This document shows positions 1 to 64,000 of a stretch of 64,000 bases of DNA, one piece after another. Source of the DNA: a virus. Lineage: Duplodnaviria; Caudoviricetes. Within the stretch, counting starts at the first letter, position 1. Each line of letters starts with the position of its first letter. The stretch lies in IMG/VR virus record IMGVR_UViG_3300021958_000024; one strand, given 5' to 3'. A program made the translations under genes and the position numbers. The notes under the pieces are model-generated. The model was given only the letters and a program-made list of their open reading frames with translations, had not been told where the DNA came from and searched no databases.

Positions 1-72
1 GTTGATAATAGACCGTCCATTACAAGATCCCAAAACCAAAAAGAAGATATCAAGGTAATCTTGCAGTTTTAA
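1..72 (+). CDS. gp8: 3' end of baseplate wedge protein gp8 (partial)
   Basis: Frame 1 reads VDNRPSITRSQNQKEDIKVILQF*, the typical gp8 C-terminus; lies directly before the large VrlC-like gene. Confidence 0.75.
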   Translation, partial: VDNRPSITRSQNQKEDIKVILQF

Positions 73-78
73 AGAATT

Positions 79-3000
79 ATGCCATCAAAAACGAATCTAA
101 ACGTCTTTCCTTATTTTGATGACTTTGATGAGGACAAAAACTATTATAAAGTTCTTTTTAAACCTGGATATCCCATTCAGGCTAGAGAGTTATCAAACGT
201 ACAATCGATACTGCAAAATCAGATCGAACAGTTTGGAAACCACGTTTTTAAAGAAGGATCTGTTGTAATCCCAGGTAATATTAGTTTTACCAGGATTACT
301 GGCGTTGAGGTTCAAAATACATTTAATGCTATTGATATTGATCAATACATTAATAATGCTAAGATGTACGGATACGTTATTGTTGGCAGAGATAGTGGTC
401 TAAGAGCTAAAGTTGTTAAGGTACTTAGAAAAATCGATTATCCAGATTTAAATAATACTCTGGTATATTTTCAGTATTTAAATACTGGAACCAATAATGA
501 AACTGAGTTTCAACCAGGAGAATCTCTCTACGCAGAATCTGAGATTCTTCCTGTATTGAGGCGTGGTGTAACTTCTTCCACTCTCGTAAATGTAAAAACT
601 CAAAGTACTGAAGACATTTTTGGTGATCGTGGTGTACAAAGTACCATTGTAACTGCTTCAAGATCATCAAGCAATATTTCTGGACAATATCAATACGAAA
701 ATGTTAGTACTATTGATGATATTACTCTTAGAAGTGGTCAAGATTTCTTATTAGTAAAAACTCCTATTATTGGATCAGCAGCTATTATTAGCGAAGGTGT
801 ATATTTTCTAAGAGGAAACTTTGTTAATGTTGATGAAGAGTTACTAGTTGTAGATAGGTTTAGTTTCTTAGCAAATGCAAAGATTGGACTAAGTATTACT
901 GAGCAGATTATAACTTCAGATAATGATTCAACTCTATTTGATAACTCTAGAGGATTTTCAAACTATGCTGCTCCTGGAGCAGATAGATTAAAAATCACAG
1001 CAAGATTAGCATCTTTAGATTTAGATGATGATCAAACAGATAACTTTATTGAACTTACAAGAGTAGAAGACGGCAATATTGTATTCTTAAATAGAAATCC
1101 TGAGTACAATGAGCTTGGCAATGAACTCGCCAGAAGAACTTACGATGGGTCTGGAGATTATTATATTACACCATTTACTCTAACCGTAGAGGAATCTCTA
1201 AATGACTTAGAGGGTAGCAGAGGTGTATTTAAAGAAGGAGAAGTAACTAGAGAACAAAATACACCCAAGGAAAGTATGGGAGTATTTAAACTATCTCCAG
1301 GAAAAGCATATGTTAAAGGATATGAGATTGAAAGGTTAGCTAGTACTTTAATCGATTTTGAAAAACCTAGAGATACTAAAACATTATTAAATCAGTCCAT
1401 CCAATATGCCCCTGGAACAGGTCTAACTCTTAATAGGTTACATGGAACACCAAAGATTGGTATTTCAACCTATCACGTTTCTTTGAGAGATTCTAGACTG
1501 GGATCAAATAATTTAGAAGCATCTGGCAAAGAGATTGGATTGAGCAGAGTATATGATTTTGCTCTAGAATCTGGTGCATACAACACAAGCAATCTAGATC
1601 TCAATGAGTGGGATCTAAATGCATATGATTTAGATTTCTATACAGAGATTACATTAAACCAACCAGTAACAGAAACTGTTCCATCAAAAATTGATGGCAA
1701 ATATACTGGAGCATTTTCTTTCTTAAGGTTTGGTGCATCAAATGCAGGTGTGGTTACTGCATATAGTAGTTCTGGAAGATATTCCATTGGAGAAAAAATC
1801 ACTTTTAGTAATGGAGAAACTAGAGTAATCACAAATATTAGATCATATGGTATTGATGATACCAAATCAGTTTACGGAAATGTCGGATTATCTACATTTA
1901 CTGGTGATCTAAAGCAATCCAAAAAAGTTTCTTTGGGAAGTGTTGCTATTCAAGGCGAATCTGCTGGAGTATCTACAGTAACATCACCATCAACCGTATT
2001 TACTAATATTTGTGAAGATGGAGATTTAGTATCTTATACTATCGGTGAAAATACTGTACCAAATTTTGCAAAGATTCAATCAGTATCGACTAATAGTATT
2101 GTTATTGAACCAGTTCAATCGGTTTCTGGTATTTGTATAGGAACTCTTCCAGTATCAACAACTACTGGATTAGATTTTGCTATTTTAACTACAGAAAGAC
2201 AAGTTGGTAATAACGCATTATATACTCCGTTCCCCAAGCAAAATATTGAATCTGTAGACCTTAGTGAGTCTAGAATTTCTATTAGAAGAGAGTATTCTGT
2301 TACTATTGCAGGTAATGGTTTTAACATTTCAGCATCTACATTATCTGCAAATGAATCTTTCCAACCATATGATGAAGAAAGATATTCTTTGGTAACTCTT
2401 GATGGAACTATTATTCCATTAGAAAGTGGAAACTTTGCATTCTCAAATGGTGGTAGAGAAGTTACATTAACTAATCTCACTACTAATGGTCAAGCAAGAT
2501 TTATTGCTTCACTGTACAAATCAACAGTTAAGAGTAGAGCAAAAGTTAAAAAGATTGAAGTTGCTACATTATCAAAATCATCTCTTGAGCAATCTGGTGT
2601 AAATATCGCTGGTGTTGGCGCAACAACTTTAAATGATGGTTTAGTATTTGGAAACTATCCATATGGCACAAGAGTTCAAGATGATAGAATCTGTTTAAAT
2701 CATCCAGAAGTCATTAGATTGTATGGTGTTTTCGAATCAAGAACTACAGAAGATCCGATTTTACCGAAGTTAACAATAACTAATATTCTAACTTCTGAAA
2801 AGTCCCCAACAACTGCAAATAACATTAAAGTTGGTGAGCGTTTAATCGGAAGCACTTCAGAATGTGTTTTAGTATGCACTAATATTATAAATCCTTCAAC
2901 TATTGAAGTTGTATCGGTAAATAAAAAAACTCCTTCCACTTCTGAAGCAATAAAAGGCAAAGAAACTGGCATAACGGCAGAAGTAGTAAACTATATCGAT

Positions 3001-6000
3001 ACGCAAAGCGTTAATATCACTGATAGATATTTACTTGAGTCTGGAGAGACTTCTCAAGCATATACATATTCATTCTTAAAGAGAGTTTCTAGTTCAGCAT
3101 CTCCAAAAAGAAGGATTAAAGTCGTTTATGACAGGGTATATATTCCATCTGACGATGCTGGAGATGTCGTATGTGTAAACTCGTATTCCAGTATTCCCAG
3201 AAATACAATTTCATCGGCACCAGGTCAGACATCAAAAACTGATATTTTAGATTTAAGACCTATTCCAGATCCTTTCCTCGTTTATGAGGGTCAAAGATCT
3301 CCATTTGAGTTCTTTGGAAAGAACTACAGTGAAACTAATAACTCATTTAGGGACATTTTAGTTGCGGATGAAGATATTATCTTAAACTACACATTCTATC
3401 TCGGTAGAGTAGATAGAATATTCTTGGATATTAATGAGCAGATTATTGTCAAGAAAGGTGTTGCATCAGAATCTCTAGATCCTCCAGAATCTCCAGCAAA
3501 TGCTCTTGAGATTGCTAGAGTTACTTTTGCACCATATGCAAAAAATGCAAGAAAAGCAGCAGATATTCAACTTTTAACACATAAAAGATATAGAATGTCT
3601 GATATCTCTAAGTTAGAGAATAGAATTAAAAATCTTGAGTATTATACGACATTAAATCTACTAGAGCAATCAACTTCAGCGTTATCTGTTCCAGATTCTA
3701 ATGGACTGAATAGATTTAAGTCTGGTTTCTTTGTTGATGATTTCTCAACCAGAAATAATCAATATGTTGTTGAGGGTCAGATTAAGAACTCAAATGATAA
3801 AGTAAATAGAGAACTACGTCCAGCTTGTTATACTACAGAGCTTGATTTAACTTTAGCAAATAATATTAACTATAACACTAACAATGCTCCATCTGTTCAT
3901 CCAGTAAAGGGCATTTCACGAAGTGTGTATGATGATGTTAAGTTTACTCAAATATCAAATATTATTGGAAATAATATCCAAATAACTGGTGGTGGTGGAG
4001 CTCGTAATGAAAATACAGGTAAGGGACTACTAACTTTAGCATATAATGAGGAGATTAGGATCAGACAATCTTTTTCCACAAGAGTAGTAAATGTTACTCC
4101 GTATCTTGTAACAAACTATTATGGTCAGATTGATTTAAACCCATCTTCCGATGTTTGGAGCGAAGAGACTATTCTAGAACCACTAATCATTACTGGTATT
4201 GAAGGTAGAGTCATTGAAGAAAGTCCTAGTTTTACTGCTCAAGAGTTTGCATCTCAGGATGGATTTGATCCTGTAAGTTGGGGATCTTGGAGAAACAACT
4301 GGACTGGATCTTCTCAAGCAGTTATTGGTAGAGGTTCAGTTAGTAGTTCTTCAACATCGCAGAGTGGAAATACAGTAACTGTTGCCACAACAACAACTAG
4401 TGGTAATGTTGTACAAACTACTAATACTGGTACTGCAACTCAGCAAGGTACAACTACTAGGATAACTAATCCTATTGAAGATAAAAATCTAGGAAATAGA
4501 GTTGTATCAGCTTCTAGTGCTGCTTATTTGAGATCAAGAAATGTTGAATTCATCGCTAAGAAGATGAAACCAAGCACAAGATTATACGCTTTCTTTGATG
4601 ATCAGGATGTTACTGCACTTTGTACGCCAAAACTATTAGAAATAGAAATGGTCGATGGATCATTTACTATTGGTGAAGATGTTATATTCTATGATGAAAA
4701 TAACTTTGTGATAGCGGGATATCGTTGTGCAGCACCAAATCATCAATATGGCAACATTAATGATCCAAATGCTCAAACTTTCTATGATAGAAGTCCTTAT
4801 GATCAGAGTTTATTACCAACTGTTTATACAGAGTCTTCAAATATTTTAAATGTAGATACAACTGCTTCTGGTGATTATTCTTCTGGTTATGGTGGAAATG
4901 TTTTAATAGGTGCTAGAGCGGAAGGTGTTACGAGTGGAGCAGTTGCTACGATTTCAAATAAGAGATTATTTACAGATCAAGTTGGCGTTGTTATTGGATC
5001 ATTATTTGTACCAAATCCAAACGATGATACTAATCAAAGATTTACTACTGGTGCTATTTCGTTCAAAGTTTCAAACGACCAATCTAATGATATTATTCTT
5101 GGCGTAGAGACTACAGAAGCTACTGGACAGTTCTTCTCTTCTGGATTTATTACTCAAACACAAGAAACTACAATCCAAGTAAGAAATACTCTGATTGAAT
5201 CTGCTACTATTACTAGAGAAAGAGCGATTGTTTCTACATCTACGGCATTTGTACCAACTAATACTACCACAAGTAGTTTTTCATTCACAGTATCTCCACC
5301 AGCACCGCCAAATAGACATGATCCACTAGCACAGTCATTCTTTATCCCAAATGCTGCTGGTGTATTTGTGACTCACATGGATCTTTATTTCCAGGCAAAG
5401 TCTGAAGATCTTCCAGTATATGTTGAACTGAGATCAATGGAACTTGGACTTCCAACTACAGAAGTTTATCCATTAAGTAGAGTTGAGCTGTTACCAAGTC
5501 AGGTTAATATTTCTGATGATGCTGCTGTACCAACAAGAGTTAATTTCCAAGGACCAGTTTACTTAGAAGGTAATAAAGAGCATTGTATTGTATTATTATC
5601 TGATGTTACTGATTATTATGTTTGGATTTCTAGACTAGGAGAAACTACATTTGGTGTTAATGGTGAAGAAATTGCTATTACTACCCAGAATGAACTAGGA
5701 TCTCTATTTAAATCTCAGAATGGATCAACTTGGAGTCCAAGTCAATATGAAGATCTTAAGTTTACACTATTTAATGCAAGATTTGTAGAACAGGGTAGTG
5801 TAACTCTTGTTAATAGTGATGTTTCTCAAGTAAATAATCTCTATAAAGATCCACTCAAAACATATTCTAAAACACAAAGAGTTTCTCTTGGTGCGACTAT
5901 AACTGATACTAACTTAAGGATTGGAAATACCATATATCAAGAAGATTCTAATGCAAGTGGTGTTTATATTGGAAATGCTGGTATTGCAACTGGAAATCTT

Positions 6001-7800
6001 TCTTTAGCAAATGCTGGCATTGGATATACTCCTTTTGAGTTTGGAGCACCTGCATTTACTTTTGAAGATGTTCCTCTAGTTTCATTAACAGGTGATGGTA
6101 AGAATGCTACTGCTGATATTACAATCGATGGTGGTGTTGCTATTGCTGCAACTATCGTAAATGGTGGTTCTGGATATGTTATTGGCGAAGAATTGACAGC
6201 ATCTCAACTAGGAATCTCTTCTGTTGGAAGAAATCTTGTATTGTCAGTAACTGATATTTTTGGCATAAATCAAATCATTATGGACGAAATCCAAGGTGAT
6301 TTTAATGTTTCACCTACTAAAGCACTATACTTCTACAGTAATGATCCTGTTGTTGGATTCGGAACAACTACTATTAATGCATTAGGTAATGGTGGAAATG
6401 ATACTGATGTAACAGTTGAATCTATAGAAACTGTTCATGATGGATTACATATTGAAGTTATCCATAAAAACCACGGAATGCATTCTCTACAAAATAGAGT
6501 GTTGATTTCTGGTGTAGAATCTGATGTTTCTCCTGCAACACTAGTAGGATCACTTTCAAGAACATCTACTGAGGATATTGAGTTAGATGCAGATGATATT
6601 TCAGTATTTGAAGCCTTTGAAAACATTCCAGTTTCTGCTCAGAATCCTGGTTATATTTCTATTGGAAATGAAATCATTTCATATACTGGAGTTACTGGAA
6701 GTAGTTTAACGGGTATTGGAAGAGACATTGATACATCATCAATAGCAATTCCTCGCACTGTTAACTATAATCCAAAAGTATATAAGTATGAATATAATGG
6801 TATTTCTCTAAGAAGAATCAATAAGGAACACTTCTTACAAGATGCTACGGTAGAAAACCCAATTGGACTAGACAAATATAACATTAAGATAGATACTTCA
6901 ACTGATGGAGTAGATAGATCTACTGGAGTTACATATCCAAAACTATTCTTAGCTGAAACTAAGAGTGGTGGTGGACCTGGAGTCTATGGTTCTAAGAACA
7001 TTGCCTATGAAATGATTCATCCTATTATAAATACATTAGTTCTTCCAGATGCAACACTAACTGCTACGGTTAGAACAACAACTGGTACTAGTATTGATGG
7101 AAATGAAGAATCATTCCTTGATGCTGGAACCGTTCCATTGACTATTAATGAAGATAACTATTTTGAATCTCCTAGAGTTATTGCTTCCAGAATCAATGAA
7201 CTTGCTTTTGCAGATCAACTACCTGGAAACAAATCTCTAGAAATTACTTTAAACTTATCAACAGATCAACCAGTTATTAGTCCTATTATTGACCTGGATC
7301 GTCTTGGTGCTGTATTTGTATCAAATAGAGTAAATAATCCAATCAGTGATTATATTAATGATTCCAGAACATCCAGTAGTACAGAAGATCCAACCGCATT
7401 TACATATCAAACAAAACCAATCCAACTAGAGTTCCCAGCAACTTCTATAAAAGTTCTTGTTGAAGCATATATAAATCAATATACTGATGTTAGAGCATTC
7501 TTTGCTGTTATGAAGTCTGCAGAAAAAGAACCAATCTATTATCCATTCCCTGGATTTAGAAATAGATTGGCATCGGGTGAAGTTATTGATATTACCAAAA
7601 ATGATGGAACTCCAGATAAACAATATAGTAGAAATAATGCTCTAGGATATGAGCAAGGTGGCATCAGTTATGTTGATTTAGAGTTTAATATTGATAATCT
7701 TGAGCCATTTAACTTCTTCTCAGTGAAGTTGTTAGGCACCTCAACAAATCAGGCATTCCCACCAAGATTTAGAGATCTAAGAGTTATTGGATTAGCATAG
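79..7800 (+). CDS. Large virion structural protein (VrlC-like / DUF4815-type baseplate or tail protein)
   Basis: N-terminal PYFDDFDEDKNYYKVLFKPGYPIQAREL; internal DPLAQSF and GSLFKSQNGSTW; C-terminal PRFRDLRVIGLA; position between gp8 and gp13. Confidence 0.85.
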   Translation: MPSKTNLNVFPYFDDFDEDKNYYKVLFKPGYPIQARELSNVQSILQNQIEQFGNHVFKEGSVVIPGNISFTRITGVEVQNTFNAIDIDQYINNAKMYGYVIVGRDSGLRAKVVKVLRKIDYPDLNNTLVYFQYLNTGTNNETEFQPGESLYAESEILPVLRRGVTSSTLVNVKTQSTEDIFGDRGVQSTIVTASRSSSNISGQYQYENVSTIDDITLRSGQDFLLVKTPIIGSAAIISEGVYFLRGNFVNVDEELLVVDRFSFLANAKIGLSITEQIITSDNDSTLFDNSRGFSNYAAPGADRLKITARLASLDLDDDQTDNFIELTRVEDGNIVFLNRNPEYNELGNELARRTYDGSGDYYITPFTLTVEESLNDLEGSRGVFKEGEVTREQNTPKESMGVFKLSPGKAYVKGYEIERLASTLIDFEKPRDTKTLLNQSIQYAPGTGLTLNRLHGTPKIGISTYHVSLRDSRLGSNNLEASGKEIGLSRVYDFALESGAYNTSNLDLNEWDLNAYDLDFYTEITLNQPVTETVPSKIDGKYTGAFSFLRFGASNAGVVTAYSSSGRYSIGEKITFSNGETRVITNIRSYGIDDTKSVYGNVGLSTFTGDLKQSKKVSLGSVAIQGESAGVSTVTSPSTVFTNICEDGDLVSYTIGENTVPNFAKIQSVSTNSIVIEPVQSVSGICIGTLPVSTTTGLDFAILTTERQVGNNALYTPFPKQNIESVDLSESRISIRREYSVTIAGNGFNISASTLSANESFQPYDEERYSLVTLDGTIIPLESGNFAFSNGGREVTLTNLTTNGQARFIASLYKSTVKSRAKVKKIEVATLSKSSLEQSGVNIAGVGATTLNDGLVFGNYPYGTRVQDDRICLNHPEVIRLYGVFESRTTEDPILPKLTITNILTSEKSPTTANNIKVGERLIGSTSECVLVCTNIINPSTIEVVSVNKKTPSTSEAIKGKETGITAEVVNYIDTQSVNITDRYLLESGETSQAYTYSFLKRVSSSASPKRRIKVVYDRVYIPSDDAGDVVCVNSYSSIPRNTISSAPGQTSKTDILDLRPIPDPFLVYEGQRSPFEFFGKNYSETNNSFRDILVADEDIILNYTFYLGRVDRIFLDINEQIIVKKGVASESLDPPESPANALEIARVTFAPYAKNARKAADIQLLTHKRYRMSDISKLENRIKNLEYYTTLNLLEQSTSALSVPDSNGLNRFKSGFFVDDFSTRNNQYVVEGQIKNSNDKVNRELRPACYTTELDLTLANNINYNTNNAPSVHPVKGISRSVYDDVKFTQISNIIGNNIQITGGGGARNENTGKGLLTLAYNEEIRIRQSFSTRVVNVTPYLVTNYYGQIDLNPSSDVWSEETILEPLIITGIEGRVIEESPSFTAQEFASQDGFDPVSWGSWRNNWTGSSQAVIGRGSVSSSSTSQSGNTVTVATTTTSGNVVQTTNTGTATQQGTTTRITNPIEDKNLGNRVVSASSAAYLRSRNVEFIAKKMKPSTRLYAFFDDQDVTALCTPKLLEIEMVDGSFTIGEDVIFYDENNFVIAGYRCAAPNHQYGNINDPNAQTFYDRSPYDQSLLPTVYTESSNILNVDTTASGDYSSGYGGNVLIGARAEGVTSGAVATISNKRLFTDQVGVVIGSLFVPNPNDDTNQRFTTGAISFKVSNDQSNDIILGVETTEATGQFFSSGFITQTQETTIQVRNTLIESATITRERAIVSTSTAFVPTNTTTSSFSFTVSPPAPPNRHDPLAQSFFIPNAAGVFVTHMDLYFQAKSEDLPVYVELRSMELGLPTTEVYPLSRVELLPSQVNISDDAAVPTRVNFQGPVYLEGNKEHCIVLLSDVTDYYVWISRLGETTFGVNGEEIAITTQNELGSLFKSQNGSTWSPSQYEDLKFTLFNARFVEQGSVTLVNSDVSQVNNLYKDPLKTYSKTQRVSLGATITDTNLRIGNTIYQEDSNASGVYIGNAGIATGNLSLANAGIGYTPFEFGAPAFTFEDVPLVSLTGDGKNATADITIDGGVAIAATIVNGGSGYVIGEELTASQLGISSVGRNLVLSVTDIFGINQIIMDEIQGDFNVSPTKALYFYSNDPVVGFGTTTINALGNGGNDTDVTVESIETVHDGLHIEVIHKNHGMHSLQNRVLISGVESDVSPATLVGSLSRTSTEDIELDADDISVFEAFENIPVSAQNPGYISIGNEIISYTGVTGSSLTGIGRDIDTSSIAIPRTVNYNPKVYKYEYNGISLRRINKEHFLQDATVENPIGLDKYNIKIDTSTDGVDRSTGVTYPKLFLAETKSGGGPGVYGSKNIAYEMIHPIINTLVLPDATLTATVRTTTGTSIDGNEESFLDAGTVPLTINEDNYFESPRVIASRINELAFADQLPGNKSLEITLNLSTDQPVISPIIDLDRLGAVFVSNRVNNPISDYINDSRTSSSTEDPTAFTYQTKPIQLEFPATSIKVLVEAYINQYTDVRAFFAVMKSAEKEPIYYPFPGFRNRLASGEVIDITKNDGTPDKQYSRNNALGYEQGGISYVDLEFNIDNLEPFNFFSVKLLGTSTNQAFPPRFRDLRVIGLA

Positions 7801-7801
7801 T

Positions 7802-8029
7802 ATGGACAGATTAAAAGTAAAAGATCAATCCCATTTATATAGAGATAGTAATAGTAATGCTATTATTAATACTGATAAAGGTCAGTATGATCTCTATATA
7901 AAAAGGAGAGAGAAACGGAAAAGTGAAAACAGTAAAATTGAGCACATCGAAAATGATTTGAATAGGTTAAAATCGGACATTAATGAAATAAAATCATTAT
8001 TAATGGAGATTAAGAATGGATCCCTCTGA
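7802..8029 (+). CDS. Conserved hypothetical coiled-coil protein
   Basis: LYRDSNSNAIINTD motif plus heptad C-terminus; tightly packed in operon. Confidence 0.7.
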   Translation: MDRLKVKDQSHLYRDSNSNAIINTDKGQYDLYIKRREKRKSENSKIEHIENDLNRLKSDINEIKSLLMEIKNGSL

Positions 8030-8180
8030 CATAACTCTAGATTCTGTTGCAAAAAACTTTGAGTATGAAAAAAATGCTAGAAACATAGATAGTATAAGTG
8101 ATGTTCAGACTTTGCGAAATATTGCTAAGTCAATGCACAAATTATACTTAAAACAGCAAGAAGTCATTTCTAAACTATAA
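8016..8180 (+). CDS. Small 54-aa helical protein (not in ORF track)
   Basis: MDPSDITLDSVAKNFEYEKNARNIDSISDVQTLRNIAKSMHKLYLKQQEVISKL*; GGAG upstream; stop overlaps the gp13 ATG (TAATG). Confidence 0.75.
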   Translation: MDPSDITLDSVAKNFEYEKNARNIDSISDVQTLRNIAKSMHKLYLKQQEVISKL

Positions 8181-9022
8181 TGGCACAACCATCAACGAGA
8201 CAAGAACTAATAGACTACTGCTTAAGGAAACTTGGCGCTCCAGTTTTAGAGATAAACGTTGCTGAAGAGCAAATCGAAGATCTCGTTGATGATGCCTTGC
8301 AGTTCTTCCAAGAGCGACATTTTGATGGCGTCTACCCAACATTCTTAAAGTATAAGATTACTCAAGCAGATATTGATAGAGGAAAAGCAAAATCTGTATC
8401 TGATGTTGGAGTAGACGTTACAGATGTTTCCACTACTGTTGCTGGAGTTGGAGTAACGTTTTCATACTTTGAAAATGGCAACTATTTAAAAGTTCCAGAT
8501 TATGTTACTGGCGTAAATAAGATTTTTACATTTGAGGGTTCTAACTCAGTATCTTCTGGAATGTTTAGTATTAAATATCAACTATTTTTGAATGATATTT
8601 ATTATTGGGGTTCTACTGAGTTGCTTACATATGCTATGACAAAATCATATCTTGAAGATATTGATTTCTTATTAACTACACAAAAACAAATCAGATTTAA
8701 TAAAAGACAAGATAGACTTTATTTAGATATTGATTGGAACAACGTTAGTGTTGGTCAATATTTTGTTATTGATTGCTACAGATTATTGGATCCTAGTGAT
8801 TATTCAAAAGTTTGGAACGATTCTTTTGTTAAAAAATATCTAACTTCTTTGATTAAAAGGCAATGGGGTCAGAATCTAATCAAGTTTAATGGAGTTAAAC
8901 TTCCAGGAGGAGTTGAGTTTAATGGAAGACAACTTTATGATGATGGTCAAGCTGAGATTGATGCATTAATGCAGCAAATGACATATGACTATGAGTTACC
9001 ACCTTTAGACATGATAGGTTGA
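8180..9022 (+). CDS. gp13: Neck protein gp13
   Basis: RQELIDYCLRKLGAPVLEINV, KRQWGQNLIKF, LPGGVEFNG motifs. Confidence 0.93.
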   Translation: MAQPSTRQELIDYCLRKLGAPVLEINVAEEQIEDLVDDALQFFQERHFDGVYPTFLKYKITQADIDRGKAKSVSDVGVDVTDVSTTVAGVGVTFSYFENGNYLKVPDYVTGVNKIFTFEGSNSVSSGMFSIKYQLFLNDIYYWGSTELLTYAMTKSYLEDIDFLLTTQKQIRFNKRQDRLYLDIDWNNVSVGQYFVIDCYRLLDPSDYSKVWNDSFVKKYLTSLIKRQWGQNLIKFNGVKLPGGVEFNGRQLYDDGQAEIDALMQQMTYDYELPPLDMIG

Positions 9023-9026
9023 TATT

Positions 9027-10475
9027 ATGCCATTAAATCCATTTTTTCTACAGGGATCTAAACTTGAACAAAATCTGGTTCAAGATTTAATAAATGAACA
9101 GTTGAAAATGTATGGCATTGATGTATATTATATGCCGAGACAGTTTATAAAGAAAAACTCTATTATAAAAGAAGTTGTAAAATCAGAGTTTAATAATGCG
9201 TATCCACTTGAAGCATATTTAGAAACTTATGATGGATATGGTGGGCAAGGTACTATATTATCAAAGTTTGGTATAGAAGAAGTTGATGATATTACTCTGA
9301 TCATTTCTAGAGATAGATATGAGACTTATATAAAACCATTAATAGAAAATCTAGAAGATGCAGAGTTAGGTGATAGACCAAAAGAAGGAGATTTAATCTA
9401 TTTTCCTTTAGGAGACAGATTATTTGAAATCAAATATGTTGAGCACGAAAAACCTTTTTATCAACTCAATAAAAACTATGTTTATGAGTTAAGATGCGAA
9501 CTCTTTAGATATCAGGACGAAATTATCGATACAACAATTGAAGATATTGACGATAATACTAAAGATATTGGATATATCCAAACTTTACAGATGTTTACTG
9601 GTGCTGGTGTAACTGCTACAGCATATATTAGCAATGTTGTTAAAGATGGTGTTAGAAGATTTATTTTAAGTAGTGGTGGAGATGGATATACCAGTCCACC
9701 AAAAGTCAGAATATCAATGCCGCAAGATATTCTTGGATTTGGTACTGAGTTTGCGGGTGCTCCTGCTGCTGGTATTGCTAGTATGTTTGGTCCACAAACA
9801 TTCCAATCAGTAAAATCTATTGAGATTACTAATAGTGGATATGGATATACTGCATCTTCTCCACCGCAGGTTATATTCTTAGAGGGTGGTGGACAAGGAG
9901 CATCTGCAACTGTTGAGATTGGTAGAGGAGTTCTGCAAGAGATTAGACTTATTCAAGGTGGTGGTGGATACTTAAATCCTCCTATTGTAACTATTTCTGA
10001 ACCTGTTGGAACTCCAACTGGGATCACTACAAGTCAAGCAGAAGCAGTTGCAAGAATAAATGGTGCTGGTATAGTCACATCCGTTGCATTTACAAATGCT
10101 GGTTTGGGATATACAAGAACTCCCACAGTAACATTCTCCACTCCAGATTTAACGGTTCCTGGAATAGGAACGTTTAGGTATAATGAATCTATAACTGGTC
10201 AACAAAGTGGTGCAACTGGTATCGTAAAATCTTGGAATGTTGTTACTGGCATATTAGAACTTTCTAATGTTATTGGTCAGTTTAACAGTGGAGAGGATAT
10301 TGTTGGTGCTGATTCGGAAGCTTCATACACATTAAGAATAGGTTATACCGATAATCTGGCAGATGCTGGAGATTCAAATAATAAATATGGTAAGTATGAA
10401 GATAACTACGACATACAAGTTGAAGCCGATGGAATACTCGACTTTACTGAAGAAAATCCTTTTGGAAGAGTATAG
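9027..10475 (+). CDS. gp14: Neck protein gp14 with inserted GxGYT repeat domain
   Basis: EQNLVQDLINEQLKMYG, RPKEGDLIYFP, FEIKYVEHEKPFYQL, C-terminal DFTEENPFG. Confidence 0.9.
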   Translation: MPLNPFFLQGSKLEQNLVQDLINEQLKMYGIDVYYMPRQFIKKNSIIKEVVKSEFNNAYPLEAYLETYDGYGGQGTILSKFGIEEVDDITLIISRDRYETYIKPLIENLEDAELGDRPKEGDLIYFPLGDRLFEIKYVEHEKPFYQLNKNYVYELRCELFRYQDEIIDTTIEDIDDNTKDIGYIQTLQMFTGAGVTATAYISNVVKDGVRRFILSSGGDGYTSPPKVRISMPQDILGFGTEFAGAPAAGIASMFGPQTFQSVKSIEITNSGYGYTASSPPQVIFLEGGGQGASATVEIGRGVLQEIRLIQGGGGYLNPPIVTISEPVGTPTGITTSQAEAVARINGAGIVTSVAFTNAGLGYTRTPTVTFSTPDLTVPGIGTFRYNESITGQQSGATGIVKSWNVVTGILELSNVIGQFNSGEDIVGADSEASYTLRIGYTDNLADAGDSNNKYGKYEDNYDIQVEADGILDFTEENPFGRV

Positions 10476-10486
10476 GGGACTAAAAA

Positions 10487-11488
10487 ATGTTTGAATATTT
10501 TTACCACTCAATAATGAGAAAAACCATTATTGGTTTTGGTACGCTTTTTAATAATATCAAAATAAAAACTACCAATGCTGATAATGAAATAATATCGGAA
10601 CTAAAAGTTCCGATTGCATATGCCCCTATGCAAAAGTTTTTGGCAAGACTTGAGCAATCACCAGATCTAGACAATCCAGTAAGAATGACTCTTCCGAAGA
10701 TGTCATTTGAACTTGTAGGTTTGACTTATGATAGCTCAAGAAAAGTAACTACTACTCAATCATTCTTGGTTTCAGACAGAACTCAGAAATCAAAAATGAA
10801 GAAAGTTTATATGCCTGTTCCATATACAATGGAATTTGAGTTGAACATTATGGCTAAACATAATGACGATGCCCTACAGATTGTAGAGCAGATTTTGCCA
10901 TATTTTCAACCATCATATACTTTAACAATCGATTTGATTGATTCTATTGGTGAAAAGAGAGATATTCCATTTACTCTCAATAATATTACCATGGAAGATC
11001 GATACGATGGTGATTTTAAAGATAGAAGAGCAATTATCTATTCATTGAAGTTCTCTGCGAAAACGTATCTATTTGGACCAGTACCAAAGACAGAAGCTGG
11101 AGATATCATCAAAAAAGTACAAGTTGGTTATTTTGCTGGGGACAAAGTAGCTTCTACAAGAGAGATTACTTATCAAACAACTCCTGTCGCATCTGTAAAC
11201 TATACAAATTTTGGTGTTACAACAACTGCCTCTGATATGGAAATATCAACAAATGAGTTCTCTGTTGTTGATCCAAATGTATTATCTGAAAATAGTTATA
11301 TTACTGTGGATGGTGAAACTATGAAGATCATTCGAATCAGTGATGTCAATGTTAGAGTTGAAAGAGGATCTTATGGAACAAAGATTACTCAACACGTTGC
11401 TGGAACGGCAATCAAAAATATTACTGTACAAGATAACGACTTGATTGAAGTTGGAGATAACTTCGGATTTGATATGTCATCTTTTTGA
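10487..11488 (+). CDS. gp15: Tail sheath stabiliser / tail terminator gp15
   Basis: YFYHSIMRKTIIGFGTLFN, VPIAYAP, QIVEQILPYFQP. Confidence 0.92.
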   Translation: MFEYFYHSIMRKTIIGFGTLFNNIKIKTTNADNEIISELKVPIAYAPMQKFLARLEQSPDLDNPVRMTLPKMSFELVGLTYDSSRKVTTTQSFLVSDRTQKSKMKKVYMPVPYTMEFELNIMAKHNDDALQIVEQILPYFQPSYTLTIDLIDSIGEKRDIPFTLNNITMEDRYDGDFKDRRAIIYSLKFSAKTYLFGPVPKTEAGDIIKKVQVGYFAGDKVASTREITYQTTPVASVNYTNFGVTTTASDMEISTNEFSVVDPNVLSENSYITVDGETMKIIRISDVNVRVERGSYGTKITQHVAGTAIKNITVQDNDLIEVGDNFGFDMSSF

Positions 11489-11496
11489 GGTAGGGT

Positions 11497-11955
11497 ATGA
11501 AAAAAGCATTTGATGGTTTAGACGATGCATTTAATATTAAAAATGATACTGATGAAAATAAAAATGAAGAAAAAATAAAAGAAGTTGAAGTTTTACCAGA
11601 TAATGATCAAAAAATAGTAAAACAAAGTAAAGAAGAACATATTGATAAAGACTATGATTATACTAGAGGAAATCTTTACTCTATTATAGAAAAGGGTCAA
11701 GAAGCTATTAATGGTGTCTTAGAGTTAGCACAAGAAACTGACTCTCCAAGAGCATATGAAGTTCTTGGGCAACTTATTAAAAACGTGTCTGATACCACAG
11801 ATAAGTTAATGGATCTTCAAAAGAAGATTAAGGATATGGAAGAAGAAAAGCAAAAAGGTCCCACAAATGTTACTAATAATGCAATGTTTTTTGGATCTAC
11901 AGCGGATCTATCCAAGTTTTTAAAACAGCAGCAAAATAATACTGATGATAAATAA
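11497..11955 (+). CDS. gp16: Terminase small subunit gp16
   Basis: DYDYTRGNLY, SPRAYEV, TNNAMFFGSTADL. Confidence 0.9.
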   Translation: MKKAFDGLDDAFNIKNDTDENKNEEKIKEVEVLPDNDQKIVKQSKEEHIDKDYDYTRGNLYSIIEKGQEAINGVLELAQETDSPRAYEVLGQLIKNVSDTTDKLMDLQKKIKDMEEEKQKGPTNVTNNAMFFGSTADLSKFLKQQQNNTDDK

Positions 11956-11978
11956 TACGTGGAAGATTAGTAATAAAA

Positions 11979-12848
11979 ATGTCATTCAATCATCCTATCA
12001 ACAAAACAGCACATTCTTCTGCAAAAAAGCAGAACAAAATTGCTGCTATGAAAAAATCTCCAAATGAAAACGAAAGGAAGGTTGCTGACAAAAAGTTACG
12101 TCCATCCGCAAAAGTTGATGTTCCAAGCTTTCTGAAAAACGAAGTTTCATTAGTCGATAAAATCGTAGAAGAAATCATTCAAGAGAAAAAAAATAAAGGA
12201 CTCTGGTCAAATATTCATGCTAAACGTAAGCGTGGAGAATCGCCAGCGAAACCTGGGGATAAGAATTATCCAAAGACTTTGAATGTTGAAGAAAAAGAAA
12301 ACAAAGTAACTATAGAAGATGCTGATGGCAACACATTTTTAGAAGTTGTCGATTTAATCACTCCAGATCCACTAGTTTCAGAAGGGATTGTAAGAATCCC
12401 AGCTAAAACGGGGAACATTGTTTTAGTGGGTCTTACTTGGAGAGGAAGATATCATTCAATAAAGATGTTTTTCCCACAAACAAAGTTCCCCACAAGAACT
12501 GAAGTTCAAAATGAGATAGAAAAGGTCTACCCAGGCGCACGAGTATACAGTTTTAACGTATCCGAGTATGAGCCAGGAAAACCAATGGTCCAAGTCTCTG
12601 AAGGAGCATCTTGGACAAAAAAAGAAGGAAAGAATGAATCTGGAGGACTTAATGAAAAGGGACGAAGGTCTTATGAAAAGGAAAATCCAGGATCTGACCT
12701 TAAAGCACCTTCAAAGGAGGTTGGAAATCCCAGACGGGCATCCTTCTGTAGAAGAATGAAAGGAATGAAAACAAAACTGACCTCAAAGAAAACTGCTAAC
12801 GATCCCGATAGCAGAATCAATAAGTCCCTGAGAGCATGGAACTGCTGA
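11979..12848 (+). CDS. Modular hypothetical protein with basic peptide modules
   Basis: 289-aa ORF after an ATAAATA box; modules GLWSNIHAKRKRG and WTKKEGKNESGGLNEKGR...SFCRRM...LRAWNC. Confidence 0.7.
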   Translation: MSFNHPINKTAHSSAKKQNKIAAMKKSPNENERKVADKKLRPSAKVDVPSFLKNEVSLVDKIVEEIIQEKKNKGLWSNIHAKRKRGESPAKPGDKNYPKTLNVEEKENKVTIEDADGNTFLEVVDLITPDPLVSEGIVRIPAKTGNIVLVGLTWRGRYHSIKMFFPQTKFPTRTEVQNEIEKVYPGARVYSFNVSEYEPGKPMVQVSEGASWTKKEGKNESGGLNEKGRRSYEKENPGSDLKAPSKEVGNPRRASFCRRMKGMKTKLTSKKTANDPDSRINKSLRAWNC

Positions 12849-12849
12849 T

Positions 12850-13185
12850 ATGAAATCATTCAAACAGTTTTTATCTGAAAGTATCACTATTAATGGAGAT
12901 TTCAACGGAACTCTTAACGTTGGAGATTCTCATCAAGAACAGACTAAAGAAGAAAATAGTTTCTATGCTGATCTTGTTTGGGAAGGAAAAATATATAGAA
13001 TACAGTTCATGACAAATGAAAATATTCTTCCAACTCCAGCAAACTTAGCAAACCATTTGCAAGATGAGTATCCAGGGGGAATAGTTCATAATGTTTATCC
13101 GATTACAGAAAAAAATAAAAACTATAGAGTTAAATCTGTACAGAGGTATCAACCAGAAGCATTGACATGGAAAACTGAATCTTGA
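12850..13185 (+). CDS. Hypothetical protein with capsid-targeting-like N-terminus (MKSFKQFLSE)
   Basis: ORF in late operon; N-terminus resembles the T4 internal-protein CTS. Confidence 0.7.
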   Translation: MKSFKQFLSESITINGDFNGTLNVGDSHQEQTKEENSFYADLVWEGKIYRIQFMTNENILPTPANLANHLQDEYPGGIVHNVYPITEKNKNYRVKSVQRYQPEALTWKTES

Positions 13186-13193
13186 GGTAGATT

Positions 13194-14516
13194 ATGGCAC
13201 AGTGGAATAAAAATACACAAGACTTTCTCAATCAAGAAAGAAGTCTATTTGAGGTTAATGGTGTTGCAACCAGAGATGGTAAGATTGTAGATAAATTTAA
13301 TAGATTTCCAGTTGATGTTCTTCCAGCAAATGCAGATGCTTTTGGAAGAACAAGAGTATCAAGTCCATTAACTCTTTTTGATTCATCTCACAGATATAAA
13401 GATAACAATCTTTGGGATAGTTTGTTAGTAGGCACAGGTTCTACAGTTGGTTTCGTAACCACACAAGGTTTAATAAACATAGGTATTGGAACCACTGCTG
13501 GTTGTTCTGCAATTAGAGAAACCACAAAAGTATTTTCATATCAACCAGGAAAGTCATTATTAGTATTGAATACTTTTGTTCCTGCAACACCAAAAGCAAA
13601 TCTAAGGCAAAGAATTGGATATTTTGGTGCAGATAATGGAATGTATTTTGAGATTGATGGAACTACTGCATATTTCGTAGAAAGAAGTTTATCAACTGGA
13701 ACAGAAACAAGAGTAGCACAGACAGATTGGAATATTGATAAGTTAGATGGAACTGGCATTTCTGGAATTACTTTAGATATTACTAAAGCACAAATCCTTT
13801 GGATGGATATTGAGTGGTTAGGACTTGGTACAGTTAGAATTGGTTTTGTGATTAACGGTCAGTTTATTCATTGCCATTCATTCCATCACGCAAATATTAT
13901 TCAATCAACTTATATTACAACAGCATCATTACCTTTGAGATATGAGATTAGTAATACTGGAATTACTACAAGTTCAAGCACACTCAAACAGGTTTGTTCT
14001 TCTGTGGTTTCAGAAGGTGGTTATGATCTTCGTGGATTACAACAGGCAGTACAAACACCAATTACAGCACCAGTAGATTTACCTTCACCAGCAGGAACTT
14101 ATTATCCAGTACTTTCAATTCGTCTCAAATCTTCTCCAAATAGATTAGATGCAATTGTTATTTTGACTGCATTATCAATTATGGGAACGGGAAATGGACC
14201 ATTGTTTAATTGGCAACTGAGAGCATCAGCAACTACATCAGGTGGAACTTGGGTAAGTTCTGGGGTTGATGGTGCAGTTGAATATAAGATTGATGGTGGA
14301 ACTGTGAGTGGTGGAAGAATATTAGCATCTGGATTTTTCTCATCAACTAATCAATCACAAGCATCAGTAGATATTCTCAAAGAAGCACTCTTTAAGTTCC
14401 AGTTAGAACGAAATGGATTAACTGGAACTCCTTATGAATTAACACTTGTTTGTTCTACTGATACTTCTGGTGCTAATGTTTTTGCTTCACTGGACTGGGA
14501 AGAAATTAGTAGGTAA
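13194..14516 (+). CDS. Hypothetical beta-rich putative virion protein
   Basis: 440 aa, Gly/Thr/Ser-rich, GAGG SD, lies between gp16 and gp17. Confidence 0.65.
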   Translation: MAQWNKNTQDFLNQERSLFEVNGVATRDGKIVDKFNRFPVDVLPANADAFGRTRVSSPLTLFDSSHRYKDNNLWDSLLVGTGSTVGFVTTQGLINIGIGTTAGCSAIRETTKVFSYQPGKSLLVLNTFVPATPKANLRQRIGYFGADNGMYFEIDGTTAYFVERSLSTGTETRVAQTDWNIDKLDGTGISGITLDITKAQILWMDIEWLGLGTVRIGFVINGQFIHCHSFHHANIIQSTYITTASLPLRYEISNTGITTSSSTLKQVCSSVVSEGGYDLRGLQQAVQTPITAPVDLPSPAGTYYPVLSIRLKSSPNRLDAIVILTALSIMGTGNGPLFNWQLRASATTSGGTWVSSGVDGAVEYKIDGGTVSGGRILASGFFSSTNQSQASVDILKEALFKFQLERNGLTGTPYELTLVCSTDTSGANVFASLDWEEISR

Positions 14517-14519
14517 TTT

Positions 14520-16166
14520 ATGAGTGACGTATATCTTGGTAATCCTCTACTCAAAAAGGCAAACACCCCTATTGAGTTTACTGAAGAGCAGATTATTGAA
14601 TTTTTAAAGTGTAAAGAAGATCCTGTCTACTTTGCACACAATCATATTAAGATTGTCTCCCTTGATGAAGGTCTAACTCAGTTTCATCCTTACGATTTTC
14701 AGGAGAAGTTAATATGCAACTTCCACAAAAATAGATTTAATATATGCAAAATGCCTCGTCAGACTGGAAAGTCTACAACTGTTGTATCATACCTTTTACA
14801 TTATCTCATCTTTAATGATAGTGTCAACATTGGTATTCTTGCAAACAAAGCGGCAACTGCTAGAGAACTATTAGGAAGGTTAGCTACTGCATATGAAAAC
14901 TTGCCCAAATGGATGCAGCAGGGTATCATTGCATGGAACCGTGGTAACATTGAGTTAGAAAATGGCAGTAAGATATTGGCAGCTTCTACATCTGCAAGTG
15001 CTGTCCGAGGTATGTCGTTTAACATCCTCTTTCTCGACGAGTTCGCGTTCGTCCCAAATCACATTGCTGACTCGTTCTTTGCATCTGTTTATCCTACTAT
15101 TACTTCTGGTAAAAGCACGAAAGTAATCATGGTTTCTACCCCTCATGGTATGAACCATTTTTATCGTTTTTGGCATGATGCTGAAAGAAAAAAGAACGAA
15201 TATGTTCCTACAGAAGTTCATTGGTCTGAGGTTCCTGGTAGAGATGCTGCTTGGAAAGCACAAACTATCGCCAATACTTCAGAACAGCAGTTCAAAGTTG
15301 AGTTTGAATGTGAGTTCTTAGGATCTGTAGATACCCTTATTGCACCATCAAAGTTAAAATCTTTGGTTTATTCGGATCCAATAAAAAGAAATGTTGGATT
15401 AGATATCTACGAAAACTCTAAGGAAAATCATGATTATGTCATTACAGTAGACGTTGCCAGAGGAGTTAGTGAAGACTATTCGGCATTTATTGTTACAGAT
15501 ATAACAGAGTTTCCTCATAGAGTAGTTGCAAAGTATAGGAATAATGAGATTAAACCTATGCTATTTCCAAATATCATATATGAAGTAGCAAAAAGTTATA
15601 ATGGAGCATATATTTTATGTGAAGTGAATGATATTGGCGATCAAGTAGCATCATTGCTCCACTATGATCTAGAATATCAGAATGTTTTGATGTGCTCTAT
15701 GAGAGGAAGAGCAGGTCAGATTGTTGGACAAGGATTTTCAGGCAAAAAAACTCAGTTGGGAGTTAAGATGTCGAAGACTGTTAAAAAGGTCGGCGCTCTT
15801 AACCTAAAAACTATGATCGAAGAAGATAAACTAATCTTCAATGATTATGAGATTATATCTGAGCTAACAACCTTTATTTCAAAAAACAACTCATTTGAAG
15901 CGGAAGATGGGTGTAATGATGACCTTGCTATGTGCTTGGTAATATATGCTTGGTTGGTTTCCCAAGATTATTTTAAAGAACTTACAGATCAGGATATTAG
16001 AAAAAGACTATACGAAGAACAAAAGAATCAAATAGAACAAGATATGTCTCCATTTGGATTTATTGTGGATGGGTTAGATGATGGTCAATCTTTTGTAGAT
16101 GAATCTGGAGACAGATGGTTTACTGATGAATATGGTGATATGTCATATATGTGGGAGTATATGTGA
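14520..16166 (+). CDS. gp17: Terminase large subunit gp17
   Basis: Walker A PRQTGKS, Walker B ILFLDEFAF, STPHG, nuclease VDVARG and NDDL. Confidence 0.97.
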   Translation: MSDVYLGNPLLKKANTPIEFTEEQIIEFLKCKEDPVYFAHNHIKIVSLDEGLTQFHPYDFQEKLICNFHKNRFNICKMPRQTGKSTTVVSYLLHYLIFNDSVNIGILANKAATARELLGRLATAYENLPKWMQQGIIAWNRGNIELENGSKILAASTSASAVRGMSFNILFLDEFAFVPNHIADSFFASVYPTITSGKSTKVIMVSTPHGMNHFYRFWHDAERKKNEYVPTEVHWSEVPGRDAAWKAQTIANTSEQQFKVEFECEFLGSVDTLIAPSKLKSLVYSDPIKRNVGLDIYENSKENHDYVITVDVARGVSEDYSAFIVTDITEFPHRVVAKYRNNEIKPMLFPNIIYEVAKSYNGAYILCEVNDIGDQVASLLHYDLEYQNVLMCSMRGRAGQIVGQGFSGKKTQLGVKMSKTVKKVGALNLKTMIEEDKLIFNDYEIISELTTFISKNNSFEAEDGCNDDLAMCLVIYAWLVSQDYFKELTDQDIRKRLYEEQKNQIEQDMSPFGFIVDGLDDGQSFVDESGDRWFTDEYGDMSYMWEYM

Positions 16167-16393
16167 TGGATCTAGATGATCAGTTTCAAACCGAACACTT
16201 ATATCTTACAGAAAGAAAATGCAGAACTTGTGGCGAAACTAAAGACCTTATTGATGGTTTTTACAAGATGAGAAAAAATAAATATAATCCGTCATCATAT
16301 TCATATGAGTGCAAAGAATGCACAATAAAGAGAGTTGTAACTAGCAGAATGACTAATAGAGTCTTTGATAAATGGGAATATCCTGACTGGTAG
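16166..16393 (+). CDS. Small zinc-binding hypothetical protein
   Basis: CRTC...ECKEC; probable start MDLDD at 16166 overlapping the gp17 stop. Confidence 0.7.
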   Translation: MDLDDQFQTEHLYLTERKCRTCGETKDLIDGFYKMRKNKYNPSSYSYECKECTIKRVVTSRMTNRVFDKWEYPDW

Positions 16394-16475
16394 TTGTTCA
16401 TGCATAGTTTTCGCACCTGAAAGTATAGGTTTTAATAAATATTTTCAGATAAACTGAGATACGGAGAACTTAAAA

Positions 16476-18680
16476 ATGGCAACTCCTCAATTGTCTCCTG
16501 GCGTTTTAGTCAGGGAAGTTGACTTAACTGTAGGAAGAGCTGATAATGTACTTGACAATATTGGGGCAATTGCTGGTCCCTTCGTAAAAGGTCCAGTTAA
16601 TGAACCGATTGATATCACTACAGAGCAAGAACTTATTGATGCATTCGGCAAGCCAAGTGGAACAGATTCTCAATATGAGTATTGGATGTCTGCATCATCA
16701 TATCTATCATACGGTGGTGTTCTGAAAGTAGTCAGAACTGGAGACGATCAGTTTAAGAACGCTTCTGCTATTAGAGATGCTAGTGGCGTTTCTATCGCTT
16801 CTACTTCTAACCTTAGAATCTCAAACTACGATAACTATGAAGAGTATTGGGCAGATGATATTGCCGATTACATCTTCGCTGCAAAGAACCCAGGTTCATG
16901 GGCAAATGAGTTAAAGGTTTGTATTGTTGACGATAAAGCAGACCAAACTCTTACTGTTGGAGGTGCTGTTGAAAACATTTCAGTAGGTTTAGCAGTAACT
17001 ACTGCACTATCAAATATTCCATCAGCAGGTATTGGAACAACCTCACTATTCACTGGATACCTAAAAGGTATCGTTACTGGAGTTGGTGCTAGCACAATTG
17101 ACGTTAAAATCGCATCAGTTGTTAACTCTGTTGGAGATGAAACACCAGTTGATTACAAAGAAAGAAGTCAACTAAGATCTTTTAGACCTGGCAATGCAAT
17201 TAAGTTTGTTGGTACTGGTGGGGGAATAATTGCAGTAGCAAATACTACCCTTTCATCCTCTGAAGAGGATGTGCTAGATTGGTATGATCAACAAAAGATT
17301 GAACTAGAAAATGCTACTGTTTTCTGGAGATCTATCGCACCAAAACCAGTAACAAGTGCTTACGTTTCCGAAAGAAGCGGTAAGAACGATGCAATGCACA
17401 TTGCAGTTATTGATGACACTGGATCTGTAACTGGAATCCAAGGAAATCTACTAGAGAAGCATTTATTCCTTTCAAAAGCAACTGACGCAGTTTCTGCAGA
17501 AAATGCTCCACTAAGAATCTGGTGGAAAGAATATCTTGCTAAGTATTCTGATTACATCTATGCTGGCGATAACCCTTCCGATAATCTAAATGCAAATGAA
17601 GAAGTATTTGCTACTGGATTTGGAACTGCTACTACACCAGTAACTGATTCTGATGGTTTATGGAACGAACCAGCACAAAGCAAGATCTTTAGTGCTATTG
17701 GTAACGTAACATACAAACTAACTGGTGGTCTAGACTATAACGGCGAAGCTGACACTACAGAGTCTGGTTCACTAAAAGCAGACTTAGGAAGTCTCTTTAC
17801 TTCATACAGTCTCTTTGAAAATAAAGACGAAATCGAAGTTGACTATCTAATCATGGGTCCTGGAATGGACAATAAGTTTGCTTCACAAGCAAAAGCAAAT
17901 CATCTAATCTCCCTTGCAAATGGAAGAAAAGATTGTATTGCTGTTATTGGACCACACAGAACCGATCTTGTTGGTGTAACAAATAAATCAAAACAAACTG
18001 ATAGTCTTATTGAATACTTTGCTCCACTAGAATCTTCATCATATGCTATCTTTGATAGTGGATATAAGTACACTTACGATCGCTTCAATAATAAGTTCCG
18101 TTATATTCCTTGCAACCCAGACGTTGCAGGTCTATGCGTAAGAACTTCAATCTTTGCTTATCCATGGTTCTCACCAGCAGGTCAGCAAAGAGGTATTTTG
18201 AATAATGCTATTAAACTAGCATACAATCCATCAAAACCACAAAGAGATAAGTTATATCCATCCAGAGTTAACTCTATTGTTAATAAGCCTGGTCTTGGTA
18301 TTCTACTCTTTGGCGATAAAACTGCTTTAGGTTACGCATCTGCATTTGATAGAATCAACGTTCGTAGATTGTTCTTGACCGTTGAACAAGCACTCGCTAG
18401 AACTGCAGAAGCACAACTATTTGAACTAAATGATGAAATTACAAGAGCAAACTTTGTAAATATTGTTGAACCATATCTGAGAGATATTAAAGCTAAGAGA
18501 GGACTTTATGGATTCTTAGTTGTCTGTGATGAATCAAATAACACCCCCGATGTTATTGATAACAATGAGTTTAGAGCAGACATCTTCCTGAAGCCTGCTA
18601 AATCCATTAACTACGTTACTCTCACATTCGTAGCAACTAGAACAGGTGTTGCGTTTGAAGAAGTTGTTGGTACTGTTTGA
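16476..18680 (+). CDS. gp18: Tail sheath protein gp18
   Basis: LSPGVLVREVDLT, PWFSPAG, FDRINVRRLF, KPAKSINYV. Confidence 0.96.
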   Translation: MATPQLSPGVLVREVDLTVGRADNVLDNIGAIAGPFVKGPVNEPIDITTEQELIDAFGKPSGTDSQYEYWMSASSYLSYGGVLKVVRTGDDQFKNASAIRDASGVSIASTSNLRISNYDNYEEYWADDIADYIFAAKNPGSWANELKVCIVDDKADQTLTVGGAVENISVGLAVTTALSNIPSAGIGTTSLFTGYLKGIVTGVGASTIDVKIASVVNSVGDETPVDYKERSQLRSFRPGNAIKFVGTGGGIIAVANTTLSSSEEDVLDWYDQQKIELENATVFWRSIAPKPVTSAYVSERSGKNDAMHIAVIDDTGSVTGIQGNLLEKHLFLSKATDAVSAENAPLRIWWKEYLAKYSDYIYAGDNPSDNLNANEEVFATGFGTATTPVTDSDGLWNEPAQSKIFSAIGNVTYKLTGGLDYNGEADTTESGSLKADLGSLFTSYSLFENKDEIEVDYLIMGPGMDNKFASQAKANHLISLANGRKDCIAVIGPHRTDLVGVTNKSKQTDSLIEYFAPLESSSYAIFDSGYKYTYDRFNNKFRYIPCNPDVAGLCVRTSIFAYPWFSPAGQQRGILNNAIKLAYNPSKPQRDKLYPSRVNSIVNKPGLGILLFGDKTALGYASAFDRINVRRLFLTVEQALARTAEAQLFELNDEITRANFVNIVEPYLRDIKAKRGLYGFLVVCDESNNTPDVIDNNEFRADIFLKPAKSINYVTLTFVATRTGVAFEEVVGTV

Positions 18681-18717
18681 TCATTTTTACCATAAACACT
18701 AAGGAGGCACTAAGAAA

Positions 18718-19338
18718 ATGGCAACACTAAAATCTCTATCTCAGTTTAAAACTAAACTGATTGGTGGTGGAGCAAGACCAAACCTATTTGAAGTTCAACT
18801 ACCATCTGTTCCTGGTGGAATAGATCTAGATATTCAGGGAGACGGAACTGGAATATATGATTCCGAGAACTTTACTTTTCTATGTAAAGCAGCTGCTCTC
18901 CCAGCATCAACAATGAATCCTATTGAGGTTCCTTTTAGAGGTCGCACTTTAAAAGTTGCTGGTGATAGAACCTATGATGTATGGACAGTTACTGTTATCA
19001 ATGACGAAGCATTTGATCACAGAAGAGTATTTGAATCCTGGATGCAGAATATTAACCAATATTCTGATCATAGTGGATTAACAAATCCAATCGATTATAT
19101 GACAGATGCTACTGTTCTTCAACTAGGCAGAGGAAAAGTAAATAGAGAAACTGGAACTGGTAGTGGTGGAAAAGCAAACGTTCTTGCACAATATAAGTTC
19201 AAGGATATTTTCCCAACTAACATTTCTGCTATTGAACTTAGTTATGAAACTAGCGACACCATTGAAGAGTTTACTGTAGATTTCCAAGTCCAGTTCTGGT
19301 ATCCAGAAAAAGCAGGAACTAACATTGCTCAAGGATAA
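18718..19338 (+). CDS. gp19: Tail tube protein gp19
   Basis: GGGARPNLFEV, FRGRTLKVAGDRT, IEEFTVDF. Confidence 0.95.
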   Translation: MATLKSLSQFKTKLIGGGARPNLFEVQLPSVPGGIDLDIQGDGTGIYDSENFTFLCKAAALPASTMNPIEVPFRGRTLKVAGDRTYDVWTVTVINDEAFDHRRVFESWMQNINQYSDHSGLTNPIDYMTDATVLQLGRGKVNRETGTGSGGKANVLAQYKFKDIFPTNISAIELSYETSDTIEEFTVDFQVQFWYPEKAGTNIAQG

Positions 19339-19373
19339 TAAATAGAAACAGTAAATAAGATCTAGGTTAAATA

Positions 19374-21020
19374 ATGTCGAGATTATTTGGTTTCTCTATT
19401 GAGGACGATAAAAATAAAATCTCCAAGAATGTAGTTTCCCCCGTTCCTCAAAACAATGAGGACGGGGTTGACCACTATCTTACGAGTGGATTTTTTGGTA
19501 CTTCAATAGATATTGAAGGTGTCTATAAGACAGAACACGATTTAATCAAAAGATATCGTGAGATGTCGCTTCATCCAGAAGTTGATAGTGCTATTGAGGA
19601 TATTGTAAATGAAGCGATTGTATCCGATACTTATGATATCCCAGTAGAGATAGAACTGTCAAACTTAAATGCTAGTGATGGATTAAAGAAAAGAATTCGA
19701 GAAGAGTTTAAAACAATATTGGAAATAATGGACTTTGATAAAAAGTCCCATGAAATCTATAGAAACTGGTATGTTGACGGAAGGATTTATTATCATAAAC
19801 TTATTGATGTAAAAAATCCTCAAGAAGGAATACAAGAGTTAAGGCACATTGATGCCTTAAAAATGAGATATGTAAGAACAAAGAAGAAGAAAAATAGATT
19901 AGATATCAACATCACAAATGGAAGATCTGACGATCTCGTGAATTTGGATTTTCCAGTTATTGATGAGTATTTTGAGTATAGTCCAAAGACTAGTGGATTA
20001 AATACACAGAATAATCCAACTGGTTCTATCAAAATTGCAAAGGATTCTATTGCATATTGCAGTTCTGGACTAGTTGATAGAAACAAAAATACAGTTCTAT
20101 CGTATCTGCACAAATCAATCAAAGCAGTAAATCAACTTCGTATGATCGAAGATTCTCTTGTAATCTATAGATTATCAAGAGCACCAGAACGTCGTATTTT
20201 TTATATTGATGTTGGAAACCTTCCAAAGATAAAAGCGGAGCAATATCTTCGTGACGTAATGATGCGTTATAGAAACAAGTTAGTTTATGATGGAAGCACA
20301 GGGGAGATCAAAGATGACAAAAAATACATGTCAATGCTTGAAGATTTTTGGTTGCCTCGCAGAGAAGGCGGAAGGGGAACAGAAATCACAACTCTGCCAG
20401 GTGGCCAAAACCTTGGAGAAATCACTGATATTGAGTACTTTAAGAAAAAACTATACAGAGCACTTAATGTTCCACCCTCAAGAATGGATGGAGAAGGTGG
20501 GTTTAACTTGGGCAGATCTTCTGAAATCCTAAGAGATGAACTTAAGTTCACTAAGTTTGTTGGTCGTTTAAGAAAGAGATTCTCAAATCTTTTTAATGAC
20601 ATTTTAAAAACACAACTTATTTTGAAGAATGTTGTGACCCCTGAAGATTGGAAAAAGATGTCAGAACATATTCAATATGATTTCTTATATGATAATCATT
20701 TCTCAGAACTAAAAGAATCTGAGTTAATGGCTGAAAGATTAAATCTTGCAGTGACTGCAGAACCTTATATTGGCAAGTATTTTTCTCAAGACTACGTTAG
20801 AAGAAAAATCATAAGGCAGACTGATGAAGAAATCGTTGAACAAGATAAACTAATCAAAAAAGAAATCAAAGATGGCGTTATTCCTGATCCAAATGCGCCA
20901 ATAGATCCAGAAACTGGTATGCCTTTAGATGACACTATGAATGGTGAAATGGGAGCTGTTCCTTTAGATCCTGGTATTAATGAAAAACCAGTAGAAGCTC
21001 CCAAAGGAGGAGAAATATAA
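19374..21020 (+). CDS. gp20: Portal vertex protein gp20
   Basis: YRLSRAPERRIFYIDVGNLP, EDFWLPRREGGRGTEITTLPGG. Confidence 0.97.
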   Translation: MSRLFGFSIEDDKNKISKNVVSPVPQNNEDGVDHYLTSGFFGTSIDIEGVYKTEHDLIKRYREMSLHPEVDSAIEDIVNEAIVSDTYDIPVEIELSNLNASDGLKKRIREEFKTILEIMDFDKKSHEIYRNWYVDGRIYYHKLIDVKNPQEGIQELRHIDALKMRYVRTKKKKNRLDINITNGRSDDLVNLDFPVIDEYFEYSPKTSGLNTQNNPTGSIKIAKDSIAYCSSGLVDRNKNTVLSYLHKSIKAVNQLRMIEDSLVIYRLSRAPERRIFYIDVGNLPKIKAEQYLRDVMMRYRNKLVYDGSTGEIKDDKKYMSMLEDFWLPRREGGRGTEITTLPGGQNLGEITDIEYFKKKLYRALNVPPSRMDGEGGFNLGRSSEILRDELKFTKFVGRLRKRFSNLFNDILKTQLILKNVVTPEDWKKMSEHIQYDFLYDNHFSELKESELMAERLNLAVTAEPYIGKYFSQDYVRRKIIRQTDEEIVEQDKLIKKEIKDGVIPDPNAPIDPETGMPLDDTMNGEMGAVPLDPGINEKPVEAPKGGEI

Positions 21021-21050
21021 ATAATATTATTGCATTTATAAAATTAAACT

Positions 21051-21224
21051 ATGGATGAACTAATCGACATGATCATTGCTGATAAATCTGCTTCTAGTGT
21101 CAGTGACAAAATCAAAGACGTTTTATATTCAAAAGCGGCTGAAAGAGTAGATTCTTTAAAACCATCAGTAGCAAGTTCTATTTTTGGCGATGAAGAATCT
21201 GAAGATGACACTGAAGAAGAATAA
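21051..21224 (+). CDS. Small acidic-tailed protein, probable prohead core component (gp67/gp68 position)
   Basis: MDELIDMIIADKSASSVSDKIKDVLYSKAAERVDSLKPSVASSIFGDEESEDDTEEE*, 57 aa, follows a TATAAATA at ~21016. Confidence 0.7.
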   Translation: MDELIDMIIADKSASSVSDKIKDVLYSKAAERVDSLKPSVASSIFGDEESEDDTEEE

Positions 21225-21245
21225 ATATCTTAAAAAATAAGTACG

Positions 21246-21524
21246 ATGACACAAAGAACAAGACTGATTGCAGGAGAAACTGCATTAACAACATCCAGCG
21301 GTGATGTGAATACACTTTCAAATGCTACTTGCATTCGAGTTTGGAATGGTCATACAGATACTGCAACTGTAAGCATTGCTAAGAGTACAGAATCTGGTTA
21401 TGCAGGTATTGCATCATTAACGATGGCATCTAAAACTGTTGAGTTTTTAGAAAAAGATGCACAGGATATCATCTGGTCAAATAATACTGCAGTATTGGCG
21501 GCAAAAGTAGCATTCACAAACTAA
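21246..21524 (+). CDS. Hypothetical protein (head module)
   Basis: 92-aa ORF between gp20 and gp21. Confidence 0.65.
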   Translation: MTQRTRLIAGETALTTSSGDVNTLSNATCIRVWNGHTDTATVSIAKSTESGYAGIASLTMASKTVEFLEKDAQDIIWSNNTAVLAAKVAFTN

Positions 21525-21528
21525 TCCA

Positions 21529-22179
21529 ATGAAACTAATCAGAGAAGAAATCGAAAAAGTTGAAGTTCTTACAGAAGGAACTGGAAGAGAAGCAAAACTT
21601 TACATCAAAGGACCATTCTTACAAGCAGAATGTGTAAATCGTAATGGACGTATGTATCCTATGCCCATTATGGAGAAAGAGGTAAAGCGTTATAACGAAC
21701 AATATGTCCAAAAAGGACGTGCTCTTGGAGAACTTGGTCATCCTGATGGTCCCACAGTAAACCTTGATAGAGTTTCACATAAAATTGTAGAACTTTATAA
21801 AGTAGGAAATAACTTTGAAGGTAAGGCACAAATCCTTTCTACACCAATGGGCAAGATCGCAGAATCTTTACTCAAAGATGGTGTAACTCTTGGAGTTTCT
21901 TCCCGTGGCATTGGTTCTTTAGTTACAACTAAAGAAGGATATAAGCAAGTTGGTGAAGATTTTATGTTAGCAACTGCTGCTGATATCGTTGCTGATCCAT
22001 CTGCACCTGATGCATTTGTTCAAGGAATCATGGAAGGAAAAGAATGGGTTTGGGATGGTGGTGTTCTTCGTGAAAAGCTCGCAGAACAAACAAAACGCAA
22101 AATCAATACCCTTGTTGATCAAAGAAGATTAGAAGAGCATAAGATTGATCTCTTCAATAACTTTTTGAATTCACTATAG
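21529..22179 (+). CDS. gp21: Prohead core protease gp21
   Basis: NRNGRMY, ALGELGHP, GVSSRGIGS, DIVADPSAPDA. Confidence 0.96.
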   Translation: MKLIREEIEKVEVLTEGTGREAKLYIKGPFLQAECVNRNGRMYPMPIMEKEVKRYNEQYVQKGRALGELGHPDGPTVNLDRVSHKIVELYKVGNNFEGKAQILSTPMGKIAESLLKDGVTLGVSSRGIGSLVTTKEGYKQVGEDFMLATAADIVADPSAPDAFVQGIMEGKEWVWDGGVLREKLAEQTKRKINTLVDQRRLEEHKIDLFNNFLNSL

Positions 22180-22254
22180 CATATATGGTGGAAATCATTA
22201 AAATATAAATAAATATAGATTTAATACAGTTTAACGTAAATCGGAGAGTTTTAA

Positions 22255-23397
22255 ATGTCTAGTGGAGAAAACTTACAAGAAATGGAAGTAGGCACTGCTC
22301 AATCCAAGACTGCCGTTAATTCTGGTGCTAAATCAGCAGATCCAATGCCTTCCGCAGGAAGCAATGCATCTGGTGTTTCAACTCCAGGTCAAACTGGTAG
22401 TTGGGAAGATTTAGGCGGTCCTACTCCAGAAAACTATAAGTCTGATGACGATTCAGCAAAGTTCAAAGAACCTTCACTTAAAACAGTGAAGGATGTGGTA
22501 AACAGAGGTGCTAAACCTGCTGAACCAATGCAGAAACTTACTGGAGCAGTTAAGGAAGAAGAAGAGATTGAAGATGAAGTAATCTCTGAAGATGATGCAG
22601 TCGAAACCGAAGAGGATCAAGAAGTTGTATCCGAAGAGGAAGTAGAAGAAGTAGATGCTGAAGAAGAGTATGACATCGAAGATGATGTTAATGCTATTCT
22701 CGAAACTGACGAAGTAGAACTCTCCGAAGAGTTTAAAGAAAAAGCAAAACTAGTATTTGAATCTGCACTCAAAGCTAAAGTTGGAGAAATCCAAGAAGCT
22801 CTTGAGATCAGATATGAAGAAAGACTCGCTGAAGAAGTTGCTGAAATCAAAGAAGCACTTCAAGAGCGTGTTGATTCTTATCTAGAGTATGTTGCTGATG
22901 AGTGGGTTTCTGAAAATCAACTCTCAGTAGAGCAAGGTCTGAAAGAAGAACTCTCCGAGTCCTTCATGTCAGGTATACATGATCTTTTTGAAGCACATTA
23001 TGTACACATCCCTGAAGATAAATATGATGTTCTAGATAGCATGACAGAAAAACTTGATGAAATGGAGACAAAACTCAACGAGCAGATTGAGAAGAATGTT
23101 TCCCTAAACAAGCGTCTCGCAGAGTCGGTTGCTGACGGAATCTTCGATGATATTGCAGAGGGTCTAGCACTCTCGCAAAAAGAAAAGCTCGCTTCACTTG
23201 CAGAAAGTGTTGAGTTTGGAAGTGAGACAGAATATCGTGAAAAGTTGGTAGCATTAAAGGAATCATATTTCCCTGCAAAAAATGCTAACCCCAAGGTGGT
23301 TTCCGAGAACCTTAGCGAAGAAGTAGAAACTCCTGAATTTTATTCCAGAGAGATGGATGCTTACCTAGCAATGGTAAACAGAATCGCTAAAAACTGA
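22255..23397 (+). CDS. gp22: Prohead core scaffold protein gp22
   Basis: Very acidic; LSEEFKEKAKLVFESA, VDSYLEYVADEW. Confidence 0.93.
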   Translation: MSSGENLQEMEVGTAQSKTAVNSGAKSADPMPSAGSNASGVSTPGQTGSWEDLGGPTPENYKSDDDSAKFKEPSLKTVKDVVNRGAKPAEPMQKLTGAVKEEEEIEDEVISEDDAVETEEDQEVVSEEEVEEVDAEEEYDIEDDVNAILETDEVELSEEFKEKAKLVFESALKAKVGEIQEALEIRYEERLAEEVAEIKEALQERVDSYLEYVADEWVSENQLSVEQGLKEELSESFMSGIHDLFEAHYVHIPEDKYDVLDSMTEKLDEMETKLNEQIEKNVSLNKRLAESVADGIFDDIAEGLALSQKEKLASLAESVEFGSETEYREKLVALKESYFPAKNANPKVVSENLSEEVETPEFYSREMDAYLAMVNRIAKN

Positions 23398-23438
23398 AAT
23401 CAACATTAAAACAAACACACTTTTAGAGGTAAACGCAA

Positions 23439-24875
23439 ATGTTCCATTCAGAGCATCTGCAGGAAAAGTGGGCACCCCTTCTTAATGCTGGCGATCCTAT
23501 CAGGGATAACCACAGAAGAGCAGTAACCGCAGTCCTGCTAGAGAACCAAGAAAAATTCCTAAGAGAGCAACAAGCTTTCAACCAATCAGGATCATTCCTA
23601 ACTGAATCACCAACCAACTCAGCTGGTACAGGTGGTTATACTGGAGCTTCCGCAGAAGGCGGTCCAGTTGCAGGTTTCGATCCAGTTCTGATCTCCTTGA
23701 TCAGACGCTCCATGCCTAACCTGGTTGCATATGACCTCGCAGGCGTACAACCAATGAGCGGTCCTACTGGACTAATCTTCGCAATGCGTTCACGCTACAC
23801 TGATCAGAACGGTCAGGAAGCACTATTTGACGAAGCAGATACTCGCTTCTCTGGTCAGAACGCTGCAGGCAGCCTTGCACAAACAGGTTATACCAGCCCA
23901 ACAGGCGATGTTGGTATCGGTACTACCGCAGCAGCATCTGGCAACACTAACCCTGGTCTTCTAAACGCTTCTGGCGAATATAACGTTTCTGGTGGCATGA
24001 ACACTGGAGATGCAGAAGGTCTAGGTTATGGTGATAACTCTGGTTTCAACGAGATGGCCTTCTCAATCGAGAAGATCACCGTTGCTGCAAAATCCAGAGC
24101 ACTCAAAGCTGAGTATTCACTAGAACTCGCTCAAGACCTTAAGGCAATCCACGGTCTAAACGCTGAAGCAGAACTTGCTAATATCCTTTCTAGCGAGATC
24201 CTTGCTGAAATCAACCGTGAGGTTATCCGTAGCATCTATATCACTGCAGAAGCTGGTGCTCAGCAGAACGTTGCTACCGCAGGTGCATTTGACCTAGACG
24301 TTGACTCCAACGGTCGCTGGTCAGTTGAGAAGTTCAAAGGTCTACTCTTCCAAATCGAGCGCGATGCAAACCAGATCGCAACCAGAACTCGTCGTGGAAA
24401 GGGCAACATCATCCTCTGCTCTGCAGACGTTGCTTCAGCTCTAACCATGGCAGGTGTACTCGATTACACCCCTGCACTCAATGCAAACCTAAGCGTAGAT
24501 GAGACTGGCAATACATTTGCTGGAACTCTAATGGGCAAGTATCGCGTATACATTGACCCATATGCTGCAAACCTAACCAACCGTGCTGGCGGCGCTGGTA
24601 ACGTTGGTGGTAACCAGTACTACGTTGTTGGTTATAAGGGTTCTTCACCTTATGACGCAGGTCTCTTCTATTGCCCATATGTACCTCTCCAGATGGTACG
24701 TGCAGTTGGCGAGAACAGCTTCCAGCCTAAGATCGGCTTCAAGACCCGTTACGGTCTAGTTGCTAACCCATTCGCTGAAGGTGGACTTGCTTCAGGCGCA
24801 TCAACAACCCTTGGTCGCCTTGCAGCAGATACCAACCGCTACTACAGAAGAGTTCTTGTTAAGAACCTCATGTGA
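23439..24875 (+). CDS. gp23: Major capsid protein gp23
   Basis: VQPMSGPTGLIFAMR, KSRALKAEYSLELAQDLKAIHGL, FQPKIGFKTRYG; processing site FLTE/SP. Confidence 0.98.
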   Translation: MFHSEHLQEKWAPLLNAGDPIRDNHRRAVTAVLLENQEKFLREQQAFNQSGSFLTESPTNSAGTGGYTGASAEGGPVAGFDPVLISLIRRSMPNLVAYDLAGVQPMSGPTGLIFAMRSRYTDQNGQEALFDEADTRFSGQNAAGSLAQTGYTSPTGDVGIGTTAAASGNTNPGLLNASGEYNVSGGMNTGDAEGLGYGDNSGFNEMAFSIEKITVAAKSRALKAEYSLELAQDLKAIHGLNAEAELANILSSEILAEINREVIRSIYITAEAGAQQNVATAGAFDLDVDSNGRWSVEKFKGLLFQIERDANQIATRTRRGKGNIILCSADVASALTMAGVLDYTPALNANLSVDETGNTFAGTLMGKYRVYIDPYAANLTNRAGGAGNVGGNQYYVVGYKGSSPYDAGLFYCPYVPLQMVRAVGENSFQPKIGFKTRYGLVANPFAEGGLASGASTTLGRLAADTNRYYRRVLVKNLM

Positions 24876-24898
24876 TCTAAGTTCACATATAACTTCAG

Positions 24899-24924
24899 AG
24901 GGTGCCGAAAGGCACCCTTTTTTT
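24899..24924 (+). terminator. Rho-independent terminator after gp23
   Basis: AGGGTGCC-GAAA-GGCACCCT followed by a T run. Confidence 0.9.
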
Positions 24925-24951
24925 ATCTAAATAAATAAAAAGGTTATAGAG

Positions 24952-25539
24952 ATGCCCGAAAGTTACAAAAAGTTTGAATATGAAACTGTAGATAATAGAA
25001 ACTTTTTATCTGCGGTAAAGTTTAGGTTTATATTAAACAGGGCACCGAAAGTTTCTTTTCTTTCAAACTCAGTCAATATTCCTGGCATGACATTGGGAAT
25101 TGCTGAACAACCAACATATCTGAATGATGTTCCTCACCCTGGGGATAAGATTCAGTTTGAAGATTTTAATCTAAAGTTTTTAGTTGATGAAGATTTGACA
25201 AACTACTTAGAAATCCAACATTGGATGAGAGGACTTGGATTTCCAGAAAACTTAAAAGAGATATACGATCTTCAAGATGCTGATGATAACTATATCAGTA
25301 TGAGATGGGGAGCAGCAATGAATGTATATTCAGATGGCACATTATTAGTGAAGACAAGTAATGAACGTAATAACTATAATGTAGTATTTAAAGGAATGTT
25401 TCCTTATCGGTTATCAGAACTAAACTTTGACGCTACAAATACTGATGAAGAATACTTCACAGCAGATGTCAGTTTTAAATATATGATGTATAATATTACA
25501 GACTCACAAGGAGAAATCTTAAGACCTAGATATGATTAG
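24952..25539 (+). CDS. gp3: Tail completion protein gp3
   Basis: NRNFLS..FRF, NIPG, FLVDEDLTNYLEI; synteny. Confidence 0.85.
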   Translation: MPESYKKFEYETVDNRNFLSAVKFRFILNRAPKVSFLSNSVNIPGMTLGIAEQPTYLNDVPHPGDKIQFEDFNLKFLVDEDLTNYLEIQHWMRGLGFPENLKEIYDLQDADDNYISMRWGAAMNVYSDGTLLVKTSNERNNYNVVFKGMFPYRLSELNFDATNTDEEYFTADVSFKYMMYNITDSQGEILRPRYD

Positions 25540-25966
25540 TCTCGAAACCCTTCAAGAAATGTGGGAAAAAGATTCTAAAATAGATATTGATAATCTACAC
25601 CACGAATCTTTGAAAATTCCATCTTTACATGCAAAATATTTTGATCTTTATAATAATCTAGTTTTACTTAGAAAACAAGCAGAGCAGCAGAAAAAAAATA
25701 TAAGACATGATAGATATCAATATTATTCTGGAAGAGCAGATCCAGAGGTATATGTCGAAAATCCTTTTCCGAAAAAGGTTAGAGACAAAAGTGATATGGA
25801 ACGATATCTAGATGCTGATGAAAAGTTATCTAAGATTATTTTAAAAATAGATTACTATGAGGTAATGCTTAAGTACATTGAGGATATTTTGAAGCAGATT
25901 CATAATAGATCCTATCAAATCAAAAACTCAATTGATTACATGGCGTTTCAATCGGGGTTAGGATAA
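25532..25966 (+). CDS. uvsY: Recombination mediator UvsY
   Basis: KIPSLHAKY, YYSG, RSYQIKNSID. Confidence 0.9.
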   Translation: MISLETLQEMWEKDSKIDIDNLHHESLKIPSLHAKYFDLYNNLVLLRKQAEQQKKNIRHDRYQYYSGRADPEVYVENPFPKKVRDKSDMERYLDADEKLSKIILKIDYYEVMLKYIEDILKQIHNRSYQIKNSIDYMAFQSGLG

Positions 25967-26005
25967 GCAGATAAATAGATATAACAAAGATGATTTTTTT
26001 GTTAT

Positions 26006-27469
26006 ATGTGCGACGTAAAAATTCATAAAAAGAATGAGGTTTACATTAAGTTAGAATGTGAACCTCATATTTTGTATGAACTATCAGAATATTTTACATT
26101 TGAAGTTCCTGGTGCAAAGTTTAGTCCTCAAATGAGGAGTAAGCACTGGGACGGAATGATTCGTCTTCTCTCAGTTCATACGGGAGAATTATATGTTGGT
26201 CTTTTAGATAAACTTATTTCAAAACTGAATATACATGATTATACTTACGAGTTTGTAGAAAACAAATATTATGGTCTTCCATTTGAGTATAATGAAGAGA
26301 TCTCAATGGAAGGCGTAAAAGATTACATGACATCTATTTGCTCTTTTTCTCCAAGGAGTTATCAAGTTGAGGGAGTATATAGTGCATTAAGGTATAATCG
26401 AAAACTATTGATAAGCCCCACTGCCAGCGGCAAATCGTTGATGATTTATTCTGCTGTAAGATATTATGTGGATAAAGGTAAAAAAATCCTTTTAGTTGTT
26501 CCAACGACATCTCTTGTAGAACAGATGTACAAGGATTTCCAGGAGTATGGTTGGGATGCTGAGTCATATTGTCACAAGATTTATGGTGGAAAGGAGAAAT
26601 CAAATCAAGCACCAGTTACTATAACAACTTGGCAATCTATTTACAAGCTAGATAGAAAGTTTTTTGATGAGTATGAGGTAGTGATTGGAGATGAAGCGCA
26701 CTTATTTAAAAGTAAGTCTCTAGTTAGTATCATGAGTAAATTACACTCATGCAAGTATAGATTTGGGTTCACTGGTACTTTAGACGGATCACAGACGCAT
26801 AAATGGGTGTTAGAGGGTCTTTTTGGACCTTCATACAAAGTGACCAGAACTAAAGAACTTATGGATAAAGGTCATCTTTCAAAGTTAAATATTATTTGTT
26901 TAAACTTGAAGCATAACCCCCAAAAGTTTAATACATTTGAAGATGAAGTACAGTTTATTATAGGTAATGAAAAAAGAAACAAGTTTATTAGAAATCTAGT
27001 ATTAAGTATTAATGGAAATACCCTTGTACTGTTTTCACGAATAGAAGGTCATGGAGTGCCACTGTTTAATTTAATAAATAGTTCTACCGAAGAGGACAGA
27101 AAAGTATTTTTTGTTCATGGAGGTGTTGATACTGCTGAAAGAGAAAAGGTCAGAGAAATAACGGAAAGAGAAAGTAATGCAATTATTATTGCATCTTATG
27201 GAGTATTTTCTACTGGCATTAACATAAAAAATCTGCATAATGTTGTCTTTGCTTCACCGAGTAAGTCTAGGATTAGGAACCTACAATCAATCGGAAGAGT
27301 GTTAAGAAAAGGCAATAATAAATCAAAAGCAGTTTTATATGATATTGCTGATGATTGTACATATAACTCACAAAAAAACTATACATTAAATCACTTCATT
27401 GAAAGAATAAAAATATATAACGAAGAAAACTTTAACTATGAAATAATCCCAGTTAACTTATCTCTATGA
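26006..27469 (+). CDS. uvsW: SF2 helicase UvsW
   Basis: SPTASGKS, GDEAH, QSIGRVLR. Confidence 0.95.
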   Translation: MCDVKIHKKNEVYIKLECEPHILYELSEYFTFEVPGAKFSPQMRSKHWDGMIRLLSVHTGELYVGLLDKLISKLNIHDYTYEFVENKYYGLPFEYNEEISMEGVKDYMTSICSFSPRSYQVEGVYSALRYNRKLLISPTASGKSLMIYSAVRYYVDKGKKILLVVPTTSLVEQMYKDFQEYGWDAESYCHKIYGGKEKSNQAPVTITTWQSIYKLDRKFFDEYEVVIGDEAHLFKSKSLVSIMSKLHSCKYRFGFTGTLDGSQTHKWVLEGLFGPSYKVTRTKELMDKGHLSKLNIICLNLKHNPQKFNTFEDEVQFIIGNEKRNKFIRNLVLSINGNTLVLFSRIEGHGVPLFNLINSSTEEDRKVFFVHGGVDTAEREKVREITERESNAIIIASYGVFSTGINIKNLHNVVFASPSKSRIRNLQSIGRVLRKGNNKSKAVLYDIADDCTYNSQKNYTLNHFIERIKIYNEENFNYEIIPVNLSL

Positions 27470-27861
27470 TGGAAGAAGACTTTTACGCATCAATAAAATT
27501 TAAAAGTGGTGAAGAAGTATTTGCTAAAGTACTATCTACAGATGAAGGTGGAGAAAAACTATTAGTTGTAACTAACCCTGTTATTATTAAAGAAATAAGA
27601 ACAAGACAAGGTTATGGATATAAAATAGAACCTTGGTTAAAGACTACTGATGATGATATGTTCATTGTTAATCTAGATGATGTATTAACCATTAGTGAAT
27701 CTACTAATAGTGAAATCATTAAAATGCATACTTCATTTACTAGAAGATATGACAATGTAAAGAGATTTAATAATACAACTGGTATAACTAGAGAAATGGG
27801 ATATCTCTCTAGTGTATCTAGATTTAAAAAAGTATTAGAGAATATCTATAATAATAGCTAA
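27466..27861 (+). CDS. Conserved hypothetical protein (Sm-like fold)
   Basis: IKFKSGEEVFA...PW motif; syntenic before gp55. Confidence 0.7.
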   Translation: MMEEDFYASIKFKSGEEVFAKVLSTDEGGEKLLVVTNPVIIKEIRTRQGYGYKIEPWLKTTDDDMFIVNLDDVLTISESTNSEIIKMHTSFTRRYDNVKRFNNTTGITREMGYLSSVSRFKKVLENIYNNS

Positions 27862-27890
27862 AGCTAATCTCAATCAACCCTGTCAAAGGT

Positions 27891-27920
27891 ATTATACCAA
27901 GAATCGATAGGTAATGTCAA
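27891..27920 (-). promoter_or_regulatory. Consensus sigma70-type promoter on the minus strand (antisense)
   Basis: Reverse complement reads TTGACA-N18-TATAAT with an extended TG. Confidence 0.7.
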
Positions 27921-27923
27921 GCT

Positions 27924-27951
27924 TTGATTATCTTGCTTTATGTGCTATAAT
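27924..27951 (+). promoter_or_regulatory. Early (host sigma70-type) promoter for gp55
   Basis: TTGATT-N16-TATAAT with TGn extended -10. Confidence 0.7.
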
Positions 27952-27965
27952 GTCTACATATTAGT

Positions 27966-28520
27966 ATGTTAAATATGGCAATGACTTTTACCACAATGAC
28001 AAAAAGAAAAAGATCAGAACATTATGTGAATAACAAAGAGTTTTTATCTGCTCTTATTGATTATCAAGCTGCTGTAGAAAGGTCTTATATTGAAGAGTTC
28101 GGAGAAGTTCTGACAAAAGATAAAAAAGGACAAAAGTGGAGCACTAAACCTGTTATCCCAAAATATATTGGAGCGTGCTTTTTAAAGATTGCTACTCATC
28201 TATCATATAAAACTAATTTCATCAACTATATTTTTATTGATGATATGGTGTCTGATGGGATTGAAAACTGTGTGCAATATATCCACAACTTTAATCCAGA
28301 TAAATCTAAAAATCCTTTTGCTTATTTTACTCAAATCATTCATTACGCTTTTCTGAGAAGGATTCAAAAAGAAAAAAGACAGTTGGATATTAAAAGTAAG
28401 ATTCTTGAAAAAACTGGATTTGATGAAGTCTTTTGGAATGACAATAACACTATTGACAGTTCCAACTACTCGGACTACAATAGCATCAAGGAAAGTGTTC
28501 ACATGAAAACCCGTTACTAA
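27966..28520 (+). CDS. gp55: Late-transcription sigma factor gp55
   Basis: HYVNNKEF, NPFAYFTQIIHYAFLRRIQKEK; true start may be a few codons downstream. Confidence 0.95.
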   Translation: MLNMAMTFTTMTKRKRSEHYVNNKEFLSALIDYQAAVERSYIEEFGEVLTKDKKGQKWSTKPVIPKYIGACFLKIATHLSYKTNFINYIFIDDMVSDGIENCVQYIHNFNPDKSKNPFAYFTQIIHYAFLRRIQKEKRQLDIKSKILEKTGFDEVFWNDNNTIDSSNYSDYNSIKESVHMKTRY

Positions 28521-29570
28521 ATGAAAGTCGCTATTATCACAGATACTCATTACGGTGCCCGTAAAGGGTCTAAAGTTTATCATGATTATTTTGAACTATT
28601 TTATAAAAACGTATTTTTTCCGACACTAGAAGAATATAATATTGATACTGTCATCCATATGGGTGATGTCTTTGATAGTAGAAAGTCTATTGATTATACA
28701 TCTTTAGAATGGGCAAAACGAGTTGTTTTTGAACCTTTATCAAAGTATAAAGTTCACATGATTATTGGAAATCATGATACTTATTATAAAAACACAAATA
28801 GAGTTAACTCTCCAAATTTACTATTAAAGTCATATTCAAATATTAAAACATATTCTGATCCGACAGAAGTAAAAATTGGTGGACTAAATATTTTACTTTT
28901 ACCTTGGATCAATGAAGACAATCAAGAACTTTGCCATAAACTCATTAAAAATACAACTAGCAACTGTGCGATGGGGCACCTTGAGCTTAACGGATTTAGA
29001 GTTAATTCGCAAATCGTCATGGACCATGGTCATGAGAGCAAACTATATTCAAAGTTCACCAAGGTCTTCAGCGGTCACTTTCACACTAGATCGGATGATG
29101 GACGAATCTTCTACTTGGGAAACCCATACGAAATGTTCTGGTCAGATGTTGGTGATAGGAGAGGATTCACCATCTTTGATACAGAAACTCTTGAGCATTT
29201 TCCAGTAGATAATCCTTATAGTCTATATCATATTGTTGAGTATGATGATTTGACTATGGATTCTTTTAAACTAAATCATTTTGATGTTAGTAAATATGAA
29301 GACAAAATTGTAAAGGTCATTGTCAAAAACAAAACAAAACCTAAAGTGTTTAATAAGTTTTTAGACAAAATATATCTTGCAAATCCATATGAGGTTAAAA
29401 TAACCGAAATCCTTCAAGAAAGTAGTATTGAAAATGAAGAAGATATTGACATTGAAAATACAATGACAATACTTTCAAAATATATTGAAAATGCTGATGT
29501 TGACCTAAATAAAAGTAAGGTTCAAAATCTTGTACGAAAGATTTATAAACAAGCGTGTGACATTGGCTAG
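28521..29570 (+). CDS. gp47: Recombination endonuclease subunit gp47 (Mre11/SbcD-like)
   Basis: ITDTHYG, GDVFD, GNHD, SGHFH. Confidence 0.95.
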   Translation: MKVAIITDTHYGARKGSKVYHDYFELFYKNVFFPTLEEYNIDTVIHMGDVFDSRKSIDYTSLEWAKRVVFEPLSKYKVHMIIGNHDTYYKNTNRVNSPNLLLKSYSNIKTYSDPTEVKIGGLNILLLPWINEDNQELCHKLIKNTTSNCAMGHLELNGFRVNSQIVMDHGHESKLYSKFTKVFSGHFHTRSDDGRIFYLGNPYEMFWSDVGDRRGFTIFDTETLEHFPVDNPYSLYHIVEYDDLTMDSFKLNHFDVSKYEDKIVKVIVKNKTKPKVFNKFLDKIYLANPYEVKITEILQESSIENEEDIDIENTMTILSKYIENADVDLNKSKVQNLVRKIYKQACDIG

Positions 29571-29575
29571 AAGGT

Positions 29576-29830
29576 ATGTTTATAATCACTATTGCTGGGA
29601 AAGAAGATGAAGGAGCTTATTCAGTCAAAGATGAGTTTGATGAAAAAGTTCTTTACATCTTTGAAGAAGAAGATGATGCAACTAGATTTGCTATGATGCT
29701 TGAGGATCAAGGTACTCCTGAAATGCACGTTATGGAAGTCGAGGCAGATGCTTTAACCCAAGCATGTCAAATGCATGATCATAAATATCAAATATTTACA
29801 GTAGACGATTTTGTAATCCCACCAGAATAA
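29576..29830 (+). CDS. Conserved hypothetical protein (DUF3110-like)
   Basis: EGAYSV, FEEEDDATRFAMMLE. Confidence 0.65.
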   Translation: MFIITIAGKEDEGAYSVKDEFDEKVLYIFEEEDDATRFAMMLEDQGTPEMHVMEVEADALTQACQMHDHKYQIFTVDDFVIPPE

Positions 29831-29833
29831 AAC

Positions 29834-31543
29834 ATGATTCTCTTTGAAAAAATTCGTTATAAAAACTTTCTTTCTACAGGAAATGGTTTTACTGAACTAG
29901 ATTTGAATGATTCAAATACTACACTGATTGTAGGAACAAATGGATCAGGAAAAAGTACCTTTCTTGATGCTTTAACTTTTGGATTGTTTGGAAAATCTTT
30001 TAGGGGTATTAATAAACCTCAACTAATAAACTCTACAAATGAAAAAGATTGTCTAGTTGAGATTGAGTTTACTATTGGAAGTGTTAAGTGGAAAGTTCGT
30101 AGAGGTATAAAACCTGCAATATTTGAAATCCATAAAAATGATCAACCCCTAGATCAAGATGCTTCATCCATTGAGCAGCAAAAGTGGTTTGAACAAACAG
30201 TTTTAAAAATGAACTACCGTTCATTTACACAGATTGTTATTTTAGGAAGTAGCAACTTTGTTCCTTTTATGCAACTTACTGCAGCTAGTAGGAGAGAAGT
30301 TATTGAAGATTTATTAGACATTAAAATATTTTCTTTGATGAGTTTGGTTATAAAAGAAGATATTAAAATGCTTAAAAGCAATCTTAATAATCTGACTCTA
30401 AAACGAGAATCTTTGCATGAAAAAATATCTATGCAGAATGGATTTCTTGAAGATATTGAAAAACGGGGCAAAGAGTTTATTGCAGAAAAATCAAATAAGG
30501 TTAACGAACTTATTAAAGAAGAAAATGAAGTTGAAAATGCCACTGAAGAGTTACTTCTTAAACTTGAAAAGATGGATGATGAACTTCAACAGTTTTCTAA
30601 CGCTAGAGAAAAACTTCGTAAGTTGGGTAATCTGAAGGGAAAAATCACTCAAAAAATATCAACGATTACAAAAGAGTATAAGTTTTTCAATGACAATACA
30701 GTATGCCCTACCTGCACTCAAAGTATTGAAGAAACTTTTCGGTTAAATAGAATAGGTGATGCCAAACAAAAGGCAAAAGAACTCAAATCTGGTTTTGAAG
30801 AACTTGAGAGGACTATTCGTGGTGAGGAAATGCGAGAACAAAAGTTCAATGACATTTCTTCTGAAGTAACTAGCGTAACACATGGTATTTCTACAAACAA
30901 TACTCGGGTTTCATCAATACATCGAGAGATCCAAAGTCTACAACATGAAATTCAAAAAACTTCCGAGAATATTCAAAACCAAAATATTGAACATGATAAG
31001 CTAGAAGAGTTTCAGAAAAAGTTAGATTCTTGTTTAGATGAGATTGAAACCACCCAAGAAGAAATAACAAATCATGATTTTGTTTATGGATTATTAAAAG
31101 ACTCTGGCGTTAAATCTAAAATCATTAAAAAATATATTCCTATCATTAATCAGCAGATTAATCGATATCTGCAGTTGATGGATTTTTATATTAACTTTAA
31201 ACTTGATGAAGAGTTTAAAGAATCGGTTGAGTCACCTATTCATGAAGATTTTTCCTATCAGTCTTTTAGTGAGGGTGAAAAGCAAAGGATTGATCTCGCT
31301 CTATTGTTTACATGGAGAGAGATTGCTAAGATTAAAAACTCAGCAAATACAAACTTGCTGATAATGGATGAAATCTTTGATAGTTCTCTTGATGGGTATG
31401 GCACAGAAGATTTCTTGAAAATCGTTCGGTATATTATTAAAGACAGTAATATCTTTGTAATATCTCACAAGAATGGACTTGAAGATAAGTTTGAACGTGT
31501 GTTAAAGTTTGAAAAAGTAAAAGGATTCAGTAGAAAAGTATGA
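29834..31543 (+). CDS. gp46: Recombination ATPase subunit gp46 (Rad50/SbcC-like)
   Basis: GTNGSGKS, CPTC zinc hook, FSEGEK, MDEIFDSSLD. Confidence 0.96.
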   Translation: MILFEKIRYKNFLSTGNGFTELDLNDSNTTLIVGTNGSGKSTFLDALTFGLFGKSFRGINKPQLINSTNEKDCLVEIEFTIGSVKWKVRRGIKPAIFEIHKNDQPLDQDASSIEQQKWFEQTVLKMNYRSFTQIVILGSSNFVPFMQLTAASRREVIEDLLDIKIFSLMSLVIKEDIKMLKSNLNNLTLKRESLHEKISMQNGFLEDIEKRGKEFIAEKSNKVNELIKEENEVENATEELLLKLEKMDDELQQFSNAREKLRKLGNLKGKITQKISTITKEYKFFNDNTVCPTCTQSIEETFRLNRIGDAKQKAKELKSGFEELERTIRGEEMREQKFNDISSEVTSVTHGISTNNTRVSSIHREIQSLQHEIQKTSENIQNQNIEHDKLEEFQKKLDSCLDEIETTQEEITNHDFVYGLLKDSGVKSKIIKKYIPIINQQINRYLQLMDFYINFKLDEEFKESVESPIHEDFSYQSFSEGEKQRIDLALLFTWREIAKIKNSANTNLLIMDEIFDSSLDGYGTEDFLKIVRYIIKDSNIFVISHKNGLEDKFERVLKFEKVKGFSRKV

Positions 31544-32538
31544 CAAAAAGTTTAGTTACTGGTGGATCTGGATTTATTGGATCAAATCTAGTAGACAGAC
31601 TCCTAGAGATTGGGCATGAAGTTGTAGTAATCGACAATGAGTATTCTGACGCTCATGAGCAGTTTTACTGGAACGATGATGCTGAAAACTATAAATATGA
31701 TATTCGTGACTATGAAAATACACGTCCATTGTATGATGGAGTTGATTACGTTTTTCATATCGCGGCAGAAGCAAGGATTCAACCAGCAGTAGAAAATCCA
31801 ATCCAAGCAGTGGATATTAACTGCGTTGGTACAGCAACAGTTTTACAATGTTCTAGGGAAGCTGGTGTTAAGAAAGTAATCTATTCTTCAACATCATCTG
31901 CATATGGAATGAATCAGATTCCAAACAAAGAAACTCAACCTGATGATTGCTTAAATCCATATTCTGTATCCAAAGTTGCAGGAGAAAAACTTTGCAAAAT
32001 GTATACAGATTTGTTTGGTCTTAAAACGATTATCTTTAGATACTTTAATGTGTATGGTGAGAGGCAACCTATCAAAGGACAATATGCTCCTGTTATTGGA
32101 ATCTTTCTAAGACAAAATGCTGCAGGAGAAAATCTAACTGTTGTTGGTGATGGCACTCAGCGCAGAGATTTTACTCATGTAAAAGATGTTGTTAGTGCTA
32201 ATGTTCTTGCTGCAACGACTGATCATTCTGCAGTAGAGTACGGAGCAGTGTATAACGTGGGAAATGGAAAGAACTATTCTATTAATGAGATTGCAAAAAT
32301 GATTTCATGGAAGATTACACATATTCCTCCTAGACCAGGTGAGGCAAAAGAAACACTTGCTGACAACGATAAACTCAGGTTGACATTTGCGTGGAAACCT
32401 ACTATAAATATGGTTGATTGGATTAGGCGAGCAATCGATGAAAGTCCCAAACTGGCAACACCACTCCAAGAAGGAACAGAAGCGGAAGTTGAAACCACAA
32501 GCACTGAGGGCGAGGAAGGAAGCACTCAGACAGTTTAA
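31540..32538 (+). CDS. NAD-dependent nucleotide-sugar epimerase/dehydratase (extended SDR)
   Basis: TGGSGFIGS, YSVSK (YxxxK), RYFNVYG, GDGTQRRDF. Confidence 0.92.
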   Translation: MTKSLVTGGSGFIGSNLVDRLLEIGHEVVVIDNEYSDAHEQFYWNDDAENYKYDIRDYENTRPLYDGVDYVFHIAAEARIQPAVENPIQAVDINCVGTATVLQCSREAGVKKVIYSSTSSAYGMNQIPNKETQPDDCLNPYSVSKVAGEKLCKMYTDLFGLKTIIFRYFNVYGERQPIKGQYAPVIGIFLRQNAAGENLTVVGDGTQRRDFTHVKDVVSANVLAATTDHSAVEYGAVYNVGNGKNYSINEIAKMISWKITHIPPRPGEAKETLADNDKLRLTFAWKPTINMVDWIRRAIDESPKLATPLQEGTEAEVETTSTEGEEGSTQTV

Positions 32539-32587
32539 AAAGCGTCACATGGATCGTCCTACGGGGCGATCTTTTTTTGTATACTGA
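32438..32587 (+). CDS. Small basic 49-aa protein overlapping the epimerase 3' end
   Basis: MKVPNWQHHSKKEQKRKLKPQALRARKEALRQFKKRHMDRPTGRSFFVY*; TATAAATA at 32403-32410. Confidence 0.6.
   Translation: MKVPNWQHHSKKEQKRKLKPQALRARKEALRQFKKRHMDRPTGRSFFVY
32552..32578 (+). terminator. Rho-independent terminator overlapping the next early promoter
   Basis: GATCGTCC-TACG-GGGCGATC followed by T7. Confidence 0.8.
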
Positions 32588-32607
32588 CTTCAGTTCAAAC
32601 AAAAACC

Positions 32608-34722
32608 ATGACCGTCAACCTGGAAATCAAGGGTCAACTTGCAAAACTTCTAGCAACTGAAGATCTGGTTGTAGAACATAAAAAAGTAGAAACGGCAATG
32701 TTCAATGTCGATACTCGCGTATTGACCCTTCCTATGTGGAAGAAAGCGAGTAACGAAGTATATGACATGCTTGTTTCTCATGAAGTTGGACATGCACTGT
32801 TTACTCCTAATGAGGATCCAACTATTAAAGTGCCGATGCAGTTTATCAATATTGTAGAAGATGCTCGTATTGAGAAGATGATGAAACGAAAATATGCTGG
32901 CATTCCTAAAACTTTTCGTCGCGGTTATCTTCAACTTCATGAGGATGATTTCTTCTGCCTTGAAAATGAAGATATTTCTTCAATGAATCTTGCTGATCGT
33001 GTTAATCTCTTGTTTAAAGTTGGATCTTTCATGGAAGTTCCAATCAAGAACAGTAAAGAATCTGATATTGTTGATATGGTTGCCAATGCAGAAACTTTCT
33101 TTGATGTACAAATAGCTGCAGAAGCTCTTTACAAATATTGTAAAGAAGAGCAAGAAGCAAATACTAAAACAGATATTCCCGATCAAAAAACTAATCCCCA
33201 AGACTCTGGGCAGGGAGATTGTCAGACCGAAGATATGCAACAAACTGAAGAGCAGCAAGAAGAGCAAGAACAGCAAGAAACTAATACTTCTCCCAGTATG
33301 GCAGGTGGTTCTTTTAAAAGTGAAGAACCAGATGAAGAGGAATCTTATGGTGGAACAGATCCAGAAGTAAAGACTGATAGTGCATTTAATGACAGCATTA
33401 AAAATCTTGTTGATCTAAATTCTGTTGGAAATAACTATGTAGAACTTCCTGACTTAAATCTTGAAACCGTAATCAACTCAAATAATAAAGTTCATTCTGT
33501 TATTTCAGATCACTTTAATATTTTTGAGAGTGAAGTGTTTTCTACTGTAGATAAAACTTTCCGCGAGTATAAAAAAACTGCACAGAAAGAAGTCAACTAT
33601 CTTGTGAAAGAGTTTGAGTGTAAGAAAGCAGCAGATTCTTATTCCCGTTCTAGTACTTCCCGCACGGGTGTTCTAGATTGCACTAAACTCCACACTTACA
33701 AATACAATGAAGATCTGTTCAAAAAAGTAACAGTTATTCCTGATGGTAAGAATCACGGTCTGGTATTTATTTTGGATTGGTCTGGTTCAATGTCAAGTGT
33801 TCTTATGGACACTTTGAAACAGTTGTATAATCTTATCTGGTTCTGCAAAAAAACAAATATTCCTTTTAGAGTATATGCGTTTACTTTTGAATTTAATAGC
33901 ATTGATTATTATAAAACCAATCAACCAATCTATCATTACGATAAAAAAGTTGGTCTTCTTTGTGTAGATGAAAGATTCTCTTTGATGGAGTTCTTTACTT
34001 CTAAAGTAACTTCTAAAGAACTAGAAACTCAAATGAAAAACATTTGGAGGATTGCATATCAGTTTCGGCATTATGTTGAATATAATGTTCATCCAAAACT
34101 TGGTCTGTCTGGAACACCACTTAACGAATCTGTAATCGCACTTAATAAGATTATTCCTTTGGTTAAAAAACAAGAAAATCTTCAAAAAATTCATTGTGTT
34201 ATTTTGACTGACGGAGAATCAGGTCACCTTCCCTATCACAAAGAGTTTAATCGTAAGTGGGATCAACCAGGAGAATCATATATTGGATCTGCTAGACTTT
34301 CTTTCAATAGTTATGTGCGTAGTCGTAAAACTGGAAAAGTGCATGAGGTTCCACAAGAATGGAGTAAGTTTACTGAAACTTTATTGACTTGTGTTAAAGA
34401 CGAAAACCCAACTGTAAACTTTATTGGTATTCGTATTATTGAACGTGACGTGTCTTCTTTTATTCGCCAATCCACTGGTTGGTATAGTGATGAGTATGAC
34501 CATGCGATAAAGCAGTGGAAAAAAGAAAAGTGTGTTTCTCTTTCTTCAAATGGTTATACTAAAAAGTTTGGATTTTCCGCATACTTTATGTCTCAAGAAG
34601 TTGACTTTAATGTTAAAGAAGATGCAACTAAGACTCAAATCAAAAGTGCATTTATTAAATCACTTAAAGCTAAAAAACTAAATAAAAAAATCCTAGGAGA
34701 ATTTGTAGAGGTTATTTGCTGA
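32608..34722 (+). CDS. Metallopeptidase-motif/VWA protein (CobT-like partner of CobS)
   Basis: HEVGH, NIVEDARIE, MIDAS DWSGS, LSGTPL, LTDGE. Confidence 0.85.
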   Translation: MTVNLEIKGQLAKLLATEDLVVEHKKVETAMFNVDTRVLTLPMWKKASNEVYDMLVSHEVGHALFTPNEDPTIKVPMQFINIVEDARIEKMMKRKYAGIPKTFRRGYLQLHEDDFFCLENEDISSMNLADRVNLLFKVGSFMEVPIKNSKESDIVDMVANAETFFDVQIAAEALYKYCKEEQEANTKTDIPDQKTNPQDSGQGDCQTEDMQQTEEQQEEQEQQETNTSPSMAGGSFKSEEPDEEESYGGTDPEVKTDSAFNDSIKNLVDLNSVGNNYVELPDLNLETVINSNNKVHSVISDHFNIFESEVFSTVDKTFREYKKTAQKEVNYLVKEFECKKAADSYSRSSTSRTGVLDCTKLHTYKYNEDLFKKVTVIPDGKNHGLVFILDWSGSMSSVLMDTLKQLYNLIWFCKKTNIPFRVYAFTFEFNSIDYYKTNQPIYHYDKKVGLLCVDERFSLMEFFTSKVTSKELETQMKNIWRIAYQFRHYVEYNVHPKLGLSGTPLNESVIALNKIIPLVKKQENLQKIHCVILTDGESGHLPYHKEFNRKWDQPGESYIGSARLSFNSYVRSRKTGKVHEVPQEWSKFTETLLTCVKDENPTVNFIGIRIIERDVSSFIRQSTGWYSDEYDHAIKQWKKEKCVSLSSNGYTKKFGFSAYFMSQEVDFNVKEDATKTQIKSAFIKSLKAKKLNKKILGEFVEVIC

Positions 34723-34907
34723 TGAGAAATCCAGAAGAAGCATTTACTCGTTGCCCTTATTGTGGGGAATCGAATAGACCTTGTTCTCAAATAACTAGTC
34801 TGGCAACGGCATACGCAAGAGATGCTTGTAGAAAAAAATCCTTGGGTGTGCCATTTACATCTCTGTCCACTCTGCCTCCGACTCTGCCCCACTCTGCCCT
34901 ATACTAA
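34722..34907 (+). CDS. Small Cys-rich hypothetical protein
   Basis: MRNPEEAFTRCPYCGESNRPC...; ATG overlaps the upstream stop. Confidence 0.5.
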   Translation: MRNPEEAFTRCPYCGESNRPCSQITSLATAYARDACRKKSLGVPFTSLSTLPPTLPHSALY

Positions 34908-34924
34908 CTTCAGTTCAAACAAAC
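34861..34924 (+). promoter_or_regulatory. Early promoter with CTCTG(C/T)C repeats and a TATACT -10
   Basis: Four CTCTGYC units, then TATACTAACTTCAGTTCAAACAAA, nearly identical to 32580-32603. Confidence 0.65.
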
Positions 34925-34934
34925 ACCCCAACCA

Positions 34935-36044
34935 ATGGCACTTTCCACTGATTACGTCCGTACCTCTCTCCAGTCACTTTATGGCGACAAAATTACAGCA
35001 GGAGATATTCGTGCTTGGTGTGCTATGAATGGTAGCAACTACCAAACTGTCACTAACAAACTTGTTCAATACAAGGTTAGTCGCGGTAGTTGGGATCTTA
35101 CCGTTCGGGAACAAATGGAGCAAACCTACCAGTCTATCCCTGCAATTCTTCCCGAACGGGAACTGCAAAATCTTATTCCAACTAAAGATGATACCTTTGT
35201 CCGCTTTGGTCATTTCAGCGATATTCGTAAGATTATTCAGTCCAGTCTTTTTTATCCTACGTTTATTACGGGTATGTCTGGTAATGGTAAAACTCTGTCT
35301 GTTGAGCAGGCATGTGCTTCTCTAAATAGGGAGATGATTCGAGTGAACATTACCATTGAAACTGATGAAGATGACCTTATTGGTGGATTCCGTCTTGTCA
35401 ACGGTGAGACCGTTTGGCACAATGGTCCAGTCGTCGAAGCGTTGGAACGCGGTGCGATTCTATTGCTTGACGAGATTGACTTGGCTTCCAACAAGATTCT
35501 TTGCCTTCAATCCGTCCTCGAAGGAAAAGGAGTCTTCCTGAAAAAGATTGGTAAGTATGTCCGTCCTGCTGCTGGATTCAATGTATTTGCTACTGCTAAC
35601 ACTAAAGGAAAAGGTTCTGATGATGGACGTTTCATTGGCACTAATGTTCTGAATGAGGCATTCCTTGAGCGATTCCCAGTAACTCTAGAGCAAGAGTATC
35701 CTACTCCTGCAACTGAGCAAAAGATCCTTGAAGGTATTGCTTTGGATTTGGGTGTAGAGGATCGTGATTTCTGCAAGCGCCTAGTAGATTGGGCTGACGT
35801 TATTCGCAAAACGTTCTATGATGGTGGTATTGATGAGATCATCAGCACTCGTCGTCTAGTCCACATTATCCGTGCCTACAGCATCTTCCAAGATAAAGCA
35901 AAGGCAATCCAAGTTTGTGTCAATCGTTTCGATGATGAGACCAAACAATCTTTTATCGAACTATATGACAAGTTTGATGCCGATTTCAAAATGCCTTCTG
36001 AAGATCAGCAAAAGCAGTGTCTTGATGACCACAATTTTTCTTGA
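34935..36044 (+). CDS. cobS: MoxR-type AAA+ ATPase (phage CobS-like)
   Basis: GMSGNGKT, LLLDEID, ATANTKGKG, NEAFLERF. Confidence 0.9.
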   Translation: MALSTDYVRTSLQSLYGDKITAGDIRAWCAMNGSNYQTVTNKLVQYKVSRGSWDLTVREQMEQTYQSIPAILPERELQNLIPTKDDTFVRFGHFSDIRKIIQSSLFYPTFITGMSGNGKTLSVEQACASLNREMIRVNITIETDEDDLIGGFRLVNGETVWHNGPVVEALERGAILLLDEIDLASNKILCLQSVLEGKGVFLKKIGKYVRPAAGFNVFATANTKGKGSDDGRFIGTNVLNEAFLERFPVTLEQEYPTPATEQKILEGIALDLGVEDRDFCKRLVDWADVIRKTFYDGGIDEIISTRRLVHIIRAYSIFQDKAKAIQVCVNRFDDETKQSFIELYDKFDADFKMPSEDQQKQCLDDHNFS

Positions 36045-36069
36045 CTCAAATCCATTCTCTTGATATAAT
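36041..36069 (+). promoter_or_regulatory. sigma70-type early promoter
   Basis: TTGACT-N17-TATAAT with TG extension. Confidence 0.75.
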
Positions 36070-36074
36070 CATCT

Positions 36075-36542
36075 ATGACAACATTTGATGAAACCTTCTA
36101 TCAAAATATTATGAGCTCCAATCAAGACGATCTTATTGGCAACGATTATTTGTTTAACCTAAAAACTGATACAGCAGGTAACTTTGTAATGTCTTACGCT
36201 GAAAACAATGATGTTAATATTCCAGAATCTGTGGTTCGTGAATCGACCAATGGGTTTTGGAAATATGAAGAAGATCAAACTCTAAAAGAGATTCAAGATT
36301 ATATTTCTGGCACTTATAAATCTCACTACACTTCTAAAGAATCTAAAACTCAAACTCTTGATTTGATTGAGAGTATTGGTGATGCCGAACCATTTTGCCG
36401 ATCAAATGCTATCAAGTATCTTTCGCGTTTTGGCAAAAAGAATGGAAAATCCAAACAGGATATTCTAAAGGCAATCCATTATTGCATTCTACTTTATCAC
36501 TTCGCTGGTCTTCATAAAAACACTAGCGACTATCCCTATTGA
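36075..36542 (+). CDS. DUF3310-like conserved phage protein
   Basis: HY...FCRSNAIKYLSRFGKKNG...DILKAIHY. Confidence 0.75.
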   Translation: MTTFDETFYQNIMSSNQDDLIGNDYLFNLKTDTAGNFVMSYAENNDVNIPESVVRESTNGFWKYEEDQTLKEIQDYISGTYKSHYTSKESKTQTLDLIESIGDAEPFCRSNAIKYLSRFGKKNGKSKQDILKAIHYCILLYHFAGLHKNTSDYPY

Positions 36543-36565
36543 TCATTAAACTGCGAGATTCAAGC

Positions 36566-37234
36566 ATGAAACTATCAAACAAAACCGTTTCCATTCTAAA
36601 AAACTTTTCCAACATTAATGAATCCATTCTTTTTAAGAAAGGAAACACTCTAAGCACTATTTCTGTTATGCAGAATATTTTTGCTGAAGTTGAAATCGAA
36701 GAAGATATTCCTAAAGATTTTGGTATTTACGATCTAGGTCAGTTCTTGCAGACGCTTGACCTGTATCAGTCTCCAGAACTTGATTTTACAAAGGAAGACT
36801 TCCTGGTTGTTCGTGAAGGCAAGTCTAAAACCAAATACTTTTTTGCTGATGCAAATGTAATCGTAACACCTCCTGAAGAACCAATCAAAGTACCTGAACA
36901 AGACGTAACTTTTAATCTAACAACTGATCAGTTGACTAAGATTCTAAAAGCTGCAACTGTAATGCACCTTCCAGATCTATCAGTTATTGGAGAAGCGGGA
37001 GTTGTGAAAATGGTTGCCCGAGACAAGAGGAATGATACTTCAAATGATTACTCGATTGTAGTTGGGGAAACTAATCATACTTTTACTTTTAACTATCGAG
37101 TAGAAAATCTTAAGATTCTTCCTGGGTCTTATACTGTGATGATTTCTAAAAAGTTTATCTCTAAGTTTGTTAGTAGTAACCATAAACTATCTTACCTGAT
37201 TGCTCTCGAACCCGATTCTTCTTTCGATGATTGA
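36566..37234 (+). CDS. gp45: Sliding clamp gp45
   Basis: MKLSNKTVSILKNFSNIN, FGIYDL, YLIALE. Confidence 0.93.
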   Translation: MKLSNKTVSILKNFSNINESILFKKGNTLSTISVMQNIFAEVEIEEDIPKDFGIYDLGQFLQTLDLYQSPELDFTKEDFLVVREGKSKTKYFFADANVIVTPPEEPIKVPEQDVTFNLTTDQLTKILKAATVMHLPDLSVIGEAGVVKMVARDKRNDTSNDYSIVVGETNHTFTFNYRVENLKILPGSYTVMISKKFISKFVSSNHKLSYLIALEPDSSFDD

Positions 37235-37892
37235 ACCTCTTTCTAACACTGTCTCTTGGGAAAGAACTATCCATAGTTCTTCCGAAGAGTTTTTTGTAAT
37301 CGATAACTTTCTGAGACCAGAACATTTTAGGATGTTTAAAAACTCTGTAGAAAGTTTTGAACAACCTTGGAGTTTTATTCCTTCAGTATCTTCAAAATCT
37401 GATTACGAGACTACTGGACTTAAAAATGCTTATGGATTCACTTTTGTATATGCTTTAGATGATCATTATTTGCATGAAACAATGGCGGCAACTCCATATG
37501 TAGGTGCCTTTAATGAACAAGTAAAAAAATATTTTAAAATGCCATCAAATACTCAAATCCATAGAAGTAATGTTTTTATGACAACTTATCGGGGAGATCA
37601 GGTATTATCTTTTACTCCTCATGTAGATACTGTTATTCCTCACTATACATGCATCTATCATTTTCATAATACAGACGCTCCTACGATTTTCTATAATGAA
37701 ACTCATGAGGGGATTGAACCCTATGAAGGTGAAGTTACTATCAAAGAAAAAGTAGATTCTGTTGAAAATCGATTGATTATGTTTAAGGGGAACACTCTTC
37801 ATTCTGGATGTGTTGCTACCAATGTTCCAAATAGAATTGTTTTAAATACAAACTTTGTTTTTGTAGACGATGTGGACAACCTTAACAGTTGA
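37227..37892 (+). CDS. 2OG-Fe(II) oxygenase superfamily protein
   Basis: VIDNFL, PHVD, ENRLIMFKG..LHSG, RIVLNTNF. Confidence 0.8.
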   Translation: MIEPLSNTVSWERTIHSSSEEFFVIDNFLRPEHFRMFKNSVESFEQPWSFIPSVSSKSDYETTGLKNAYGFTFVYALDDHYLHETMAATPYVGAFNEQVKKYFKMPSNTQIHRSNVFMTTYRGDQVLSFTPHVDTVIPHYTCIYHFHNTDAPTIFYNETHEGIEPYEGEVTIKEKVDSVENRLIMFKGNTLHSGCVATNVPNRIVLNTNFVFVDDVDNLNS

Positions 37893-38028
37893 TGAAGATG
37901 GAGTAGTTACATTTCCTCCAAGTATTATTGAAAAACTTGGATGGGAAGAGGGTGATCTGCTAGAATGGATTGACCGTGGCGACGGTTCATTTGAACTAAA
38001 AAAGAAACTTTATTATGAAAAAGACTGA
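37870..38028 (+). CDS. Small AbrB/MazE/SpoVT-like protein (not in ORF track)
   Basis: MWTTLTVDEDGVVTFPPSIIEKLGWEEGDLLEWIDRGDGSFELKK...; pattern G.(V/L).(F/I)P.....LGW.EGD.L. Confidence 0.7.
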   Translation: MWTTLTVDEDGVVTFPPSIIEKLGWEEGDLLEWIDRGDGSFELKKKLYYEKD

Positions 38029-38962
38029 CTTTCTTTGGGTAGAATCTTACCGCCCAAAGACCATTGAAGATTGTATTTTGCCCGAGCACATTAAAGAAAC
38101 GTTTCAGAGTTTCCTAAATAAGGGCGAAATACCAAACTTGCTACTATCTGGTCCTCCTGGTATTGGAAAAACCACAGTAGCAAAAGCACTTTGCCATCAA
38201 CTAGGAGCGGATTACTATGTCATTAATGGATCCGATGAAGGACGATTTTTGGACACGGTACGGAACCAAGCAAAAAACTTTGCATCGACCGTATCACTTC
38301 AAACGTCTTCTGCACACAAAGTCATCATTATTGACGAAGCAGATAACACAGGGAACGACGTACAACTCCTCCTACGGGCAAATATTGAGGCGTTTTATAG
38401 CAACTGTAGGTTCATCTTTACCTGCAACTACAAAAACAAAATCATTGAACCTCTCCAGTCCAGATGCGCCTGCATCGACTTTACGATTAAATCAAAAGAA
38501 AAACCCAAACTTGCTGCAGGTTTTTATCAGCGCCTTCAAGGAATCTTACAAGAAAATCAAGTAGAGTATGAACCAAAAGTTTTAGGTCAGTTAATCAATA
38601 CTCACTTCCCTGATTGGCGTCGTGTTCTTAATGAGTGTCAGCGTTACTCTGTAAGTGGAAAGATTGACTCTGGCATTCTTACTACCTTCTCTGATGTTTC
38701 TGTAAATGAACTTATCAAAAATCTCAAATCTAAAAACTTTACTGAGGTACGAAAGTGGGTCGTTAATAACCTGGATAACGATTCTGATGTACTTTTGCGT
38801 CGTGTTTACGATGCTCTTACTACATCCCTTGAAAATGCTAGCATTCCTGCTGCTGTGCTTATTATTGCTAGGTATCAGTATCAGATTGCGTTCGTCGCAG
38901 ATCAAGAAATTAATCTTTTGGCGGCGTTGACCGAACTAATGTGTGAGTGTAACTTCAAATGA
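38015..38962 (+). CDS. gp44: Clamp loader large subunit gp44
   Basis: LWVESYRP, GPPGIGKT, IIDEAD, SRC motif. Confidence 0.96.
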   Translation: MKKTDFLWVESYRPKTIEDCILPEHIKETFQSFLNKGEIPNLLLSGPPGIGKTTVAKALCHQLGADYYVINGSDEGRFLDTVRNQAKNFASTVSLQTSSAHKVIIIDEADNTGNDVQLLLRANIEAFYSNCRFIFTCNYKNKIIEPLQSRCACIDFTIKSKEKPKLAAGFYQRLQGILQENQVEYEPKVLGQLINTHFPDWRRVLNECQRYSVSGKIDSGILTTFSDVSVNELIKNLKSKNFTEVRKWVVNNLDNDSDVLLRRVYDALTTSLENASIPAAVLIIARYQYQIAFVADQEINLLAALTELMCECNFK

Positions 38963-39801
38963 AATCTTTGAAAACCCCTCTTCGTTATCCTGGTGGCAAG
39001 TCTCGTGCTTGCTCTAAGATGGATCCATACTTTCCAGACCTACGAAACTATAAAGAATATAGAGAACCATTTCTTGGTGGTGGAAGTGTTGCGATTCACA
39101 TTGCAAAGAAATATCCATCTTTAGATATCTGGGTCAATGACTTATACAATCCTCTGTATAACTTTTGGTGCATCCTTCGTGATAAACCCCTGGAACTCTA
39201 TGAGTGTATAAAAGAATATAAAGAAGAACACAACACCCCAGAACTTGCTAGAGAACTGTTTGATGAAATGAAAGTCTCTTTAAATCATGAAGAGACTTGG
39301 GATTTTTATCGTGCAGTTGCTTTTTATATTATCAACAAGTGTAGTTTCTCTGGTTTAACTGAAAGTTCTTCTTTCTCTCCACAAGCAAGTGTTAGTAACT
39401 TCTCTATGAGAGGGATCGAAAAACTACCAGAATATTCTAAGATTATTAAAGATTGGGAAATTACTAACTTATCCTATGAACAACTCCTTACTGATGACAA
39501 AGAGTGCTTTACCTACCTTGATCCCCCCTACGAGATCGGAAGTAATCTTTACGGTAAGCGAGGGTCGATGCATCGATCCTTCAATCATGACACTTTTGCT
39601 GTTGATTGTGACCGTTTCATCGGTCCTCAACTTATATCTTACAATTCGTCGCAACTGATTCGTGATCGGTTTAAAGGGTGGAATGCTTCTGAATTTGACC
39701 TTACTTATACGATGAGGTCGGTAGGTGATTATATGCAAGAACAAAGAGATAGGAAAGAACTTATTTTGTTTAACTATGAAATGTCAAGTAAAGTTGTATA
39801 A
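38959..39801 (+). CDS. dam: DNA adenine methyltransferase (Dam family)
   Basis: LRYPGGKS, EPFLGGGSV, YLDPPY. Confidence 0.92.
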   Translation: MKSLKTPLRYPGGKSRACSKMDPYFPDLRNYKEYREPFLGGGSVAIHIAKKYPSLDIWVNDLYNPLYNFWCILRDKPLELYECIKEYKEEHNTPELARELFDEMKVSLNHEETWDFYRAVAFYIINKCSFSGLTESSSFSPQASVSNFSMRGIEKLPEYSKIIKDWEITNLSYEQLLTDDKECFTYLDPPYEIGSNLYGKRGSMHRSFNHDTFAVDCDRFIGPQLISYNSSQLIRDRFKGWNASEFDLTYTMRSVGDYMQEQRDRKELILFNYEMSSKVV

Positions 39802-39919
39802 AGCGGGGCAAGTCTTTGCTGAAGAAGTAATCGCAACAGATTATCAAGATGCAAAGAAAGTTGCCCTTGCCCGTAATCCAGGTGCAAAAGTTGTAAGCGT
39901 TACTGCTGTATTTAAATAA
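39776..39919 (+). CDS. Small conserved hypothetical protein
   Basis: MKCQVKLYKAGQVFAEEVIATDYQDAKKVALARNPGAKVVSVTAVFK. Confidence 0.65.
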   Translation: MKCQVKLYKAGQVFAEEVIATDYQDAKKVALARNPGAKVVSVTAVFK

Positions 39920-40311
39920 TGGAACTAAAAGACTGGTTAAATTCTGTTAATCATCTCAAGAATAATCTTGTTGAAACCCCTTCGGATGCAAAAGATTATC
40001 CTCCTTTTATTATGAACAAATGTCTTTCTTCTCATGTAGATTCTTTGATTCATTCAAATCAAATGAATATGAATCATCATTTACCAAAAGATATGCAGTA
40101 TAGTTATTATCTACATGCTCTTAGAGTAAAGAAAAGATTTTCTCCTTGGTTGAGGAAAGAAAAAGTTGATAATCTAGACGCCATCAAAAAATACTATGGT
40201 TATAGTGACCAGAAAGCACATCAAGTTTTGAAAATACTAAATAATAAACAGATCGACATTATCAAATCTAAACTTGAAACTGGTGGAAAAAATGGAAAAT
40301 CAAATTGTTGA
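39919..40311 (+). CDS. gp62: Clamp loader small subunit gp62
   Basis: YPPFIMNKCLS, KKRFSPW, YYGYS. Confidence 0.9.
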   Translation: MELKDWLNSVNHLKNNLVETPSDAKDYPPFIMNKCLSSHVDSLIHSNQMNMNHHLPKDMQYSYYLHALRVKKRFSPWLRKEKVDNLDAIKKYYGYSDQKAHQVLKILNNKQIDIIKSKLETGGKNGKSNC

Positions 40312-40732
40312 ACCTCAGGCTCAATGGAACCCTGGGATGATGATTGAAATAACTTTGGGAGAACCTGATGATTTTCTAAAAGTTCGTGAAACTTTGACTC
40401 GCATTGGAGTTGCTTCTAGAAAAGAAAAGAAACTCTATCAAAGTGCTCACATTCTTCATAAACAGGGAAAATATTATATTACTCATTTCAAGGAGTTATT
40501 TGCCCTTGATGGTAAAAACACAAATCTTACTGTCAATGATCTTCAGAGAAGAAATAGGATTGTAAAACTATTATTTGATTGGGGATTGGTTGATGTAGTA
40601 AATCCAGAAATGATTACTGACATCGCTCCTTTAAATCAAATCAAAGTTCTTCCATATAAGGAAAAGAGTGAATGGATTCTTGAGCAAAAATATAATATTG
40701 GAAAGAAAATTAAGACAAACGAAAATGCCTAA
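40292..40732 (+). CDS. regA: Translational repressor RegA
   Basis: PDDFLKVRETLTRIGVAS, LYQSAHILHKQG, HFKELFALDG; start uncertain. Confidence 0.93.
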   Translation: MENQIVEPQAQWNPGMMIEITLGEPDDFLKVRETLTRIGVASRKEKKLYQSAHILHKQGKYYITHFKELFALDGKNTNLTVNDLQRRNRIVKLLFDWGLVDVVNPEMITDIAPLNQIKVLPYKEKSEWILEQKYNIGKKIKTNENA

Positions 40733-40736
40733 ATAA

Positions 40737-40816
40737 GACTGAGACCTTTCGTGCGGTCTCTACGAAAGTCGGAACACCCTATAAAGAGGTACGGTTATCA
40801 CCTTGCCTCTTTTTTT
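40737..40816 (+). ncRNA. Candidate small structured RNA between regA and hsp20
   Basis: TAAATA box upstream; GAGACC/GGTCTC stem; GAGGTA/TGCCTC terminator hairpin with T run. Confidence 0.45.
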
Positions 40817-40889
40817 GTATTATGTTATAAATATGTATGGATGCCTTCGGGGTCCACAAAACGCAATCTCGCTTTTAGGAGAGCTACAG

Positions 40890-41321
40890 ATGAATAACCT
40901 TACAAAGTACAATGCTGCAAATCTTGACCAACTAATGGAAAGGATTCACAGAAATAGTATTGGTATGGAAGATTATTTTGATCGCATTTTTTCAGTCTCA
41001 GAAACTTTTAAATACCCACCTTATAATCTTATTAATATAAATCATAATGAATCTAAACTTGAAATTGCATTAGCAGGATTTAAACGTAAAGAAGTAGATG
41101 TCTACACAGAAAACGGAAAACTATTTATTGAAGGCAAAAAAGAAAATTCGGAAGAAAAAGTCGATTATGCCTACAAAGGTATGGCTCAACGGTCTTTTGC
41201 TAGAGCATGGGCACTCGCTGAAGATACGGAAGTTGGATCAGTTACTTTTGAGGATGGACTTCTGACAGTTGTCCTTAAGAAAGTTATTCCAGAAGCGCAT
41301 CGAAGGAAAGATTATCTGTAA
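40890..41321 (+). CDS. hsp20: Small heat shock protein (Hsp20/IbpA family)
   Basis: YPPYN, LEIALAGF, GMAQRSFARAW, FEDGLL; AGGAG SD before ATG 40890; TATAAATA at 40826. Confidence 0.93.
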   Translation: MNNLTKYNAANLDQLMERIHRNSIGMEDYFDRIFSVSETFKYPPYNLININHNESKLEIALAGFKRKEVDVYTENGKLFIEGKKENSEEKVDYAYKGMAQRSFARAWALAEDTEVGSVTFEDGLLTVVLKKVIPEAHRRKDYL

Positions 41322-41346
41322 TCCTTAACATTTTGTTTAGATTTAG

Positions 41347-41388
41347 GTTATGATTGATACAGAAATGTTCGTAGTGATACAATATACT
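41347..41388 (+). promoter_or_regulatory. Putative NtcA-type promoter (tandem GTT-N8-TAC boxes)
   Basis: GTT-ATGATTGA-TAC-N22-TATACT; second box GTT-CGTAGTGA-TAC 20 bp downstream. Confidence 0.45.
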
Positions 41389-41420
41389 ATAGATAGTTAT
41401 GTAAACAAAGGAGGATGGAA

Positions 41421-41504
41421 ATGAACTTTACAATCACCACTCTTATGTTTGGATCCATTACAACTCTTTTTAGTTGGATGGTTCTCTCGCCAATACTACC
41501 ATGA
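41421..41504 (+). CDS. 27-aa hydrophobic membrane peptide
   Basis: MNFTITTLMFGSITTLFSWMVLSPILP*; strong AAGGAGG SD. Confidence 0.6.
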   Translation: MNFTITTLMFGSITTLFSWMVLSPILP

Positions 41505-41520
41505 CACATCCTGAACACAT

Positions 41521-41598
41521 ATGGAAATCATCGCAACCTTCGCACTACTCGGTTCTGCTATCTTCGGAGCATATAAACTAACGCCAAAAGTTAAATAA
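41521..41598 (+). CDS. 25-aa hydrophobic membrane peptide
   Basis: MEIIATFALLGSAIFGAYKLTPKVK*; single TM segment with basic tail. Confidence 0.5.
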   Translation: MEIIATFALLGSAIFGAYKLTPKVK

Positions 41599-41629
41599 AT
41601 AAAACTGAATATCTTTGGCGCTATGCCAC

Positions 41630-41682
41630 GGGAGGTAACTGGCAAAATCCAGTTGACACCTCCCATTTTTTTGTGCTAAAAT
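41630..41682 (+). promoter_or_regulatory. Terminator hairpin overlapping a sigma70 promoter for the gp43 operon
   Basis: GGGAGGTAACTGG-CAAAAT-CCAGTTGACACCTCCC plus T run; TTGACA(41653)-N18-TAAAAT. Confidence 0.75.
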
Positions 41683-41701
41683 CCTTAGGTAAGGATAATG
41701 A

Positions 41702-42061
41702 TTGACTATGGCTATCAAACTATGTGCAATGCGGTCTGGTGAAAAAGTGATTGCCAATGTTATGGACATGATTAGTCAAGACGGTGTGCTTGTCGGGTAT
41801 AACCTAGACAGACCTTTTTTGGTTATGTTTTCTCAAAAGAAACCTACTGATGAAGAGGTAACAGAGACTGAGTTTAAGATTGGAATCACCCCTTGGATTC
41901 CTCTCACCCGAGATAGGATTATTTCAGTTCCTTTGGACGAAATCATTACGCAAGTAAATCCTATTGAAAATCTATTAAATATTTACGAAAAAGGAGTGTA
42001 TGGAAATGGAAATCAAACTTTTGGTCTTGATGAACAATCAAGTTCTGATATCCCAAATTGA
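41702..42061 (+). CDS. Conserved hypothetical protein (Sm-like)
   Basis: IKLCAMRSGEKVIA...PWIPL. Confidence 0.7.
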   Translation: MTMAIKLCAMRSGEKVIANVMDMISQDGVLVGYNLDRPFLVMFSQKKPTDEEVTETEFKIGITPWIPLTRDRIISVPLDEIITQVNPIENLLNIYEKGVYGNGNQTFGLDEQSSSDIPN

Positions 42062-42260
42062 AGAGGTTGGGGCAGGTATTGGTGAACCCGATTGTAAACT
42101 GATTGAACCATTTCTTTTGGATAAAAATGATTTGACCTTGAGTCCGTGGTTGATTGATTTTACAACAACAAATGAATATAAAATTCATTCAGATAAAATC
42201 CTAACAATGGCAGATCCAAAACCAACGATTTTAGAAAAATACCAAAACCTTATTAAATGA
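42000..42260 (+). CDS. Conserved hypothetical protein
   Basis: IGEPDCKLIEPF...PW...SDKILTMADP. Confidence 0.7.
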   Translation: MEMEIKLLVLMNNQVLISQIEEVGAGIGEPDCKLIEPFLLDKNDLTLSPWLIDFTTTNEYKIHSDKILTMADPKPTILEKYQNLIK

Positions 42261-44752
42261 AGTTCTATACCAACGTTCAAATGATCGGCAACAAGTTTCT
42301 TGTTCGCGGATATGAAAACGGAAATCATGTTATGTTTAAAGAGGAGTATTTTCCTACTCTTTATATCAAGTCTAATAAAGAATCAAAATATAAAACTCTT
42401 GAAGGTGAATATGTTGAACCTGTTAACCCAGGGACAGTAAAAGATTGTAGAGAATTTTATTCTAAGTATGAAAATGTTGATGCATTTAAGATCTATGGTA
42501 ATGATAGATATATCTATCAGTATATCTCAGACAAATATCCAGAAGACGAAATCAAGTTTGACATTACCAAAATTAAACTTGTGACTTTGGATATTGAGGT
42601 AGGATCTGAGAATGGGTTTCCAGATCCTAAGGTTGCAGACCAAGAGATTCTTTTGATTACGATTCAAGACTATGCAACAAAACAAATCACTACATGGGGT
42701 AATGGTAAGTTTGATAATAAACAAAAGAATGTATCTTATCGACAGTTTAACAATGAGTATGATCTTCTAAATGATTTTCTTTCTGTTTGGGAAAATTCTA
42801 CTCCAGAAGTAATCACTGGATGGAATGTTCAGTTTTTCGATATCCCATTCATTTACTCTAGACTTGAAAAAGTTCTTGGAGAAAAGAGGGCAAAGGCATT
42901 TTCTCCTTGGGGTCTGGTTAGTCGAAGAGAAGTCTTTATCAATAACAGGCAAAATATTGCCATGGATGTTGGTGGAATCACTCAACTAGATTATCTTGAT
43001 CTTTATAAAAAGTTTACCTATAAAGCACAGGAATCATATCGTCTTGACCATATTGCTAGTGTAGAACTTGGTGCTAAGAAACTAGATCACTCTGAGTTTG
43101 ATACGTTTCAAGATTTCTATACTAATGGGTGGCAAAAGTTTGTAGAGTATAACATCGTTGACGTGGAACTTGTTGACCGTCTGGAAGACACGATGAAACT
43201 TATTGAACTTGCACTAACTATGGCATATGATGCCAAGGTTAACTTTGGAGATGTATTTTATCAGGTTCGTATGTGGGATAGTATTATCTACAACTACCTG
43301 AAGAAGCGTAACGTTGTTATTCCACCTAAAGATAAGTCTCACAAAGACGGGAAATATGCTGGAGCATATGTAAAAGAACCAGTTCCTGGAATCTATGATT
43401 GGATTGTTAACTTTGACTTAAACTCTCTATATCCGCATTTGATTATGCAATCAAATATTAGTCCAGAGACTTTGGTTGAAGAGAGGTGTCCTTGTGTATC
43501 TGTTGAAAAGATTTTAAAAAAGGAGGTTGATTTAACACCATACAATAAGTATGCGGTATGTCCTAATGGTGCAATGTACCGTAAAGATTATAAAGGTGTT
43601 CTTCCTGAACTAATGGAGAAGATGTATGGAGACCGTGTTATCTTCAAAAAGAAAATGCTTGCCGCAAAGCAGGAGTACGAGAAGACTCCTACTAAAGCAC
43701 TTGAAAAGGAGATCGCCAGATGTAACAACATTCAAATGGCGAAAAAGATTTCTCTTAACTCTGCTTATGGTGCTATTGGTAATCAATACTTCAGGTATTA
43801 CAAACTAGCAAATGCAGAAGCTATTACTCTTTCTGGGCAAGTTGCGATTCGCTGGATTGAAGATAAAATCAACAAGTATATGAATCGTGTATTAAAAACT
43901 GAGGATATTGATTATGTTATTGCTTCTGATACTGATTCTATCTATATCCATATGGATCCTTTGGTTGAACGTGTATACGCCACAAGAGAGAAAACTACTC
44001 AAAGCATTGTCAACTTCCTTGATAAGGTCGCTAAGGTGGAACTTGAAAAATATATTGAAAGTTCTTACCAAGAACTGGCGCAATACATGAATGCTTATGA
44101 GCAGAAAATGCAGATGAAACGTGAAAATATTGCTGATCGTGCTATCTGGACAGCAAAGAAGCGTTATATCATGAATGTTTGGGATAGTGAAGGTGTTCGA
44201 TATACTGAACCTAAACTTAAGATGATGGGAATCGAAGCAGTAAAATCATCAACACCTGCACCTTGTAGGAAGATGATTAAGGATGCACTTAAACTAATGA
44301 TGAGTGGTACTGAAGATGATGTGATTCAGTTTATTGCTAAATGTAGAAAAGAGTTTAATAGTCTTTCTCCAGAAGAGATTTCTTTTCCTCGATCTGCTTC
44401 CGATGTAGTAAAGTGGAAATCATCTTTTCAAATCTATCAGAAAGGAACTCCTATTCATGTGAGGGGAGCACTATTATTCAATCATCACATTGAAAAGAAT
44501 GGATTGACTAAGAAGTATTCTTTGATTCAAAATGGAGAAAAGATTAAGTTCTGTTATTTGAAAAAACCTAATCCATTGTTTGAAAATGTTATTTCATTTA
44601 TTCAAGATTTCCCTAAAGAACTTGGTATAACTAGGTATGTAGATTACGATTTGCAGTTTGAGAAAGGATTTTTGGAACCAGTTAAAGTTATTTTAAATAC
44701 CATTGGTTGGCAGTCTGAAAAGAAATCTTCTCTTGCATCTTTCTTTGGGTAG
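42257..44752 (+). CDS. gp43: Family B DNA polymerase gp43
   Basis: Exonuclease DIE, GWNVQFFD; polymerase FDLNSLYP, KISLNSAYG, SDTDS; uninterrupted. Confidence 0.98.
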   Translation: MKFYTNVQMIGNKFLVRGYENGNHVMFKEEYFPTLYIKSNKESKYKTLEGEYVEPVNPGTVKDCREFYSKYENVDAFKIYGNDRYIYQYISDKYPEDEIKFDITKIKLVTLDIEVGSENGFPDPKVADQEILLITIQDYATKQITTWGNGKFDNKQKNVSYRQFNNEYDLLNDFLSVWENSTPEVITGWNVQFFDIPFIYSRLEKVLGEKRAKAFSPWGLVSRREVFINNRQNIAMDVGGITQLDYLDLYKKFTYKAQESYRLDHIASVELGAKKLDHSEFDTFQDFYTNGWQKFVEYNIVDVELVDRLEDTMKLIELALTMAYDAKVNFGDVFYQVRMWDSIIYNYLKKRNVVIPPKDKSHKDGKYAGAYVKEPVPGIYDWIVNFDLNSLYPHLIMQSNISPETLVEERCPCVSVEKILKKEVDLTPYNKYAVCPNGAMYRKDYKGVLPELMEKMYGDRVIFKKKMLAAKQEYEKTPTKALEKEIARCNNIQMAKKISLNSAYGAIGNQYFRYYKLANAEAITLSGQVAIRWIEDKINKYMNRVLKTEDIDYVIASDTDSIYIHMDPLVERVYATREKTTQSIVNFLDKVAKVELEKYIESSYQELAQYMNAYEQKMQMKRENIADRAIWTAKKRYIMNVWDSEGVRYTEPKLKMMGIEAVKSSTPAPCRKMIKDALKLMMSGTEDDVIQFIAKCRKEFNSLSPEEISFPRSASDVVKWKSSFQIYQKGTPIHVRGALLFNHHIEKNGLTKKYSLIQNGEKIKFCYLKKPNPLFENVISFIQDFPKELGITRYVDYDLQFEKGFLEPVKVILNTIGWQSEKKSSLASFFG

Positions 44753-44759
44753 TAGTATA

Positions 44760-44924
44760 ATGCATTTAAAACTGAATAATGATGAGATTGGATTATTGCT
44801 TAGTGTTTTGAGTCGTCGCTATACAGATCCAAATGTTCATAGTGACGAAGATATCAAACACTTGTATAATAAAATATGGTCTTGGAACATAAACATTAGA
44901 GGAAAAGAAGATGGATTTTCTTAA
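44760..44924 (+). CDS. Small hypothetical protein
   Basis: MHLKLNNDEIGLLLSVL...LYNKIW; fills the gap between gp43 and uvsX. Confidence 0.5.
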   Translation: MHLKLNNDEIGLLLSVLSRRYTDPNVHSDEDIKHLYNKIWSWNINIRGKEDGFS

Positions 44925-45915
44925 AGATATTGTTAAAGAAATCGGTGATGACTTCACTAAACTAGCATCAGACATTGATGAAACTGAAACTTATGTTGAC
45001 ACAGGTTCGTACATTTTTAATGGACTTTGTTCGGGTAGTTTATTTGGGGGTGTATCTGGCAATAAGATTACTGCTATTGCTGGAGAGTCTTCTACTGGAA
45101 AGACTTTCTTCTCTCTCGCTGTGGTTAAGAATTTTCTTGATACTAACCCCGATGGTTATTGTCTCTACTTTGATACTGAGGCTGCCATTACAAAGTCATT
45201 ATTAGAGTCACGAGGAGTTGATACATCAAGACTTGTTGTAGTCAATGTTGTTACTGTTGAAGAGTTTCGTAGCAAGGCACTCAAAGCAGTGGACATGTAT
45301 ATGAAAAAACCTGAAGATGAACGCAAACCCTGTATGTTTGTGTTAGACTCTCTAGGTATGCTCTCTACAGAGAAAGAGATTAACGACGCACTCAACGACA
45401 AACAAGTTCGGGACATGACCAAATCTCAACTTATCAAAGGTGCGTTCCGTATGCTCACTCTCAAGTTAGGTCAAGCAAACATTCCTATGATTGTCACTAA
45501 CCACACCTACGATGTCATTGGCGCTTACGTTCCTACTAAAGAGATGGGTGGTGGTTCTGGTCTTAAGTATGCTGCCAGTACCATCATTCATCTTAGCAAA
45601 AAGAAGGAGAAAGATGGAACAGAAATTGTCGGAAACATTATCAAGGCAAAGACTGCTAAGTCGCGTTTAAGCAAGGAGAACAAAAATGTGGAGATACGTT
45701 TGTATTACGATGAGCGTGGTCTTGATCGTTATTATGGTCTTCTTGAACTCGGTGAGATTGGCGGTCTCTGGAAAAACGTCGCAGGACGCTATGAAATGGA
45801 CGGCAAAAAAATCTATGCTAAACAAATACTCAAAGACCCAGAAGTTTATTTCACACCAGAAGTAATGCAAAAACTGGATGAGATTGCTAAATCGGAGTTT
45901 AGTTATGGAAGCTAA
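44911..45915 (+). CDS. uvsX: RecA-like recombinase UvsX
   Basis: AGESSTGKT, FDTE, LDSLGML, MGGGSGLKYAAS. Confidence 0.95.
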   Translation: MDFLKDIVKEIGDDFTKLASDIDETETYVDTGSYIFNGLCSGSLFGGVSGNKITAIAGESSTGKTFFSLAVVKNFLDTNPDGYCLYFDTEAAITKSLLESRGVDTSRLVVVNVVTVEEFRSKALKAVDMYMKKPEDERKPCMFVLDSLGMLSTEKEINDALNDKQVRDMTKSQLIKGAFRMLTLKLGQANIPMIVTNHTYDVIGAYVPTKEMGGGSGLKYAASTIIHLSKKKEKDGTEIVGNIIKAKTAKSRLSKENKNVEIRLYYDERGLDRYYGLLELGEIGGLWKNVAGRYEMDGKKIYAKQILKDPEVYFTPEVMQKLDEIAKSEFSYGS

Positions 45916-46450
45916 ACTTTCTGATTTAGTCTATGTTTTTGATGATGCGTTAGAAAAATCAGTTTGTGATAATCTAATGAAGATTTTTGAAAATGAATCG
46001 AATCATGAAAACATCAGTCAACCAGGAGTCAACTTTGATCAAATAACGTTATTCAATGATAGTGGTGGACATTCCAAAGAATACTATGATGTTTTATTTG
46101 CACTGCGAAAGTTTAAAGATATCTATCTTACCAGAGTTGGTCCAAACTATTTTCCTACATCATATTCTTATGAAGAAGTTAGAATCAAAAGATATCAAAA
46201 TAATGGAAAGCAACTATTTGATACGCATGTTGATGTAGTTGATCATCAAACCTCCAAAAGATTTCTTGCTTTTCTTTTTTACTTGAATGACGTTGATGAC
46301 GGAGGTGAAACTGTCTTTGACTTTGGGCATGTGAATGCAAAGTGTGGTAGACTGTTGATGTTCCCACCATTATGGATGTACCCTCACAAGGGTTCTGCTC
46401 CGATTAGCGGAGAAAAATATATCATGAGTTCTTATTTGCATTACAACTAA
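45905..46450 (+). CDS. 2OG-Fe(II) oxygenase (prolyl-4-hydroxylase-like)
   Basis: HVD, YLNDVDDGGET.F, FPPLWMYPHKG, KYI. Confidence 0.88.
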   Translation: MEAKLSDLVYVFDDALEKSVCDNLMKIFENESNHENISQPGVNFDQITLFNDSGGHSKEYYDVLFALRKFKDIYLTRVGPNYFPTSYSYEEVRIKRYQNNGKQLFDTHVDVVDHQTSKRFLAFLFYLNDVDDGGETVFDFGHVNAKCGRLLMFPPLWMYPHKGSAPISGEKYIMSSYLHYN

Positions 46451-47836
46451 ATGGATAACGTTGAGTTTTTGGTTCTGAAAAATCTATTGAATAATAATGA
46501 ATATGTGAGGAAAGTCCTACCCTTTATCAAAAAAGAATATTTTGAAGATGGGGATAATGCTAAAGTATTTCAAGAGATTTCTGATTTCATTACTAAATAC
46601 AATCAACAACCAACAAAAGAGATTGTAGTTATTGAATGTGAAAAGAGAACTGATATAACAGAAGAGCAATATCGAAAGATTGTTAAGATCATTGAGAATC
46701 TTGACTATATACCAGTAGATGATGATTGGTTGATTCACACTACTGAAAAGTGGTGTAGAGATCGTGCCATTTATCTTGCTCTAACGGAATCTATTTCTCT
46801 TGCAGATGATTCTGATGAGAAGAAAAATAGAGATGCTATTCCAGGCATTTTATCGGATGCTTTAGCAGTAAGTTTTGATAACCATATCGGACACGATTAT
46901 ATTCTTGATGCTGAAGGTAGATTTGAGTATTATCGCAAAAGGGAGGATCGCATTGAATTTGACCTCGAATATTTTAACAAAATCACAAAAGGTGGTTTGC
47001 CTAATAAGACTCTCAACGTCGCGCTTGCTGGTACTGGTGTCGGCAAGTCTTTATTCATGTGCCACGTTGCTAGCTCCTTGTTGTTGTCAGGACGGAATGT
47101 ACTCTACATTACGTTGGAAATGGCGGAAGAACGAATTGCTGAAAGGATTGACGCAAATCTCTTAAATGTAAATATTAAAGATATTAGTGAACTTCCTAAG
47201 TCAACGTTTGAAAGTAAGATGAGTAAAATTGAAAAGAAGACTTCAGGTAAGTTAATCATCAAAGAATACCCTACGGCATCTGCTCATGCTGAACACTTTA
47301 AGTCACTTCTTAGCGAACTTGCACTTAAGAAGTCATTTAGACCTGATGTTATTTTCATTGATTACCTTAATATATGTGCTTCCTCCCGCTATCGCGGAAA
47401 TAGCACTGTCAATTCATATTCTTATATCAAGTCTATTGCTGAAGAGCTTCGAGGGTTGGCTGTTGAGGCAAACGTCCCTATCGTATCTGCCACCCAGACC
47501 ACTCGCTCTGGTTTTGGTAGCTCTGATGTTGACCTTACTGACACTTCTGAGTCCTTTGGTCTCCCTGCTACTGCTGATTTTATGTTTGCCCTTATTAGCA
47601 CTGAGGAACTTGAACAGATTGGACAGATAATGGTGAAGCAATTGAAGAATAGGTATAATGATACTTTAGTCAATAAGAGATTTGTGATTGGGATTGATCG
47701 AGCAAAAATGAGATTGTTTGATGTTGAACAATCTGCACAAAAAGATATTCTTGACAATAGCAAGAGTAAGGGTTATGATGACGATGATGATGACCCACCA
47801 GCATCACTTAATAAATTTGGAGGATTTAGATTTTGA
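46451..47836 (+). CDS. gp41: Replicative helicase gp41
   Basis: AGTGVGKS, ITLEMAE, IDYLNI, SESFGLPATAD, QLKNRY. Confidence 0.96.
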   Translation: MDNVEFLVLKNLLNNNEYVRKVLPFIKKEYFEDGDNAKVFQEISDFITKYNQQPTKEIVVIECEKRTDITEEQYRKIVKIIENLDYIPVDDDWLIHTTEKWCRDRAIYLALTESISLADDSDEKKNRDAIPGILSDALAVSFDNHIGHDYILDAEGRFEYYRKREDRIEFDLEYFNKITKGGLPNKTLNVALAGTGVGKSLFMCHVASSLLLSGRNVLYITLEMAEERIAERIDANLLNVNIKDISELPKSTFESKMSKIEKKTSGKLIIKEYPTASAHAEHFKSLLSELALKKSFRPDVIFIDYLNICASSRYRGNSTVNSYSYIKSIAEELRGLAVEANVPIVSATQTTRSGFGSSDVDLTDTSESFGLPATADFMFALISTEELEQIGQIMVKQLKNRYNDTLVNKRFVIGIDRAKMRLFDVEQSAQKDILDNSKSKGYDDDDDDPPASLNKFGGFRF

Positions 47837-48240
47837 GTACAGTTGATACTAAAAAGTATGTGGAGTTTGTAGATGCAGTAACATCTAAAGAAAGTAAAAA
47901 CTACTCTGACTTTGCTGCAAGAATCTTTGAACTTGAAAAAGAAAACTTTCCTACCGAGCGACTGCTTACCGCTGCTGTAGGAATGTCTGCTGAAGCAGGT
48001 GAGTTTACAGAGATTATCAAAAAGATTATTTTCCAAGGAAAACCTGTTAATGAAGAGAACCTTTTCCACCTCAAACGCGAACTAGGTGACATCATGTGGT
48101 ATGTTGCTCAAGCATGTATTGGTCTCAATATCTCTCTTGATGAAGTTATGGAGATGAATGTTGAAAAACTAGTAGCACGTTATCCTGGCGGAGAGTTTGA
48201 TGTACACTATTCTGAAAATCGTAAAGAAGGAGATCTGTAA
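47833..48240 (+). CDS. mazG: MazG-like NTP pyrophosphohydrolase
   Basis: GMSAEAGEFTEIIKK, ELGDIMWY, NVEKLVARYP. Confidence 0.9.
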   Translation: MSTVDTKKYVEFVDAVTSKESKNYSDFAARIFELEKENFPTERLLTAAVGMSAEAGEFTEIIKKIIFQGKPVNEENLFHLKRELGDIMWYVAQACIGLNISLDEVMEMNVEKLVARYPGGEFDVHYSENRKEGDL

Positions 48241-48752
48241 TGTCTGTAATATCAAAGAAAAAAGCAACAGTAGATCAACTTAAAGAAAAGTATCCATCTT
48301 TTGAAGAAGAGTTTAATAAGTCTTGGAGAAGAATTGTTCGTAGAGCACTTTCTGACCAAGTTATTAAAAATCCAAATAGTAGGACCTTAAGAGGAATTAA
48401 AGAGATTGTAAAAAATCATTTTTCTATTCTTCTTGATGATGATGAACTGCTAAAGGTTGTTAGTATGATTTCACAAAGATTTATCAGTAGAAAAACTTCC
48501 CCTGAGTGGAATGAATGGAGAGATAGTCTTCCTAAAATTTTTCCAAAAAAGTCTGTTGGAAAACTTTCTTATCTTTTGGATGAAGACGGAGTTCCTGAAA
48601 GTGTATCTATGATTGAAGAAAAAGAAACTAAAATTAAAGAAAAATGTGCTGTGGTTATTATTATTGATAATAATTTCAAAGCAGAATATGCTAATGTTCC
48701 CTCAGAAATTGCATTAACTATTAATGCAGAACTTTCTAAAGCACTATCGTAA
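48240..48752 (+). CDS. Hypothetical protein (apparent insertion)
   Basis: 170-aa ORF flanked by a duplicated mazG 3' end. Confidence 0.65.
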   Translation: MSVISKKKATVDQLKEKYPSFEEEFNKSWRRIVRRALSDQVIKNPNSRTLRGIKEIVKNHFSILLDDDELLKVVSMISQRFISRKTSPEWNEWRDSLPKIFPKKSVGKLSYLLDEDGVPESVSMIEEKETKIKEKCAVVIIIDNNFKAEYANVPSEIALTINAELSKALS

Positions 48753-48764
48753 GGAAGGAGATCT

Positions 48765-48923
48765 ATGACAACAAGACAATTTGTAACTAAGTCAGGTGAT
48801 ACTTGGGAGTGGGAAGAAACTCCCGAGACCATTGAAGCACTCAAGAAACTCAATGAGACTGAACGGAGAAATCGGTTCAGTGAACTCGAACTAAAAGCAC
48901 CTGACTATGGAGTTGGTAAATGA
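48765..48923 (+). CDS. Small hypothetical protein
   Basis: MTTRQFVTKSGDTWEWEETPETIEALKKL...*; AAGGAG SD. Confidence 0.65.
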   Translation: MTTRQFVTKSGDTWEWEETPETIEALKKLNETERRNRFSELELKAPDYGVGK

Positions 48924-49120
48924 AGACTCTTACAGTAGATGACTACAAAGCAGCAGGTGAAACATTCTGGCCAAAGTATTGGTATGTTGCCAAAGAATTG
49001 GGCGAAGATGCTAAACCAGAGGATATTCTCAAGGTGATGGAAGCAGTCGGTGGTGTTGCTCTCAAACTTAAACTTGAAGAGGCAGTAGCACCATTTGGAT
49101 TTAATAAAAAAACTGAATAA
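48920..49120 (+). CDS. Conserved hypothetical protein
   Basis: ATGA overlap; FWPKYWYVAKELGE. Confidence 0.65.
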   Translation: MKTLTVDDYKAAGETFWPKYWYVAKELGEDAKPEDILKVMEAVGGVALKLKLEEAVAPFGFNKKTE

Positions 49121-49127
49121 CAAATAT

Positions 49128-49150
49128 AGACTCCAAAGGAGTCTTTTTTT
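49128..49150 (+). terminator. Rho-independent terminator abutting a TATAAATA late promoter
   Basis: AGACTCC-AAA-GGAGTCT plus T run. Confidence 0.8.
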
Positions 49151-49185
49151 ATAAATATTTTTATGTAAAAGTATCTTGTAACAAA

Positions 49186-50286
49186 ATGGACACGGCAAGT
49201 CTTAATGAACTAATGGAAGCATTTAATGCTATCTATGATGAGGAAGTACGCGAAGAATATCTTGAAGAAGATTATGCTTTCTTAGACGATTTTAATGATG
49301 AAGAGATTGAAGAAATCGTAGAAGAAGTTATCTATGATCTTCTTGATGAAGGTTATGAGGTAGAAGAACTAAAAGACATTTTTGAAGAGACCTTCCTGAC
49401 AGAAGCAAGAGTAACTACTGGAACTGGAAGTCTTAGAGCAGCAAAAGCGAGACAGGCTTCTAGAAAATCTGCCAGAAGAGAAGCAAGAAAAGAAAAGATC
49501 AAGAGTGCTGCAAAAGGAGTTCTTTCTGCTATCAAGAAAGGTGCTAAGAGAGTAGCAAAGAAAGTTGGCATTGGTGCTGAGAAAGCAAAGCAAGCAATGC
49601 AAGGTAGAGATAGATCTGCTGAAAGATCTACTAGAAGAGCAAAGTCAAAAATGAAGAGTGCTGCTGCGAAGAATATTCGCAAGGCAGTAACTGGTAAAGC
49701 AGCAGCACCTAAAGCAGTAGAGAAGAAAGTATCTAGAAAGGATGTAACTGGATCTACTGGTGTAGGCGCAGCAGGAACTATTCGTTCTAAGTCTTCAGGT
49801 GGATCTGGTGGTGGACCTTCAAGCAAAGGTAGAGCACTTCCTCCTAAAGGGGCAACTTCAAGAACTGATGCTGGCAATCTAAGAAAGTCAAGTCAAGTTA
49901 CTTTTGCACTCTCAAGAGCAGCAAAAGCAGGTAAGAAGAGAATGGAGAAACTAAACAATAGTTTCGATATGTTTGATGTTGTAGCTGACTTCCTAATCTC
50001 AGAAGATCTTGCTGATGATATTAATGAAGCAAACTGGATGATGGTAAATGAGGTTACTGCAGAGGATATTGAACAGATTGTTGAACTCTATGGACTTGAG
50101 GAACTATTTGGTCTAGGTAAAAAAAAAACTCCTAAACCAGTAGAGTATATGGGTAGATCTATGGAACCTGAAAAAAAGAAAGAATCTTCTTCTTTTACTG
50201 CAGACCGTAGATCACCTGAAAAAACAGTTCATGAGTTTGGTAAGAAGGGATATACTGCAAAGTATAAGACACGCGGAAAACTTTGA
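49186..50286 (+). CDS. Acidic/basic modular protein, putative capsid-internal polyprotein
   Basis: Alternating D/E-rich and K/R/A-rich blocks; late promoter upstream. Confidence 0.75.
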   Translation: MDTASLNELMEAFNAIYDEEVREEYLEEDYAFLDDFNDEEIEEIVEEVIYDLLDEGYEVEELKDIFEETFLTEARVTTGTGSLRAAKARQASRKSARREARKEKIKSAAKGVLSAIKKGAKRVAKKVGIGAEKAKQAMQGRDRSAERSTRRAKSKMKSAAAKNIRKAVTGKAAAPKAVEKKVSRKDVTGSTGVGAAGTIRSKSSGGSGGGPSSKGRALPPKGATSRTDAGNLRKSSQVTFALSRAAKAGKKRMEKLNNSFDMFDVVADFLISEDLADDINEANWMMVNEVTAEDIEQIVELYGLEELFGLGKKKTPKPVEYMGRSMEPEKKKESSSFTADRRSPEKTVHEFGKKGYTAKYKTRGKL

Positions 50287-50298
50287 TTATTAAGGCGG

Positions 50299-50706
50299 AT
50301 GCCAAGAAAAAGAGTTCGGGATCAGAAAAAATATAAGAGTAAAAATCCTTCTAGGATGGATACTCTTTTTGAAAGAATAGAATATCTTAGTGATCCCGAA
50401 GATATTATGGTTGAAATTATTGATGTTCTTAAAGATTTTGATGTTGCTCCAGACGTTGGAAACTACTATACTTTTATATACAACGCAAAAACCCCCAGAA
50501 AACTATATGATCAGCATCCATTAGTTGCTGTTCTTGCCGTTGATAACTGGGGGGTTGTTGGTCTAAACTTTCATTGGGTAGGTCTTGATGGAGCTGATGT
50601 AAGAAACTATACTTGGCCAGAAGTGGCAGGATATTTTCATAAAGTTTCAAATGAAGAAATAATGACTATGCGTAGCATAAAATATGCAAAGTTTTTGAGG
50701 AAATAA
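50299..50706 (+). CDS. gp2 (DNA end protector)-like protein
   Basis: GNYYTFIYNAKT...YDQHPLV...GLNFHW. Confidence 0.55.
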   Translation: MPRKRVRDQKKYKSKNPSRMDTLFERIEYLSDPEDIMVEIIDVLKDFDVAPDVGNYYTFIYNAKTPRKLYDQHPLVAVLAVDNWGVVGLNFHWVGLDGADVRNYTWPEVAGYFHKVSNEEIMTMRSIKYAKFLRK

Positions 50707-50717
50707 ATATATATATA

Positions 50718-51884
50718 TTGATGACAAAGATGAAAAAGTTCTCTAGTTTTATATTCGAAGCACAAGCATCTCTAGCGTCCCAAAGAGCACAAAAAATGGG
50801 ACTGCGTGGGGATGGGCATGGTGGCTGGTATAATGCTACTGGGGAGTTTATTGCAAAAACTGAAGGTGGGGATTTAGTATTCTACACTAAAGGTCAAAGA
50901 CCTGGAAGAGATGTTCCTAATCCTGCAGATAAAAAACCAAAGATTGAAAGAAATCCAGAACCATCTTCTCCAGAACCTGATGAGAGTGGTGGGGCAAAAC
51001 TTACAATAGTATTTGGGAGATTTAATCCTCCAACAAGAGAGCATAAACAACTGTTTATTTCAGCAAGAAATATTGCTGGTAACTCCGATTTGAAAATATA
51101 TCCATCAAGGATTCAAGACAATGAAAGAAATCCAATCAAACCAGATCCAAAGATTGGATTTATGAAAAAAATGTTTCCTGATTTTAAGGATAATATTGTT
51201 AATGACGAAAAGATGATTACTATCTTTGATGTATTGCAAGCGGCTGAAAATGACGGATATAAAGAAGTTGCTATTGTAGTTGGTGCAGATAGATTGTCTG
51301 AGTTTAGAAGTCTTGCACAAAAACACAATGGAAGTGTATATAACTTTAATGATATTACGGTAGTTGCTGGTGGAGAAAAAGATTCTGATACAGAACTATC
51401 ATCAAAGATGAGACAAGCTGCTGCAGAAGATAATCTGAATTCTTTTAGATCTGGACTTCCTAGAGGATATAAAGATGTTGAGAAAGTATTTAAAGCAGTT
51501 CAGTCTGGATTAGGTATTAGGACTCAAAAAGAAGAATATCAACTTTGGAAGATTGCTCCAAAAGTTCATTATAGTGCATTAAGAGAAAACTATATTGGTG
51601 GAAATATTTTTAAGGTTGGATCTATTGTTGAAAATATAAACACTGGATTAAGGGGAAAAATTATTCGTAGAGGAACCAACTATCTTATTTGTGCAACAGA
51701 AGATGATCTTATGTTTAAATCATGGATTACCGATGTAGTTGAGAAGAAAGATTTTACTAATGTATGTGGTGTAGTTGCTAGCGAGAGAGAAGTTGGAACT
51801 CCTTCACTTACTCAATACACTATGAAAATGGCAGATGTGAAGAGCATTAGGAATTTTATAAATAAGTATAAGGCAAAAAAGTAA
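50718..51884 (+). CDS. Cytidylyltransferase-like (HIGH-superfamily) protein
   Basis: FGRFNPPTREH, VVGADR, SSKMR; probable start MKKFSSFIFE at 50730. Confidence 0.8.
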   Translation: MMTKMKKFSSFIFEAQASLASQRAQKMGLRGDGHGGWYNATGEFIAKTEGGDLVFYTKGQRPGRDVPNPADKKPKIERNPEPSSPEPDESGGAKLTIVFGRFNPPTREHKQLFISARNIAGNSDLKIYPSRIQDNERNPIKPDPKIGFMKKMFPDFKDNIVNDEKMITIFDVLQAAENDGYKEVAIVVGADRLSEFRSLAQKHNGSVYNFNDITVVAGGEKDSDTELSSKMRQAAAEDNLNSFRSGLPRGYKDVEKVFKAVQSGLGIRTQKEEYQLWKIAPKVHYSALRENYIGGNIFKVGSIVENINTGLRGKIIRRGTNYLICATEDDLMFKSWITDVVEKKDFTNVCGVVASEREVGTPSLTQYTMKMADVKSIRNFINKYKAKK

Positions 51885-51896
51885 ACACTTATACTA

Positions 51897-54689
51897 ATGA
51901 CATTACATCTTAACGATATCTCCAAGATTTATCTTGAGCAGATTGCTGAGGCAAAAGGTGCTGGCGAAGACCAAGAGCATAAGTACCCCAAAAAATCTGG
52001 TAAGAAGTCAAAAGATTACGATGGTGATGGCACTGTCGAAGATGAAACTGATGAATATGCTGGTGTTAAGGATAACGCCATTAAAAAAGCAATGGGCAAA
52101 TCCGTATGCGATGAATGCGGAAAGAAAAAGTGTGAATGTGATAATGTGAAGGAAGAAAGAAATGTTCATGGGCAAATCGAAGTTCCCTCTGGAGATCTAA
52201 AGTCTCTTGTAAAGAAAGCAGTAGCAAGAATCGATACTGATGTTGATGGTGATGTAGAGCATAATGATAAGCATAAGGGTGAGTATGGTGAGTTTGTTCC
52301 GACACCAGATGGTAAGAGAACATTTAGTGGACCTAAAACTAGAAAAGAATCATTCTCTAACTGGAGAAGTGAACTAAATGAAGTTCTGGAAGAAGATGGC
52401 AAAGAACAAAAGTTCAAAGAAATGCCTAAGAACCAGACAAATACTATTAAAATCAATCCAGTTCTAGAGAACTCTATTGCTTCTATTGATGGTGTAGTTA
52501 TAGAAGATGTTGAGTTTGATGCACCTGAACCAACTAATATCTTTGAGGATTTTGTTGACGCAGAGATTTACTTTATGGACGATGAGATGATTTATGACAT
52601 CGTTGAAGAATCTATTGTAGAACTACTCGATGAGGGGTATGATTTAGATTATATTGTAGAGTCTATTGTATCTTCTGTAGATTATAGTCTAGAAGTTTTA
52701 ACTGAAGGAGTTGCTGAAACTGCTGCAAGAAAACGTTCTAAGGATGTAAAGAGAACTCAACTAAGAGCAAAAGCAAAGACTTTTAGACCAGATCCTGCAA
52801 CTCTTAGAAGAAATGCAAGACTTAAAGCAGTAAAAAGTGCTGCTCAAACTGCAGGTGAAAAGATTAAATCTGGTGTAAAGAAAGCAGGAAAAGCTGCTAC
52901 TTATGGTGCTGGTTATGCTGCTGGTGCTACTGTTAGAGCAGCTAGAAGACTAAGAGATAAAGCTAAAGAAGGATATGCAAGAGGATCTCAAGGATCTTCA
53001 TCTTCAACAGGTTCATCTGCATCTACATCCTCAGATTCATCTACATCCTCAGATTCATCTACATCTGCACCAACATCGTCTACTTCAGATAAGAAGAGAA
53101 GTTTACTGAGCAGAGTTGGTTCTGGTCTAAAGAAAGCAATCAAAGGAACTGTTAGAGTTGGTGCTCGCGCTGTTGAGGTTGGTGCTGGAGCAGTTGCTGC
53201 TGGTGCTAAGAGTGTCAGAAAGAGAATGTCTGAAGAGTTCTATCAAGAATCTTGTGAGATTGCTGCTGAGTATTTTATTGAAGAAGGTTTAAATGAAGAG
53301 GGTGTAGCAATCCTTATTGAAGAACTTGGTGTTGATGAGTTTGCTGAGTTTGTTTATGATCTTGGTGAAGAAATCATGCTCACCGAAGAACTAAATGAAG
53401 CAAGAGCGGGTGGAGTTAAAGTTGCTCCTGTAACTAAGACTGGCAAGTCTGTAGGATCCCTCAAAGGAGGTCCTAGAACTTCTGCTATCAAGCGTCTTCG
53501 TAAGGAAAAAGCAGCAAGAAGAGATGCAGAAGCAAAAGCATCTGCAGCAAAACCTTCAGGAATGAAGGCAGCACTTCAGAGTCAATCAAAAACTGCTGCT
53601 AAGAGAAACACTGCAGTATCTAAAGCAAAGAGTGCTCAACCTAAGAAGAAAGGTATTTTGGATAGAGTTGCTGGTGAAGTTCTGAAAGGAATGGAGCGCC
53701 ATAAGAAGGCAATGGCAGCTGCTAGAGAGACTGGTAAAACCATTTCTAAGGCAGCAAAAGTAGGTGCTAAAGGTGCTCAAGAGTTTGGTAAAGGATTCTC
53801 TTCTGGCGTTAAAACTACTGCTAAAGCAGCAAAAACCGCAAAGAAAGTTTTTTCCGATGAAGTAGAATATGATTCCAATCTTGTTGATGAAGGTCTTAAA
53901 CAAGCACGTAAAAATGTAGGTGCTTCTAAATGTTGGCCTGGAAAAGTTGCCAAAGGCACTAAAATGAAAAATGGTCGAGAAGTACCTAACTGTGTAGATG
54001 AGGGTATAGACCTAAAAAAAGCATCAATGGGCGAGGTGATCGACGATTTCCGTCAGTCATCCGCCCCACAGTTCAAAGGAAAATCTGATAAGAATATTCG
54101 CCAAATGGCAATCGCAGCTAAGTTAAATACTGAATCTGCTGATACTGGAGTTGAACCAAGTCCTCAAGAACTGATGCTACAAAGAAAAGCATCTATGACA
54201 AGACAGCAGATTGAAAGAGCAAGGGTTAAAAACATTAACACTGCAAGACAAGATGCTGTAAAGAAAGATAAAGAGGAAACAAAAGAGGAAGTGAAGTTTT
54301 CTGGAAACTATGGGGGTCCTCTATATGCTCCGCATCCTGATCTAGTTGAAGCTCGTCGCGGTCCTGCGGCACCTGGTAAAGAGGAAAAGGGTAAGGCAGC
54401 AGCAAAATCTCTTGCTGCTATGAGAGAGCGCCAGAAAGTTCTTGATAAGCATAAGGAAAAGACTGGTAGGAAACTTGATATTTCTAAATCGCCTGAAGGT
54501 AAGGCACATGCTAAAAACTTCCCAGGTTCTCGCCAAGAGAAAAAGATGAGGGGTGATAAAGAGACTCCTTTAGAGACTCACAACAGAAGAGTCAACAAAA
54601 CGACTGCTCGTATTGTCAAGCATGGTTACACTTCTAAAGAAAAGAAAGAAGTGCAATCTATGGCTAAGCATACTTCAAGATATGATTGA
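51897..54689 (+). CDS. 930-aa acidic/basic modular protein, putative capsid-internal polyprotein
   Basis: Repeated acidic spacer then (L/V)xE then basic segment; TATAAATA at ~51857. Confidence 0.75.
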   Translation: MTLHLNDISKIYLEQIAEAKGAGEDQEHKYPKKSGKKSKDYDGDGTVEDETDEYAGVKDNAIKKAMGKSVCDECGKKKCECDNVKEERNVHGQIEVPSGDLKSLVKKAVARIDTDVDGDVEHNDKHKGEYGEFVPTPDGKRTFSGPKTRKESFSNWRSELNEVLEEDGKEQKFKEMPKNQTNTIKINPVLENSIASIDGVVIEDVEFDAPEPTNIFEDFVDAEIYFMDDEMIYDIVEESIVELLDEGYDLDYIVESIVSSVDYSLEVLTEGVAETAARKRSKDVKRTQLRAKAKTFRPDPATLRRNARLKAVKSAAQTAGEKIKSGVKKAGKAATYGAGYAAGATVRAARRLRDKAKEGYARGSQGSSSSTGSSASTSSDSSTSSDSSTSAPTSSTSDKKRSLLSRVGSGLKKAIKGTVRVGARAVEVGAGAVAAGAKSVRKRMSEEFYQESCEIAAEYFIEEGLNEEGVAILIEELGVDEFAEFVYDLGEEIMLTEELNEARAGGVKVAPVTKTGKSVGSLKGGPRTSAIKRLRKEKAARRDAEAKASAAKPSGMKAALQSQSKTAAKRNTAVSKAKSAQPKKKGILDRVAGEVLKGMERHKKAMAAARETGKTISKAAKVGAKGAQEFGKGFSSGVKTTAKAAKTAKKVFSDEVEYDSNLVDEGLKQARKNVGASKCWPGKVAKGTKMKNGREVPNCVDEGIDLKKASMGEVIDDFRQSSAPQFKGKSDKNIRQMAIAAKLNTESADTGVEPSPQELMLQRKASMTRQQIERARVKNINTARQDAVKKDKEETKEEVKFSGNYGGPLYAPHPDLVEARRGPAAPGKEEKGKAAAKSLAAMRERQKVLDKHKEKTGRKLDISKSPEGKAHAKNFPGSRQEKKMRGDKETPLETHNRRVNKTTARIVKHGYTSKEKKEVQSMAKHTSRYD
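53020..53065 (+). repeat. 18-bp in-frame tandem repeat (2.5 copies) encoding STSSDS
   Basis: CATCTACATCCTCAGATT x2 plus CATCTACATC. Confidence 0.85.
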
Positions 54690-54729
54690 TTCTTGCATAT
54701 ATAATCTGTAGATTTTTGGTAAACAAATC

Positions 54730-54915
54730 ATGTGGGCATTATTTCTCCCTCTTGCTAAAAGAACAATCGGCAATCTTCTAGAAAAAGAAGAAGTCCGTCG
54801 CTATTTGGTTTCAATCTTAAGAAATCTAGCTGCCTCTACCGACAATAAGTTGGATGATAATGCAGTGGATGTTGTTGAATCATTACTATTCAGAACAGAA
54901 GATTCTGCATCATAA
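54730..54915 (+). CDS. Small conserved hypothetical protein
   Basis: STDNKLDDNAV motif; amphipathic. Confidence 0.65.
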   Translation: MWALFLPLAKRTIGNLLEKEEVRRYLVSILRNLAASTDNKLDDNAVDVVESLLFRTEDSAS

Positions 54916-54930
54916 ATAGTACATACAACG

Positions 54931-54953
54931 AAGGAGAGGAAACTCTCCTTTTT
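54931..54953 (+). terminator. Rho-independent terminator followed by a TATAAATA late promoter
   Basis: AAGGAGAG-GAAA-CTCTCCTT plus Ts. Confidence 0.8.
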
Positions 54954-54994
54954 ATAAATATTTTTTAGTTAAACTTTTTTAATAGGTAAAAAGA

Positions 54995-55528
54995 ATGGCA
55001 CTCTGGGGTAATAAAGATCTTGTATATAATGAAGGAACAGTTTCCGTCAACCTTGAAACGGGAGTCATTGACGGTGTAGTAGGTGCAACCACCTTTACAT
55101 CTGCTGTTTCAGAAGGTGATGTTGTTACAGTCGGGACTGGGGCAACATATGGTTATGCAGTGGTAATCGGAGTTACCTCTACCACTCTTTCGATTGCTTC
55201 TACAGCAGGATTTGTTTCTGGTTTAACAACCGTACCTGCTGGAGCAACTTATTTTGTTTCACAGGAACCAATCTATACTGTTGGTGACTCCCATTATCAG
55301 GCACCTGAAGCTAAGTCTGATTACACTTCTAGTGTATATGGTGTGGATGAGATTGAAGTTGGTGCAGCAGCAACAACAGCGTATGCAGTAACACATGGTG
55401 GATGGGTAGGCATCACCACTTACATGGATATGCACGATAATCTAAGAGTTAAGAACGAAGTCCTAGTTGCAGGTGGAATCCTAACAACTACTGACGCTCC
55501 TGGCGATGCTTACTTCCCAGGCAACTGA
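54995..55528 (+). CDS. Putative virion structural protein
   Basis: MALWGNKD...VYGVD..E...HGGWV...RVKNEVLVA; late promoter. Confidence 0.7.
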   Translation: MALWGNKDLVYNEGTVSVNLETGVIDGVVGATTFTSAVSEGDVVTVGTGATYGYAVVIGVTSTTLSIASTAGFVSGLTTVPAGATYFVSQEPIYTVGDSHYQAPEAKSDYTSSVYGVDEIEVGAAATTAYAVTHGGWVGITTYMDMHDNLRVKNEVLVAGGILTTTDAPGDAYFPGN

Positions 55529-55546
55529 TAAATGAAAGAGTAAATA

Positions 55547-55930
55547 ATGAGATTTGATGAACTGAATGAGGATAACTTTTTATACTTCGCCATTAAAAAT
55601 TACGAAAATCCTCAAGCCGTAACAAAAGAAGATTTTAATAAAGATCTTAATCATTTTAAGTACATTAAAAGACTTCTAAAGAGATATCATAAAACGGGTG
55701 AGATAAGAACTCACCTTTTGATTAATCATTTCGTCATTCTTTATAATGTATTTGGAGAAGCTGCTACTCCTATGCTATTTTTAAAAATAGATAAGGATAT
55801 GTGGCCCCAAGTAAAAACTTTCATTTTATTTTTGAATAAACTTCCAGATTATCCAAAATCATATATTCATGATATTCAGGTCGATTTATTTTGTTTAAAA
55901 GAACTTCAGAAGATCTATGGACAAGATTGA
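55547..55930 (+). CDS. Conserved hypothetical protein of T4-like phages
   Basis: ELNEDNFLYFAIKNYENP, FKYIKRLL, LLINH. Confidence 0.75.
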   Translation: MRFDELNEDNFLYFAIKNYENPQAVTKEDFNKDLNHFKYIKRLLKRYHKTGEIRTHLLINHFVILYNVFGEAATPMLFLKIDKDMWPQVKTFILFLNKLPDYPKSYIHDIQVDLFCLKELQKIYGQD

Positions 55931-56111
55931 TAAAGTAATAAGATATTTTAGGAATCTTAGAGAAGACGCTGCGATAGTTCCTACTAATAGTCTTGCCCCA
56001 GGGAATATAGCTGGGACATCGCAAGCTGGTGATGATCCTCCTGTAAGAAAGAAAAAAAAGAATAGGTATATTTGGTTGAAAGGTGTTAGAGCAAACTGGA
56101 AAACTAAATAA
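55917..56111 (+). CDS. Small hypothetical protein
   Basis: NLRE/DAAIVPTNSLAPGNIAG followed by a basic tail. Confidence 0.6.
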   Translation: MDKIDKVIRYFRNLREDAAIVPTNSLAPGNIAGTSQAGDDPPVRKKKKNRYIWLKGVRANWKTK

Positions 56112-56259
56112 TAATAAGCTATTGGCAAGAATGCCAAATGAGAAACCAAACCCCATGTTCGCCATATCAGATGTTAAAACTCACGAATAACGTGATTAAA
56201 TGGACTGGAGTTGTTACTTTTTATTGTAATACAATACTCTATTTCAACAGGTAACAGAT

Positions 56260-56691
56260 ATGTTTGGATTCGGTAATAAGTTTGCTGTCCTAGAATCAAA
56301 GTTCGAAATATACGAAGATCTTTCCAAAGAGATGTTGGATAAGTTGGAGAGAGCTGTTAATACTATATCCGATAATAGTAATAAGATTGCTATTATTTTG
56401 GAAAGACATGAAGCAAAAATTTCTGAAGGGGATAAAACGTATTCAATCATATTGAAGATGATTGAAGACATGAAAGAAAGAAACAGTGTAGAATATGGGG
56501 AAGTAGAACAAAAGATTGAAAGTTTGGATAGAAAGATTCATGATCTATCAAAGTTTAGATGGCAAGTAGGAGGAGTCCTTGTGGTTGCGAGCATCATTTT
56601 AGGATCTCTAACAACTGGATTCATTTCAAACCTAATCCCAAATGCTTTGACAAGTCCCTCCTCAAGTGCTAGTATAGTAAGGAAGTCGTAG
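56260..56691 (+). CDS. Coiled-coil protein with a C-terminal transmembrane helix
   Basis: Heptads followed by RWQVGGVLVVASIILG. Confidence 0.7.
   Translation: MFGFGNKFAVLESKFEIYEDLSKEMLDKLERAVNTISDNSNKIAIILERHEAKISEGDKTYSIILKMIEDMKERNSVEYGEVEQKIESLDRKIHDLSKFRWQVGGVLVVASIILGSLTTGFISNLIPNALTSPSSSASIVRKS
56647..56675 (+). promoter_or_regulatory. sigma70-type promoter for the primase-nrd operon
   Basis: TTGACA-N17-TAGTAT with TG. Confidence 0.55.
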
Positions 56692-56701
56692 TAGTTTTTT
56701 C

Positions 56702-57700
56702 ATGGATTTTGTTGACACCAAATACATCAGTATTTTGTCATCAAAACTGACAAAGTTTAAAAAAGTTAAAAATAATCTATACAACTTTAGATGTCCTATT
56801 TGCGGAGATTCAAAGAAAAATAAAAATAGAGCGAGAGGGTATCTTTATCAAGTAAAGAATAATACTAACTTCAAATGCCACAACTGTGGTATCAATATTT
56901 CATTTAACAACTTTCTAAAGGACGTTGACTTAGATCTCCATAAGCAATATACTTTTGATAAGTTTAAAGAAGGTAAAACTGGTAAAAACTTTGTCACAGA
57001 AGAACCTAACTTCAATTTTCAGAAACCTGACTTTTCCACTCGACGTGAAAAATCCAAAGATGTGAAAAAGTTAAATCTACCAAAAGCATCTGAAAACGAA
57101 CAGGCGAAAGATTATCTAGAAAAAAGAAAGATAAATCCAGATACCTTTTATTACGCTGAGAAGTTTATGACTTGGGTTAATACCATAGTACCCAAAAAAT
57201 TTGAGAATGTGAAGTATGATGAACCTAGAATTATCATACCTTTGTTTTATAATGAAGACTTAATTGGAGTTCAGGGAAGATCCCTAAGTTCAAACTCTGT
57301 TAAATATATCACTGTGATGTTTAATGATGACGTACCAAAAATCTACGGACTCGATAACATCAGAACAGATGCTCCAGTCTATGTTACAGAAGGACCATTC
57401 GACAGCACTTTCATTCGCAATGCGATTGCTATGTGCGGAGCTGACGCTGATATTATTAAGTGGGGGATTAGCAATCCTGTTTGGATTTATGATAACGAAC
57501 CACGTAATAGAGAAATCTTATCAAGAATCTCCCGTGTTATCGAGACTGGACAAAAAGTTGTCATCTGGCCTTCGTCAATAACTCAAAAGGATATCAATGA
57601 CATGGTTCTTTCTGGACTTGATGTCGAATCTGTGATAGAATCAAATACTTATTCGGGACTACAAGCAAAACTTAAGTTTACAACTTGGAAAAAAATATGA
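56702..57700 (+). CDS. gp61: DNA primase gp61
   Basis: NFRCPICGDS, KCHNCG, TOPRIM VTEGPFDS, YDNEPRN, KDINDM. Confidence 0.95.
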   Translation: MDFVDTKYISILSSKLTKFKKVKNNLYNFRCPICGDSKKNKNRARGYLYQVKNNTNFKCHNCGINISFNNFLKDVDLDLHKQYTFDKFKEGKTGKNFVTEEPNFNFQKPDFSTRREKSKDVKKLNLPKASENEQAKDYLEKRKINPDTFYYAEKFMTWVNTIVPKKFENVKYDEPRIIIPLFYNEDLIGVQGRSLSSNSVKYITVMFNDDVPKIYGLDNIRTDAPVYVTEGPFDSTFIRNAIAMCGADADIIKWGISNPVWIYDNEPRNREILSRISRVIETGQKVVIWPSSITQKDINDMVLSGLDVESVIESNTYSGLQAKLKFTTWKKI

Positions 57701-59991
57701 GCAACGGAACAAAAGTAGTTAAAAGAAACGGTCGAGTTGAAGCACTTGATCTTGATAAAATGCACATCATGGTAGATGAAGCATGTAAGGGACTTGCTGG
57801 AGTTTCTGCAAGTCAAGTGGAAATGAAATCAGGTATTCAGTTTTACGATGGCATTTCCACAGCGGAGATTCAAGAGATTCTAATTCGTTCTGCTTCTGAT
57901 TTGATAGATTTAGACCACCCAAACTATCAATACGTGGCTTCAAGGTTACTTCTGTTTGCCGTAAGGAAGTCTTTGTATGAAATGATTAGGGATTTCCCTC
58001 ATCTAGAAGATCATATTATTAACTGCACTAATGCAGAAGTTTATGACAAAGAGATTTTTGTTAAATACTCTAAGGAAGAAATCAATAAAGCTAATTCCTT
58101 TATTGATCATCACCGTGACTATCTGTTCACTTATGCGGGTCTACGTCAAGTCGTTGACAAGTATCTTGTGCAGGATAGAAGCACAGGAAAAGTGTATGAA
58201 ACTCCCCAGTTCATGTACATGATGATTGCTCTGACAATCTTTGCAGAGTATCCAAAAGAAACCAGAATGTCATACGTTAAGAGGTACTATGACGCAATCT
58301 CCAAACACAAAATCAACATTCCCACACCTATCATGGCGGGAGTGCGAACTCCACTTCGACAATTTGCTAGCTGTGTTCTTGTTGATGTTGATGACACCCT
58401 CGATAGCATCTTTAGTTCTGATATGGCTATCGGCAAATATGTTGCACAAAGGGCGGGAATCGGTATCAACGCAGGTCGAATCCGTGGCATCAACAGTAAA
58501 ATCAGAGGCGGAGAAGTGCAGCACACAGGTGTTGTTCCATTCCTCAAAAAATTTGAAAGCACTGTCAGATGCTGTACTCAAAATGGCATTCGCGGTGGAT
58601 CGGCTACAGTACACTTCCCAATCTGGCACATCGAAATCGAAGACATCCTAGTTCTAAAAAATAATAAAGGAACTGAGGATAATCGTGTTCGTAAACTAGA
58701 CTACTCAATCCAGATTAGCAAAATCTTTTATGAACGATTCATCAACAATCAAGACATCACACTCTTCTCTCCACACGACGTTCCTGATTTGTATGATGCT
58801 TTTGGCACTGATCGATTTGACGGGTTGTATGTGGACTATGAATCAAATCAGTCTATTCCAAGAAAAGTTATTAGTGCTCAAGAACTATTTTTGACACTCC
58901 TGAAAGAACGGGCAGAAACTGGTCGTGTTTATATTATGAACATTGATCATTGCAACACTCACTCTTCATTTAAAGATAAAGTTTGGATGAGTAATCTATG
59001 CCAAGAGATTACTCTACCTACTGATCCAATCCAACACATTGATGGTCAAGGTGAGATTGCACTTTGTATCCTTTCTGCTATTAATGTTGGTAAGATTAAA
59101 TCAGATTCTGAACTTGAAGAGTTGTGCGATCTTTCTGTCCGTGGACTCGAAGAACTGATTGACTATCAGGAGTATCCAGTCAAGGCAGCAGAACTCGCTA
59201 CAAAGGCACGTAGATCCCTTGGAGTGGGATTTATTGGTCTAGCACACTACCTTGCTAAACTAGGGTTTAAATATGACTCTCAAGAAGCATGGGATGCTAT
59301 ACATAGTCTTTCGGAATCATTCCAATATTATCTCTTGAAATGTTCCAATCAACTTGCAAAAGAAAAGGGTTGGTGCGAAAACTTTGGTCGTACTAAGTAT
59401 GCTGATGGAATCCTCCCGATTGATACATACAAGAAGGAAGTAGATGAGATTAGCAATCATGAGTTGGAGCGTGATTGGGAAGATCTTAGAGAGTCCATTC
59501 TACAGTATGGTCTCCGACACAGCACATTGTCCGCACAGATGCCTTCGGAGAGCAGTTCCGTTGTGTCAAACGCAACCAATGGAATCGAGCCCCCTAGAGA
59601 CTACTTGTCCATTAAGAAATCGAAGAAAGGGCCTCTTAAACAGATTGTTCCATCGTATTCTACATTGAAAAATAACTACACTCTTCTGTGGGATATGAAG
59701 AATAATGATGGTTACATTAAGTGTATCTCAGTCATTCAAAAGTTTTTTGATCAGGCAATCAGTGGAAACTGGTCTTATAATCCAGAAAACTATCCAAACA
59801 AAGAAGTGCCTGTTTCAGAAATGGCAAAAGACTTCTTAACCACATACAAGTACGGTTGGAAGACATCTTATTATCAAAATACTTACGACAGTAAGAGCGA
59901 TGAAGTTGTTGAGGAAAAATCAGAACTTCAGGATTTACTAAATGAAATAGAAGCTTATGAAGAGGAGGATTGTGAATCCTGCAAAATCTAA
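57697..59991 (+). CDS. nrdA: Ribonucleotide reductase class I alpha subunit
   Basis: ATP-cone-like VVKRNG, PTPIMAG, SNLCQEI, MPSESSS, C-terminal CESCKI. Confidence 0.97.
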   Translation: MSNGTKVVKRNGRVEALDLDKMHIMVDEACKGLAGVSASQVEMKSGIQFYDGISTAEIQEILIRSASDLIDLDHPNYQYVASRLLLFAVRKSLYEMIRDFPHLEDHIINCTNAEVYDKEIFVKYSKEEINKANSFIDHHRDYLFTYAGLRQVVDKYLVQDRSTGKVYETPQFMYMMIALTIFAEYPKETRMSYVKRYYDAISKHKINIPTPIMAGVRTPLRQFASCVLVDVDDTLDSIFSSDMAIGKYVAQRAGIGINAGRIRGINSKIRGGEVQHTGVVPFLKKFESTVRCCTQNGIRGGSATVHFPIWHIEIEDILVLKNNKGTEDNRVRKLDYSIQISKIFYERFINNQDITLFSPHDVPDLYDAFGTDRFDGLYVDYESNQSIPRKVISAQELFLTLLKERAETGRVYIMNIDHCNTHSSFKDKVWMSNLCQEITLPTDPIQHIDGQGEIALCILSAINVGKIKSDSELEELCDLSVRGLEELIDYQEYPVKAAELATKARRSLGVGFIGLAHYLAKLGFKYDSQEAWDAIHSLSESFQYYLLKCSNQLAKEKGWCENFGRTKYADGILPIDTYKKEVDEISNHELERDWEDLRESILQYGLRHSTLSAQMPSESSSVVSNATNGIEPPRDYLSIKKSKKGPLKQIVPSYSTLKNNYTLLWDMKNNDGYIKCISVIQKFFDQAISGNWSYNPENYPNKEVPVSEMAKDFLTTYKYGWKTSYYQNTYDSKSDEVVEEKSELQDLLNEIEAYEEEDCESCKI

Positions 59992-60018
59992 CGACTTTAT
60001 ATTTTAACGAGATAACTA

Positions 60019-61200
60019 ATGCAATACGACTTTATGACAACCAAAGAACTGAATAATAGGATTGAGGGTATGACGGTATTTAATGCCGAACAAGTGAATA
60101 CTAAAAAGCAACCAATGTTCTTTGGTAAACCTTTAGGTCCACAAAGATATGATTCTTACAAATACCCAGTTTTTGATAAACTTACTACTCAACAACTTGG
60201 ATATTTTTGGAGACCAGAAGAAGTTTCACTACAAAAAGATCGTGGAGATTATCAAACATTAGAACCAGAACAGAAACATATCTATACTTCTAACTTAAAG
60301 TATCAGATTATGCTTGATTCTATTCAGGGTCGTGGACCTAATATGGCATTCCTTCCATATTGCTCACTTCCTGAACTTGAGGCATGTATAGAAGTATGGG
60401 GATTTATGGAAATGATCCATAGTCGTTCTTATACCTACATCATCAAAAACATTTATTCGGACCCAGCTGAAGTCTTTGATAAGATTGTGACCGATGAGCG
60501 CATTCTAGAGCGTTCTAGAAGCGTTACAGAAGCATATGATGACTTTATTCATAGTGCTCAAATGTGGGGTACTAGTAATATGTGGAAAGAAGATTTCAGG
60601 TCCTCACCAAGTTCCAAATGGGAGATCAACGATGTCAAACGAAAACTATACAGAGCAGTTGCGAATGTTAACATTCTTGAAGGCATTAGGTTCTATGTCT
60701 CCTTCGCTTGCTCGTTTGCATTTGGAGAACTCAAGCTTATGGAAGGATCCGCTAAAATTATCTCTCTCATCGCACGAGACGAAAATCAGCATCTTGCAAT
60801 TACTCAAAACATTTTGAACAAATGGAAATCTGGTGATGATCCTGAAATGAAGAAGATCATGGAGGAAGAAGAAGAGTGGACTTATAAAGCATTTGATATT
60901 GCTGTAAATGAAGAAAAGAAGTGGGCAGATTATCTGTTCAAAGATGGATCTATGATTGGTTTGAACGACAAACTGCTAAAACAGTATGTAGAGTGGATTG
61001 CTAATAGGAGACTAAAGGCAATCGGTTTAAAACCTCAGTATGATATTTCTGCGAATAATAATCCTCTCCCTTGGACCCAACATTGGATTTCTTCCAAAGG
61101 TCTTCAAGTTGCTCCTCAGGAGACTGAAGTAGAATCTTACCTAGTAGGGGGAATCAAACAAGATGTCCAGTCCAACACATTCTCAGGATTCAAACTATAA
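60019..61200 (+). CDS. nrdB: Ribonucleotide reductase class I beta subunit
   Basis: FWRPEEV, EMIHSRSY, LEGIRFYVSF, RDENQH, VAPQETE. Confidence 0.97.
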   Translation: MQYDFMTTKELNNRIEGMTVFNAEQVNTKKQPMFFGKPLGPQRYDSYKYPVFDKLTTQQLGYFWRPEEVSLQKDRGDYQTLEPEQKHIYTSNLKYQIMLDSIQGRGPNMAFLPYCSLPELEACIEVWGFMEMIHSRSYTYIIKNIYSDPAEVFDKIVTDERILERSRSVTEAYDDFIHSAQMWGTSNMWKEDFRSSPSSKWEINDVKRKLYRAVANVNILEGIRFYVSFACSFAFGELKLMEGSAKIISLIARDENQHLAITQNILNKWKSGDDPEMKKIMEEEEEWTYKAFDIAVNEEKKWADYLFKDGSMIGLNDKLLKQYVEWIANRRLKAIGLKPQYDISANNNPLPWTQHWISSKGLQVAPQETEVESYLVGGIKQDVQSNTFSGFKL

Positions 61201-61231
61201 TATAGAAAAGTACAAAGAAGAGTGGGACTTG

Positions 61232-61378
61232 ATGGAGTCAATCGAACCGTTGACTCCTAAACCAAGTAAAACTGAAGTTGAACTTTGTCTAGATGCTTAT
61301 AGAGAAGCAGCAGAGTATGATGATTTTATATTTGGAAATATTGATGTACTTAGTGGTTTTACTGGAATAAGGACATAG
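61232..61378 (+). CDS. Small hypothetical protein
   Basis: MESIEPLTPK...AYREAAEYDDFIFG; start uncertain. Confidence 0.45.
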   Translation: MESIEPLTPKPSKTEVELCLDAYREAAEYDDFIFGNIDVLSGFTGIRT

Positions 61379-61401
61379 ATAGTGAAGATGCGACATTTTT
61401 T

Positions 61402-61563
61402 ATGCCAAGCAACGGAGTAAAGAAAGACGAACTCAAGGTTCGTGTGCTAAAATTAAAGCGTCAGGTAGATCAAGAACCTTCAACAGTATGGAAGGGTGAG
61501 AGAGAACTCGCTCATAAATACTTAAACAAAGTTCTTGATATACTTGATGAGTATCGATATTGA
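61402..61563 (+). CDS. Small 53-aa hypothetical protein (not in ORF track)
   Basis: MPSNGVKKDELKVRVLKLK...ELAHKYLNKVLDILDEYRY*. Confidence 0.65.
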   Translation: MPSNGVKKDELKVRVLKLKRQVDQEPSTVWKGERELAHKYLNKVLDILDEYRY

Positions 61564-61660
61564 TTATGAAAACCCTTGGATCTATAATGAGAGTGTTTTT
61601 ACCAGTGATGATATTGGGGACTACTACGGTTTTGTTTATCTCATTACCAATAAGTCATAA
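61547..61660 (+). pseudogene. N-terminal fragment of a GIY-YIG (endonuclease II-like) nuclease
   Basis: MSIDIDYENPWIYNESVFTSDDIGDYYGFVYLITNKS* stops right after the GIY-like motif, before YIG. Confidence 0.75.
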
Positions 61661-61682
61661 CAATCCAAAAACTATAATAGAA

Positions 61683-62387
61683 CTAATTAACAATAAAGAT
61701 TAGTCCCTCCTTTAATTGTTTCTTATATTTTTGGTATCCTATTTTCTTTTCTTTTAAGTAAGATACAACACTTTCCCAAGTATTTTCTCCATCACTCACT
61801 CTTACATTTTTTGATGTTGTGAGTGCTTTTTTATGCCCTTCAGTAAGCTTTGTTCCATACCTAGGATTTCCTTCACCAGAGTACATCTTACTAAACTTCT
61901 CACGGACTTCTGGTTTATACATTGGATTGTATGATTTATCTTTCATCTTTTCACTTCTCATATCGCAGAACTTATCGTTTCTCATAACGACTTCATAAAT
62001 TCCTGCCCTCTCACTTACAAAAAATCTTCCTTCAATATTTGTGTTATAATAATCATCAGTCATTAGAACATCTCTTTTAAATTGTTCCATAGTTTCATAA
62101 TAAGACATTGATTTTTTATGGGGACATAGGTAGAGTATTTCTCTCAAAAACTTATCTTCACCAAGAAGTTTTACATCTTCATTTAATTCATCACAAGATC
62201 CAAAATATTTTTTCCAATCACTTTCTTTTGTTTTTCTTCTACCAATCTTTTTATCTTTTCTCCTTGTCCAAAAAGATTTTTTACCAACATATTTTCTATC
62301 ATTTGTTAGATTTGTTATGAGATAAACAAACCCCTCAATACCTTTAGGAGCCTCTATGAATTCTTTTTCGTTATATCTCCAAGACAT
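61683..62387 (-). CDS. GIY-YIG homing endonuclease with NUMOD3-like C-terminal DNA-binding region
   Basis: GFVYLITN...KYVGKK, YFGS, YYNTNI; tail NPMYK, GEGNPRYGTKLTEGHKK; only convincing minus-strand gene; own late promoter. Confidence 0.85.
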   Translation of the reverse strand: MSWRYNEKEFIEAPKGIEGFVYLITNLTNDRKYVGKKSFWTRRKDKKIGRRKTKESDWKKYFGSCDELNEDVKLLGEDKFLREILYLCPHKKSMSYYETMEQFKRDVLMTDDYYNTNIEGRFFVSERAGIYEVVMRNDKFCDMRSEKMKDKSYNPMYKPEVREKFSKMYSGEGNPRYGTKLTEGHKKALTTSKNVRVSDGENTWESVVSYLKEKKIGYQKYKKQLKEGLIFIVN

Positions 62388-62432
62388 AAAAATACTTTCT
62401 ACCATAAAAATATTTATAACGAAAGTATTTTT
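62388..62432 (-). promoter_or_regulatory. Late promoter inside a translation-sequestering hairpin
   Basis: 12-bp inverted repeat AAAAATACTTTC/GAAAGTATTTTT enclosing minus-strand TATAAATA (62411-62418), adjacent to the ATG. Confidence 0.75.
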
Positions 62433-62487
62433 TGGATTATATTAATAACTTTCATTATAAATATTTTGAGAGACTTTTGGAAAGAAT

Positions 62488-63048
62488 ATGAAAACATTCC
62501 AAGAATTTATGATAGAATGCTATTCCATTCAGGAAACATCTTTAAATAGAATTCGTTCTACGTCGCAGAAAGGTGGTATGGCTATCCTATCTGGACAGAG
62601 AGGAGATAAGTCTTCCAAAGAAAATAAAGAAAGAAGCAAGAGAACTGAAAGAAGGATTCGTGGTGCTGGTCTTCCTGGTCCCACAAAAGTTTCTGGAAGA
62701 TATACGGAGAATCCTGGAACATCTGATGAGAAAAAGGTGGGAGAGAAGTCTCATGTAGTTTCTTCTGGTAAGATGGGCAAAAGGAAGTTTAAAAAGACAA
62801 TTGAGAAACTGGGTACAGAGGCTGGACTTAAACAGAAAAAGAATGTAAAATCAAGTTCAAGCAAAGATGATCAGGACTCAGTTCTGATCCAACGAAAACC
62901 AGGAGGATCTGCTACACTTAAAGGAACTTCGAAAACATCTTGGCCTGGTAAAGGTAAAAATGTTAAAGTGGGGAAAATGAAACCAGGACGCACTGGTGAA
63001 TTTGATACAAAAGTTAAAAACAAAACGTTTACTTATGAAAAAGACTAA
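62488..63048 (+). CDS. Basic protein with T4-type capsid targeting sequence (putative internal head protein)
   Basis: MKTFQEFMIE N-terminus; TATAAATA at 62456-62463. Confidence 0.75.
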   Translation: MKTFQEFMIECYSIQETSLNRIRSTSQKGGMAILSGQRGDKSSKENKERSKRTERRIRGAGLPGPTKVSGRYTENPGTSDEKKVGEKSHVVSSGKMGKRKFKKTIEKLGTEAGLKQKKNVKSSSSKDDQDSVLIQRKPGGSATLKGTSKTSWPGKGKNVKVGKMKPGRTGEFDTKVKNKTFTYEKD

Positions 63049-63214
63049 GTTTCCATTTCAACATATTGTTTTAGAGGACAAAAAAGAAGTCTGGGTTATT
63101 TGTGATAGCGCCATTACTGCTATGGGAATTAGTTCTATCGTTAAAAAGTTTTATCCTGGATACACTCCTCACATTGCCTCTAAAGATTATTTCTCAGAAC
63201 TATCTAAACCTTGA
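63035..63214 (+). CDS. Small hypothetical protein
   Basis: MKKTKFPFQHIV...FYPGY. Confidence 0.6.
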   Translation: MKKTKFPFQHIVLEDKKEVWVICDSAITAMGISSIVKKFYPGYTPHIASKDYFSELSKP

Positions 63215-63456
63215 AAAATTACTATGAGCCTCTTTCGAAACTTAAAGAAGATGTGGAAAAATACGGTAAGGGGATATTCCGACGGACTATCCTCTCCCTC
63301 CACAAAACAAAAGGCAAAACAAACTTTGAAGAAACGAAACAACTCTTCCAGAACAACGTCCTCACGGAAGCCCTTGACACAGGAGAACCAGCATACTACA
63401 ATAGCAACATCCTCAGCAGATACTTCAGAAAAGATTATTATGGAAAAGACGATTGA
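63211..63456 (+). pseudogene. C-terminal fragment of the same GIY-YIG nuclease
   Basis: KNYYEPLSKLKEDVEKYGKGIFRRTILSLH...EE...YYNSNILSRYF aligns with the intact minus-strand homolog; YxGS is degenerate. Confidence 0.75.
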
Positions 63457-63625
63457 ACCAGTAAAACTTATTCGTGAATGGTCAATCAATAGAATCCATG
63501 ACCTTGCAGAAGGTGATATTGAATCTCAGTTTGACGCAGTAGCGATTGCAGAGGAGTTTGATGAATGGATTAATATTCCTCCAGATGTAGAAGAAATGAC
63601 TTATCTTGCTCTGGAAGAAGAATAA
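63440..63625 (+). CDS. Small acidic hypothetical protein
   Basis: MEKTIEPV...AIAEEFDEWI. Confidence 0.6.
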   Translation: MEKTIEPVKLIREWSINRIHDLAEGDIESQFDAVAIAEEFDEWINIPPDVEEMTYLALEEE

Positions 63626-63693
63626 ATAAAGAATGAGGTTTTAACTAGCGTAGAAACTGGCCACTTCGTAAATCCAGTAAGACCTCAAAACAC

Positions 63694-63722
63694 TTGACAA
63701 AAACCAATAACTATGGTATAAT
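63694..63722 (+). promoter_or_regulatory. Consensus sigma70 promoter for the tRNA cluster
   Basis: TTGACA-N17-TATAAT with TG. Confidence 0.85.
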
Positions 63723-63730
63723 AGTTGTAT

Positions 63731-63804
<74 letters not shown>

Positions 63805-63806
63805 TT

Positions 63807-63879
63807 GCCTCCGTAGCTCAGTTGGTAGAGCAGGGCTTTTGTAAAGCTCAGGTCGCAAGTTCAAATCTTGTCAGAGGCT
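63807..63879 (+). tRNA. tRNA-Thr(UGU)
   Basis: Cloverleaf; anticodon loop TTTGTAA; T-loop GTTCAAA; one C-A mismatch in the acceptor stem. Confidence 0.92.
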
Positions 63880-63881
63880 TA

Positions 63882-64000
63882 ACGGGATGGCGACACCCGT
63901 ACTCACATTTCCGAGAGAAAAAAGAATCGGAGCAACAACCCATGTGAGGAGGAGGTGGGATCCCTCTTGGTGCCACCGCTGCTGACGAGTAGCGGTTATT
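63882..64000 (+). ncRNA. Candidate GC-rich multi-stem ncRNA downstream of the tRNAs (may run past the window)
   Basis: GNRA-capped stem, nested CTCACAT/ATGTGAG and TTCCGA/TCGGAG stems, ACCGCTGCT/AGTAGCGGT stem. Confidence 0.5.

What the first reader, a model, noticed from the sequence alone, without database searches (positions are those of the whole stretch)
49186..50286. Second acidic/basic polyprotein sharing a leader module with the 930-aa protein
Seen: the acidic N-terminus DDFNDEEIEEIVEEVIYDLLDEGYEVEEL...FLTE/ARV closely parallels FMDDEMIYDIVEESIVELLDEGYDLDYI...VLTE/GV in the 930-aa protein. It is followed by about 185 K/R/A-rich residues, a second acidic module (FDVVADFLISEDLADDINEANWMM...IVE..GLEE) and a second basic tail. 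Both proteins begin with a similar helix (LNELMEAFNAIY / LNDISKIY). Inference: a reusable 'LLDEGY' acidic leader acts as a core-targeting or chaperone domain for swappable basic cargo.
Basis: partly seen in the sequence, partly recalled or inferred. Interest (0 to 1): 0.75.

Follow-up and report, generated by a model that had tools for sequence, protein, structure and literature searches.

The report
Cyanophage head-cargo precursor with protease joints
A late gene of a T4-like marine cyanophage encodes alternating acidic and very basic segments joined at a motif identical to the phage's own capsid-protein cutting site, so it is probably packed into the head and cut to leave histone-like DNA-binding pieces; no cut has been measured.

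Summary
ORF 49186-50286 (366 aa) shares a real, composition-corrected similarity with the 930-aa neighbour (BLASTP E=2e-9). The match covers the acidic 'LLDEGY' helix hairpin, the junction and the first ~45 basic residues.

The window is a new T4-like cyanomyophage that also holds gp20, gp21 (prohead protease), gp22 and gp23. The acidic/basic junction FLTE|ARV repeats gp23's maturation site (GSFLTE|, aligned with the T4 site). The glutamate is invariant in all 23 aligned homologues and in the 34-sequence module alignment.

[LI]xE motifs, the T4 gp21 recognition motif, are most over-represented in four of the 51 window ORFs: gp22, gp21, this ORF and the 930-aa ORF. A TATAAATA late promoter sits 29 nt upstream. 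The S-SCSM1 orthologue is annotated 'virion protein' in a genome whose virion proteins were called by mass spectrometry.

Best reading (about 0.6): a T4 internal-protein-like precursor, packaged and then cut by gp21.

The 'reusable leader for swappable cargo' idea is only partly supported. The module is internal in most relatives and is always followed by the same kind of basic tract.

The scan had already reached a similar reading for the 930-aa sister gene on this same window. It found nothing like this ORF on other DNA.

The parts
49129..49149 (+). Terminator-like hairpin (6-bp stem GACTCC/GGAGTC, loop AAA) followed by a T run, closing the upstream gene
   Evidence: Read directly from the sequence
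49150..49157 (+). T4-type late promoter motif TATAAATA, 29 nt before the ATG
   Evidence: The same motif precedes gp22 (22204), the 930-aa ORF (51857) and the ORF at 54995 (54953).
49186..50286 (+). CDS, 366 aa (P0001): precursor with leader, acidic module, basic tract, second acidic module and basic tail
   Evidence: 37 homologues. The syntenic S-SCSM1 ORF89 is annotated 'virion protein'.
49186..49218 (+). Residues 1-11, a leader ending L-M-E|A; putative propeptide
   Evidence: The Mxxxx[FL]xxL[MIVY]E|AY pattern is conserved in the homologue alignment and in 35 distinct N-termini from related loci. Two homologues have Leu instead of Glu.
49219..49404 (+). Residues 12-73, the acidic 'LLDEGY' module (helix-EGY-helix) ending at the junction F-L-T-E73
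   Evidence: In the AF2 model of the module the core has pLDDT about 90 and the junction is below 50. The segment is dense in [LI]xE sites.
49405..49959 (+). Residues 74-258, a basic K/R/A/G/S-rich tract (about +42, pI 12) with no [LI]xE site; putative mature DNA-associated polypeptide
   Evidence: The AF2 model shows long helices plus disorder at low confidence.
49960..50103 (+). Residues 259-306, the second acidic module (FDxFDVVxxFLxSEGxAxxxxEAxWxMxNE), the hallmark of this gene family
   Evidence: Found in 38 ORFs of related loci. E=2e-11 against S-SCSM1 ORF89. Three short helices with pLDDT 65-72.
50104..50283 (+). Residues 307-366, the basic C-terminal tail (+10) after an L-E-E site
50299..50706 (+). 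Neighbour: gp2-like DNA end protector
   Evidence: phrog_429, E=2.4e-17
50730..51884 (+). Neighbour: cytidyltransferase/NMNAT-like protein starting MKKFSSFIFE|A, a T4-type capsid targeting sequence pattern
   Evidence: compared with T4 IPII and IPIII. The orthologue is detected in S-SCSM1 and S-CREM2 virions (PMC9602691, PMC10665884).
51897..54689 (+). Neighbour: 930-aa multi-module protein (P0002) carrying the same cassette at residues 213-270, junction VLTE|GV
   Evidence: E=2e-43 against S-SCSM1 ORF92, annotated 'virion protein'.
21529..22179 (+). gp21 prohead protease, the presumed processing enzyme; its own N-terminus contains VLTE|G
   Evidence: phrog_207, E=1.4e-78; sequence
23595..23606 (+). 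gp23 residues 53-56, F-L-T-E: the maturation cleavage site by alignment with T4 gp23
   Evidence: alignment with T4 gp23. T4 cleavage specificity and the 65-residue gp23 propeptide are from PMC9026906 section 2.5.

Best explanation
The ORF encodes a late-expressed precursor of head-internal proteins, comparable to the T4 internal proteins.

Inferred mechanism:
1. The precursor is incorporated into the prohead core.
2. The gp21-type prohead protease cuts it after Glu in [LI]-x-E motifs. One cut removes the 11-residue leader (LME|A). One cut is at the invariant acidic/basic junction (FLTE|ARV). Further cuts fall at the many sites inside the acidic helices, which are shredded like scaffold protein.
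3. The site-free basic tract of about 185 residues (pI 12) survives and stays with the packaged DNA as a histone-like counter-ion. It may be ejected with the DNA.

Shown here: the sequence anatomy, conservation of the motifs, the match to the gp23 site, the late promoter motif, and homology to a protein annotated as a virion protein.

Inferred: location in the head, the actual cleavage, DNA binding and ejection.
For: 1. The phage has the T4 head machinery: portal, gp21 protease, gp22 scaffold and gp23.
2. gp23 reads GSFLTE|, in register with the T4 gp23 site. This ORF has the same FLTE| at the acidic/basic junction.
3. E73 is invariant in 23 homologues down to 23% identity and in the 34-sequence module alignment across both gene families; the leucine two residues before it is nearly invariant. 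In 112 cluster representatives the junction reads P3 L93/I5, P1' A107, P2' K/T/R, P3' V100.
4. [LI]xE over-representation ranks gp22 (z=5.0), this ORF (4.3), gp21 (4.3) and the 930-aa ORF (3.8) above all 47 other window ORFs, which score 2.0 or less.
5. The enrichment survives shuffling within the acidic segments alone: 12 observed against 5.0+-1.8, p=0.0002. Across 104 representatives it is 633 against 309+-13, while the basic tracts are mildly depleted at 32 against 45+-6.
6. TATAAATA lies 29 nt upstream, as it does before gp22.
7. The syntenic S-SCSM1 ORF89, ORF91 and ORF92 are annotated virion proteins. The genome paper identified virion proteins by mass spectrometry (PMC9602691).
8. The same phage uses T4-type targeting leaders elsewhere: MKKFSSFIFE|A on the neighbouring enzyme, conserved in about 50 loci; MKSFKQFLSE|S; MKTFQEFMIE. 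Compare T4 MKTYQEFIAE|A.
9. In the AF2 model of the module the junction is flexible, pLDDT below 50, next to a confident hairpin.
Against: - No cleavage or head location has been measured for this protein or any orthologue. The S-SCSM1 supplement holds no peptide-level data.
- The S-SCSM1 orthologue lacks the LLDEGY cassette, so its virion annotation covers the gene family, not the cassette in this family.
- The leader (MD...LxE|A) is not the canonical MK.[YF]..F[IL].E targeting sequence.
- [LI]xE is a short motif, and its enrichment could partly reflect helical acidic sequence.
- The gene lies among replication genes, not in the head module, although the T4 internal protein genes are also scattered.
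- There is no detectable homology to the T4 internal proteins.
Confidence: 0.62

Rival explanations
1. It is a virion component that is not proteolytically processed, or not head-internal. It could be, for example, a neck, tail or DNA-exit-associated disordered protein. The conserved LxEA(K/R)V would then be a structural or interaction motif.
For: The virion annotation of orthologues does not say where in the particle they sit. The residues after the junction (A-K/R-V-T-x-G) are as conserved as those before it, which a pure cleavage site would not need.
Against: The junction tetrapeptide equals the gp23 site. The [LI]xE density signature is shared only with gp22 and gp21. The neighbouring proteins carry T4-type targeting leaders.
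Confidence: 0.15
2. It is an auxiliary prohead core or scaffold component, functionally like gp67/gp68. The acidic helices would be the working part, helping core assembly or head-size determination. The basic tracts would be secondary.
For: The acidic, [LI]xE-dense helices resemble gp22 in composition and motif density. T4 core proteins are cut into several fragments (PMC9026906).
Against: The phage already has a gp67-like ORF (21051-21224) and a further small ORF between gp20 and gp21. The LLDEGY cassette is absent from 27 of 41 orthologues of this gene, so it is dispensable. There is no homology to gp22.
Confidence: 0.1
3. It is a non-packaged, histone-like DNA-binding protein made late in infection to compact or protect phage or host DNA. 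The acidic modules would act as autoinhibitory DNA mimics.
For: The basic tract is extreme (pI 12, A/K/R/G/S-rich) and is paired with acidic segments.
Against: Orthologues are annotated virion proteins from CsCl-purified particles. The junction and the leader fit prohead protease sites. Acidic and basic content do not co-vary across homologues.
Confidence: 0.08
4. One reading: the LLDEGY module is a portable leader that targets or chaperones interchangeable cargo into the capsid.
For: The module is shared by two gene families and present in only a subset of one of them. phrog_764, annotated cytidyltransferase, matches the module region of both proteins, which hints at fusions with an enzyme. 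Other modules are also shuffled among these neighbouring proteins.
Against: The module is internal in 99 of 112 representatives. It is always followed by the same kind of basic tract, with a homologous start. Pfam finds only DUF3008 (12 of 72) and one S-AdoMet lyase among the long carriers.
Confidence: 0.1

Closest known systems
Phage T4 internal proteins IPI, IPII, IPIII and Alt (capsid targeting sequence plus gp21 processing)
   Same: Late genes scattered outside the head module. A short N-terminal segment ends in L/I-x-E followed by Ala. The body is basic. T4 IPII reads ...FIAE|ARV and this ORF's junction reads FLTE|ARV. The same phage carries near-canonical targeting leaders on other genes.
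   Different: No sequence homology. The leader is MD...L-x-E|A, not MK.[YF]..F[IL].E. The protein has four or five alternating acidic and basic modules with an internal junction site, not a single small globular protein. Packaging and cleavage are not shown.
T4 prohead core proteins gp22, gp67 and gp68
   Same: Acidic helical segments unusually dense in [LI]xE, the feature of proteins that gp21 degrades into small peptides (PMC9026906 section 2.5).
   Different: Here the acidic segments are covalently joined to long, site-free basic tracts. There is no homology to gp22, and the cassette is dispensable in many orthologues.
Processed inner-body and ejection proteins of giant phages (phiKZ, 201phi2-1, SPN3US)
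   Same: Many head proteins are cut after Glu by a gp21-related protease, which removes propeptides (PMC9026906 section 3.2).
   Different: Different phage lineage and different motif. No sequence relationship was tested here.
S-SCSM1 ORF89, ORF91 and ORF92 virion proteins (Kyanoviridae)
   Same: Syntenic orthologues. ORF89 shares the leader (E=2e-4) and the second acidic module (E=2e-11). ORF92 matches the 930-aa ORF at E=2e-43.
   Different: ORF89 lacks the LLDEGY cassette and the long basic tract. The paper as searched says nothing on processing or targeting; literature searches for targeting sequences in cyanophages found nothing relevant.

Membership tests
T4-type internal head proteins (targeting propeptide plus gp21 processing) | N-terminal propeptide of about 7-19 residues ending in L/I-x-E | tested here: met
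   Residues 9-11 read L-M-E|A. The pattern is conserved in the homologue alignment and in 35 distinct N-termini. Two homologues have Leu for Glu.
T4-type internal head proteins (targeting propeptide plus gp21 processing) | Canonical targeting pattern M-K-x-[YF]-x-x-F-[IL]-x-E | tested here: not met
   This ORF starts MDTASLNELME. The canonical pattern is met by the neighbouring ORF at 50730 and by ORFs at 12850 and 62488.
T4-type internal head proteins (targeting propeptide plus gp21 processing) | Basic mature polypeptide | tested here: met
   Residues 73-258 have net charge +42 and pI 12.0.
T4-type internal head proteins (targeting propeptide plus gp21 processing) | Late transcription | tested here: met
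   TATAAATA at 49150-49157, 29 nt before the ATG. This is a motif only, not expression data.
T4-type internal head proteins (targeting propeptide plus gp21 processing) | Physically inside the mature head, and cleaved by the prohead protease | not testable with these tools
   The only support is that orthologues are annotated virion proteins in S-SCSM1. No peptide-level data are held.
T4-type internal head proteins (targeting propeptide plus gp21 processing) | Sequence homology to T4 IPI, IPII, IPIII or Alt | tested here: not met
   The Pfam scan found nothing and the PHROG scan found only phrog_764.
Prohead core/scaffold proteins (gp22-like) | Homology to gp22 | tested here: not met
   No phrog_237 hit, whereas the window's own gp22 hits it at E=8.6e-102.
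Prohead core/scaffold proteins (gp22-like) | Acidic helices over-rich in [LI]xE | tested here: met
   z=4.3 for this ORF, beside gp22 at 5.0 and gp21 at 4.3. Local shuffle p=0.0002.
Acidic-junction-basic cassette (profile A3, defined here) | Helix-EGY-helix acidic hairpin, then [LI]xE|A[KRT]V, then a basic tract | tested here: met
   The profile finds 338 clusters at E<=1e-3.
S-SCSM1 ORF89-type virion protein family | Conserved leader plus the FD..D.V..FL.SEG...EA.W.M.N module, located upstream of the cytidyltransferase gene | tested here: met

The most novel reading that the evidence does not exclude
The acidic hairpin, junction and basic tract together form a self-contained, movable 'pro-protamine' packaging cassette of marine cyanomyophages. 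The hairpin would dock the precursor in the scaffold core. The head protease would cut at the junction and shred the hairpin. The released histone-like polypeptide would neutralise and organise the packed genome and enter the host with it. This would be a second, natural encapsidation and processing module distinct from the 10-residue T4 targeting sequence. It could be inserted into different virion proteins.
Probability: 0.25. Interest if true: 0.7.

Novelty: new variant of a known kind. Interest (0 to 1): 0.55.

Why it matters
T4-like cyanophages are among the most abundant viruses in the ocean, yet what fills their heads besides DNA is hardly described. Published virion proteomes list these proteins only as unknowns.

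A conserved, unannotated cassette family (338 clusters, no Pfam model for the cassette) with a protease-site junction would do three things:
- It would identify the likely DNA-associated internal proteins of these phages.
- It would extend the T4 rules for targeting and processing to a distant branch.
- It would explain how the cytidyltransferase/NMNAT-like enzyme gets into virions, through its near-canonical targeting leader.

It also gives directly testable cleavage sites for re-analysis of existing mass-spectrometry data.

Tried and rejected
- Pfam on this ORF and its neighbours: no family.
- Full-length AF2 model: pLDDT 53.5, helices plus disorder, not usable for fold search.
- Foldseek of the module model against the PDB: no match.
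- ESM Atlas: only viral hypothetical clusters.
- Homology between the first (LLDEGY) and second acidic modules: hhalign aligns only 9 columns, P=0.0016, probability 16%. This is suggestive but not established.
- Similarity of the N-terminal helices of the two proteins: P=0.024 over 8 columns, weak.
- Charge balancing between the acidic and basic parts, as a test of the chaperone idea: no correlation.
- S-SCSM1 supplement searched for peptide-level evidence: none held.
- Literature on targeting sequences or internal proteins in cyanophages: nothing relevant in the library. Sullivan 2010 does not discuss internal proteins, and its only use of 'cleavage' is in the reference list.
- tblastn of this ORF and of a typical family member against isolate phage genomes: only S-SCSM1 was found, probably because the low-complexity filter masks most of the protein.
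- I could not identify which single representative carries the S-AdoMet lyase domain.

Full report
**Context.** The window is a T4-like cyanomyophage with no close isolate. Its gp43 polymerase is 73% identical at best, to S-SRM01, S-SCSM1 and S-SM2. It carries the T4 head genes: portal 19374-21020, gp21 prohead protease 21529-22179, gp22 scaffold 22255-23397 and gp23 major capsid protein 23439-24875.

The finding lies in a block of + strand genes:
- this ORF, 49186-50286, 366 aa (P0001)
- a gp2-like DNA end protector, 50299-50706
- a cytidyltransferase/NMNAT-like gene, 50730-51884
- the 930-aa ORF, 51897-54689 (P0002)

**Observation.**
- BLASTP aligns residues 13-125 with residues 207-332 of the 930-aa protein: 32% identity, E=2e-9 after compositional adjustment.
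- The acidic half alone gives E=2e-6 and the basic half alone E=0.002. The shared unit therefore crosses the acidic/basic boundary.
- Segment charges are -27 (residues 1-72), +42 with pI 12 (73-258), -15 (259-306) and +10 (307-366).
- The proposed similarity of the two N-terminal helices is weak, P=0.024 over 8 profile columns.

**Relatives.** A protein search found 37 homologues, none with a Pfam domain.

In their alignment the Glu of the junction (E73 in F-L-T-E|A-R-V) is invariant in all 23 sequences, down to 23% identity. The leader Mxxxx[FL]xxL[MIVY]E|AYxAVY is also conserved.

I fetched 80 viral loci around cytidyltransferase homologues. They show two gene families:
- An upstream family of 41 ORFs carries the leader and/or the second acidic module (38 carry that module). 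Only 14 of these ORFs carry the LLDEGY module.
- The 33 ORFs I assigned to the downstream family, which were picked out by carrying the module, hold it internally.

Every module is followed by +14 to +32 net charge in the next 100 residues.

A 34-sequence alignment across both families (A3) has an invariant Glu at the junction. The Leu two residues before it and the E-G-Y turn are nearly invariant.

A profile of A3 searched against 1.84 billion representative proteins finds 338 clusters at E<=1e-3 and 158 at E<=1e-10. Among 112 representatives with a complete module:
- the junction reads L/I (98) - x - E | A (107) - K/T/R - V (100)
- the module is N-terminal in 13 and internal in 99

All complete modules precede a basic tract. 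Pfam on the 72 long carriers finds only DUF3008 (12) and one S-AdoMet lyase.

**Link to the head protease.** T4 gp21 cuts after Glu in L/I-x-E. It removes 7-65-residue propeptides from virion proteins and shreds the core proteins (PMC9026906 section 2.5).
- The window's gp23 reads GSFLTE|S, exactly in register with T4 gp23 GSFLTE|A. This is the same tetrapeptide as this ORF's junction.
- T4 IPII reads MKTYQEFIAE|ARV.
- The window's gp21 itself begins with ...VLTE|G, which is the junction of the 930-aa protein.

I scored all 51 window ORFs for over-representation of [LI]xE against shuffles. The top four are gp22 (z=5.0), this ORF (4.3), gp21 (4.3) and the 930-aa ORF (3.8). No other ORF exceeds 2.0.

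The enrichment holds when only the acidic segments are shuffled: 12 observed against 5.0+-1.8, p=0.0002. The basic tracts contain no site.

Across 104 representatives the acidic modules hold 633 sites against 309+-13 expected. The following basic tracts hold 32 against 45+-6.

**Expression and virion evidence.**
- A terminator-like hairpin at 49129-49149 is followed by TATAAATA at 49150-49157, 29 nt before the ATG. The same motif precedes gp22, the 930-aa ORF and the ORF at 54995.
- In S-SCSM1 the syntenic ORF89, ORF91 (NMNAT) and ORF92 are annotated 'virion protein'. That paper found 45 virion proteins by mass spectrometry of CsCl-purified particles (PMC9602691).
- ORF89 matches this ORF at the leader (E=2e-4) and at the second acidic module (E=2e-11), but it lacks the LLDEGY cassette.
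- ORF92 matches the 930-aa ORF at E=2e-43.
- S-CREM2 also has its cytidylyltransferase and two adjacent unknown proteins in the virion proteome (PMC10665884).

**T4-type targeting leaders in this phage.**
- The cytidyltransferase most likely starts at ATG 50730 with MKKFSSFIFE|A.
- About 50 distinct related loci show MK[SNKQ]F..F[LI].E|A. This has the same length as T4 MKTYQEFIAE|A and the same residues at positions 4, 7, 8 and 10. In T4, positions 4 and 7 govern targeting and positions 8 and 10 govern processing (PMC9026906 section 2.6).
- Two further window ORFs start MKSFKQFLSE|S (12850) and MKTFQEFMIE (62488).

**Structure.** The full-length AF2 model is poor (pLDDT 53.5): helices and disorder. 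The module alone gives a confident helix-turn-helix core with pLDDT about 90 and a flexible junction below 50. It has no PDB match.

**Interpretation.** The best-supported reading is a T4 internal-protein-like precursor. It is made late, built into the prohead core, and cut by gp21 at the leader, at the junction and within the acidic helices. This leaves a basic polypeptide of about 185 residues with the DNA. Head location, cleavage and DNA binding are all inferred.

The cassette is shared and sporadically present, but it is mostly internal and always comes with its own basic tract. A simple charge-balance test gives no support for a neutralising-chaperone role.

**Earlier notes of this scan.** The notes gave a similar reading for the 930-aa sister gene, and I tested that here. 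They also noted the targeting-type leaders at 50730 and 62488. I confirmed the first across about 50 loci and the second by translation only. A look-up by sequence found nothing like this ORF on other DNA.

Noticed in passing
window 50718-51884: The cytidyltransferase/NMNAT-like gene most likely starts at ATG 50730 rather than TTG 50718. It then begins MKKFSSFIFE|A. About 50 distinct related loci show MK.F..F[LI].E|A, which has the length and key positions of the T4 capsid targeting sequence. This would explain why NMNAT-like enzymes keep appearing in cyanophage virion proteomes.
   Followed up: yes
window 12850-13185: A 111-aa ORF (phrog_1742, unknown function) starts MKSFKQFLSE|S, another T4-type targeting leader. 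It lies in the structural region, next to a 289-aa ORF (11979-12848) that shares five PHROGs with the 930-aa protein: 3477, 28131, 11470, 22379 and 27523.
   Followed up: partly
window 62488-63048: A 186-aa very basic ORF starts MKTFQEFMIE, identical to the T4 IPII/IPIII leader at 7 of 10 positions. A TATAAATA motif lies at 62456.
   Followed up: partly
loci L054, L058, L060, L070, L074 (cytidyltransferase ORFs of 482-488 aa): Some cytidyltransferase homologues carry a C-terminal insert (...NLKKLVKKA.NR.D.NIDGFVDKEDPKVGPYGAFIP...). It resembles a segment of the 930-aa protein's N-terminal region (...DLKSLVKKAVARIDTDVDGDV...GEYGEFVP...). Modules therefore appear to be shuffled among these neighbouring virion proteins.
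   Followed up: no
representatives of profile A3 (alignment A4): Of 72 long cassette-bearing proteins, 12 also carry DUF3008 (PF11450). One carries an S-AdoMet lyase domain (PF23780, E=3.4e-7). I could not identify which protein it is.
   Followed up: partly
window 21051-21224 and 21246-21524: Two small ORFs lie between the portal and protease genes. The first (57 aa, with an acidic C-terminal tail) follows a TATAAATA at 21016 and looks like a gp67-type prohead core protein. The gp21 N-terminus reads MKLIREEIEKVEVLTE|G, with several [LI]xE sites.
   Followed up: no
proteins P0035 (641 aa) and P0044 (592 aa): Two homologues of this ORF carry an extra N-terminal unit of helix, acidic module, LxE and basic tract, like those of the 930-aa protein. 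The units can therefore be stacked in tandem within one gene.
   Followed up: partly
window 49353-49877 (- strand): A 174-aa antisense ORF lies inside the basic tract. It is rich in A, P and L and is most likely a by-product of the biased codons on the + strand.
   Followed up: no
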